From NCBI GenBank assembly GCA_030606485.1, contig JAUWGH010000001.1, positions 330,001 to 362,000 on the forward strand: a stretch of DNA of 32,000 bases, given 5' to 3'. Origin of the DNA: Promethearchaeota archaeon. Its GTDB lineage: Archaea; Asgardarchaeota; Lokiarchaeia; Sigyniarchaeales; SOKP01. The translations under genes were made by a program, and so were the position numbers. Below the pieces are notes generated by a model. It was not told where the DNA came from, did no database searches, and worked only from the letters and a program-made list of their open reading frames with translations. Numbering within the stretch: the first letter of the stretch is position 1; every line of letters starts with the position of its first letter. Positions 1-32,000 of this stretch are shown here, one piece after another.

Positions 1-135
1 AGACAAATCACTACAAGAAGCTGAGATATGCAAAAAGGAATTGACATCTAACCCTAAAATTAATTTTAAATTAAAATAGGGAAAAAAATAGTAATTTTTT
101 ATACTATTTCTTTTGATTTCATTATTTTGTTTGTT

Positions 136-957
136 TTATAGATTTAAGACATCTTTCATAGTATAGATACGATTTTTATTTTGTCTAAAAATATACTTCA
201 TTGCTTTTATTGCTCCTTCTGCAAAACAATCTCTACTGATCGCTTTATGTTGCAATTCAATGTATTCCCCTGGACCTGCATAGAGTACTGTATGATTTCC
301 TATAATATCGCCAGCTCGAATGCAATGTATTCCAATTTCGTTCTTTGCACCTTTCTTTCTTAAAGCTGGACCTTTTGGACGCCCATACTTAATAACATCA
401 TCCATTTTAACTCCAAGAGTATCGCAAATTATTTTTGCTATAGTTAAACTCGTCCCTGAATAATTATCTCGTTTTCTTTTATGATGACCTTCAATTATTT
501 CAATATCCCAATCGTTTAAATATTCAGTTAAAATTGATGCCATTTTGAATAAAATGTTTACACCCGTTGCCATATTAGGCGAAATCACTGCTGGAGCCTT
601 CTTTGTTTTTACAAGCTTTTCGAATTCATCGAGAAAATCTTGGGTCATTGCTGTTGTTCCAATTACGCATTTAATTCCGTTTTCAACACAGATTTTGCAA
701 TTTTTTTCTGTTGCTTTTGCCACAGTAAAATCTACGGCGACATCTGGTTTAGTTTCGTCTATAACTTTTTGAAGATAATTAACATCACTGATTTTGATTT
801 TATTCCTATCTTTTACGGCTAGGAGCCCTCCTAATTCTTCGCCGATGTTATTTACATCGCAAGCGGCAACTATTTCAATTTCATCGTCATTTAATGCTAA
901 TCCACTAATGAGTCTCCCCATTATACCCGTAGGACCTAAAATTAGTAATTTTATCAT
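136..957 (-). CDS. dapB: 4-hydroxy-tetrahydrodipicolinate reductase
   Basis: N-terminal Rossmann motif (ILGPTGIMG), VDFT, VIGTT, ISPNMATGVN, catalytic loop IIEGHHKRKRD-x-x-SGT, IRAGDIIGNHTV and FAEGA; lies directly downstream of dapA. Confidence 0.95.
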   Translation of the reverse strand: MIKLLILGPTGIMGRLISGLALNDDEIEIVAACDVNNIGEELGGLLAVKDRNKIKISDVNYLQKVIDETKPDVAVDFTVAKATEKNCKICVENGIKCVIGTTAMTQDFLDEFEKLVKTKKAPAVISPNMATGVNILFKMASILTEYLNDWDIEIIEGHHKRKRDNYSGTSLTIAKIICDTLGVKMDDVIKYGRPKGPALRKKGAKNEIGIHCIRAGDIIGNHTVLYAGPGEYIELQHKAISRDCFAEGAIKAMKYIFRQNKNRIYTMKDVLNL

Positions 958-983
958 TATATTCTACCTTAAATCAAGCTTTT

Positions 984-1886
984 CTAAATTAATTTTAAAT
1001 TTTTTAATACTATTTTAATTTTTTCTTGATTGTCTAATAACGGAGGCGTTAGTGGCAACCTCATCCTTTTATTCATTAAACCGAGCAATTCAGCCGCAAA
1101 TTTTACCGGACCTGGATTTGTTTCAACAAATAATACTTTAAAAAGATCATAATATAGTAATTGCTGTTCCCTTGCATTATTCCAGAGATCCCTTTCCATT
1201 GTTTCGTAAAATTCGACCATTTTAAACGGGATAATGTTCGATGCGACACTAATTACTCCCTTACCACCCAGAGCCATAATATGAAAAGTTAGTGAATCAT
1301 CTCCGCTAAGGACGATAAAATCATCAGGGCATAATTTGAAAATCTTAGTGATTTGGTCAATGTTTCCACTTGCGCATTTTATCCCCACAACATTATCATT
1401 CTTTTTTGCAATAGTAGCTACCGTTTCTGGATTAATATTCCTAACCGTACGTCCCGGAACATTATACACAATTATTGGAATCTTGACTTGCTCAGCAATT
1501 GTATTGTAATGATCTATAAGTGAATGTTGAACGGGTTTGTTATAATAAGGAACAACAATTAATGCTCCATCGGCTCCAGCTTCCTCTGCTCTGGTTGTTA
1601 GCGAGATTGCCTCGTTTGTGGAATTACTTCCCGTTCCAGCTAACACAAAGGGATCTTTCCCGGTTTTTCTTGCTTCATCAACGGAAATTTTTACCGCTTC
1701 AATATGTTCCTCATGAGAGAGAGTTGCCGCCTCTCCCGTTGTACCCATAGTTAAAATATTTGCACCGTTATTAACTTGAAATTTTATAAATTCCCGATAT
1801 TTCTCTTCATCCAGAGAAAAGTCTTCCTTAAATGGCGTAATTAAAGCGGTTATCACATTTTTAAGTTTTTCTAATTTATCAGACAT
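984..1886 (-). CDS. dapA: 4-hydroxy-tetrahydrodipicolinate synthase
   Basis: TALITPF, GTTGEAATLSHEE, AGTGSNST, VVPYYNKP, VYNVPGRT, Schiff-base Lys in GIKCASG, LSGDD, GVISVASN, ETNPGPVK, RLPL. Start placed at ATG 1886 (MSDKLEK) rather than 1916. Confidence 0.95.
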   Translation of the reverse strand: MSDKLEKLKNVITALITPFKEDFSLDEEKYREFIKFQVNNGANILTMGTTGEAATLSHEEHIEAVKISVDEARKTGKDPFVLAGTGSNSTNEAISLTTRAEEAGADGALIVVPYYNKPVQHSLIDHYNTIAEQVKIPIIVYNVPGRTVRNINPETVATIAKKNDNVVGIKCASGNIDQITKIFKLCPDDFIVLSGDDSLTFHIMALGGKGVISVASNIIPFKMVEFYETMERDLWNNAREQQLLYYDLFKVLFVETNPGPVKFAAELLGLMNKRMRLPLTPPLLDNQEKIKIVLKNLKLI

Positions 1887-2141
1887 TGTAATCAAACTAT
1901 AACCAGTTAACATCATATAAAATTGGTTGAGAATAAGATATGTCCAATTTATTTAATAATCTTATGGAATATTCTATTAATAATAAGATAAAAATGAGTT
2001 AATTGTTCTTCTTGAAATCTAAACTCAAATGAAGCTATTTCTTCTTATTAGATAAATTAAATAAAAGAAATGATTAAATTTACCCTAATCTAATTAAAAA
2101 TAGTATTATTCATAATTATTATTTAAATAAATTTTATAAAA

Positions 2142-2438
2142 GTGGTGAAAAAAATACCAAAATTGATAATAAATATAGAAAAAGGATTTTCATTAATGCT
2201 AAATCAACACAGATGTCAAGGATGCGAAATTTGTGTTTCAGTTTGTCCTACAGGAATATTAGAAATGTCTGACCAATTGAATATGCGTGTAGCTTTTTTG
2301 CCAAAAGTGAAAGAGGGAAAGGAAAAATATTGTACTGCTTGTAAAAGATGTGAATATGCGTGTCCTATATGGGCAATATATATTGTACCAGAAATTGAGA
2401 ATGAAATTACAGTTAAAAAAGAGGAGGCAAAAATTTAG
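2142..2438 (+). CDS. 2x[4Fe-4S] ferredoxin-like delta subunit of 2-oxoacid:ferredoxin oxidoreductase
   Basis: Two CxxCxxCxxxCP motifs (CQGCEICVSVCP, CTACKRCEYACP); first gene of the alpha/beta/gamma cluster. GTG start uncertain. Confidence 0.85.
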   Translation: MVKKIPKLIINIEKGFSLMLNQHRCQGCEICVSVCPTGILEMSDQLNMRVAFLPKVKEGKEKYCTACKRCEYACPIWAIYIVPEIENEITVKKEEAKI

Positions 2439-2453
2439 AAAGGGTGATATTAT

Positions 2454-3632
2454 ATGAGTAATGTAAATGGTAAAAGATTCTTAAAACCTGGTAAGTATTT
2501 GATGATGGGCAATGTGGCTATGGCTGAAGGGGCTCTCTCGTCAGGTTTGAAATTTTTTGGGGGATATCCAATAACACCGAGTACAGAAGTAATCGAGCAT
2601 CTAGCAAAACGATTACCGGAAGTTGGAGGCTGTTGTATGCAAATGGAGGATGAACTAGCATCTATAAATGCAGTAATGGGTGCATCATTAGTTGGTGCTA
2701 AAGCAATGACTGCTACCTCAGGACCCGGTCTATCACTTATGACGGAAACTATTTCAATGGCAGCAAATATTGAAATTCCATTTGTTTTTTGCGATGTTCA
2801 ACGTTGTGGTCCGGGCACAGGATTTGTAACTGTTCCACATCATAACGATATAGGCTTAACCAGATTTGCTGGAAATGGAGAGTTTGAAGTAATAGCTTTT
2901 GCCCCTATGTCGTGCCAAGAATTATTTGATTTAACAATAACGGCGTTTAATTATGCGGAAACGTATAGATGTCCAATTTTCATTTTATCAGACGCTTATT
3001 TGGGACATATTCATGAAGTAGTAAATATACCTCCAAAAGAAGAAATTTTAAAAAGAGTTATTGATCGTACAATCCCAAAAGATACCAAGGGTGCAAAATT
3101 TACATATGAGGATATTAAAACTCATAAATTAACGATTCCAAAGCCTTATATCGTAGGAACTGAGTTCTGTCCTCCTTTAATCATTCATTTACCGCATAAC
3201 CAAGATGGTATACTAATGCCAGAAGAAAATTCATTAAGATTTATGAAAATTATGATTGATAAAATCAGAGATAATATAGATAAAATTAGCTTAACGGAAG
3301 AATATAAACTGGATGATGCAGAAATTATCATAATTTCATATGGTCTCCCCGTCCGGGCAAGTTATAGGGCTGTGGATTTAGCTCGCAAGAAAGGAATTAA
3401 AGTTGGAATTTTTAGGTTAATTACTGTATGGCCATTTCCAAAAGAAAAAGTTAAACAAGTCGTTGCTGGTGCTAAAGCTATAATTGTTCCGGAAATGAAT
3501 TATACTGGAGTGATTGCAGAACAAGTCGAACGAGTAACTGATCTTAATATTCCAGTTATTAAAGTACCTAAAGTAGCTACTTTACATCATCCAGATGATA
3601 TTTTAAAAGCGATTGAGGAGGTGGCGAAATAA
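2454..3632 (+). CDS. korA: 2-oxoacid:ferredoxin oxidoreductase alpha subunit (KorA-like)
   Basis: MGNVAMAEGA, GYPITPSTE, QMEDELAS, ATSGPGLSLM, DVQRCGPGTG, RLITVWPFP, VPEMN. GGTGA Shine-Dalgarno upstream. Substrate specificity cannot be read from sequence. Confidence 0.88.
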   Translation: MSNVNGKRFLKPGKYLMMGNVAMAEGALSSGLKFFGGYPITPSTEVIEHLAKRLPEVGGCCMQMEDELASINAVMGASLVGAKAMTATSGPGLSLMTETISMAANIEIPFVFCDVQRCGPGTGFVTVPHHNDIGLTRFAGNGEFEVIAFAPMSCQELFDLTITAFNYAETYRCPIFILSDAYLGHIHEVVNIPPKEEILKRVIDRTIPKDTKGAKFTYEDIKTHKLTIPKPYIVGTEFCPPLIIHLPHNQDGILMPEENSLRFMKIMIDKIRDNIDKISLTEEYKLDDAEIIIISYGLPVRASYRAVDLARKKGIKVGIFRLITVWPFPKEKVKQVVAGAKAIIVPEMNYTGVIAEQVERVTDLNIPVIKVPKVATLHHPDDILKAIEEVAK

Positions 3633-4541
3633 ATGTCTGATGATGTTAGATATCCAAGTGAAAAACCAGAACATCCATATTTTGATAGTTCCTTTTCAGG
3701 AATGCTTTTAGGAACCCTTGTTTCACGATTCTGTGGAGGTTGTGGATATGGTAGTATTGGACAATTATATACAAGAGTCTTTGAAGATGAAAAGTTAGAT
3801 CCTAAATTATATCCATTAGTTATTGGGATAGGGTGTTATAGTCAAATCTTTTTCTTAGTTCATAAAAATGCTCAAAAAATGCTAACACTTCATGGTAGAG
3901 CCCCAGCAGTCGCAACTGGAATGAAAATGGCAAACCCGAAAATGAAACCGATTATCTTCTCAGGAGATGGAGATTGTTTAGGAATAGGAGGGAACCACTT
4001 TATCCATTTATGTCGCAGAAACCTTGATTGCATACTCTTTATCTTTAATAATTCTATTTATGGAATGACCGGTGGTCAAGCAGCTCCGACAACTCTATAC
4101 GGAGCTATGAGCACAACTACCCCATATAAAATGTTTGAACCACGATCAGATGGTGTAGAACTTGCTTTAGCTGCGGGTGCAAGCTATGTAGCGCGCACAA
4201 CTGTTGCCCATCCTAGGACTCTAATGAAATACTTTAAAAAAGCATTAAAACACAAGGGGACTTCAGTAATTGAGGTAATAACTCCATGTGTTACGTATTT
4301 TGGGCGGAAAAATCTTGATAATCTGGGTTCTAAAGGAGAAAAAGGGGAAATTATGGATACTGGAGGGAAAATGTTTGAGTGGATTAAAAAAAATTCTATT
4401 CATATAAATCAAGCGAAATTCATGAGTAAAGAGGAGTTATTTAATAAATATATTATAGGAGAATTCCGCTATGACCCAAGCAAGTCTGAATATTCTGAAG
4501 AATATAAAAAAATTCAAAATATCGCAATGAAAGGTGACTAA
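3633..4541 (+). CDS. korB: 2-oxoacid:ferredoxin oxidoreductase beta subunit (TPP-binding, KorB-like)
   Basis: FCGGCG, GIGC, TLHGRA, TPP motif GDGD...NN, YGMTGGQAAPTT, EVITPCVTYF; starts immediately after the alpha stop codon. Confidence 0.9.
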   Translation: MSDDVRYPSEKPEHPYFDSSFSGMLLGTLVSRFCGGCGYGSIGQLYTRVFEDEKLDPKLYPLVIGIGCYSQIFFLVHKNAQKMLTLHGRAPAVATGMKMANPKMKPIIFSGDGDCLGIGGNHFIHLCRRNLDCILFIFNNSIYGMTGGQAAPTTLYGAMSTTTPYKMFEPRSDGVELALAAGASYVARTTVAHPRTLMKYFKKALKHKGTSVIEVITPCVTYFGRKNLDNLGSKGEKGEIMDTGGKMFEWIKKNSIHINQAKFMSKEELFNKYIIGEFRYDPSKSEYSEEYKKIQNIAMKGD

Positions 4542-4544
4542 AAA

Positions 4545-5144
4545 TTGAACCGATACGAAATTAGAATTGTCGGATATGGTGGGCAAGGTATAATTACTTT
4601 GAGTAAAATGATTGCATACGCAAGTGGCATCTGTGAAGAATTATTAGTAACTCAAACTGAAGCGTATGGGGCGCAAGCAAGAGGTGGAAGAAGCTGGGCT
4701 GAAGTTGTTATCGATTTAGATAGAGAATCCAAACAGATTGATTATCCTAAAGCGTTAAAACCTTATGATCTTCTTGTTATTCTTTCGGATGCTGCAACAA
4801 AAGAGGTTAAAAAGGAAGTAATTAAAAAAGAAGAAAATACAGGACTCCTCATTTGGGATTCATCCACCATATTAGGGAAATTTCGAGCAGCAAGTAAAAT
4901 GAAAAATCTTGGTTTACCAATCCAAAAAATGGCATTAGAAAAATTTGGAGACACCGTATACGGTAATACAATCTTATTTGGAATATTTACAGTTGTAACT
5001 AAGATCTTCTCCGAAGAATCTGCAATAGAAACTATAAAACAATTTGTTCCAAGTTCAACATTAGAAAAGAATATTGAAGCTTTTAAATTTGGAAAGCAAA
5101 AGGCTGAAGAGTTTTTAACTCAATTAAAGGAGGGAATGAGTTAA
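4545..5144 (+). CDS. 2-oxoacid:ferredoxin oxidoreductase gamma subunit
   Basis: EIRIVGYGGQGIIT, YGAQARGGRS, NTILFG, NIEAFKFG; TTG start with GGTGA upstream. Confidence 0.9.
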   Translation: MNRYEIRIVGYGGQGIITLSKMIAYASGICEELLVTQTEAYGAQARGGRSWAEVVIDLDRESKQIDYPKALKPYDLLVILSDAATKEVKKEVIKKEENTGLLIWDSSTILGKFRAASKMKNLGLPIQKMALEKFGDTVYGNTILFGIFTVVTKIFSEESAIETIKQFVPSSTLEKNIEAFKFGKQKAEEFLTQLKEGMS

Positions 5145-5145
5145 T

Positions 5146-6963
5146 ATGCAGTTCGAGAAAATCCAAAAAGGATGGAAAGAGTTAGAAGAAGAAATAATTA
5201 AAACAGGAAAATGTGTCTATTGCGGAGCTTGTAGTACGTTTTGTGAAAATATTAATTTCGATTTTGAAAAAGAAATTCCTATTGAGGATGGCTCTTGTAA
5301 AGATGTGAATACATGTAGGGATGGTTTCGGTGTCTGCTACAATTTATGCCCTAAAACCAATATTGAACAATATTCTGTCTGTAAAATGGATAAATGGACA
5401 TTTGGTAAGCAACACGATAAAATTCTTGGCCATTATAAAAAGATTTTATCAGTAAAACTCACAGATATTGCGCGAAAAAATCTACCATCAGAAACGGGAC
5501 CTATTACTGCATTGTTATCCACAGCAATGGAAGCGGGTTTAATTGATTGTGTAATAACGAATAAAAAAGATGATAATTTTCGATTCGTTCCTTTCATCGC
5601 AAAAAATAAACAAGAACTTTCTGACGGAATCGAATTTAAACCCTACCAAAGTCCTATCCTTTCAATAATAGGTAAGGCAATAAATCAAGAGTTTTCTGAT
5701 ATAGCCATTGTAGGTAATGGTTGCCAAATAGAAGCTCTAAGGAAAATGCAAAATCACCCTCGATTTGATTTTGAGGTTTTTGATTTAGTTTCTTTAGCAA
5801 TTGGGACATTTTGTTTCGGGACTTTCCACAATGAACAATTATCGGATTGTTTCAGTAAATATGGTATAAATCGTAGCGAAATATTAAACATTAAAACCGA
5901 CAAGAATAATTTTAAAATGGTCGTAACAACTAAATCTGGTAATAAAGAGATTCCTCTTAATTATCTATACGATAAATCTATACGAAATGCTTGTTTTTCT
6001 TGCTCAGATTATGTTTCTGAGTTTGCAGATATATCAGTTGGGAATGTGGGAAGCGAAGATGGATATAAAACCTTTATAATCAGGACTAAGAGAGGAAAGG
6101 AGGTTTTTAATCTAGCCATCGAAAATGGGCTCTTAGAGGCGAAACAACTTACGATAGATAACGAAGAATTAGTGTTAGATATAACTAGAAGTAGAACGGA
6201 TATAGTTAAAATTGATAAAGTTGTTGATCACTCTTCAGAAATAAAAAGCTTCCTCATAAAAAACGAAAGAATTGCCAAGGCATATAGACCTGGGATGTTC
6301 GTTATTTTATGGGTTTTAAACGCAGATTTCTTACCTATGTCAATCTCAAATGTTAATGGGAATGTAATTGAAATAACCGTACAAAAAATCGGCGAAGGGA
6401 CAGCTACACTATTTGGATTAAAGGAAGGCGATAGTATTGGAATCAGAGGTCCTTTTGGAAACACGTGGAATTGCGAAGACGCGTCAAATATTCTTATAGT
6501 TGGTGGTGGAATGGGAATTGCCGCACTTACTTCAGTTATTGAGTCTTTAAAGAAAAATAATAAAAATATATTTGCTGCAATTGGAGCTAAGGATAAATCC
6601 TCACTAATATTTGGTGATAGAATAACACTACAAATCCCTAATACACAATATGCAACTGATGATGGCTCAATTGGAAAAAAATGTTTTGTTACGGACATAA
6701 TCGAGGATATCATAGATAAAAACAACATAGATTTAATACTCACTTGTGGTCCCGAAATTATGATGAAACAAGTTTTAGAAATTGCTGAATTAAAGAAAAT
6801 TAATATTCAAGCATCTTTGGAAAGAAAAATGAAGTGTGGGGTTGGTCTGTGCGGTTCATGCTGTATTGGGGAAGAAAATAATGTTCCAGTGTGTAAAGAT
6901 GGTCCCATATTCGATTCGACCCAATTGAGAAAATTCTCTAAATTTGGAACTTATTCCAAATAA
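5146..6963 (+). CDS. Fusion: FrhB/FpoF-like (F420 hydrogenase/dehydrogenase beta family) domain + PyrK/NfnA-like FAD/NAD(P)-binding [2Fe-2S] domain
   Basis: N-half: CVYCGACSTFC and CYNLCP Fe-S motifs, GPITALL...GLIDCV, IVGNGCQIEALRK, IGTFC, CFSCSDYVSEFADISVGNVGS. C-half (from about aa 350): PGMFVILW, PMSIS, RGPFGN, VGGGMGIAAL, TCGPEIMM, SLERKMKCGVGLCGSC...VCKDGPIF. Confidence 0.85.
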   Translation: MQFEKIQKGWKELEEEIIKTGKCVYCGACSTFCENINFDFEKEIPIEDGSCKDVNTCRDGFGVCYNLCPKTNIEQYSVCKMDKWTFGKQHDKILGHYKKILSVKLTDIARKNLPSETGPITALLSTAMEAGLIDCVITNKKDDNFRFVPFIAKNKQELSDGIEFKPYQSPILSIIGKAINQEFSDIAIVGNGCQIEALRKMQNHPRFDFEVFDLVSLAIGTFCFGTFHNEQLSDCFSKYGINRSEILNIKTDKNNFKMVVTTKSGNKEIPLNYLYDKSIRNACFSCSDYVSEFADISVGNVGSEDGYKTFIIRTKRGKEVFNLAIENGLLEAKQLTIDNEELVLDITRSRTDIVKIDKVVDHSSEIKSFLIKNERIAKAYRPGMFVILWVLNADFLPMSISNVNGNVIEITVQKIGEGTATLFGLKEGDSIGIRGPFGNTWNCEDASNILIVGGGMGIAALTSVIESLKKNNKNIFAAIGAKDKSSLIFGDRITLQIPNTQYATDDGSIGKKCFVTDIIEDIIDKNNIDLILTCGPEIMMKQVLEIAELKKINIQASLERKMKCGVGLCGSCCIGEENNVPVCKDGPIFDSTQLRKFSKFGTYSK

Positions 6964-6995
6964 TTTTTATATCTTTTCTCTTTTTTTTTAATATC

Positions 6996-7955
6996 TTGCC
7001 AAATGAAAATTTAAAAAAAGGTCTTTTTTATGGAATTGCTATGATTTTCTTAGTGGGACTCCAACCAATAATCGCAAATTCAAGACCTGCTGAACTTGAC
7101 TCGTATCTCTTTGCTGCAATGACTTGTATTATTGGATCCATCATATTTTTCCCTATTATAATGATAGAACGCAGAAATCTCAAGATTTCGAAAGAAAATG
7201 ACCCCGATAAAACAATCGAGATTGAGTCCCTTTTAAACGGCTGGAAAAAGCATAAACTCTTTTTAATATATCTTGGCATTAATTTTGGAGTTGCTCAAGT
7301 CTTATTTTTCATATCATATCTGCTTGCTGGAGCAATTAATGGTTCTCTTGCTCAAAAAACAACTGTGATTTTTGCTTTATTATTTGGATACATTATTAAT
7401 AAAGAATCCATTAAAAAATCTCAGGTATTATTTTCTTTTCTTTTATTATTTGGCGTAATTCTTGCTATTACGCAAGGTTCATTTAATTTACTCGAATTTA
7501 ATTTAGGTGTAATATTAATGCTAGTAACAACCGCAATTTGGATGCTAGGACACGCTATTACAAAAACAGTTTTAGATAAAAATGAAGCAACACCAATTCA
7601 ATTGGTATTTTCAAGAAATGCTTTAAGTGGAATCATCTTATTCAGCACATATTTTTTATTATTTCCTATAGAAAATTTTAATTTATTGTTTAACCCTATT
7701 AATATTTTTTATTTTCTAGCTATGGGAGTTGTTTATAGTGCTAATTTATTTTGTTGGTATAAAGTTCTCAAATATTTAGATGTATCTAAAGCATCAGTCC
7801 TCGCATCTCCCACTCCCATAGTCACCGCATTTTTTGCGATATTTCTTGGAGAGATTTTCACTGGTTTTCATCTAATCGGGTTATTCATAATTATCATATC
7901 CATATATTTTATTGTGAGAGAAAAGAAACGGAATAATATTGATGAAAAAAATTAG
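6996..7955 (+). CDS. EamA/DMT family transporter
   Basis: About 10 hydrophobic segments in two repeats; motifs such as GAINGSLAQKTTVIFALLFGYIINKE and SKASVLASPTPIVTAFFAIFLGE; TTG start. Confidence 0.88.
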   Translation: MPNENLKKGLFYGIAMIFLVGLQPIIANSRPAELDSYLFAAMTCIIGSIIFFPIIMIERRNLKISKENDPDKTIEIESLLNGWKKHKLFLIYLGINFGVAQVLFFISYLLAGAINGSLAQKTTVIFALLFGYIINKESIKKSQVLFSFLLLFGVILAITQGSFNLLEFNLGVILMLVTTAIWMLGHAITKTVLDKNEATPIQLVFSRNALSGIILFSTYFLLFPIENFNLLFNPINIFYFLAMGVVYSANLFCWYKVLKYLDVSKASVLASPTPIVTAFFAIFLGEIFTGFHLIGLFIIIISIYFIVREKKRNNIDEKN

Positions 7956-8049
7956 TTAAAAATCTTATTACTATCCTTATTTTCTATAAAATCATTATAT
8001 TAAAATATTAAATCATAAAATAGTTTTAGTAATACTCATTTTTGTAAAA

Positions 8050-9048
8050 TTGAATGATATGGATTTTAAAGATAAGTTTATTGGAACTCTTTTAGGAACA
8101 GCAATAGGAGATACTTTAGGTGTTCCTTTTGAAGGACAAATAAGAGAACAAGTTATTAGGTATTTTGATGATTTTGATGAATTTATCGATAAGAATCACA
8201 ACATTTTCAGAACTTATAGCGATGATACTCAGCTCACAATACACACCGCAAAAGCAATAATAAGAGCTGGTGGCATTGAGGAAGAAATCTTAATAGATGA
8301 ATTTATTAAATGGTTAAATGATCCTCCCATCGGCCCAGGGTTTGGATGCTTATCAAGTATTCGAAAGTTAGCTGAAGGAATTCCATGGAAAAGTGCAGCT
8401 TCAAACTCTGGTGGGAATGGAACAGCGATGAGGATATCACCTATTGGTTTATTTTATTCTAATAATATTGAGCAGTTAAAGAAAGCAGCAAGTTTAAATA
8501 GTAATATTACTCATTCTCATCCTGCTGCAGAAGCTGGAGCAAGAGTTGTGGCTTCAAGCATCGCTTTTCTCCTATATAAAGATCCCAATAAGGGATTTTC
8601 GATTAATGAGTTTTTTCAAACTATAATTAACGTAATCTCCGATAAAAAAGATAGGATTTGGGAAGAGTTTATTGAAATTTTAAATGACTTACAGAATAAT
8701 TTGGATATGGATTTAATCGATGGACTAAAAAAATATGCTCAAATTGGCGTGAAACCTCCCTTCTACATTAAAAGTTTAGAAAATAAATGCTTTGTTCATC
8801 CTTATACTATCTCCACAGTTGTTTGTGCTCTTTTTATCTTTTTAAAAAATCTTGATTCTTTTAAGAAATGTATTTATATTTTACCAACTGCTGGAGGAGA
8901 TACAGATACATGTGGTGCTATTGGTGGATCCATTGCAGGTTCATATTTTGGTTTTAAAAATATACCTGAAAAATTAATTGCGTTAGTTCAAAACTCAAAA
9001 GAAATAATCCAATTAGGAAAGGAATTATACCAAGTTTCATTGCGCTAA
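8050..9048 (+). CDS. ADP-ribosylglycohydrolase (DraG/ARH family)
   Basis: GTLLGTAIGDTLG, SDDTQLT, GNGTAMRISP, THSHP, GGDTDTCGAIGGSIAG. Start is TTG 8050 or ATG 8059. Confidence 0.92.
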   Translation: MNDMDFKDKFIGTLLGTAIGDTLGVPFEGQIREQVIRYFDDFDEFIDKNHNIFRTYSDDTQLTIHTAKAIIRAGGIEEEILIDEFIKWLNDPPIGPGFGCLSSIRKLAEGIPWKSAASNSGGNGTAMRISPIGLFYSNNIEQLKKAASLNSNITHSHPAAEAGARVVASSIAFLLYKDPNKGFSINEFFQTIINVISDKKDRIWEEFIEILNDLQNNLDMDLIDGLKKYAQIGVKPPFYIKSLENKCFVHPYTISTVVCALFIFLKNLDSFKKCIYILPTAGGDTDTCGAIGGSIAGSYFGFKNIPEKLIALVQNSKEIIQLGKELYQVSLR

Positions 9049-9087
9049 GAAATATCTCTGGAATAAGAGATTCGCAGAAGAGATTAT

Positions 9088-9987
9088 CTATTCTATATTT
9101 ATTTCTAAATTTCCATTCTTAGTCAACTTAGCACGCAAATTAAATTTTTTCCTACATTTAGGACATTCAATCTTATAATTCACACTTATCTTTTTTTCGG
9201 CAGATTTTAAAGAAAGAGGCAATTGAATAAATTTAAATTGACAATATGGGCAAAAAAAAGTTAAATCCTCTGTAGTTCTTAAACCTTCATGAAATTCTGA
9301 GGAAAATTCTTTTGAATCAATCAAATCCTTTTCTAAAACCTCACTAGTGTCAAGATTTGTATCTAATGGACCAAATACAACAGAACCCCAAGATTTTTTA
9401 AGAAAATCATTTTTATTCAAACTAAGATTTTGTCGAAAATATTGCAGTAATTCTTGCTGACGTAAATCACCTACTGGAGCGAAAATGGAGCCACCAACTT
9501 TTAATTGAGCTAATAAATCTAGTGAAATATCTTTAATACTTGCAGTTATTATGATCCTATCCCACGGAGAATTTTCAATATCTCCCTCAAGAGGTTGCCC
9601 ATTTAGGACTTTAATTTGGTCATTTAACTCAATTCTCTCCAAATTTCTTCTGGTTTGTTCTACTACTAGAGAATTTGCATCAATAATTGAAATAAATCCA
9701 TCTGTAATAATCTTTTTGGCTAAGGCTCCGATATATCCTAATTTTGAACCGATAATTAACAACCGATCATCATAATCTAAATCTAAAAGTTCTAATAGAA
9801 TAGCATTCATATGTGGAGCTGAGATATTTCTCCCTAAATGGGGGAAAATCACTGGTGTATCAAATAAAAATCGCTCAACTTGATCTTTAGGTACAAAATT
9901 TGTAAATGGAACCTCCCTAAAAGCCTCCTCGACTTTCTTTGATTTAATGAATTTCCTTTGCTTTAAATATTGTATTAAATCTTCCAT
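9088..9987 (-). CDS. pcm: Protein-L-isoaspartate O-methyltransferase-like protein with C-terminal zinc ribbon
   Basis: VEEAFREVP..FVP, ISAPHM, WDRIIITAS, QLKVGG..FAPVG; SAM motif degenerate (IIGSKLGY); extra C-terminal CPYC...CPKC. Confidence 0.75.
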   Translation of the reverse strand: MEDLIQYLKQRKFIKSKKVEEAFREVPFTNFVPKDQVERFLFDTPVIFPHLGRNISAPHMNAILLELLDLDYDDRLLIIGSKLGYIGALAKKIITDGFISIIDANSLVVEQTRRNLERIELNDQIKVLNGQPLEGDIENSPWDRIIITASIKDISLDLLAQLKVGGSIFAPVGDLRQQELLQYFRQNLSLNKNDFLKKSWGSVVFGPLDTNLDTSEVLEKDLIDSKEFSSEFHEGLRTTEDLTFFCPYCQFKFIQLPLSLKSAEKKISVNYKIECPKCRKKFNLRAKLTKNGNLEINIE

Positions 9988-10090
9988 TTAAAATTTCAAA
10001 CTATAAATTTAATAATATGAATATAAGATTTGTTTATTTTAAATTTGAAGGTTATTTTTATGAAAATTTAATATTTTGCGTTTAAATCTA

Positions 10091-10666
10091 TCAAACTAAA
10101 TCATAATTTTTCTTAATTTTTTTACAACAACTATGACAAAGTCTTGCCGGCTTTTCATCAGTATCATCAATACAGTTAGAAAATCGCATAACACATTTAT
10201 TAATACAGTGTTTAAGTCCCAGAGTATGCCCTAACTCATGAATTGCCTCCTTGATTGCTCTATCTCTAAAAAGTACATCATTTTTCGGTAGATTATAAAA
10301 TTCTTCTTTTAATCTCTTAAAAGAAATAATAGCCGAAACACTCTCTGGAATTATTGATTGTGATGGCATAAAAGCGACACCAAAAACAAAATTCAATCTT
10401 TCAGTATATAAATCCTCTGATGTAATGGCTAATATCCTGTAATATTCTTCTTTTATTCCAATCTCTTTCACATCATCTAAAATTCTCGAAGCATTATACT
10501 GATTTCTATGTTTATTGTAATATTTTTTTAAAATCCCTTTAGAATTCTCGATAATATGTATTTCTTCAAAAATTCCGTTAAATAGTTTTATTAAGTCTAA
10601 CTGAAGATTTTCAATAATTTCGGCAATTAAAGGGTTTAATTTTATTATAATTAGATCTTTCTTCAT
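10091..10666 (-). CDS. amzA: Archaemetzincin (AmzA-type zinc metalloprotease)
   Basis: RNQYNA, DLY..RLNFVFG, HELGHTLGLKHC...CVMRFSN..D.D.K...LCHSC. Confidence 0.9.
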   Translation of the reverse strand: MKKDLIIIKLNPLIAEIIENLQLDLIKLFNGIFEEIHIIENSKGILKKYYNKHRNQYNASRILDDVKEIGIKEEYYRILAITSEDLYTERLNFVFGVAFMPSQSIIPESVSAIISFKRLKEEFYNLPKNDVLFRDRAIKEAIHELGHTLGLKHCINKCVMRFSNCIDDTDEKPARLCHSCCKKIKKNYDLV

Positions 10667-10765
10667 TGATTTAATTAACCTATCTTATATAAAATTTAAC
10701 GTGTGACTCTTTTTATTAGTATTTTTAATTATGTATTCATTATTATAAAGAAAACATTCAAAAAA

Positions 10766-10867
10766 TGGGAAGGGAGGGATTCGAACCCCCGACCTCTAAC
10801 TCCCAAAGCTAGATTTTTGCTGAAAAGAATATCTTTATAGTATCATACCAAGCTAGACTACCTTCCC
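10766..10867 (-). tRNA. tRNA-Pro(UGG) with a 28-nt non-canonical intron (10814-10841, best fit position 25/26)
   Basis: Acceptor GGGAAGG/CCTTCCC+A, D arm GTCT-AGCTTGGTA-TGAT, anticodon arm CTAGC-TTTGGGA-GTTAG, T arm GGGGG-TTCGAAT-CCCTC. Removing 28 nt gives a 74-nt cloverleaf. Confidence 0.92.
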
Positions 10868-11210
10868 AGAGAGATTTTATTTCAGCAATTTAATTCTTTT
10901 TATTAAATTAAAGTTTATAAAAATAATAATAATTCATCGTATTAAAATTAAATGCGAAGTGAATTATAAGTTATTTTCAAATCTTGAAGAAGTAAATTAA
11001 AGAATGATTAATTTCCTTTTTAATAAAAATGTTTATGATTTTCTTCTCAGTGTGAATAATTTTTTTTTTAAATTATGATTAAGAATATCCTTTTTTGAAC
11101 TGATTTTCGTTATAAGTCCATTTAAAATAATTATATAAATCAATATTTTTGTTATGTTTATAGAAAAACAACTGATTAATTTTTGTCGCCTTATTACAAC
11201 TAAAGAATAA

Positions 11211-14171
11211 TTGGAATACAAAATGGAATACGGAAAAATTGCCATAAAAATAGGACAAAAGAAATATGAAAATGCTACTGATGATCTTATTGATTTAATT
11301 AATTACGCAGAATCTAAATCAGACAAAGATACTACATATAAATCTTTAGAATTGCTCAACTTAATTTGCGACAAGAATCCTTCTGTAGTTTCTAAAATTA
11401 TAAGAGAAATTGAACCATTTATCAACTATCCTGATGAATGGATAAGGCTAGTTGCATTAGAGATTCTTTATAAGATTAGTATATATCGGCCCAATGATCT
11501 TTTAGATTTACTTGATCCCATTAAAGAAAGATTATGGGATAAGGATTCTTTTGTAAGAAGCTTAAGTGTTAAAATTTTAGGGACATTGATTAATTCTACT
11601 CATTTAGATTTATCAGAAATTGGCTCAGATTTCATAACAAAATTGAATGATGTAGAATGGAGGGTAAAATTATTAACATCAAAAAGAATAGTTAAGATAT
11701 TAACCGAAAATCCTTCTAAAATCAAAAAAACCGATGCTCTTATAAAAAGTGTCGTAAATAATTTTAGAGAGGAAAATGAAGAAATAAGGGAATTTGCTGG
11801 AAAAATTTTCAAACTTTTAGGGTTTTCATCTATTATACCTAAGGAAGAATTTTTTGAATTAATTCAGAATTTATTAAAGGATAATGATTGGCGAGTTAGA
11901 GAAACTATTATTGATATTATTGGGGAAATCTGTAATAAATATTCCTCAGAAATTAAAGATCTAATTCCACAATTAATCAATTTATTAGGAGATCATAGCC
12001 ATGTTATTCAATCTAAAACAATAAATTCACTTATAAAGATTGCAAAAATCCATTTTGATGAAGTATTTTCCAATTTAATAACCAAGTTGGATACTGATAA
12101 TATTGAATTAAGAAACAATATTGAAGAAACCCTGCTTTATTTAGCACAAGAAAATATTGAAAATATATCTATTTACATTTTTGAAGAATTAAACAATCCT
12201 TTACTAAAAATAAGAACTACAATCTCTAGGGTTTTAACAAACTTATATGATGAGAATGAAAATGATATTGAAAATGAAATATTAAAATTATTCAATAAAT
12301 TTGAGTCAAAACTGTGGAGAAAACGTAAGAATTTAGTTAATCTCTTAACGGATATTGCATTAATTTTAAAAAGCGAGAAAATTTACGTTTTAATTGGTTC
12401 TGAATTAAAAAAAAAACTTTTAAAAGAAAAAGACGTAGAAGTAAAAGAAGAAATTGAAATTAATTTGATCCAATTAAAAGATGCTTATGAAAATCTTGAT
12501 ACTGAAATTGATAAAGTCCAACAGGATGTTGAGTTTTTTAATTATAATTTTTTAAGATTTACTAATTACCCAAGTGAGTTTAGAGAAATAATAAGTTCTT
12601 ATATTAGGAACCTCCAATTTGATAAGGCCGAAATCGAGTTAAATGAGAGTTTTAAAGATTTTCTTAAGCAATTAGATGATTTTGATAATGAAATTAAATC
12701 TTTTAATGTTAAACATCTTGTTGTTGATATCTTGGAAGAATGGGAGGATATTAAAATTCAACTAATTGAAGAAATTAGCATAATAAAAGAATATGAGTTT
12801 AAAAAATTAGAGAAGAAAAAAGATAATTATAAATTAAAATTAAATGATAAAATAAAAAATATTGAAGATCGCATTAAGATCTTATCAATTGAATTTGATC
12901 TCATAAAGGATTTTGATAAAAAATTAAATAGTCTAATAAAAACTCATAAGGATTTATCTTCATTTCACTCCTCTGATTTAAAGGAAAAATTTAATCAAAT
13001 CACAACTGTCCGTTCTAAACTGTTCAAATTTGAATCTGAAATTGGGCAGATGATGTTAGAAAATCTTGAATTTAAGGATTTATTTAAGGATTTAATAATC
13101 CAATGGATTGATGTTAAATTAGACGTCCAAAAAGAATTATATAATATAAATGAGAATTTATTGGCTTTTGAGGATTTAGTTACCAATCTAGATAAGATAG
13201 ATTTTAAACAAGATGTGCCTGTTAGTGAAATAAATATTAAAAGTAAATTTTCAAATGTTTTCCTAAATTCTTTAATAGCTTCTCAACTTATTGAACATCA
13301 AATTCAAAATATAACTTCTCAAGCAATTGAGAAAATTAATGAATTTTATTCAGAGTTCGAAGATCTTCATATTAAAGTTCAAACACTCCTTAAAAGTAGT
13401 GATTTTGAAAATATAACAAATATTCAAAAATTAACTTCAGAAAGAATAAAAAAATTTATTCAAGATATTGATTATGAACTTAATCATTTGATCTTTGAAA
13501 ATAAGCAATTTAAATACCAAGAACCTGTGATAAGTCAATTCAGACCTTACTTAGAAAATTGGAGTAATTCTAAATTTTTATTAGAAAAAAAGTTAAAAAA
13601 TTTTAATAACACAACTCAAGATTTTTTATTTATTGGGCGATTAAATAAATTTTTAGAAATTATGAATCCTATTTCAATTGAGCTTATAGCAACTAAATTT
13701 AATATGGATAACAAAATTCTAAAGAGTAAAATTTTCGAATTGATCAGAAATAATAAAATTAAGGGAAGAATTGTTGAAAATAAGCTTTACTCTTCAAAAA
13801 GGCAGATTTTCTTAGCGGATGAGAATAATCTATTATTATTTAAAAACATTAAACTCCTTGGAAATAAAGTTTTCTTTAATTTTAAAATCACAAATCCAAC
13901 TAATTACACTTTAAAAGATGTTATTATTCGGTTTAATCATCCAAAATATTTATCATTCTTAAAGGAAAATCCTAATCCAAAATTTTTTAGTATTGAAGAA
14001 TTTCCACCAGGTTCAGTTAAAAAATTTAAATATATTTTAAGAATTGATCGAGATAATAATGAATTTAACCAAGCAATGGATGCTCATGAAGTAAAGCTAG
14101 ATATCTATTTTCGAGACTCTCTAAAAAATTTAAAAAAAATAACTCGACGGTTAGATCTCTTATTCTCTTAA
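11211..14171 (+). CDS. Large HEAT-repeat protein with helical repeats, PCI-like winged helix and C-terminal Ig-like beta-sandwich
   Basis: About 10 HEAT-type units (DEWIRLVALEIL, DSFVRSLSVKIL, EWRVK, DWRVRETIIDII and others); PCI-like ISIELIATKFNM...IFELIRNNKIKGRI at about aa 814-860; beta-rich tail (FNFKITNPTNYTLKDVIIRF...FPPGSVKKFKYIL). Start is TTG 11211 or ATG 11223. Confidence 0.7.
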   Translation: MEYKMEYGKIAIKIGQKKYENATDDLIDLINYAESKSDKDTTYKSLELLNLICDKNPSVVSKIIREIEPFINYPDEWIRLVALEILYKISIYRPNDLLDLLDPIKERLWDKDSFVRSLSVKILGTLINSTHLDLSEIGSDFITKLNDVEWRVKLLTSKRIVKILTENPSKIKKTDALIKSVVNNFREENEEIREFAGKIFKLLGFSSIIPKEEFFELIQNLLKDNDWRVRETIIDIIGEICNKYSSEIKDLIPQLINLLGDHSHVIQSKTINSLIKIAKIHFDEVFSNLITKLDTDNIELRNNIEETLLYLAQENIENISIYIFEELNNPLLKIRTTISRVLTNLYDENENDIENEILKLFNKFESKLWRKRKNLVNLLTDIALILKSEKIYVLIGSELKKKLLKEKDVEVKEEIEINLIQLKDAYENLDTEIDKVQQDVEFFNYNFLRFTNYPSEFREIISSYIRNLQFDKAEIELNESFKDFLKQLDDFDNEIKSFNVKHLVVDILEEWEDIKIQLIEEISIIKEYEFKKLEKKKDNYKLKLNDKIKNIEDRIKILSIEFDLIKDFDKKLNSLIKTHKDLSSFHSSDLKEKFNQITTVRSKLFKFESEIGQMMLENLEFKDLFKDLIIQWIDVKLDVQKELYNINENLLAFEDLVTNLDKIDFKQDVPVSEINIKSKFSNVFLNSLIASQLIEHQIQNITSQAIEKINEFYSEFEDLHIKVQTLLKSSDFENITNIQKLTSERIKKFIQDIDYELNHLIFENKQFKYQEPVISQFRPYLENWSNSKFLLEKKLKNFNNTTQDFLFIGRLNKFLEIMNPISIELIATKFNMDNKILKSKIFELIRNNKIKGRIVENKLYSSKRQIFLADENNLLLFKNIKLLGNKVFFNFKITNPTNYTLKDVIIRFNHPKYLSFLKENPNPKFFSIEEFPPGSVKKFKYILRIDRDNNEFNQAMDAHEVKLDIYFRDSLKNLKKITRRLDLLFS

Positions 14172-14173
14172 AA

Positions 14174-14965
14174 TTACGCAATTATTTTGCCATCCAATTC
14201 GATTATTTTCTTCTTAATTATTTCTAATACCTGATTTATAATCTCTTCAGCATTTTCAATATTGAATGCAGTAATTGATAACTCAATATCTAATTTTTCT
14301 GTAAGTTTTGGGTGGCTTTTTAAATAGATTTCAGGAAATCGCTTCTGAATTGCGGAAATCATAGGAGCAACTTCTGATTCACCTATACCTTGAAAAAATA
14401 AGGTTTTTTCCATAAATGTTCCTGCATCTTTTTTTAAAATAGGAATTACATGCAATTTAACAATGCCCTTTAATTCAGCTGGTACTCCCGGCAAGCAAAT
14501 AATTGTCGATTTTCCTTCCTTAATTTCTACTCCTGGAGCGGTTCCAACAGGATTACTTAAAGGATAAGAATTTTCTGGCAAATATGCCATTTTTTCACGA
14601 GTTTCTGTCATTCCTCCAACTGGAAGAATTCCTCTACGATGAATATTATCATACCTTCTCTTAAGCATACTATATGCCATTTTATCAAGTTTCAGTTCTC
14701 TATTTAACCCTTTTGCGATACCTTTTAATGTTAAATCCTCCCAAGTAGGACCTAAACCTCCTGAAGTAATTATAACATCAGGCGAACGGTCTAAAGATTC
14801 CTTAAGGGTTGTAGCTATTATACCTATATCGTCTGGAATCGTGGTAATCCTAGTAACTATGTGCCCAAACTTAGTTATGTGTCTGGCTAACCATGATGAA
14901 TTCGTATCTCGCGTTTTACCTATTAAAATTTCGTTTCCAATTATTATAATCTCTATCTTTTTCAT
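14174..14965 (-). CDS. CinA-like molybdopterin-binding-domain protein (competence/damage-inducible A, N-terminal type)
   Basis: IIIIGNEILIGKTRDTNSSWLA, IPDD, VIITSGGLGPT-EDLT, NPVGTAPG, CLPGVPAELK, IGESEVA, IYLKSHP; lacks a C-terminal NMN deamidase domain. Confidence 0.88.
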   Translation of the reverse strand: MKKIEIIIIGNEILIGKTRDTNSSWLARHITKFGHIVTRITTIPDDIGIIATTLKESLDRSPDVIITSGGLGPTWEDLTLKGIAKGLNRELKLDKMAYSMLKRRYDNIHRRGILPVGGMTETREKMAYLPENSYPLSNPVGTAPGVEIKEGKSTIICLPGVPAELKGIVKLHVIPILKKDAGTFMEKTLFFQGIGESEVAPMISAIQKRFPEIYLKSHPKLTEKLDIELSITAFNIENAEEIINQVLEIIKKKIIELDGKIIA

Positions 14966-14989
14966 TTTCGTTCATTTAATTATCTAAAA

Positions 14990-15196
14990 TTATTGAGGTG
15001 GCTTTCCACCTGGACGAGATTCTGTAGCTGGTTTTCCTGCTATACCCCAGTGTGTTTTTGGAATTTCATATACGATAACCTCTACAGCACGGGTAGGAAT
15101 GCCCATATCCACAAAAACTTTAGTTATTCCTGCTATAATTACTTTAATTTTTTCTTCCGAAATCCCTTTCCATACATTTACTTGAACAAATGGCAT
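14990..15196 (-). CDS. 4-oxalocrotonate tautomerase family protein
   Basis: Starts M-P (catalytic Pro1), 68 aa, V-x-V-I-V-Y-E-I-P-K-T-H-W-G-I-A-G; GGTGA Shine-Dalgarno upstream. Confidence 0.9.
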   Translation of the reverse strand: MPFVQVNVWKGISEEKIKVIIAGITKVFVDMGIPTRAVEVIVYEIPKTHWGIAGKPATESRPGGKPPQ

Positions 15197-15337
15197 AAAA
15201 TATCACCTTTAATTTATTTGTTTGTTTATATTGAAATATTGATTTTTTTTTCCAATATTATATAGATTAGATTTAAAAATTTTAAAATCTTATCAAAATA
15301 AAGAAAATTTGAAGTATATTGAGATTGAAAACCCAAT

Positions 15338-15889
15338 TTGATTGAAATTGATGATTCTGGAACCGGAGATTTAGTTGGAGCAGCTTTTTTAGGTTTTTAT
15401 CGAAAAGAAACTGATCAAATGATCTTTAAAACCATACCAGTTGAGTTATTTTTTGAAGAGCCGTTTAAGAACAAGGAGCCGTTACAGAAAGCAGTAGAAC
15501 TAGTAAAAGAAACTTTTGCTGAAATGAATGTTTCTACGAATGAATTAATAAAAATATGTCGCGGAAATATATTTGATAAAGTTCGAAGTTACTTTATATT
15601 AACCAACCAAAATTATGAAGATACAAAAATAGAAGGGAAATTACAAGATGCTGTAGAAAGTAGGTATGTAAATCATCTAAGAGAATTGGGTGTAAGATCA
15701 AGAAATTTAACGATTGAAAGCGGTAAAAAACGTTTTTTTATTCTATTTGGTTGGGTTTGCAGAGATTTCTATAGACGAGAAAAATACGTAAAATCTGGAT
15801 TCAAAAGATGGCGAACTATATGGAGAGATCGAGCAATTGAAAAATATGAGATATTTCAAAAGGATAAAAAAAACAGATTAAGAAAATAA
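15338..15889 (+). CDS. Uncharacterised protein with RNase HII/HIII-like N-terminal acidic motif
   Basis: Starts IEIDDSGTGDLVG, resembling the RNase H2/H3 D-E-x-G-x-G motif; later CRGNIFD and KIEGKLQDAVE; TTG start. Confidence 0.55.
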   Translation: MIEIDDSGTGDLVGAAFLGFYRKETDQMIFKTIPVELFFEEPFKNKEPLQKAVELVKETFAEMNVSTNELIKICRGNIFDKVRSYFILTNQNYEDTKIEGKLQDAVESRYVNHLRELGVRSRNLTIESGKKRFFILFGWVCRDFYRREKYVKSGFKRWRTIWRDRAIEKYEIFQKDKKNRLRK

Positions 15890-15978
15890 ATTCATAAAAA
15901 TAATTCAACTAAAAGATTAAAATTTATTGAACTCAAATATGATAGATTTAATAATTTCTTAAAATTTTTTTAAATTAT

Positions 15979-16788
15979 ATGTCTAAGCGTAAAAATATTA
16001 GAGTACTTTTTTTCGCACCACATGCAGATGATATTGAAATGGGTGCGCCTTTTATGTGTTTAGAGGCTTTAAAACTAGGGAATAACGTAACAGAAGTTAT
16101 AATGACAAATGATGAATATGGAACTAAAAGAAATGATTTTAAAGGAGAGCGGATCAAAAGAGTCCGAATCCATGAGATGGAGAAGGCAGCAGACGTATAT
16201 AAAAAATATACAGGCAATCAAATTAAATTAATTTGGGCGGGTTTTATTGATGGTTTTCTTCCTTTAAATAAAATTTCATTAAATTTTGTTCTAGATATTA
16301 TTAGAAAAGAGAAACCAGACATTATTTTTGCTCCTGATCCTTGGTACGCTATTGATTTCCATCGGGATCATTTGAATACCGCAAGACTTGTATATTTTGC
16401 TCTTAAAAGACTAAAAAAATCCGAATTACCAAAACGAGTGTTTTTCTTTTATTCATTTAAAACAAATATATCTATTAGAATTCGATTTAAAGATGTAAAA
16501 ATCGCGATTGAATCTATGTCTCAGCACAAAAGTCAAATATCTCCCTTACATTCCAAATTGCTCTTATTTTTTAGAAGAATTTTGTTAATCCATAAATTAA
16601 TAAAAACCGGAGCATTTTTAGTTCGTTATCGAGAACTTCATTTTATTGGTGGAAAACCTGAAAAACATGCTCTAATTAAATCGATAAGGGAAAAATTAAG
16701 ATATTGTTTTTTTTTCAAATTGTCGAATCATCCCTGTGAAGAATTATATACTCCAATTCCAGAAGAATTAGGTTTAATAAGAAAATAA
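15979..16788 (+). CDS. PIG-L/LmbE family deacetylase
   Basis: VLFFAPHADDIEMG, MTNDEYG, R..EMEKAA, IRKEKPDIIFAPDP, HRDH. Confidence 0.88.
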   Translation: MSKRKNIRVLFFAPHADDIEMGAPFMCLEALKLGNNVTEVIMTNDEYGTKRNDFKGERIKRVRIHEMEKAADVYKKYTGNQIKLIWAGFIDGFLPLNKISLNFVLDIIRKEKPDIIFAPDPWYAIDFHRDHLNTARLVYFALKRLKKSELPKRVFFFYSFKTNISIRIRFKDVKIAIESMSQHKSQISPLHSKLLLFFRRILLIHKLIKTGAFLVRYRELHFIGGKPEKHALIKSIREKLRYCFFFKLSNHPCEELYTPIPEELGLIRK

Positions 16789-16819
16789 GATAAGATTTTC
16801 AATTTGATTAAAAGAAAAA

Positions 16820-17449
16820 TTATCCATTACTCAACGGTGTTCCACAATGAGAACATATTTTCTCGTCAATTACAATTTCTCCACCACAAAATGGACATGA
16901 CCGAGTCGGCTTCTTTAATTTATTCTCTTTTTTTTGACTTTCTTTCTCTGAATTCACTGTAGGTTTTGTTTTATTTTTCGGTATTATAGTTTTAAAATCA
17001 TATTTTTTTGGTTTAATTTGTTTGAATCCATTTGGAATATTTTTTGATTCTTGTACTGATTTAACTTTTTGATCTGAACTTATAATATCATCCTTTATTG
17101 TTCCATTATCTACTGATGAATCCAATGTCTCAGGGTCACTAGTAGGTGTTTCTGGTAGATCATTAATTAATGTAGATATTTTATCTTCCTCAAGTTCTAT
17201 AATTCTCTGTTCTTTTTGTTGCATTTTTAATTTTAAAGATTTTACGTGATTAATGATGTTTCTTATTTTCTTTACAAGCATATTTTTATAAGTTATATCC
17301 ATCTTAGGATTTTTCGTAAATTGTAAGCAAAATTCACTGATTTCTATCCAGGCTTTTATTGACTTTTTGTAATTCTTTAAATTATCATATCCTTTTGCTT
17401 TATCAACCAAATCTTTTAATTTTTCATTAAAAGTAACAATATGACTCAA
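16820..17449 (-). CDS. MIT-like three-helix domain + disordered linker + C-terminal zinc ribbon
   Basis: N-terminal A-x-x-Y-D-x-x-K-N-Y-x-x-S-I-x-x-W pattern followed by helices ending KIRNIINHVKSLK; C-terminal CPFCGGEI...ICSHCGTPL; TTG start. Confidence 0.55.
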   Translation of the reverse strand: MSHIVTFNEKLKDLVDKAKGYDNLKNYKKSIKAWIEISEFCLQFTKNPKMDITYKNMLVKKIRNIINHVKSLKLKMQQKEQRIIELEEDKISTLINDLPETPTSDPETLDSSVDNGTIKDDIISSDQKVKSVQESKNIPNGFKQIKPKKYDFKTIIPKNKTKPTVNSEKESQKKENKLKKPTRSCPFCGGEIVIDEKICSHCGTPLSNG

Positions 17450-17751
17450 TTATTGAGCGCCTTGATTTGAATTATTAAGTAAATTTTAAAGATTAATTTG
17501 TTTTAAATAAAACGAATTGTTCTGATAAATGTTTTTATCTCCAATTGTTTCTATAATTTTTTTTTTTAAGAGTCGATTTTTGGTATGTTTTTATTTAAAA
17601 TAATTCATTTTAATATTTTAATCGAATTTTAACAATATTTCCATTTATAAATAATTATATAAATTTTATAATAATAATTATCTAATTATTAGTATTATAA
17701 TACGTTAAAATTAAGAATATATAATCAAACTGATTAATTAGAGCGAAATTT

Positions 17752-19203
17752 ATGGCTGAAGAATTCAACGAAGAAGAGAAGGAAAAAAAAATAGAGAAAG
17801 ACGTAGATCGCATTGATAAAGATCTATTACAAAAGGCTAAAAATAGTAGAGATCTTATCGATAAAAAATTAAGAACATTCGAAAATAGTATTGATATTGT
17901 CTCAAATGCGAGAAAAACCGACGTAGAGTCAGAAAAGGAAGAAGGTAAGAAGATAACTATTGAGAAAAGTGAAGAAATAAAAGAGTTAGAAAAAAGATTT
18001 GAAGTAGTTACTAAAAAAATAAATGATAAAGAAGAATATCTTATTGCTTTAGAAGAGAAGATTTCGGGATTGGAAGAAATATACAATCGAAAAATTGAAA
18101 GTTCGAATACCTTGAATGAAGAATTAGCAATAGTAATTGGAAATAAAGAAAAACTAGCAACTGAATACAATGACCTTCAGAATAGGATCATTGATCTCAA
18201 TAATGCTTATGAAGCCAGAAAGATTGATTTAACGGTACTCCAAGATAAAGTAAAAGAAAAATTAGCAAATCAAGATGAATTACGGAACCAAATTGCAAAA
18301 TTTAATCAAGTAATACAAGAAAATGAAGAAAATTTTCTTCAATTAAAAGAAGAATCTAAAACTTTAGATAATAGATTAATAAGTTTGAGAACAGAAAATG
18401 AAGGTTTAAGAGCGACTATTGATAAAAATAAAGAAGAGATTTCTAATGTAAATAATTTAATTGAAGCAAAAGAAAATGAAATAAAACTTTTGAATGGACA
18501 AATTGAGAAAAAAGAAGAGAGATTAAGTAATATTGAACTCAAATTTCAGGAGTATAATGAACAACTTCCTGAAATAGAAAGGAGAAAAGATGTTTATGAT
18601 CAAATTATTAGAAACTATATGATGCAAGTAGAAGAAAGGCAACAAAAAATATTGACTTTAGAAACAAAAATTATAGAATTAAATGAGTCAATAGATACTA
18701 TAAAAGAACAAATTTTAGGAAAAGAGAACCTCATAAGTTTAAATGAAAAAAGATTGAATGAATTAAAGGTAGAAATTGAAACAGCTATTGCTGAGCATAA
18801 TGAACGTGAAAATCTCTTAAAATCTATAACTGAAAAGTTAGAATATACAGAAAAAGAACATGAGAAATTAACTAAAGCAAAAGATACAATAGATAAAAGT
18901 ATAAATGAATCGAAAGAAATATTTCAACAGTTAAAAACCCAATTAGATGGTCAAGAAGAAGAAATTAGAGATAAAGAAAGCCGAATAAATAGATTGGAAA
19001 TATTATCTTTAATTTATAGGGCATCAAAATTTTTCGGTGGAATATTAATTGGAATGGGCATATTCTTTTTAATTATTGGATTCGGATATCTGCTCAATAT
19101 TTTCGATTTTGGAGAAGCAAACCCAATATTAATCATGCTCTTATCATTAATTGGAGCAGGTTTAATAATAGTTTCTGGTATATTCCATTTAGAAAAATCA
19201 TAA
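17752..19203 (+). CDS. Long coiled-coil protein with C-terminal two-helix membrane anchor
   Basis: About 400 aa of E/K/Q/N/L/I heptad-rich sequence nearly free of Pro/Gly, followed by two hydrophobic helices (FFGGILIGMGIFFLIIGFGYLL; ILIMLLSLIGAGLIIVSGIF). Confidence 0.75.
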   Translation: MAEEFNEEEKEKKIEKDVDRIDKDLLQKAKNSRDLIDKKLRTFENSIDIVSNARKTDVESEKEEGKKITIEKSEEIKELEKRFEVVTKKINDKEEYLIALEEKISGLEEIYNRKIESSNTLNEELAIVIGNKEKLATEYNDLQNRIIDLNNAYEARKIDLTVLQDKVKEKLANQDELRNQIAKFNQVIQENEENFLQLKEESKTLDNRLISLRTENEGLRATIDKNKEEISNVNNLIEAKENEIKLLNGQIEKKEERLSNIELKFQEYNEQLPEIERRKDVYDQIIRNYMMQVEERQQKILTLETKIIELNESIDTIKEQILGKENLISLNEKRLNELKVEIETAIAEHNERENLLKSITEKLEYTEKEHEKLTKAKDTIDKSINESKEIFQQLKTQLDGQEEEIRDKESRINRLEILSLIYRASKFFGGILIGMGIFFLIIGFGYLLNIFDFGEANPILIMLLSLIGAGLIIVSGIFHLEKS

Positions 19204-19244
19204 ATTTTATATTAACCTGAATTACAGATTAAATGGAATAAATT

Positions 19245-21113
19245 TTGAGTGATTCTGAAGAAAAAATAATTGTTTCTGAAAGATCAACTGGAATTTCGGG
19301 TGGAATTTTATATGGGGTCGGTTGTGGTATTGGAGGGTCAATATTTACTCTCTTGGGGCCAGCAATAGATACGGCAGGTCCTGGTGTTTTAATCAGTTTA
19401 ATTTTGGGTGGTGTATTAATATTTTTAACTGCTTTGAATTTCTCTGAACTTGCAACTAGTCTCCGAATTTCAGGAGGTGGGGGATATACCTTTAGTAAAG
19501 AAGCATTAGGGGGCTTTTTGGCATATATAATTGGTTTTTTCCTTTGGATAGCAAATATGGCTGCATGTTCGTTTTCTGCACAAGCATTTGCTATTGTTAT
19601 ATATACTTTTTTTCCAATTTTAGAGGATTACTCAACATTTATTAGCATATTATCTATTTTTTTTATAGTATTCATAGTATTTAAGACAAGCCAGAGAGCA
19701 ACCAAAACATTAATATTATTAACAATTCTACTTATCCTCTTTTTAGTAATTTTTATTATTTCTGGAATTTTAATCGCACCGATTACTAATGCAACTGATT
19801 TCGATATTAATTATCTTTTATCGGGAACAAATATTTTTGGAGTAATATTTACATTTTCATCTTTATTTATCTGTTTTGCTTCTATTGTCGCCAATTTAGC
19901 ATATTTAAGTTCAGATTTGAAAAATCCTTCCAAAAACATTCCGAGGGTTAATATCATTGCTATTATTATCACTCTCTTACTTTATTTATTAATTACTTTT
20001 GTTGTATTGGTAAATATGGGAAATGATATAGAAGTAATTAGTGAATCCGATGTTCTGTTAGCAGATATTCTAAATAAAATATTGGGTCCCTTTGGATTCA
20101 TTCTTATGGGGATTGCAGCAATTATTTCAACTTTAATTGCTATGAATGCTGCGTTAGGTTCTGCAGTAAGTATTTTATTTGCTTTAGCTAGAGATAACTA
20201 TGTCTCTAAGAGATTAAAAAAAGTAAATAAAAAGACTGGAATGCCAATATATGCATTGATTATTACTGGGTTTTTATCACTCTTATTCACCGTTTTTACG
20301 GATCTAGGATTTGCCGCACAAATGACTAGTTTTATTTTCTTTTTTGGATTAGCTTTTATAAACTTTGGAGCGGTAATGTTAAGAAATAAAAGAAAAGAAT
20401 TAGATCGTCCCTTTAAAGCCCCTTTCTTTCCATATCTACCTATTTTAGTTGGTTCTATGTGTTTAATTTTTGCATTTGCATTATCAATGGAAGCAATATT
20501 GCTAGGTGTTATCATTTTTATTATTGGTATTAGTTATTATGCACTTACGATTGCTGATCGGAATTCAATAGTTTTAACAATATCTGGTTTGAAATTTTTA
20601 AGCACTTGCGTTTTGGGCGTTTTTATTTGGATTATTGCTAATTTTACTATTATTAATTCTACAATTTATGGATTTAATGTAATTTTTAGAGAGATAATTC
20701 TTCGAATTTTAATATATATTGGTATTTTTACTTTTGGAACGGTTCTTCTTGATGTAATACCACTTAGAGAAATGGTTTATTATTACATTAAGAAGGTTAA
20801 TCGAGATATGATTGCGATTGGTGATGGCCATATTATTGAACTTAAGGAAAGCAGATTAAAACTAATCCACAATATTAATTATATTACAGGAATTCTTCAA
20901 TTAATTGGCGGCTTATTTGTTTTTTTAGTTATAGGTTTAATAAGTACAGACATTATAACCCTTGAACAGATCTTATTAGGTAATACACTCATTTCTCAAC
21001 AGACTGCGGAATCTCTATCCATAATGGTTCTAACCTTATTTGGTATAGCAATTAGCGTGAGTGGGATTCTACAATTATATACAAGTCTAGAGTTATTACG
21101 ACTGAGGATATAA
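19245..21113 (+). CDS. APC-superfamily amino acid permease with extra C-terminal TM helices
   Basis: GCGIGGSIF, AGPGVLISLILGG, FSELAT, GGGYTF, DLKNPSKNIPR, LFALARDNY, ELDRPFKAPFFPYLP; additional hydrophobic tail; TTG start. Confidence 0.88.
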   Translation: MSDSEEKIIVSERSTGISGGILYGVGCGIGGSIFTLLGPAIDTAGPGVLISLILGGVLIFLTALNFSELATSLRISGGGGYTFSKEALGGFLAYIIGFFLWIANMAACSFSAQAFAIVIYTFFPILEDYSTFISILSIFFIVFIVFKTSQRATKTLILLTILLILFLVIFIISGILIAPITNATDFDINYLLSGTNIFGVIFTFSSLFICFASIVANLAYLSSDLKNPSKNIPRVNIIAIIITLLLYLLITFVVLVNMGNDIEVISESDVLLADILNKILGPFGFILMGIAAIISTLIAMNAALGSAVSILFALARDNYVSKRLKKVNKKTGMPIYALIITGFLSLLFTVFTDLGFAAQMTSFIFFFGLAFINFGAVMLRNKRKELDRPFKAPFFPYLPILVGSMCLIFAFALSMEAILLGVIIFIIGISYYALTIADRNSIVLTISGLKFLSTCVLGVFIWIIANFTIINSTIYGFNVIFREIILRILIYIGIFTFGTVLLDVIPLREMVYYYIKKVNRDMIAIGDGHIIELKESRLKLIHNINYITGILQLIGGLFVFLVIGLISTDIITLEQILLGNTLISQQTAESLSIMVLTLFGIAISVSGILQLYTSLELLRLRI

Positions 21114-21115
21114 AT

Positions 21116-22990
21116 ATGTCATTAACATATTTTTCTGAAAAAGATCTGGACTTTCTAAATAAATTATTTATGGAAAAAGGTTTTAAAGATAACCTTGAAC
21201 CAACTAATAATTTTCGATATTCCATATTAGATAACAATATTATTACAATCTCAATTAAAAAACCTATTGAACTACCTCTTAGAATAAACATACCGTTTGA
21301 AATAGTATCTTTCAAATCCTCTCTTATCTTCATGATTAGAATTACAGATTTCTCCACACTAGAAAACTTAAATTATTTAATAGAAAAACTTAGAGAAATT
21401 GGAATTGAATCAAATTTAGAACATGAATTTCCTATTAAAGGAAAAGAGCCAGAGTTATTAAAAATTTTAAATCAACTCATGCCAGAAGCAATAAATAACG
21501 AGCTTGAACCGAAATGGTTAAACAGAATAAGAATATCAATTTTTAACAAACAATCACAGTTCGAACACTATAATAAAATAATTACAACCAGTGTTAATAA
21601 TTCAATTAAAAAATTAGGTATGGAATCTACAAATGATTTACCATTGGATATAAAGAATGGCATTCCAAAATTTCGGGTAAATAATGTTCTTTTCTTTAAA
21701 AATGTAGACTCTAATAATGAATATCTTATATTGGAAAAGGGGTTTCTAACCTACTTCAATGATATTATTATTAAAAACATACATATAAGGAGTTCTTGGA
21801 ATTGTTATACACCTTATGCTTTATTAGAATTATTTAATGAAGAGAATTTCAATCTTGAATTATTAATTTCTTCATGGATTAAATTCTCTCGTATGATTTT
21901 AAATTCAATTATTGGATTGATAGAACGCGAAGAAATTAATAAATTGAATTTCTTACCAGGTAATTTTAAGCAAATTGCTCTCAATTCTGAAAAAGACATA
22001 AATTTTTCTTTTATTCCTCTTAGTTATGAAAGTAAAATCGCAAAAGAATTGCATCCAGTAGAATATAAATTACTAGGCAATCCACCATCTAACTTTGAAG
22101 AAATCAATTCTATTGAATTATATCAGCGAGCTTTAGAACAATATAGCACATATAAGTTTTCTGAAGCAATTAATTTGTTTATCGAAAGCATGAAAATTTT
22201 TAACAAATTTAAACAAAGAAAAATTGTAATTTTAATTCTACTACATTTAAGTAGAATTGCCAAAATCTTAAATCAACCAAAAAAAACATTGGAATATCTA
22301 GAAAATGGATTGGAACTATGTAAAAGTGGAAATATCCCATTGGGTCTTATTATTAAATTACATAAAAAATTAGGAAAAACTTATTTATTATTTAACCAAT
22401 TAAATAAGGCTAAGACTCATTTTCATATAATCATAAACTTTCTTGAATCAAATGTAACTGATATAAATGACCAAGTAATTCTCGCTGATACATATTTGAG
22501 CCTTGCAAAAATCAACTTAAAAGAAGAAAACCTAAGTGAAGTTAAACTTCGATTCAATAAAGCATTAAATATTTCTAAAGGTTCCCTCAAAATTCAATTA
22601 AAATATTTTTATGAAAGAGCAAAATACAACAAAAAAACAGAAAAAATGGCTTATGCAATAAAGTTATTAAAACAAGCTTTAAATTTACCGGGGCTGGATG
22701 AAAACACCATTCAACAACATAAAAAGCAAATTTTGAAGATGAATAAATTATTAGCAAAAATTTTTATATATTTTCGAAAAGATGCAAAAAATGCTCATCT
22801 TGTTCTTGATAATATGAAAAAATTATTGACTTCTGATACCCTTTTTAACTTGAAAATGATGTATAAATACTATCAAATGATGGCCGATTTCCATAAATTT
22901 CTATTAAAAGATGAAAATATGTCAAATTATTTCTTAGATCAAGCTATTAATATTAAAAATCAATTAAACGTCATTGGTGTTCCAATTTAA
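21116..22990 (+). CDS. TPR-repeat protein with uncharacterised N-terminal domain
   Basis: C-half shows TPR-like helix pairs (KFSEAINLFIESMKIF, LGKTYLLFNQLNKAKTHF, LAKINL...EVKLRFNKAL, AIKLLKQAL); 2 nt after the permease stop. Confidence 0.65.
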   Translation: MSLTYFSEKDLDFLNKLFMEKGFKDNLEPTNNFRYSILDNNIITISIKKPIELPLRINIPFEIVSFKSSLIFMIRITDFSTLENLNYLIEKLREIGIESNLEHEFPIKGKEPELLKILNQLMPEAINNELEPKWLNRIRISIFNKQSQFEHYNKIITTSVNNSIKKLGMESTNDLPLDIKNGIPKFRVNNVLFFKNVDSNNEYLILEKGFLTYFNDIIIKNIHIRSSWNCYTPYALLELFNEENFNLELLISSWIKFSRMILNSIIGLIEREEINKLNFLPGNFKQIALNSEKDINFSFIPLSYESKIAKELHPVEYKLLGNPPSNFEEINSIELYQRALEQYSTYKFSEAINLFIESMKIFNKFKQRKIVILILLHLSRIAKILNQPKKTLEYLENGLELCKSGNIPLGLIIKLHKKLGKTYLLFNQLNKAKTHFHIIINFLESNVTDINDQVILADTYLSLAKINLKEENLSEVKLRFNKALNISKGSLKIQLKYFYERAKYNKKTEKMAYAIKLLKQALNLPGLDENTIQQHKKQILKMNKLLAKIFIYFRKDAKNAHLVLDNMKKLLTSDTLFNLKMMYKYYQMMADFHKFLLKDENMSNYFLDQAINIKNQLNVIGVPI

Positions 22991-23075
22991 AACCAAAAAT
23001 TTTTAATCGCTTAATGATTTTAAAATTATAACAATAATAAACAATAACCCAAAAGAAATAAGGAAAGAAAATAAT

Positions 23076-23276
23076 ATGCCCGGTTCTCATGGTTCTTTAA
23101 CGAAAGCAGGTAAAGTTAGAACTCAAACACCTAAAGTTCAAAGACGGGGTATCAATTCCCATCCAAAAAAAATCCCCCGAATCAGATATAGAGAAAACTA
23201 TAAAAAACGAATAATAAAAGGAGAATATGGTGGTCAAACGGGTTCTATTGGCGCAAAACGTAGATATAGGAAGTAA
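23076..23276 (+). CDS. rps30e: 30S ribosomal protein S30e (eS30)
   Basis: Signature HGSLTKAGKVRTQTPKV and the downstream PR-x-R-Y pattern. Confidence 0.95.
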   Translation: MPGSHGSLTKAGKVRTQTPKVQRRGINSHPKKIPRIRYRENYKKRIIKGEYGGQTGSIGAKRRYRK

Positions 23277-23501
23277 TTCCTTTTTCAAAATCAACCAATT
23301 TTAATTAGATTTATTTCTACTTTTTAATTAATTTACTTCTCTTTTGTTCATGTTAATTCAATTACTTCAGTATTTATTTTCTCCTTTTTAAAAAAGGTAT
23401 TTTTCTCTTAAAAAAACTGGTCTAAAGATCTTTTTAATATCTTTGTTTTTTTTGTTTATTTAAAGGATTTGTTTATTAATTGCTTAATGGTGTATCTATA
23501 A

Positions 23502-23702
23502 ATGAAAATAAAAAGAAATAAAAAGATAAAAAAGTTATTAAATTCTAATAAAAGTGACATATTTGGAGATAAAATAAAATTATGCCCTGCATGTAGTGCT
23601 ACTATTTTGGATAAAAATGCAATTTTATGTCCAAATTGTAAAACAAATCTTAATAATACAAAAACTAAATATAAAATAATTAAAAATAAATTGGAGGATT
23701 GA
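23502..23702 (+). CDS. Small basic zinc-ribbon protein
   Basis: CPAC...CPNC; stop overlaps the TTG of the next ORF (TTGA). Confidence 0.55.
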   Translation: MKIKRNKKIKKLLNSNKSDIFGDKIKLCPACSATILDKNAILCPNCKTNLNNTKTKYKIIKNKLED

Positions 23703-24187
23703 AAAAAAAAATGAAAGATGATGAACGTGGAATAATTGCCGTGCGAAGTAGTGTAATTGGCGCAATTATTGGGACACTTGTATTTATCGTATTAGCTGCA
23801 TTCTTGTTTGGTTGGGGTACATGGTGGGTATATATGATCATTGGATTTATTTGGATTGGAACAGTCTCTAATGTTCTTAGATATTACATGGTAGAAAGAG
23901 TTAATTGTCCAAGCTGTGGTTCACCTGCTAATAAATATGATAAGTTCTGTAAAATTTGTGGTCATAAATTTCTCAATATGTGTCCTAAATGCCAGAAACC
24001 AGTTACAATTGGAGCAAAATTTTGTGAAGAATGTGGAACTCAACTTGAACAACCTGAAAAAGTAGAACCACCTACTCCATCTGAAGAAGTAAAAGGAGCC
24101 ATAATTAATTTTTGTCCTGGATGTGGTGAGAAGGTGGAAAATCTTGGCGCAAAGCACTGTTCTTTTTGTGGAACAGCGTTAAAATAA
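23699..24187 (+). CDS. Two-TM membrane protein with three zinc ribbons
   Basis: Two hydrophobic helices, then CPSC/CKIC, CPKC/CEEC, a Pro-rich linker and CPGC/CSFC. Start is TTG 23699 or ATG 23711. Confidence 0.8.
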   Translation: MKKKMKDDERGIIAVRSSVIGAIIGTLVFIVLAAFLFGWGTWWVYMIIGFIWIGTVSNVLRYYMVERVNCPSCGSPANKYDKFCKICGHKFLNMCPKCQKPVTIGAKFCEECGTQLEQPEKVEPPTPSEEVKGAIINFCPGCGEKVENLGAKHCSFCGTALK

Positions 24188-24274
24188 AAAAAAATATTTT
24201 TTCTTTTTTATAAAATTCAAAATAATTATTTTTTAATAGAATAAGATGCAAGAGTTAAAATTATGGTGTAAAAT

Positions 24275-24604
24275 ATGAAAAATTATGCGTATTCGCTAGC
24301 AAGTTCTGCTCTTGGAGCAATAACTGTAACATTAATATTTGGATTATTGGCTGAGTTTTTATTGGGATGGCAATGGTGGATCTATATGATTATTGCATTC
24401 TCTTGGATTGGCTTCGTAGGTGCAATATTACGATTTTTAATCCTTGAAGGAAAAAAATGTCCTCAATGTAATAGTAATGTTAGTAGAGATACAAAATTTT
24501 GCAAGAACTGTGGTTACCAATTTTATAAAGAATGTCCAAAATGTAGGAAAATGCTACGTTCTGGAGCGAGATTCTGTGATGAATGTGGAGCTCAAATAGA
24601 ATAA
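24275..24604 (+). CDS. Two-TM membrane protein with double zinc ribbon (tandem paralog of 23699-24187)
   Basis: Same layout: GW-WWIYMII, WIG, CPQC/CKNC, CPKC/CDEC. Confidence 0.8.
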   Translation: MKNYAYSLASSALGAITVTLIFGLLAEFLLGWQWWIYMIIAFSWIGFVGAILRFLILEGKKCPQCNSNVSRDTKFCKNCGYQFYKECPKCRKMLRSGARFCDECGAQIE

Positions 24605-24662
24605 TAATACAAATAAACTTAAATTTAAATTATACCTTTTTTTATTTTTTTGATTAAATAAA

Positions 24663-25475
24663 TTAACTTAATAAATCAAATATCTTCAATTTCATTCCAT
24701 CCTCTGCAGCGATAACTCTTTTTATTTCAGTTTGTTCCTGTAATTTTTTAACTTGGGAAGGTACAAAATTTCTATCTGACCTTGGGCTGTCCATATATGC
24801 TCCGAAATGTGTAATAATTAGTGTAGTTGGAGTGGGATCAATCTTATTTAAATAAGGAATTACTTCATCCGTACAAAGATGCCGTTTACAATAGATCGAA
24901 TTAGGTCTTAGAAGATTTAATACTAAGATATCGATACCATGAAACTGGTCTGGAAATTTATCAAATACCATTGTATCACTTGAAAATGCAATGGAATAGT
25001 CTTTTAACCTAAACCTTATGCCAAAACCAGGAGCTTTAGTATGAACTACTTTTGTTCCAATGATTTCTATTCCATTATAATTAAATATATCTCCCGCCTT
25101 AAATGAAATAATCCTTTCTAACATATTTTGGTGATATTGACTAATATAATTAATAACATTTTGTGGCGCAAATAATATACCTTTTTTTACGAATTTTCTC
25201 TCATTATCATAAAATCTATCACGTGAAGCCTCGATCATAACTTGAATATCATTAAAGTGATCAACATGAAAATGAGTCACAAAAAATAATTCGGTCTTTA
25301 ATGGATCTTCATTATATTGATTTATTCTTACAATTGCTCCGGGACCAGGATCTATGTGTGCTTGGATTCCATTGAATTTAAATAAAATACCTCCAGTTGC
25401 TCGATATTGCGTTCTAATATGAATACGGCCACCTCCCGATCCTAAAAAGACTATTTCATCTTCCGTGTTGCTCAT
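24663..25475 (-). CDS. MBL-fold metallo-hydrolase (archaeal PhnP/tRNase Z-like group)
   Basis: FLGSGGGR, HIDPGPGA, HxHxDH motif THFHVDH, VVHT, SSDT, IITHFG. Confidence 0.85.
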   Translation of the reverse strand: MSNTEDEIVFLGSGGGRIHIRTQYRATGGILFKFNGIQAHIDPGPGAIVRINQYNEDPLKTELFFVTHFHVDHFNDIQVMIEASRDRFYDNERKFVKKGILFAPQNVINYISQYHQNMLERIISFKAGDIFNYNGIEIIGTKVVHTKAPGFGIRFRLKDYSIAFSSDTMVFDKFPDQFHGIDILVLNLLRPNSIYCKRHLCTDEVIPYLNKIDPTPTTLIITHFGAYMDSPRSDRNFVPSQVKKLQEQTEIKRVIAAEDGMKLKIFDLLS

Positions 25476-25582
25476 TAAACCTAATCACTTTTTTAAAAAC
25501 AATTAAAGATAATGTTTCATTGAAAAAAATGTTTACTTAGTAAAATTTTTTAGATTTAGATAATTTATTATTATCAAATTAA

Positions 25583-25686
25583 GGGGATGTGGCCTAGCCC
25601 GGTTTGATTCTGAGTAGTTTCAGAACACGAGAAACGGCGCCAGCCTCCAGAGTTGGTGATCATGGGTTCAAATCCCATCATCCCCA
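25583..25686 (+). tRNA. tRNA-Trp(CCA) with a 30-nt D-loop intron (25604-25633, best fit position 20/21)
   Basis: Acceptor GGGGATG/CATCCCC+A, anticodon arm CCAGC-CTCCAGA-GTTGG, T arm ATGGG-TTCAAAT-CCCAT, D stem GCCT/CGGC. Removing 30 nt gives a 74-nt cloverleaf. Confidence 0.92.
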
Positions 25687-25697
25687 TTTATAAAACC

Positions 25698-25955
25698 TTA
25701 AATATCAAATACCTTAATTTCAATTAATTTATCAGCTTTATGCTCAAGATTTTCATAAGTTAGATCTTTTTTAGAATATCGCCCTTTTAAAAATTCAAGG
25801 GGGTTTTTTATAATAATTAATTCAACTCTTTCCGGTTCTTTATAGATACAATATAATTTATCTCCTTTTTTAATATTGAATTTTTTTTGAATTTCTTTAG
25901 GAATTGTGGTTATTCCTTTATCTCCTACGATGGATTCAATATTAATTTTTATCAC
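25698..25955 (-). CDS. AbrB/MazE/SpoVT-family DNA-binding protein
   Basis: VGDKGITTIPKEIQKKFNIKKGDKL matches the swapped-hairpin pattern (G-Q/x-I-T-I-P-K-x-I-R-x-x-L-x-I-x-x-G-D); GTG start. Confidence 0.75.
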   Translation of the reverse strand: MIKINIESIVGDKGITTIPKEIQKKFNIKKGDKLYCIYKEPERVELIIIKNPLEFLKGRYSKKDLTYENLEHKADKLIEIKVFDI

Positions 25956-26012
25956 CTATTTGGAAATATTAAATATTATTAAAATAAAAATTTAAAATTA
26001 AAATATAATAGT

Positions 26013-26183
26013 TTAAGCGGGAAACCAATGCCTACAAACAATGCACTGACATATTCTCTGTTTTCTCCCGTTTTTTAATATCATTACACGGTTAACGATT
26101 ACACTCCCGCACTTTTCGCATAATTGCAAACCTGTTTTATCACTTAATATGGTTTGTTTATTTCTCAAATCTGTAGAAACCAT
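26013..26183 (-). CDS. 56-aa zinc-ribbon protein (absent from the supplied ORF track)
   Basis: Manual translation: MVSTDLRNKQTILSDKTGLQLCEKCGSVIVNRVMILKNGRKQRICQCIVCRHWFPA*. Two CxxC pairs; sits in a higher-GC patch of an AT-rich intergenic region. Confidence 0.65.
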   Translation of the reverse strand: MVSTDLRNKQTILSDKTGLQLCEKCGSVIVNRVMILKNGRKQRICQCIVCRHWFPA

Positions 26184-26467
26184 TCTTATACCTAGTAAGT
26201 ATAATAGTTTTTTTTACTAATATAACTGCTTTTTTTTAGAATTTTCTTCAGATTTTTATTTTTTTCACAAATAATTCTAATGTTTTTCAACTATACTCTC
26301 TTTAATTGCATTAGAGCGACTCAATAATATCATTCTTTTAATGAATTTATTAAATGTAGAATGATTTTCATTGAGTAAAAAATAAAATCCAAATCGTATC
26401 AATAGATTTTATAATCTTTAAAAGATTATTTTACTTATTACAGAGCAAATCACAATTTTCAAGCCCC

Positions 26468-27244
26468 ATGTTATTTAATTATATAATTGGACCAGCAGGA
26501 AGCGGAAAATCCACATTGGTTGCTCAGCTAAAAGATTACATCTCTATGAGAGATTCAGAAATAACTGTAATTGCAATTAATTTAGACCCAGGTGCGTTAG
26601 ATTTAAAGTTTAATGCAGATATTGATATAAGGGATTATATCACCTTAGATGAAGTTATGAGGAAGTATAATTTAGGTCCAAATGGAGGAATGATATTAGC
26701 TGCAGATTTAATGATAAATTATATAGAAGATCTCAAATATGAGATAAATCAATATCAACCTGATTGGGTTTTAATTGATACTCCAGGTCAGTTAGAATTA
26801 TTTGCTTTCAGGGAAGTGGGTCCAATTATCGCAAGTTCCTTAGGTTTCGGTGGTGTTCAGAGATCGACAACTTTTTTATTTGATTCATATATGGTAAAAC
26901 GACCGAATGGATTTATATCTACCCTGCTATTAGCTGCTTCAGTTCAATATCGATTTCTAAATATTCCACAAATTAACGCTCTTTCTAAAATCGATTTATT
27001 AGATGATGATTTAATTGATATGGTCCTCGAATGGAGCACAGACTTTCAAAAATTAAGTGAGGCTACCAATGAAAGGGAAAAAGGTTTAATACGTGAATTA
27101 TCTCTTTTAGTATCCGAAGTATTTTCTCAACTAGGCTCTACCTCTGAATTAATTCCAATCACAACGGTAAGAGAAGATGGTTTGGACATTTTATTTGGGA
27201 CCCTTCAACGCATTTTTGATTCGGATAAATCAGAGTTTTATTGA
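26468..27244 (+). CDS. GPN-loop GTPase
   Basis: G1 GPAGSGKST, INLDPG, DIDIRDYIT, GPN loop LGPNGG, G3 DTPGQLELF, G4 SKID. Confidence 0.93.
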   Translation: MLFNYIIGPAGSGKSTLVAQLKDYISMRDSEITVIAINLDPGALDLKFNADIDIRDYITLDEVMRKYNLGPNGGMILAADLMINYIEDLKYEINQYQPDWVLIDTPGQLELFAFREVGPIIASSLGFGGVQRSTTFLFDSYMVKRPNGFISTLLLAASVQYRFLNIPQINALSKIDLLDDDLIDMVLEWSTDFQKLSEATNEREKGLIRELSLLVSEVFSQLGSTSELIPITTVREDGLDILFGTLQRIFDSDKSEFY

Positions 27245-27381
27245 ATAAAAATAGTTTTAAATTTTAAAGATTTTTTTATTTATTAACTAGAGTTCATATT
27301 AAAGAAATATTAAAGCAATCTGAAATTAAATTTATTAATGAATACAATTCTTTATCAGAAAGTGAGAGATTTTTATTAGAC

Positions 27382-28506
27382 ATGAAGATAATTGGTCCTA
27401 TAGCTGGAAGCGGGTCGCGATTGCGTCCTTTCACGTTTAAAAAACCTAAAGCTTTTATTAAAGTTGCAGGTAAAACAGTTTTGGACCATATTTTAGGCAA
27501 ATTAAAGGATACATTCGATCAAAATACCGAATTAATATTAATCGTTGGTTATAAGAAAGAGCAAATAATTGATTATATAAGTAAAAATTACTCAAAGGAT
27601 TTCAAATTAACGTTTATAGAACAAATACCCAGAGGTTTTGATGGAGATGTACCATATTATTGGGGTCTCGGCGAAGCTATTTATCTTGCCAAGGAACAAT
27701 TCAATTTTCAAGAAGATGATTTGAACAAGAAAAGTATAAATGAAAAAAAAGATGGATGTTTGATTTTCTTAGGTGACATGGTTCTACTTGATGAGTACTC
27801 ATATATTTTATATCGATATTATGAATCAGATGTGGATGGAATAATAACCGTTATGAGAGTTCCAAAGGAAGAAGCTAGTTCTTATGGAATTGTGTCTGTT
27901 GATGATAATATGATCATCAAGAATTTAGTCGAGAAGCCTAAGGAATTTATCTCTGACCTAGCAATCGCAGGAATCTATGCATTTAGTAGAAAAACAACGA
28001 ATGCTTTATTTAACAACATAAAAAAATATTTGGACAACAAATCTGAAGATTCTGGTGAAATTTATATGACTCCAGCACTTCAAGATTTGATAGATCAAAA
28101 CTACAAAATCGCTGCAGTCGAATTGAAAAAAGGGATTTTGGATTTTGGGAGAACTACCGAACTTTTGAAAGGCAACCGCTATATATTAGAGCATATGGCT
28201 CAAATAAATGAAAAATCTTCAACACAAAATGTAAATTTCAAGTATAGTGTAATTAATACACCAGTAAATATTGAAGAAAACACTGAAATTACTCATTCTA
28301 TTATTGGGCCATATGTATCTATTGGTAAAAATTGTAAATTAAAGAAATGTATATTAAAAAATTGCATAATCGAAGATGGTGCATATCTCTCAAATATAAT
28401 TACAGAAAATTCAATTATTGGGAGTTATGTTAAAATTGACAATCTCTCTAAAGATAATTTGATGATTGGAGATAAATGCCAACTAGTTTTAAATAATGAC
28501 AAATAA
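27382..28506 (+). CDS. Sugar-phosphate nucleotidyltransferase (RmlA/GlmU-like) with C-terminal left-handed beta-helix
   Basis: IAGSGSRLRPFT..KPKAFIKVAGK, GLGEAI, FLGD, YGIV, LVEKP, AIAGIYAF, DFG; hexapeptide repeats (IIGPYVSIGKNCKL). Confidence 0.88.
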   Translation: MKIIGPIAGSGSRLRPFTFKKPKAFIKVAGKTVLDHILGKLKDTFDQNTELILIVGYKKEQIIDYISKNYSKDFKLTFIEQIPRGFDGDVPYYWGLGEAIYLAKEQFNFQEDDLNKKSINEKKDGCLIFLGDMVLLDEYSYILYRYYESDVDGIITVMRVPKEEASSYGIVSVDDNMIIKNLVEKPKEFISDLAIAGIYAFSRKTTNALFNNIKKYLDNKSEDSGEIYMTPALQDLIDQNYKIAAVELKKGILDFGRTTELLKGNRYILEHMAQINEKSSTQNVNFKYSVINTPVNIEENTEITHSIIGPYVSIGKNCKLKKCILKNCIIEDGAYLSNIITENSIIGSYVKIDNLSKDNLMIGDKCQLVLNNDK

Positions 28507-28625
28507 GTATATGCCAGAAATGAAATAAAATTTTAAATTAAATAAAAATAAAGATTAAAGCAAGAAGATTTATTGATTATTTATATAATTTTTATTTTTT
28601 ATAGAAAAAAGGTGACTCTTAACAA

Positions 28626-30008
28626 TTGGTTGGGAATTTTATTGCCTGGGATGAAAGTAAAAAACCACGCGGAAGAATTGATATTAACTACAAAACAATA
28701 AAACAACTCTTGGATTCTCAAGGTTTTGAATCATATCAATTTTCGGAATTTCCAATTATTCATGAATCTCTAAAACCTTATGATATTTTGGTGTTTGCTT
28801 GTCCTGATTTTGCAAAAATTACACCTCAGGAAATAAATGAGATTGAGAATTGGGTGAGAGAAGATGGTGGTGGATTATTATTATTAAGTCATGCTGGAGG
28901 TGATAAGGGTCGTCAAACAAACCTTTCCGCTCTAGCTGAACGGTTTGGAATTACATTTGAAAATGATCAAGTGCTTTCACCTAATAATTATGGTATGGAA
29001 AATTTACCAAAGGTTTCTACATTTACACCACCTCATCAAATCAATGAAGGAATTAATGAAATTTGCTATCGTGCAGGTTGTTCTCTTACGACAATTGGGG
29101 GTTCTATTCCAATTGCTATGAGTGATCCAGACGCGGATCCCTTCTCAGTTCCTTTGATAGTTGTATCAGAAGCTGATAATGGGTTAGTATGCGTAATTGG
29201 TAGTTATGAAATCTTTAGAGATGAAATTGGCTGTGGAATTGAAAATGAACAACATCAAAAACTCGCTCTAAATTTATTTAATTGGTTGATTTCTGCACAT
29301 CGATTGAAATTAAAGGAAAAAGGAATTTCTACAATACCATCCAAAAAACCTGGACTGGCATATGGTTCAAGCTTACATCCTGCATTTTCTGATGCTGATG
29401 AAAAAGTTGGTACTCAACCGTATTCACCAATTACTGTGAAATCAGAAATTAAAATCTCCTCAAAAAGTGACCTTATACAAACTCTTTATTCAGTATTAGA
29501 TGAATTAAATGCTTTAAGTGATGTTGTAAATAAATTGATAGATTCAGTAATCGGTTCAGAAGATGAAATTATTGAATTACAGGCAATCAAAGAAATGCAA
29601 GAAAAGATTCAGCAGCCACCACAGTTAGAAGAACCCCCAGATCTTGGAATAGATTTTGAGAAATTAAAAAAAGAAGTTGAAGCCGAAACCGCTGAAGAGG
29701 ACAAAGAACTTACAGATTTAACTGAATTACCCAAAAAGCCATCTACTAAAAAACCGTTACCTCCAAGACCGAAAGGGATGCCTCCTCAAAATAAGAAACA
29801 GTCTAAAGAAGAATTAGCTGCGGAATTAGAAGGATTAGAGGGTAAAGTAAAAACAGTTAATAATTTAATTACATTCCTGAAGAAAAAGAAAAGAAACGGA
29901 AAAATTAAACAAAATGATTACAATAAGCAAATGAAAAAATTAAAGTATGATTTAGAAAATGCTATCAATAAAATAGATGAGTTAAAAAAATTATTTAACA
30001 AAAAATAA
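28626..30008 (+). CDS. GIFT (GldG/IFT52)-like domain protein with Pro-rich linker and C-terminal coiled coil
   Basis: WDESKK, YDILVFACP, EINEIENWV..GGGLLLL, TNLSALAERFGITFENDQV, VIGSYEIFRD, LALNLFNWL; no signal peptide; TTG start with GGTGA upstream. Confidence 0.65.
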   Translation: MVGNFIAWDESKKPRGRIDINYKTIKQLLDSQGFESYQFSEFPIIHESLKPYDILVFACPDFAKITPQEINEIENWVREDGGGLLLLSHAGGDKGRQTNLSALAERFGITFENDQVLSPNNYGMENLPKVSTFTPPHQINEGINEICYRAGCSLTTIGGSIPIAMSDPDADPFSVPLIVVSEADNGLVCVIGSYEIFRDEIGCGIENEQHQKLALNLFNWLISAHRLKLKEKGISTIPSKKPGLAYGSSLHPAFSDADEKVGTQPYSPITVKSEIKISSKSDLIQTLYSVLDELNALSDVVNKLIDSVIGSEDEIIELQAIKEMQEKIQQPPQLEEPPDLGIDFEKLKKEVEAETAEEDKELTDLTELPKKPSTKKPLPPRPKGMPPQNKKQSKEELAAELEGLEGKVKTVNNLITFLKKKKRNGKIKQNDYNKQMKKLKYDLENAINKIDELKKLFNKK

Positions 30009-30030
30009 GCTTAATCAAGCATTTTATTTT

Positions 30031-31611
30031 TTATCCTTTTCTCTTTGCTTCAGTTAAAGCTTTTTCTGCTAATTTTGTAGCTTTATTTGCCTTTTCTTTT
30101 TGTTTTTTAAATTTATCTTTCCATATTTTTACTTCAGAATCTAATTCTTTTATTTTTTTTGTTAAAAGTGCTATTTCTTTAGCCGATTTTTGTATATCTT
30201 TTCCAGCAAAATATTTTTGAAAGAGAGATTCCGCTTCTACCAATTCACCTTCTGATTTGGCTTCTAATATTTTAAGTCTCTTCTTCTTTAAATCTTCAAT
30301 AGTTTCTTTAGAAAGAAAATCGAGAGGATTAAATCCTATGCCTCCATGTTCTGTTTTTCGTTTTCTAATTTTTAGAAATAAAGGTGCGATCTTAACGGCA
30401 TCACCACAAATTATACATTCACCTGGGTCTAATCTTTGAATTTCTTCTTTATATTCTGGACCTAAATCTTCAGCACTTGAAATAGTTATATCAACATCTC
30501 TTATATCAGTTAATTGATGTATTATCCATGTTCCTGCCTGACCTCTTATCGTAACATCTAATAGTTGGGGTTTTTGAGTAGATATAACGAGATTTGCACC
30601 AAATTTTCTTCCTTCTTGAGAAAATAGTTTTACAGTTTCTGATATGTCTGTTTTCTTTTTACCTGCAAAAAGATGAGCCTCATCTATGAAAAGATAAAAG
30701 GGTTGAATTTGTTTGGAGGTGCTCGCATTATATAATTTCATAAGAATATTATTGGCAATAACCTCTTGAAGTTCCAACGGTAAACCTCTAAAATTTATAA
30801 TTGTACATAAATTTGAAGCTACTAAATCAGTTGCATCTAAAGAAAAAATATATTTTATGTCCACATCCGCTCCCTCATTCAAATTTAAATCAGCAAATTC
30901 TATTATTTTTTCAACAAATTCACTAGGAGATATTTTATCCTTTTCTAATTCCTCAATTGGAATTTCCGCTTCGGAATCTGAAGGAATACTTGGTAATTTT
31001 TCAATTGGTTCTGAAGATTTACTTATATCCCAATATTCAAGTTCTGGCTCTTCATTAGGAATTTCTTCATCAGTTTCTGAAATTTCTCTAGAAATTTTTA
31101 AACTAGAATATTCACCATGTCGATCAAAAATGACTATAGGAATTCCTTTTTCTAGGAATTCCTCAATTAACACTCCCATCGTATACGATTTACCCGAACC
31201 AGATTTACCCGTAATAAAAATTCTACCAAAATTCTTTACTAATAAACGCACATCATATTTAGAATAACCAAGTAGAGTCCCAAAATGTATTGAATCTTCT
31301 TCGGGATTATCAATCCCAAAAGTTTCTATAATTTGCTCCCTTTTAGCAAGATAAACTTCACTTCCGATCTTAAATGGTCTTTTCGGCATATGACCAAGAA
31401 CTTTTATTGTTGCCATTAATCCTTGTTTATCATTCCAGATATCACTTATCTTAAATAAATAATAATCTTTCTCTTCATTACTATCAGAATCAGTATAAAT
31501 CACTAAATGATCGTTTCGCCCTAGATTTTTATCCACAATTAAAAAATTAACCGTGTGTGTTGTTGTTTTACCGATTAACTTTCCAGCAATTATATCTTCT
31601 TGTTTAGACAT
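30031..31611 (-). CDS. HerA-like/DUF87 ATPase
   Basis: Walker A ITGKSGSGKSYT, IVIFDRHGEY, Walker B LFIDEAH, EGRKFG, STQKPQLLD, PGECII; N-terminal beta-barrel-like segment, acidic insert and C-terminal coiled coil. Confidence 0.85.
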   Translation of the reverse strand: MSKQEDIIAGKLIGKTTTHTVNFLIVDKNLGRNDHLVIYTDSDSNEEKDYYLFKISDIWNDKQGLMATIKVLGHMPKRPFKIGSEVYLAKREQIIETFGIDNPEEDSIHFGTLLGYSKYDVRLLVKNFGRIFITGKSGSGKSYTMGVLIEEFLEKGIPIVIFDRHGEYSSLKISREISETDEEIPNEEPELEYWDISKSSEPIEKLPSIPSDSEAEIPIEELEKDKISPSEFVEKIIEFADLNLNEGADVDIKYIFSLDATDLVASNLCTIINFRGLPLELQEVIANNILMKLYNASTSKQIQPFYLFIDEAHLFAGKKKTDISETVKLFSQEGRKFGANLVISTQKPQLLDVTIRGQAGTWIIHQLTDIRDVDITISSAEDLGPEYKEEIQRLDPGECIICGDAVKIAPLFLKIRKRKTEHGGIGFNPLDFLSKETIEDLKKKRLKILEAKSEGELVEAESLFQKYFAGKDIQKSAKEIALLTKKIKELDSEVKIWKDKFKKQKEKANKATKLAEKALTEAKRKG

Positions 31612-31744
31612 TGAAATCTCTTACAAAAATAATGAATACTAAATATTTAATAAAAAATTACACATAAATTTTTAACTATTTATTATAATTCTTATGATAA
31701 TTGTTTATTAAAACCATCTTTTAACGAGAAAAGTAATAATAATA

Positions 31745-32000
31745 TCATTCTATTCTTTCATTTTTTTTTTTTGGCTTAAATTCATCAGGTACATATGGCT
31801 GGGCATATTTATTAACAATTTTAAAAAAATCTTTATCAGAGACTCCCTTCGCTATCTTATCTAACTCTTTCTTTATTATTTGAAAACTTTTTTGCACATC
31901 TTCCTTACTCGATTCTTCATGGGCTGCTTTTACTGCAGCTACAATCTTTTTAATAATCTCATCAGGAATATTTAAATCAAGTACTTTTATCTTCTCTTTA
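31745..32000 (-). CDS. Partial ORF (C-terminus only), possibly the helical tail of an isopropylmalate/homocitrate synthase-family enzyme
   Basis: Open frame from the window edge: KEKIKVLDLNIPDEIIKKIVAAVKAAHEES...VSDKDFFKIVNKYAQPYVPDEFKPKKKNERIE*. The family guess rests only on loose helical resemblance. Confidence 0.4.
   Translation of the reverse strand, partial: KEKIKVLDLNIPDEIIKKIVAAVKAAHEESSKEDVQKSFQIIKKELDKIAKGVSDKDFFKIVNKYAQPYVPDEFKPKKKNERIE

What the first reader, a model, noticed from the sequence alone, without database searches (positions are those of the whole stretch)
5146..6963. FrhB/FpoF-like module fused to a PyrK/NfnA-like NAD(P) module as the fifth gene of a 2-oxoacid:ferredoxin oxidoreductase operon
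Seen: one uninterrupted 605-aa ORF starting 1 nt after the gamma-subunit stop. It carries N-terminal ferredoxin-type Cys motifs, the full FrhB-family motif set, and a complete FAD/NAD(P)/[2Fe-2S] domain. No pyrD is present in the window. Established: FrhB/FpoF-type domains are plug-in F420/FAD input modules (Frh, Fpo, Fdh, Fsr), although some family members such as HCAR and BciB use ferredoxin instead; PyrK/NfnA-type domains exchange electrons with NAD(P)H. Inference: a single-chain electron hub that passes electrons from 2-oxoacid oxidation to F420 and/or NAD(P)+, or acts as an F420H2:NAD(P)+ transhydrogenase. I do not know of a characterised enzyme with this architecture.
Basis: partly seen in the sequence, partly recalled or inferred. 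Interest (0 to 1): 0.78.

Follow-up and report, generated by a model that had tools for sequence, protein, structure and literature searches.

The report
F420/NAD(P) output module on Asgard KOR
An Asgard (Loki-type) archaeon ends its only 2-oxoglutarate-type ferredoxin oxidoreductase operon with a conserved, uncharacterised 605-residue protein that joins an F420-reductase module to an NAD(P)-binding flavoprotein, so this enzyme probably passes its electrons directly to F420 and NAD(P)+ rather than to free ferredoxin.

Summary
Window 5146-6963 (+) is one 605-aa ORF made of three parts. The N-terminus is a 2x[4Fe-4S] ferredoxin domain. The middle is an FrhB/FpoF-type F420-reductase core ([4Fe-4S] + FAD). 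The C-terminus is a PyrK/NfnA-type FAD/NAD(P)/[2Fe-2S] module. All 16 cluster cysteines are invariant.

The ORF starts 1 nt after the gamma gene of a delta-alpha-beta-gamma KOR/OOR-type OFOR, the only KOR-type OFOR in this genome.

- **Misassembly:** contigs from three independent studies bridge the domain joint. 76 Asgard loci carry the same fusion, and 53 of 55 with enough upstream DNA have the four OFOR genes directly upstream.
- **PyrD partner:** the genome has its own pyrD-pyrK pair on another contig.
- **Already characterised:** I found no solved structure or paper describing this architecture.

Supporting context: F420 biosynthesis genes and Mtd are present, and a canonical Fno is not found. 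The closest solved relatives of the N-half are the plug-in F420 reductases of the F420-reducing CODH and Fwd complexes (8RIU, 8RJA).

Best reading (about 0.6): a fifth subunit that wires 2-oxoglutarate oxidation to F420 and/or NAD(P)+. An Nfn-like confurcating mechanism is not excluded.

This is a new variant of a known kind. The scan's first readers noted the same fusion in two other genomes.

The parts
2142..2438 (+). OFOR delta subunit, 98 aa, 2x[4Fe-4S] ferredoxin (OorD/KorD-like)
   Evidence: Pfam Fer4_7 and Fer4; NCBIfam OorD is the best match. Two CxxCxxCxxxCP motifs are invariant in 52 orthologues.
2454..3632 (+). OFOR alpha subunit, 392 aa, KOR/OOR-type
   Evidence: POR_N + PFOR_II. 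NF006412 scores 401 bits against a cut-off of 411. Best PDB matches are 1YD7/4WBX, 8YS5 (2-oxoglutarate synthase) and 6N2N.
3633..4541 (+). OFOR beta subunit, 302 aa, TPP-binding
   Evidence: TPP_enzyme_C. The best NCBIfam match is 2-oxoglutarate:ferredoxin oxidoreductase beta, below its cut-off. Best PDB match is 8YS5_C.
4545..5144 (+). OFOR gamma subunit, 199 aa
   Evidence: Pfam POR; NF006323 is the best match. It lies directly upstream of the fusion in 65 of 65 loci with enough sequence.
5129..5133 (+). GGAGG inside the 3' end of gamma, 12 nt before the fusion ATG (possible ribosome-binding site, translational coupling)
   Evidence: Read directly from the sequence. Function is inferred.
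5146..6963 (+). 605-aa fusion protein (proposed fifth, epsilon-like subunit)
   Evidence: AF2 model: pLDDT 86.4, pTM 0.80.
5146..5415 (+). aa 1-90: ferredoxin domain, two [4Fe-4S] sites (C23/26/29/33 and C51/57/64/68)
   Evidence: Aligns with aa 10-83 of the 8RIU zeta subunit, whose ferredoxin domain anchors it to CODH. The Cys are invariant.
5416..6153 (+). aa 91-336: FrhB/FpoF-type F420-reductase core ([4Fe-4S] via C193/223/283/286, plus FAD)
   Evidence: Pfam FrhB_FdhB_N/C. Sequence matches to 8RIU_B, 8RJA_E, 9R51_B and 3ZFS_C. Foldseek TM 0.83, rmsd 2.4 A to 8RIU_B.
6154..6198 (+). aa 337-351: conserved helical linker between the two modules (T347 invariant; L344, D345, I346, R348, K350, T351 at 90% or more in the 33-sequence alignment)
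   Evidence: AF2 helix 337-348. Conservation. Contigs from three studies span this joint without indels.
6199..6960 (+). aa 352-605: PyrK/NfnA-type module. It has an FAD barrel (PG.F, PMS), an NAD(P) fold (GGGMGIA, TCGPE.MMK) and a [2Fe-2S] site (C564/569/572/583).
   Evidence: NF000796 scores 260 bits. PDB matches: 4YLF_A 3.7e-33, 5JCA_S, 5KSW_B, 1EP1_B. 39% identical to the genome's own PyrK.
6964..6990 (+). T-rich tract with a T9 run directly after the fusion stop. Likely archaeal terminator, i.e. the end of the operon.
   Evidence: Read directly from the sequence. Function is inferred.
6996..7955 (+). EamA-family transporter, recurrently near the cluster. Association is uncertain.
   Evidence: Pfam EamA. 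A homologue lies within the locus in 44 of 55 loci with at least 5 kb downstream. EamA genes also lie beside the two divergent clades.

Best explanation
The 605-aa protein is a dedicated fifth subunit, an electron-output module, of a KOR/OOR-type 2-oxoacid:ferredoxin oxidoreductase whose substrate is most probably 2-oxoglutarate.

Proposed path:
1. Oxidative decarboxylation at the TPP site of alpha/beta sends single electrons through the beta cluster and the two delta clusters.
2. The electrons enter the two [4Fe-4S] clusters of the fusion's N-terminal ferredoxin domain, then the FrhB-core [4Fe-4S].
3. From there they reach the FrhB FAD, which reduces F420 by hydride transfer.
4. Through the [2Fe-2S] cluster they also reach the PyrK-type FAD, which reduces NAD(P)+. 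NAD+ is the more likely substrate by family resemblance.

The complex would be a self-contained 2-oxoglutarate:F420 / NAD(P)+ oxidoreductase that bypasses free ferredoxin. Because both flavin sites are wired together, it could also equilibrate F420H2 with NAD(P)+.

Shown here: the domain content, the cofactor ligands, the conserved fusion and synteny, the separate pyrDK operon, and the presence of F420 biosynthesis genes.

Inferred: physical docking to the OFOR, the substrates, and the direction of electron flow.
For: - Architecture and ligands.
- Fold: AF2 model pLDDT 86, pTM 0.80. The N-half matches 8RIU_B (TM 0.83) and the C-half matches 5JCA_S and 5KSW_B (TM 0.83).
- Precedent: 8RIU_B and 8RJA_E are F420-reductase subunits with the same Fd + FrhB layout. 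They were shown biochemically to make CODH and Fwd reduce F420, and the zeta subunit is anchored through its N-terminal ferredoxin domain (PMC11493965).
- The closest stand-alone homologue of the N-half, P0129, lies next to Fpo/Nuo J/K-like genes, i.e. it is FpoF-like.
- Synteny: delta-alpha-beta-gamma-fusion in 53 of 55 loci, and gamma adjacent in 65 of 65. The same order holds in clades only 41% and 34% identical.
- Spacing: 1-nt spacer, GGAGG before the start, T-run after the stop.
- This is the only KOR-type OFOR in the genome; the other three are POR/VOR-type.
- cofG/H, cofD, cofE and Mtd are present. No canonical Fno was found.
- pyrD-pyrK lies elsewhere. No pyrD is in any of the 76 loci, 839 kb in total.
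- Chadwick et al. 2022 predicted FrhB paralogues beside PFOR in ANME-1 as an F420-reducing system (PMC9012536).
Against: - There is no biochemical or structural evidence that the protein binds the OFOR.
- F420 binding cannot be read from sequence. Some FrhB-family members (HCAR, BciB) use ferredoxin instead.
- The frhB and FpoF equivalog cut-offs are not reached.
- NAD_binding_1 is just under the Pfam cut-off, and NAD versus NADP specificity is unresolved.
- Why one enzyme would need two hydride acceptors of nearly equal potential is not explained by a simple branched wire.
- In 2 of 55 loci gamma + fusion, or beta + gamma + fusion, occur without the full OFOR set.
- The fusion was found in only 16 of 25 sampled genomes of the window's own family, and in none of 125 genomes from other families of the phylum. 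It is therefore not essential to Asgard KOR function.
Confidence: 0.6

Rival explanations
1. Nfn-like flavin-based electron confurcation or bifurcation hard-wired to the OFOR. The FrhB FAD would be the two-electron hub for F420/F420H2. One one-electron branch runs through the 4Fe-4S chain to or from the OFOR (about -500 mV). The other runs through the [2Fe-2S] cluster and the PyrK FAD to or from NAD(H). The net reaction would be 2-oxoglutarate + CoA + NADH + 2 F420 -> succinyl-CoA + CO2 + NAD+ + 2 F420H2, or the reverse.
For: - The C-half's best solved relatives are the NfnA small subunits (4YLF_A, 5JCA_S). In Nfn these carry exactly the high-potential branch (my knowledge of the Nfn mechanism).
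- The same genome pairs PyrK-family and FrhB modules twice more: an NfnA-like protein next to a Fd-FrhB-NfnB fusion, and FrhB + HydG-like in an HdrA/MvhD cluster.
- Confurcation would explain why two hydride-carrier sites are kept in one chain.
- By standard potentials from memory (F420 -340 mV, NAD -320 mV, 2-oxoglutarate couple about -500 mV), the confurcating direction is exergonic by roughly 30 kJ/mol.
Against: - No FrhB-family FAD is known to bifurcate.
- The potential gap between F420 and NAD is small.
- The reverse (anabolic) direction is endergonic at standard conditions.
Confidence: 0.15
2. The protein is a soluble, free-standing ferredoxin:F420/NAD(P)+ oxidoreductase or an F420H2:NAD(P)+ transhydrogenase. 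It is co-transcribed with the OFOR but not bound to it, comparable to soluble FpoF acting as an Fd:F420 oxidoreductase in Methanosarcina.
For: - No canonical Fno was found in a genome that makes and uses F420, so another F420/NAD(P) link is needed.
- gamma + fusion occurs without alpha and beta in rare loci.
- The N-terminal ferredoxin domain could accept electrons from any ferredoxin.
Against: - Tight synteny across clades down to 34% identity, with 0-3 nt spacers, is typical of subunits of one complex.
- The solved relatives with the same Fd + FrhB layout are bound subunits.
- The genome also has an NfnA + FrhB-NfnB candidate for the transhydrogenase role.
Confidence: 0.15
3. The FrhB-like half no longer uses F420. 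It serves only as a FAD/Fe-S adaptor, so the enzyme is a 2-oxoglutarate:NAD(P)+ oxidoreductase analogous to Azoarcus evansii KorABC or to phenylglyoxylate:NAD+ oxidoreductase PadEFGHI.
For: - OFORs with an added NAD(P)-reducing flavoprotein subunit are known. Ebenau-Jehle et al. 2003 is listed in the references of PMC8163825; the enzymology is from my own knowledge.
- PadE/G/I models give weak hits to the OFOR subunits.
- Some FrhB-family members do not use F420.
Against: - The N-half is much closer to proven F420 enzymes than to HCAR.
- All FrhB core motifs are kept across 52 orthologues.
- The organism makes F420.
Confidence: 0.1
4. The protein is an ordinary PyrK, the electron-transfer subunit of dihydroorotate dehydrogenase B, as the public annotation says.
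For: NF000796 (PyrK equivalog) is above its cut-off at 257 bits. The closest stand-alone relative, P0126, is a true pyrD-linked PyrK.
Against: - The genome has a canonical pyrD-pyrK pair at C6 whose PyrK scores higher (274 bits).
- No pyrD lies in any of 76 loci.
- Five other fusion-bearing genomes each have a pyrD that lies outside the fetched fusion loci.
- The protein carries an extra 350-aa F420-reductase half.
Confidence: 0.02
5. The fusion is an assembly or gene-calling artefact that joins two genes.
For: None found.
Against: - Contigs from three independent studies span nt 5240-6516, 5236-6737 and 5831-6300 with no indels.
- 76 loci from many assemblies and more than 120 database proteins of about 605 aa show the same fusion.
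- The linker is conserved.
Confidence: 0.01

Closest known systems
F420-reductase subunits of F420-reducing CODH (ACDS zeta, PDB 8RIU_B) and F420-reducing formylmethanofuran dehydrogenase (FwdI, 8RJA_E) of Ca. Ethanoperedens thermophilum (Lemaire et al. 2024, PMC11493965)
   Same: They share the N-terminal 2x[4Fe-4S] ferredoxin domain followed by an FrhB-type [4Fe-4S]/FAD core (E 1e-42 and 4e-38, TM 0.83 and 0.81). They are encoded with a normally ferredoxin-dependent, CO2-releasing oxidoreductase, to which they attach as an add-on subunit.
   Different: Here the host enzyme is an OFOR. The C-terminal dimerisation tail is replaced by a 255-aa PyrK/NfnA-type FAD/NAD(P)/[2Fe-2S] module. The lineage is Asgard. 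There is no biochemistry.
FrhB6 paralogues beside pyruvate:ferredoxin oxidoreductase genes in ANME-1 (Chadwick et al. 2022, PMC9012536)
   Same: A genomic association of an FrhB-family gene with an OFOR, read as a dedicated F420-reducing system.
   Different: The ANME-1 case involves a POR-type enzyme. No PyrK-like fusion is mentioned in the passages read. It is a different phylum and is also only a prediction.
NfnA / NfnI small subunit (4YLF_A, 5JCA_S) and PyrK of DHODH B (1EP1_B, 5KSW_B)
   Same: The C-half has the same fold (TM about 0.8) with FAD, NAD(P) and [2Fe-2S] motifs. It is 39% identical to the genome's own PyrK.
   Different: Its partner is neither NfnB nor PyrD. It is covalently joined to an F420-reductase module and encoded in an OFOR operon.
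OFOR-type enzymes with an added NAD(P)-reducing subunit: Azoarcus evansii 2-oxoglutarate:NADP+ oxidoreductase KorABC and phenylglyoxylate:NAD+ oxidoreductase PadEFGHI (from my own knowledge; the reference is listed in PMC8163825)
   Same: An OFOR core plus a flavoprotein subunit makes a pyridine nucleotide the acceptor.
   Different: In those bacterial enzymes the added subunit is not an FrhB-PyrK fusion, and no F420 module is involved.
FpoF/FqoF, the F420H2 input subunit of the Fpo/Fqo complex
   Same: The same Fd + FrhB layout. The NCBIfam FpoF model matches aa 16-326. The nearest stand-alone homologue, P0129, sits beside Fpo/Nuo-like genes.
   Different: The score is far below the FpoF cut-off (98 against 475 bits). 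There is no membrane complex nearby, and a PyrK module is added.

Membership tests
FrhB/FdhB/FpoF family (F420-reductase module) | FrhB_FdhB_N and FrhB_FdhB_C domains above the Pfam gathering scores | tested here: met
   43.8 bits (cut-off 22) and 123.6 bits (cut-off 23.3)
FrhB/FdhB/FpoF family (F420-reductase module) | Four Cys ligands of the core [4Fe-4S] and the conserved VG.PCQI..LRK, IG.FC and C..C.D...ADIS.G..GS motifs | tested here: met
   C193/223/283/286 are invariant. The motifs align with 8RIU_B, 8RJA_E, 9R51_B and 3ZFS_C.
FrhB/FdhB/FpoF family (F420-reductase module) | Fold of the solved F420 reductases | tested here: met
   Foldseek 8RIU_B TM 0.83, rmsd 2.4 A over 352 columns; 9R51_B TM 0.82
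FrhB/FdhB/FpoF family (F420-reductase module) | Binds and reduces or oxidises coenzyme F420 | not testable with these tools
   Indirect only: F420 biosynthesis genes are present, and the protein is closer to F420 enzymes than to HCAR.
FrhB proper / FpoF proper (NCBIfam equivalogs TIGR03289, NF040616) | Score above the equivalog cut-off | tested here: not met
   150.7 against 331.5 bits, and 97.8 against 475 bits. No hydrogenase or Fpo genes are adjacent.
PyrK (DHODH B electron-transfer subunit) | Sequence model NF000796 above cut-off, and [2Fe-2S] CX4CX2CXnC ligands | tested here: met
   257 bits against 224. C564/569/572/583 are invariant.
PyrK (DHODH B electron-transfer subunit) | Partnered with, typically encoded next to, PyrD | tested here: not met
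   pyrD is at C6 with its own pyrK. No pyrD is in any of 76 fusion loci.
NfnA (small subunit of NADH-dependent Fd:NADP+ oxidoreductase) | NF004862-type model above cut-off and an adjacent NfnB (Fer4_20 + Pyr_redox_2) | tested here: not met
   162 bits against a cut-off of 220. There is no NfnB in the operon. A true NfnA-like protein (367 bits) with an FrhB-NfnB partner lies at C8.
Four-subunit KOR/OOR-type 2-oxoacid:ferredoxin oxidoreductase (host enzyme) | delta (2x4Fe-4S), alpha (POR_N + PFOR_II), beta (TPP_enzyme_C) and gamma (POR) genes in one operon | tested here: met
   Closest solved relatives are 2-oxoglutarate enzymes (8YS5, 6N2N).
Four-subunit KOR/OOR-type 2-oxoacid:ferredoxin oxidoreductase (host enzyme) | Equivalog-level assignment to 2-oxoglutarate as substrate | tested here: inconclusive
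   alpha scores 401 against 411 bits; beta scores 199 against 364 bits. It is the only KOR-type OFOR among four in the genome.
Five-subunit OFOR complexes with a pyridine-nucleotide or F420 output subunit | The extra protein is physically part of the complex and transfers electrons from it | not testable with these tools
   Only genomic coupling is available: 53 of 55 loci syntenic and a 1-nt spacer.

The most novel reading that the evidence does not exclude
The five-gene unit encodes an Nfn-like, flavin-based electron-confurcating enzyme in which the OFOR replaces ferredoxin and F420 replaces NADP. Low-potential electrons from 2-oxoglutarate and higher-potential electrons from NADH would converge on the FrhB FAD to make two F420H2, or the reverse. 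This would be a new class of bifurcating enzyme with an FrhB-type flavin as the bifurcation site. It would give Loki-type Asgard archaea a direct route from amino-acid oxidation to the F420H2 needed by the methyl branch of their Wood-Ljungdahl pathway.
Probability: 0.15. Interest if true: 0.85.

Novelty: new variant of a known kind. Interest (0 to 1): 0.62.

Why it matters
Metabolic models of Asgard (Loki-type) archaea treat KOR as a plain ferredoxin-reducing enzyme (for example PMC8163825 and PMC12222021). They leave open how F420, needed by Mtd and Mer, is reduced in organisms without a canonical Fno.

If KOR is hard-wired to F420 and NAD(P), the electron budget of amino-acid fermentation changes. 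So does the split between H2/formate release and internal CO2 reduction, and with it the redox basis of the syntrophy invoked in eukaryogenesis models.

For enzymology, this would extend the recently demonstrated 'plug-in F420 reductase' principle (CODH, Fwd) to the OFOR family. It would be the first case where that module is fused to an NfnA/PyrK-type NAD(P) module, which makes it a candidate for a new confurcating architecture.

Public annotation as 'dihydroorotate dehydrogenase electron transfer subunit' is misleading for this whole protein family.

Tried and rejected
- **Complex prediction** (delta + gamma + fusion, each with an alignment of 52 rows): no verdict, score 0.01. This is no evidence either way.
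- **The look-up of sequencing runs**: no RNA holder was listed. Run X19 ('RNA? probably DNA') gave only a few short pieces, so nothing can be said about expression.
- **Model coordinates** are not exposed, so cluster-to-flavin distances in the AF2 model could not be measured.
- **The protein-atlas search**: only low-scoring bacterial AsrB-like clusters, no lead.
- **Literature searches** for the Asgard fusion found no description. PMC225024 (Azoarcus KorABC) is not held.
- **Kinship of MAGs labelled Thor-, Hod- and Hermodarchaeota** could not be obtained. Neighbour-gene identities of 51-80% to the window's genome do not settle it, so I do not claim the fusion spans several Asgard classes on the strength of NCBI labels.
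- **Closest stand-alone FrhB relative P0144**: its context was uninformative.
- **Considered and rejected:** PyrK of DHODH, misassembly, FrhB of a hydrogenase (no hydrogenase genes nearby) and FpoF of a membrane complex (no Fpo genes nearby).
Full report
**Observation.** Window 5146-6963 (+) is a single 605-aa ORF (P0001) with an ATG start and no internal stop. The preceding genes have these spacings:

| Gene | Coordinates | Length | Gap to next gene |
|---|---|---|---|
| delta | 2142-2438 | 98 aa | 15 nt |
| alpha | 2454-3632 | 392 aa | 0 nt |
| beta | 3633-4541 | 302 aa | 3 nt |
| gamma | 4545-5144 | 199 aa | 1 nt |

Pfam and NCBIfam identify them as a four-subunit 2-oxoacid:ferredoxin oxidoreductase. 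A GGAGG lies 12 nt before the fusion's ATG, inside gamma. A T-rich tract with a T9 run follows the fusion's stop. The window is 29% G+C.

**Anatomy of the fusion.**
- Pfam finds FrhB_FdhB_N (aa 115-175), FrhB_FdhB_C (185-335) and DHODB_Fe-S_bind (559-594) above their cut-offs. NAD_binding_1 (452-543) is just below its cut-off.
- NCBIfam's PyrK equivalog NF000796 scores 257 bits over aa 352-604 (cut-off 224). FpoF and frhB models match aa 16-326 and 94-363 well below their cut-offs.
- In alignments of 33 and 52 orthologues, reaching down to 40% identity, sixteen cysteines are invariant:
  - C23/26/29/33 and C51/57/64/68: two ferredoxin-type [4Fe-4S] sites.
  - C193/223/283/286: the FrhB-core [4Fe-4S].
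  - C564/569/572/583: the PyrK-type [2Fe-2S].
- The flavin and nucleotide motifs are also invariant (PG.F, PM, GP.G, GGG.G, TCGPE.MMK).
- An AF2 model built on 58 sequences is confident (pLDDT 86.4, pTM 0.80). It shows a short conserved helix (aa 337-348) joining the two halves.

**Closest solved relatives.**
- The N-half (aa 11-364) matches 8RIU_B (E 1e-42) and 8RJA_E (4e-38). FrhB of F420-reducing hydrogenases and Fsr follow at 1e-30 to 1e-21. The ferredoxin-dependent HCAR scores only 3e-9.
- Foldseek agrees: TM 0.83 and rmsd 2.4 A to 8RIU_B.
- Lemaire et al. 2024 (PMC11493965) showed that these two proteins are F420-reductase subunits bound to CODH and to formylmethanofuran dehydrogenase. 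They have an N-terminal two-cluster ferredoxin domain (aa 1-83), which anchors the zeta subunit to CODH, and an FrhB-like [4Fe-4S]/FAD domain. They make those normally ferredoxin-linked enzymes reduce F420.
- The C-half matches NfnA of T. maritima (4YLF_A, 3.7e-33), the NfnI small subunit (5JCA_S), PyrK (5KSW_B, 1EP1_B) and sulfhydrogenase gamma.
- No solved chain covers both halves.

**Is the fusion real?**
- Logan contigs from three independent metagenome studies (cold seep, marine sediment, hydrothermal vent) span the domain joint at about nt 6190: records cover 5240-6516, 5236-6737 and 5831-6300. They also span the gamma/fusion joint. No insertions or deletions were found.
- More than 120 database proteins of about 605 aa are 65-93% identical.
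- A scan of one genome per prokaryotic species returned 76 fusion loci. All are from Asgard MAGs, mostly named Promethearchaeota or Promethearchaeia. A few are labelled Thor-, Hod- or Hermodarchaeota by one study, and two 40-41% clade members include Ca. Sigynarchaeum.
- An exhaustive HMMER pass over 1.84 billion cluster representatives found full-length fusions in two clusters only (P0003 at 78%, P0123 at 41%), plus fragments. One fragment, P0124 (34%), is cut by a contig end and represents a third clade.
- All other hits are stand-alone PyrK-like or FrhB-like proteins, or PyrK-PyrD fusions.

**Synteny.**
- Of 55 loci with more than 3.1 kb upstream, 53 have delta, alpha, beta and gamma directly upstream in that order. 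Gamma is adjacent in 65 of 65.
- The two exceptions carry unrelated ORFs in place of alpha/delta or of alpha/beta/delta.
- The 41% and 34% clades show the same order.
- An EamA-family transporter gene lies near the cluster in all three clades, and within the locus in 44 of 55 loci.
- Other neighbours vary: dapA/dapB here; aconitase-like, HMGL-like, MTTB or mevalonate-pathway genes elsewhere.

**Is it the PyrD partner?** No.
- The genome (3.75 Mb, 13 contigs) has pyrD (305 aa) immediately followed by its own pyrK (287 aa) on contig C6. That PyrK scores 274 bits on NF000796.
- The fusion's C-half is 39% identical to that PyrK, 33% to a HydG/AsrB-like paralogue and 30% to an NfnA-like paralogue.
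- Its nearest stand-alone relative elsewhere is a genuine pyrD-linked PyrK. The module therefore descends from archaeal PyrK but has been recruited elsewhere.
- No pyrD occurs in any of the 76 loci. Five other fusion-bearing genomes each have a pyrD, which lies outside the fetched fusion loci.

**Cofactor context.**
- cofG and a cofH-like neighbour, cofD, cofE and the F420-dependent Mtd are present. A canonical F420H2:NADP+ oxidoreductase (npdG) was not found; the best hit is 26 bits against a cut-off of 150.
- The genome has 12 FrhB_C-containing ORFs. None is more than about 31% identical to the fusion's N-half.
- PyrK-family and FrhB modules are paired twice more: an NfnA-like gene followed by a 912-aa Fd-FrhB-NfnB fusion near Mtd, and FrhB + HydG-like genes at the end of an HdrA/MvhD cluster.
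- The nearest stand-alone relative of the N-half lies beside Fpo/Nuo J/K-like genes, i.e. it is FpoF-like.

**Host enzyme.** The alpha and beta subunits are closest to 2-oxoglutarate enzymes (8YS5, 6N2N, and 1YD7/4WBX) and to OorD/KorB-type models. They score just below (alpha) or well below (beta) the equivalog cut-offs. The genome's other three OFORs are POR/VOR-type. This is therefore the only KOR-type enzyme, and 2-oxoglutarate is the most probable substrate (inference).

**Mechanism.**
- The best-supported reading is that the fusion is a fifth subunit docking through its ferredoxin domain, as the 8RIU zeta subunit does. It would carry electrons from the OFOR clusters to an FrhB FAD (F420 site) and, through the [2Fe-2S] cluster, to a PyrK FAD (NAD(P) site).
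- Shown: the modules, the ligands and the genomic coupling. Inferred: the docking, the substrates and the direction.
- NAD(H) is favoured over NADP(H) only because PyrK and NfnA small subunits use NAD(H) (my knowledge).
- A plain branched wire does not explain why two acceptors of nearly equal potential are needed.
- The Nfn-like alternative does explain it. The FrhB FAD would act as a confurcating hub joining a low-potential branch from the OFOR and a higher-potential branch from NADH. With textbook potentials this is exergonic in the F420-reducing direction.
- A free-standing Fd:F420/NAD(P) oxidoreductase or transhydrogenase, and an F420-independent NAD(P)-only output subunit (as in Azoarcus KorABC or PadEFGHI), remain possible.

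**Distribution.** In 150 sampled genomes of the phylum, the fusion was found in 16 of 25 genomes of the window's own family and in none of 125 genomes from 26 other families. The Sigynarchaeum-type and P0124-type clades show it is older or has spread beyond that family. I could not verify the class labels of some MAGs.

**Novelty.**
- Plug-in F420 reductases are established for CODH and Fwd (2024). FrhB genes beside PFOR were noted in ANME-1 (PMC9012536). OFORs with NAD(P)-reducing subunits are known in bacteria.
- New here: the covalent union of an F420-reductase module with a PyrK/NfnA module, its strict coupling to a KOR-type OFOR, and its occurrence in Loki-type Asgard archaea.
- I found no paper describing it. 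Public records call it 'dihydroorotate dehydrogenase electron transfer subunit'.
- First readers of this scan noted the same fusion on two other genomes.

Noticed in passing
G000:C8:107917-111569 (L015:6918-10569, +): An NfnA-like gene (306 aa, NF004862 367 bits) is followed by a 912-aa protein joining Fer4 + FrhB_N/C + Fer4_20 + Pyr_redox_2 (NfnB/GltD-like). It lies about 2 kb from the F420-dependent Mtd. This is a candidate F420-linked Nfn-type enzyme.
   Followed up: partly
G000:C7:5664-14893 (L016, - strand): A cluster of an HdrA-like 1005-aa protein, two MvhD/FlpD proteins and polyferredoxins ends with FrhB (377 aa) + a HydG/AsrB-like PyrK-family protein (281 aa). This is a third FrhB/PyrK-family pairing in the same genome.
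   Followed up: partly
L007:1084-2502 (-), i.e. G000:C1 about 322.5-324.0 kb: A 473-aa FrhB_N/C protein has a C-terminal TrmB-type winged-helix domain (aa 366-422). This may be an F420/redox-sensing transcription factor.
   Followed up: no
whole genome G000: Twelve FrhB_C-containing ORFs occur in a 3.75-Mb genome, several with extra ferredoxin or unknown extensions. The complete F420 pathway genes tested (cofG/H, cofD, cofE) are present, but no canonical Fno (npdG) was found.
   Followed up: partly
window 6996-7955 (+); L029:1343-2242 (-); L117:904-1791 (-): An EamA-family transporter gene lies beside the OFOR-fusion cluster in all three divergent clades, and in 44 of 55 loci with at least 5 kb downstream. 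This suggests a transport step linked to the enzyme's substrate or product. The EamA genes of the divergent clades are not clearly orthologous.
   Followed up: partly
L040:1-3120 (+) and L064:2422-4368 (+): Two loci break the synteny. In L040 a 1040-aa open frame with a LAGLIDADG domain precedes gamma + fusion. In L064 a DUF4379/DUF6614 protein precedes beta + gamma + fusion. These may be mobile-element rearrangements. An earlier first-reader note (e1-5426001) reports a beta + gamma + fusion locus without alpha or delta on another genome.
   Followed up: partly
window 8050-9048 (+): A DraG-like ADP-ribosylglycohydrolase (332 aa, PF03747 189 bits) lies downstream of EamA. It is conserved only in the closest relatives (L059, L085).
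   Followed up: no
window 136-1916 (-): dapB and dapA lie divergently upstream of the OFOR operon. In other MAGs the upstream neighbours are aconitase-like or HMGL-like (2-oxoacid chain-elongation type) genes, so the upstream context is not conserved.
   Followed up: partly

Follow-up and report, generated by a model that had tools for sequence, protein, structure and literature searches.

The 32,000-nucleotide stretch of DNA analysed here (the window) comes from a Promethearchaeota archaeon and contains a trio of co-directional genes, the last of which encodes a protein with a GIFT-type head. The following features were assigned, all on the plus strand:

26468-27244 (+): GPN-loop GTPase gene, first in the trio (Pfam ATP_bind_1, 195.8 bits)
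27382-28506 (+): sugar-1-phosphate nucleotidyltransferase gene, the constant neighbour upstream of the GIFT gene (Pfam NTP_transferase, 89.8 bits)
28611-28615 (+): GGTGA, a Shine-Dalgarno-like motif 10 nt 5' of the TTG start, read directly from the sequence
28626-30008 (+): whole GIFT gene (family A), coding for a soluble protein of 460 aa composed of GIFT head, Pro-rich linker and helical tail
28626-29321 (+): GIFT domain (aa 1-232), class I glutamine-amidotransferase-like alpha/beta fold, pLDDT mostly >85
29322-29462 (+): linker 1 (aa 233-279), predicted disordered, pLDDT <50 at 244-274, variable in sequence and length
29463-29609 (+): conserved long acidic helix (aa 280-328) in the AlphaFold2 model, with near-invariant I277, K280, L283, L287 and I305
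29610-29804 (+): linker 2 (aa 329-393), 18% Pro, highly charged and mostly disordered apart from a short helix (344-358)
29718-29786 (+): short linear motif in linker 2, family consensus L-T-x-L-P-P-K-P, with near-invariant L378
29805-30005 (+): basic C-terminal helical hairpin (aa 394-460), conserved across the family, with invariant L404, K407 and L414

The reading frame at 28626-30008 begins with TTG and stays open across 460 codons. In an alignment, the N-terminus of the encoded protein agrees with those of its orthologues within 2 residues. This frame is a genuine and conserved gene, and its host is an Asgard archaeon of the Lokiarchaeia type. Because a TATA-like, AT-rich stretch lies about 40 nt 5' of the TTG, the GIFT gene may have its own promoter. 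Together with the intergenic gaps of 138 and 120 nt, this element suggests that the trio genes are read from separate promoters, and conserved gene order may therefore not mean co-function. The DNA of the window is present in cold-seep and marine-sediment metagenomes. Among three RNA-labelled runs, one yielded no contigs and another, which is probably DNA, yielded two short ones. The third, a size-fractionated metatranscriptome, gave 3 short contigs that cover only 29388-29643, too little to establish transcription, an operon or transcript ends.

An earlier note, made from the sequence alone, had described this gene product as a cytoplasmic GIFT-domain protein without signal peptide or transmembrane helix, followed by a Pro-rich linker and a coiled-coil tail. 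All motifs quoted in its support were found: ESKK at aa 10, NYKTIKQLL at 21, the GGDKGR...FENDQV block at 91-116, YRAGCSL at 148, DPFSVPL at 171, VIGSYEIFRD at 190 and NLFNWL at 216. The cytoplasmic assignment is consistent with the absence of a signal peptide and of any membrane helix in the 460-residue protein; 19-residue windows revealed no transmembrane segment, and the maximum Kyte-Doolittle value of 1.61 falls in a buried beta-strand. The Pro-rich stretches occur as described, at aa 329 and 375. Because the AlphaFold2 model shows a long helix (aa 280-328) and a confident helical hairpin (aa 394-459; helices 394-423 and 429-459, pLDDT 80-94), the coiled-coil tail is better called a helix followed by a helical hairpin. 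The same model contains a confident alpha/beta head (aa 1-232) and disorder at aa 244-274, 329-342 and 357-389. In the window protein the linker-2 motif reads LPKKP...PLPPRP, and the family consensus makes it a candidate docking site.

The head is strongly constrained. Across 26 orthologues 58 of its positions are invariant, in blocks that include CPD, SHAGGD.GR, FENDQ, PPH, PFS and GSYE.FR. Many of the 58 are polar, among them H89, D93, R96, E112, D114, Q115, E125, N126, H137, R149, E195 and R198.

IFT52 is the core scaffold of the intraflagellar-transport complex IFT-B1. Its head binds IFT88 and IFT57/38, its extended central domain binds IFT88 and threads through IFT70, and its C-domain binds IFT46. 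That the head of the window protein resembles the IFT52 N-domain, as the earlier note had proposed, is confirmed by Pfam, PDB sequences and PDB structures alike, in all of which IFT52 is the best match. Pfam PF23355 (IFT52_GIFT) scores 52.9 bits (E 3.6e-14; cut-off 27.2), compared to 312 bits in a true IFT52, and 82.8 bits (E 4e-25) are reached with a profile built from some 120 eukaryotic IFT52 N-domains. The significant PDB sequence matches are IFT52 chains only. Alignment of the family profile to IFT52 by HHalign gives a probability of 99.6% (E 2e-24, 223 columns), and Foldseek finds IFT52 with E 8e-17 and TM 0.79-0.87. Structural superposition with VIA-align returns Z scores of 25.7 (5fmr_A) and 25.0 for IFT52, with an rmsd of 2.1 A over 213-215 residues. 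This likeness is far above chance, and the homology of aa 1-232 to the IFT52 N-domain is solid. The fold together with a PF23355 score above cut-off places the protein in the GIFT superfamily, for which PF09822, PF14258 and ThuA match more weakly.

The GIFT head of IFT52 (OSM-6/BLD1; PDB 5FMR, 5FMS, 8BD7 chain B) superposes on that of the window protein at 21-22% identity, and the two have the block GG..L.L...GG(D/E)...(T/S)N...FG...ND.V in common. Both proteins are cytosolic, and in both the head is followed by disordered Pro-rich sequence and then by a helical module at the C-terminus. However, an insertion of about 30 residues in IFT52 is absent from the window protein, and an insertion of 3-4 residues after FRD, which occurs in the window family and in the Thor-type and Korarchaeota groups, is absent from IFT52. 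K130 and R204 of IFT52 form a conserved basic patch that mediates the contact between IFT-B1 and IFT-B2 (PMC4818760). In a MAFFT alignment at about 22% identity these residues pair with N126 and V176 of the window protein and are thus not conserved; the position of R204 is anchored by a flanking P..P motif, and that of K130 is less certain.

Behind the head, the relationship to IFT52 ends. The IFT52 central domain (PF23352; 125 bits in a true IFT52) gives no Pfam match in aa 236-460, and the C-terminal IFT46-binding domain (PF21178) gives none in the window protein. Neither domain is matched in the genome, which is rated 100% complete; for PF21178 the genome-wide search returned just two sub-threshold chance matches elsewhere. 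The two tails show no detectable similarity in HHalign (probability 0.2%). Judged from these comparisons, the tail of the window protein is unrelated to the partner-binding regions of IFT52, and the Pro-rich linker is only analogous. Pfam, queried with aa 236-460 and with 26 hairpins from the C-terminus, and a profile search of the PDB produced only sub-threshold matches of a generic coiled-coil kind (KxDL, CdvA-like, Vps23 core, designed helical repeats). We also dropped the idea of a SHOCT-like hairpin, since it relied on a single match of 0.094 in one Korarchaeota relative. An NCBIfam search of the window protein returned nothing meaningful. The search for partners covered a single subunit, IFT46 (PF12317, IFT46_B_C), and found no match to it at E <= 1 in this genome.

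Database searches returned 525 relatives with full-length alignment. A match is present in 41/41 genomes of the order to which the window belongs, and 38 of these reach orthologue level (E <= 1e-56); searches of genome contigs show that 146 species carry the family. Full-length matches come from families f1 and f2 only; in the remaining Asgard families the match is limited to the GIFT part. Full-length orthologues are thus limited to this order of Promethearchaeia/Lokiarchaeia-type Asgard archaea, in which they are near-universal, a distribution that is new here. GIFT relatives in the wider sense form 1739 clusters at E <= 1e-3 and include proteins of Thorarchaeota, Helarchaeota, Ranarchaeia and Korarchaeota, all of them hypothetical and none of them described. 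In common with the window family, such cytosolic archaeal proteins (for example ThorAB25_04800) have the same head with an N-terminal FD-x-(S/T)-H-x-x-R-G start, carry the CPD and HP motifs, and lack a signal peptide. Their tails and gene neighbours (DNA ligase, PolB, NDK) are unlike those of the window family. The window family belongs to this larger cytosolic archaeal GIFT clade (53 rows, support 93/99), which is mostly Asgard and has lineage-specific tails.

Similarity to IFT52 is not a privilege of the window family. Three cytosolic GIFT paralogues in the same genome score 54.1, 44.4 and 29.9 bits against PF23355 (52.9 for the window protein), and a Korarchaeota and a Thor-type relative reach 77 and 100 bits, respectively. 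A match to PF23355 is therefore generic for prokaryotic cytosolic GIFT proteins. In HHalign comparisons with IFT52 the window family ranks 6th among eleven archaeal groups. Against IFT52 it is outscored by the Thor-type, Hel/Loki-B and Korarchaeota groups, with the Thor-type proteins at the top, and Ranarchaeia proteins, too, match IFT52 better.

These rankings bear on the earlier proposal that the protein is a proto-IFT52 scaffold, of which the homology of the head stands and the specific status of this family is not supported, as other GIFT groups match better. In its strict form the proposal makes the window family the specific sister or ancestor of IFT52, with a Pro-rich scaffold that threads into TPR-type partners. 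IFT52 as the best match in Pfam, PDB sequences and PDB structures and the analogous order of head, Pro-rich region and helical module argue for it, and an AU test does not reject IFT52 and the window family as a group (delta lnL 16.0, p 0.289). We nevertheless consider this reading improbable, given the higher-scoring groups, the post-FRD insertion, the non-homologous tails with unmatched central and C-terminal domains, the genome in which IFT46 was not found and the exchanged K130 and R204. Phylogeny, which the earlier note had named as a check, also argues against it: IFT52 adjoins the window family in no tree obtained. IFT52 forms one long branch, of about 2.2-2.5 changes per site, and its position shifts between the trees, which were computed without bona fide bacterial GldG, DUF4350 and OST48 outgroups and without metazoan IFT52. 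In a quick tree it stands beside a membrane-anchored protein, in a careful tree beside a 525-aa group, and in a constrained tree, the best-scoring one by 7.65 lnL units, within the cytosolic archaeal clade, where Thor-type relatives are its neighbours. Two AU tests (p 0.289 and 0.666) reject nothing. The window protein is a paralogous cousin of the head of IFT52, not a demonstrated orthologue or ancestor.

A broader form of the idea is that IFT52 inherited its GIFT head vertically from the Asgard cytosolic GIFT clade, comprising the Lokiarchaeial family and its Thor-type cousins. The best-scoring tree places IFT52 in this clade without statistical security, and we see such an inheritance as possible, if doubtful. 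If true, soluble head-linker-helix proteins would be present-day kin of the protein from which, before there were cilia, an IFT core subunit descended. The beta-propeller/TPR subunits of IFT have been traced to protocoatomer-like proteins; where the IFT52 backbone came from is less well understood. An Asgard-dominated cytosolic family with an IFT52-like head and a similar order of parts provides a concrete archaeal candidate lineage. The gene in the window represents one family among several, not the closest to IFT52 and without IFT-type partner regions. Our literature search retrieved no paper with both IFT52 and Asgard archaea, and none that links them.

A connection between the head of IFT52 and bacterial proteins of the GldG type has been made since 2004. 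GldG/ABC_transp_aux (PF09822) and DUF4350 (PF14258) proteins are members of the same superfamily with weak profile similarity to the window protein, so that one may ask whether the latter is an accessory part of an ABC transporter or surface machine, as in bacterial GIFT proteins. This role is highly improbable. The scores of 25.5 bits for ABC_transp_aux and 21.8 bits for DUF4350 stay below the curated cut-offs (PF09822: 25.5 vs 34.7). GldG and DUF4350 proteins are, as a rule, exported or anchored in membranes and have links to ABC transporters, whereas the window protein is soluble, has no hydrophobic segment and lies in a conserved neighbourhood without ABC transporter genes. Moreover, membrane-anchored GIFT proteins occupy separate branches of the tree.

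Other structural matches of the head are OST48, ThuA-like proteins and the fourth domain of S1P. OST48/DDOST and yeast Wbp1 (6S7T chain G, 6EZN chain G) share the GIFT-type fold and come second after IFT52 (Z 18-20). OST48 is a luminal, membrane-anchored subunit of the oligosaccharyltransferase for N-glycosylation with 12-19% identity to the window protein, in which Pfam OST48_N gives no match. ThuA-like and STM3548/STM1381-type proteins (1T0B, 2GK3, 3SOZ; Z 16-18.6) have the same amidotransferase-like fold and are cytoplasmic, single-domain proteins with 14-18% identity; ThuA itself is a marginal Pfam match at 14.2 bits. True amidotransferases reach Z of about 14 only, against 25.7 for IFT52, which argues against the idea, raised as a possible refutation in the earlier note, that the head could be an unrelated class I amidotransferase-like enzyme. 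Catalytic class I glutamine amidotransferases carry a Cys at the nucleophile elbow. By secondary-structure position, the window protein has Ser88-His89 at this site, a near-invariant pair.

In the family of the window protein, the nucleotidyltransferase gene lies directly upstream of the GIFT gene in 76/76 loci with enough flank, and the GPN-loop GTPase gene is present in 71/73; other neighbours reach 62-84%. The pair of nucleotidyltransferase and GIFT genes recurs in 5/5 loci of a second family (f2), in one genus with a Rag-like GTPase gene inserted, and in the window genome the whole trio is kept despite rearrangement on both flanks. The nucleotidyltransferase has an intact G-x-G-x-R-L-x-P signature and a C-terminal left-handed beta-helix. 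It resembles NCBIfam rmlA_long below cut-off, and its PDB relatives are mannose-1-P and glucose-1-P nucleotidyltransferases. The GTPase matches NCBIfam GTPase PRK13768 with 252 bits, also below cut-off. The adjacency to the nucleotidyltransferase in two families, and to the GTPase in the window's family, is a new lead which suggests, from gene order, where the role of the GIFT protein may lie. An Asgard-wide link of this kind was rejected: in Thor-type, Korarchaeota and other lineages the relatives sit among other genes, and in two genomes of family f4 no nucleotidyltransferase gene adjoins.

One way to read this adjacency is that the protein serves nucleotide-sugar or glycan metabolism as an enzyme or ligand binder. 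The head would be catalytic or sugar-binding and work with the nucleotidyltransferase encoded just upstream, and the tail would do no more than tether or oligomerise it. The constancy of that neighbour is consistent with this idea, as are the unusually invariant polar head residues, the Ser-His pair at the elbow, the occurrence of this fold in ThuA-like proteins, amidotransferases and accessory domains of glycosidases, and the place of OST48, the second structural match, in the N-glycosylation machinery. In addition, sugar binding was the first function proposed for GIFT domains (Beatson and Ponting 2004, as cited in PMC4818760). However, the elbow Ser is not invariant, since at least one orthologue and one paralogue have Asn in its place, and neither a Cys-His-Glu triad family nor any other catalytic amidotransferase family is among the Pfam matches. 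Purified IFT52 bound no sugars and has no catalytic residues (PMC4818760), and gene order by itself is weak evidence. On this balance, an enzymatic or ligand-binding role is unlikely.

We slightly favour the reading that the protein is a soluble, cytoplasmic GIFT-head cousin of the IFT52 head which acts as a predicted non-enzymatic adaptor or scaffold. The N-domain of IFT52 is described as a protein-binding surface without catalytic residues (PMC4818760, PMC9753473). By analogy, the very highly conserved polar surface of the archaeal head would be the contact site for a protein partner, much as IFT88 and IFT57/38 attach to the head of IFT52; the invariant polar residues would fit an active site or small-molecule pocket equally well. 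The flexible Pro-rich linkers would present the conserved LxxLPPKP motif for docking, and the long helix and basic hairpin could mediate self-association or contact a second partner. A complex prediction with two copies of aa 276-460 scored 0.02, under the mark, and speaks neither for nor against self-association. The partner or pathway of such an adaptor may involve the nucleotidyltransferase and, in the window's family, the GPN-loop GTPase, as the gene order hints; the different neighbours of GIFT genes in other lineages (DNA ligase, PolB, NDK) count against this lead. If the descent of the IFT52 head from the Asgard clade is true, the partners of Asgard GIFT proteins could show the role of IFT52 before cilia. 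Lokiarchaeia-type species exist in culture, and the protein can therefore be pulled down.

The 3.75 Mb source genome (13 contigs, rated 100% complete) carries the window on contig 10. Among its named relatives, the nearest are MAGs of Promethearchaeia/Promethearchaeota, Asgard archaea of the Lokiarchaeia type. The TTG start of the GIFT gene is preceded at 10 nt by a GGTGA motif, and the encoded N-terminus agrees with those of orthologues within two residues. All sequence strings quoted in the earlier note occur in the protein, in the order and at the positions it reported, and, as it had also claimed, hydrophobicity nowhere reaches what a signal peptide or transmembrane helix would need. An AlphaFold2 model (47 family members as input, mean pLDDT 75) bears out the predicted GIFT head and Pro-rich linker; the tail, described earlier as a terminal coiled coil, is modelled as an acidic helix plus a basic helical hairpin:

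28626..30008, + strand: GIFT gene ORF, TTG start, 460 open codons
aa 1-232: alpha/beta head, confident
between head and acidic helix: first linker, disordered
aa 280-328: acidic helix, 49 residues
between acidic helix and hairpin: second linker, 18% Pro, mostly disordered, with a conserved LxxLPPKP-type motif
aa 394-459: basic helical hairpin, confident

The top Pfam match of this protein is PF23355 IFT52_GIFT (52.9 bits, cut-off 27.2); its scores for ABC_transp_aux and DUF4350 fall under the respective cut-offs. IFT52 chains were the only significant matches in PDB sequence searches, for the single protein and for the 26-sequence family profile alike (profile: 48.7 bits, E 5.5e-12). The Foldseek comparison proposed earlier likewise ranks the N-domains of Chlamydomonas and mouse IFT52 first (E 8e-17 to 2e-12, TM 0.79-0.87). 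VIA-align superimposes the head on IFT52 with Z 25.7 and 25.0 (rmsd 2.1 Å, 213-215 residues), followed by OST48 (Z ~20), Salmonella STM1381/STM3548 (~18.5), ThuA-like proteins (~16) and true amidotransferases (~14). With a 74-residue IFT52 fragment from a PDB match as query, we gathered ~125 eukaryotic IFT52 sequences from green algae, oomycetes, dinoflagellates, Vitrella and Euglena. The eukaryotic N-domain profile recognizes the GIFT protein with 82.8 bits (E 4e-25), and HHalign aligns IFT52 N-domains with the GIFT family over 223 columns (99.6% probability, 23% identity).

The GIFT protein resembles the head of IFT52, but the likeness stops there. True IFT52, taken for comparison, scores 125 bits for IFT52_central and 64 bits for Itf52_C; residues 236-460 of the GIFT protein have no Pfam match, HHalign pairs the two tails with 0.2% probability, and the C-terminal hairpin returned generic coiled-coil noise only. 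IFT46, IFT52_central and Itf52_C found no match in the window's genome. The IFT52 head together with IFT88 binds IFT57/38 via a patch that includes K130 and R204 (PMC4818760; PMC9753473); in our alignment these residues pair with N126 and V176. The proposal of a proto-IFT52 scaffold is only partly supported: the head is homologous, but the tail is dissimilar, the genome has no IFT46 match, and several other archaeal GIFT groups score higher. A literature search returned no paper linking IFT52 with Asgard archaea.

The affinity of the head for IFT52 is also not very special. The same genome encodes three more cytosolic GIFT proteins, with PF23355 scores of 54.1, 44.4 and 29.9 bits, and two giant ones (contigs C1, C2, C6 and C12 of G000, the window's genome):

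C6:254179-255099, - strand: small cytosolic GIFT paralogue
C12:139017-140120, - strand: small cytosolic GIFT paralogue
C1:423735-424544, + strand: small cytosolic GIFT paralogue
C2:412732-416739 and C1:177174-182060: giant GIFT ORFs, 1336 and 1629 aa; the start of each, the part viewed, is hydrophobic

One of the three small paralogues is more ThuA-like. Searched against 1.8 billion cluster representatives, the family head profile matched 1739 clusters at E <= 1e-3, and the 150th cluster still scored 84 bits against a median of 52 bits for IFT52 sequences. Where neighbouring clusters have named members, these belong to Thorarchaeota, Helarchaeota, Ranarchaeia, other Asgard MAGs and Korarchaeota. 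Several of these archaeal groups lie closer to IFT52 by score than family A, the family of the GIFT gene: a Thor-type (Thorarchaeota-type) relative reaches 100 bits with PF23355 and a Korarchaeota protein 77 bits, and HHalign scores against IFT52 are 212 for Thor-type, 197 for Hel/Loki-B, 187 for Kor/Ran and 166 for family A. An ESM-Atlas shape search placed PF23355-positive clusters also in Thermoplasmatota and Actinomycetota.

Trees were built from 116 GIFT domains (238 columns, LG+C20+F+G4). IFT52 forms a monophyletic group whose branch measures 2.2-2.5 changes per site and whose attachment point is unstable: the quick tree joins it to a membrane-anchored protein, the careful tree to a group of ~525-aa proteins (support 84/72). 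Family A falls within a cytosolic archaeal clade of 53 rows (93/99). No tree recovered it as the sister of IFT52, the relationship that phylogeny had been expected to probe; forcing this grouping costs 16.0 lnL units, which the AU test does not reject (p-AU 0.289). Constraining IFT52 to the whole cytosolic clade improved on the free search by 7.65 lnL units (p-AU 0.666); the resulting tree has IFT52 in the Thor-type/Ranarchaeia subclade beside one long-branched row and family A in the other subclade. An indel agrees with this placement: family A, Thor-type and Korarchaeota groups have 3-4 extra residues following the FRD motif, and IFT52 does not. IFT52 carries a ~30-residue insertion that is absent from all archaeal groups. 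Because of these tree and indel results, an origin of IFT52 within or beside the cytosolic Asgard GIFT clade is possible and slightly favoured.

All 41 sampled genomes of the window's order contain a match, 38 at orthologue level (E <= 1e-56), as do 107/201 genomes phylum-wide at E <= 1e-40. A genome contig search confirmed 146 species genomes; among the best 80 of these, nearly every label reads Promethearchaeota or uncultured archaeon. Full-length matches are limited to families f1 and f2 of the order; elsewhere matches cover the head only, and the proteins concerned (390-510 aa) have different tails. One record titled Candidatus Nanopelagicaceae bacterium (L063) holds a family member in a typical Lokiarchaeial neighbourhood on a contig binned as actinobacterium, most likely a mis-binned one.

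The gene neighbourhood was compared across 80 loci and the window, counting loci with enough flank; the genes concerned in the window, in locus L083 and in an f2 locus (L106) are:

17752-19203, + strand: coiled-coil protein, 483 aa, weak crescentin-rod match
23699-24187 and 24275-24604, + strand: two tandem double-zinc-ribbon proteins
25583-25686, + strand: tRNA gene, 104 nt, Rfam RF00005 52.8 bits, missed by ARAGORN
26468..27244, + strand: GPN-loop GTPase
27382..28506, + strand: sugar-1-phosphate nucleotidyltransferase
30031-31611, - strand: HerA/DUF87-type P-loop ATPase, 526 aa, coiled-coil C-terminus
L083 4819-5799 and 4262-4663, + strand: conserved proteins of 326 and 133 aa, no Pfam family, co-directional, upstream of the GPN gene
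L106 4989-6143 (G038, an f2 genome): Rag/Gtr-like GTPase, 384 aa, Gtr1_RagA 84 bits, Arf 61 bits

Directly 5' of the GIFT gene, on the same strand, stands the nucleotidyltransferase gene in 76/76 loci, its product ending in a left-handed beta-helix; the GPN gene precedes it in 71/73. Other neighbours are conserved in only 62-84%. This three-gene association is new here. The trio has stayed together in the window's genome, where the upstream flank is replaced at the presumably intron-bearing tRNA gene and the HerA-like ATPase gene is inserted downstream. Family f2 keeps the nucleotidyltransferase-GIFT pair in 5/5 loci without the GPN gene, and one genus has the Rag/Gtr-like gene inserted between the two; the pair is absent from two f4 genomes. 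In Thor-type, Korarchaeota and other relatives the surrounding genes are unrelated ones (DNA ligase, PolB/HIT, NDK). The genes of the trio are spaced 138 and 120 nt apart, and this spacing, together with a TATA-like element, points to separate promoters; we therefore treat the gene-order link as a lead and not as an operon.

The tRNA gene marks the synteny breakpoint relative to other Lokiarchaeia, 5' of the GPN gene. The ATPase gene, found at its position only in the window's genus (3/80 other loci), separates the GIFT gene from otherwise conserved HMGL-like/AsnC/TrmB genes. The double-zinc-ribbon genes recur only in that genus, and the 483-aa coiled-coil gene was found in 0/80 loci. Counterparts of the 326-aa and 133-aa genes occur in 51 and 47 loci, so that most Lokiarchaeia have them; for the window's genome, the 133-aa gene is on another contig and tblastn did not find the 326-aa one. 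A GTPase gene, GPN- or Rag-type, lies near the GIFT gene in both the window's family and f2, the GPN gene not directly adjacent.

The GIFT protein is most likely a soluble adaptor; it is a cousin of IFT52's head rather than a demonstrated ancestor. The head would offer a protein-binding surface, the flexible linkers could present the candidate docking motif, and the helical module may self-associate or recruit a second partner. The chief alternative is an enzyme or ligand binder tied to nucleotide-sugar metabolism; in its favour, 26 orthologues share 58 invariant head positions, many with polar residues, and a Ser-His that hardly varies sits where amidotransferases carry their nucleophile. Three short contigs from a size-fractionated hydrothermal-vent metatranscriptome (very high depth, 171-828) map to 29388-29643 inside the GIFT gene, ~250 nt, and nowhere else within 26400-30100; they may stem from a fragment of mRNA, from a small RNA or from carried-over DNA.
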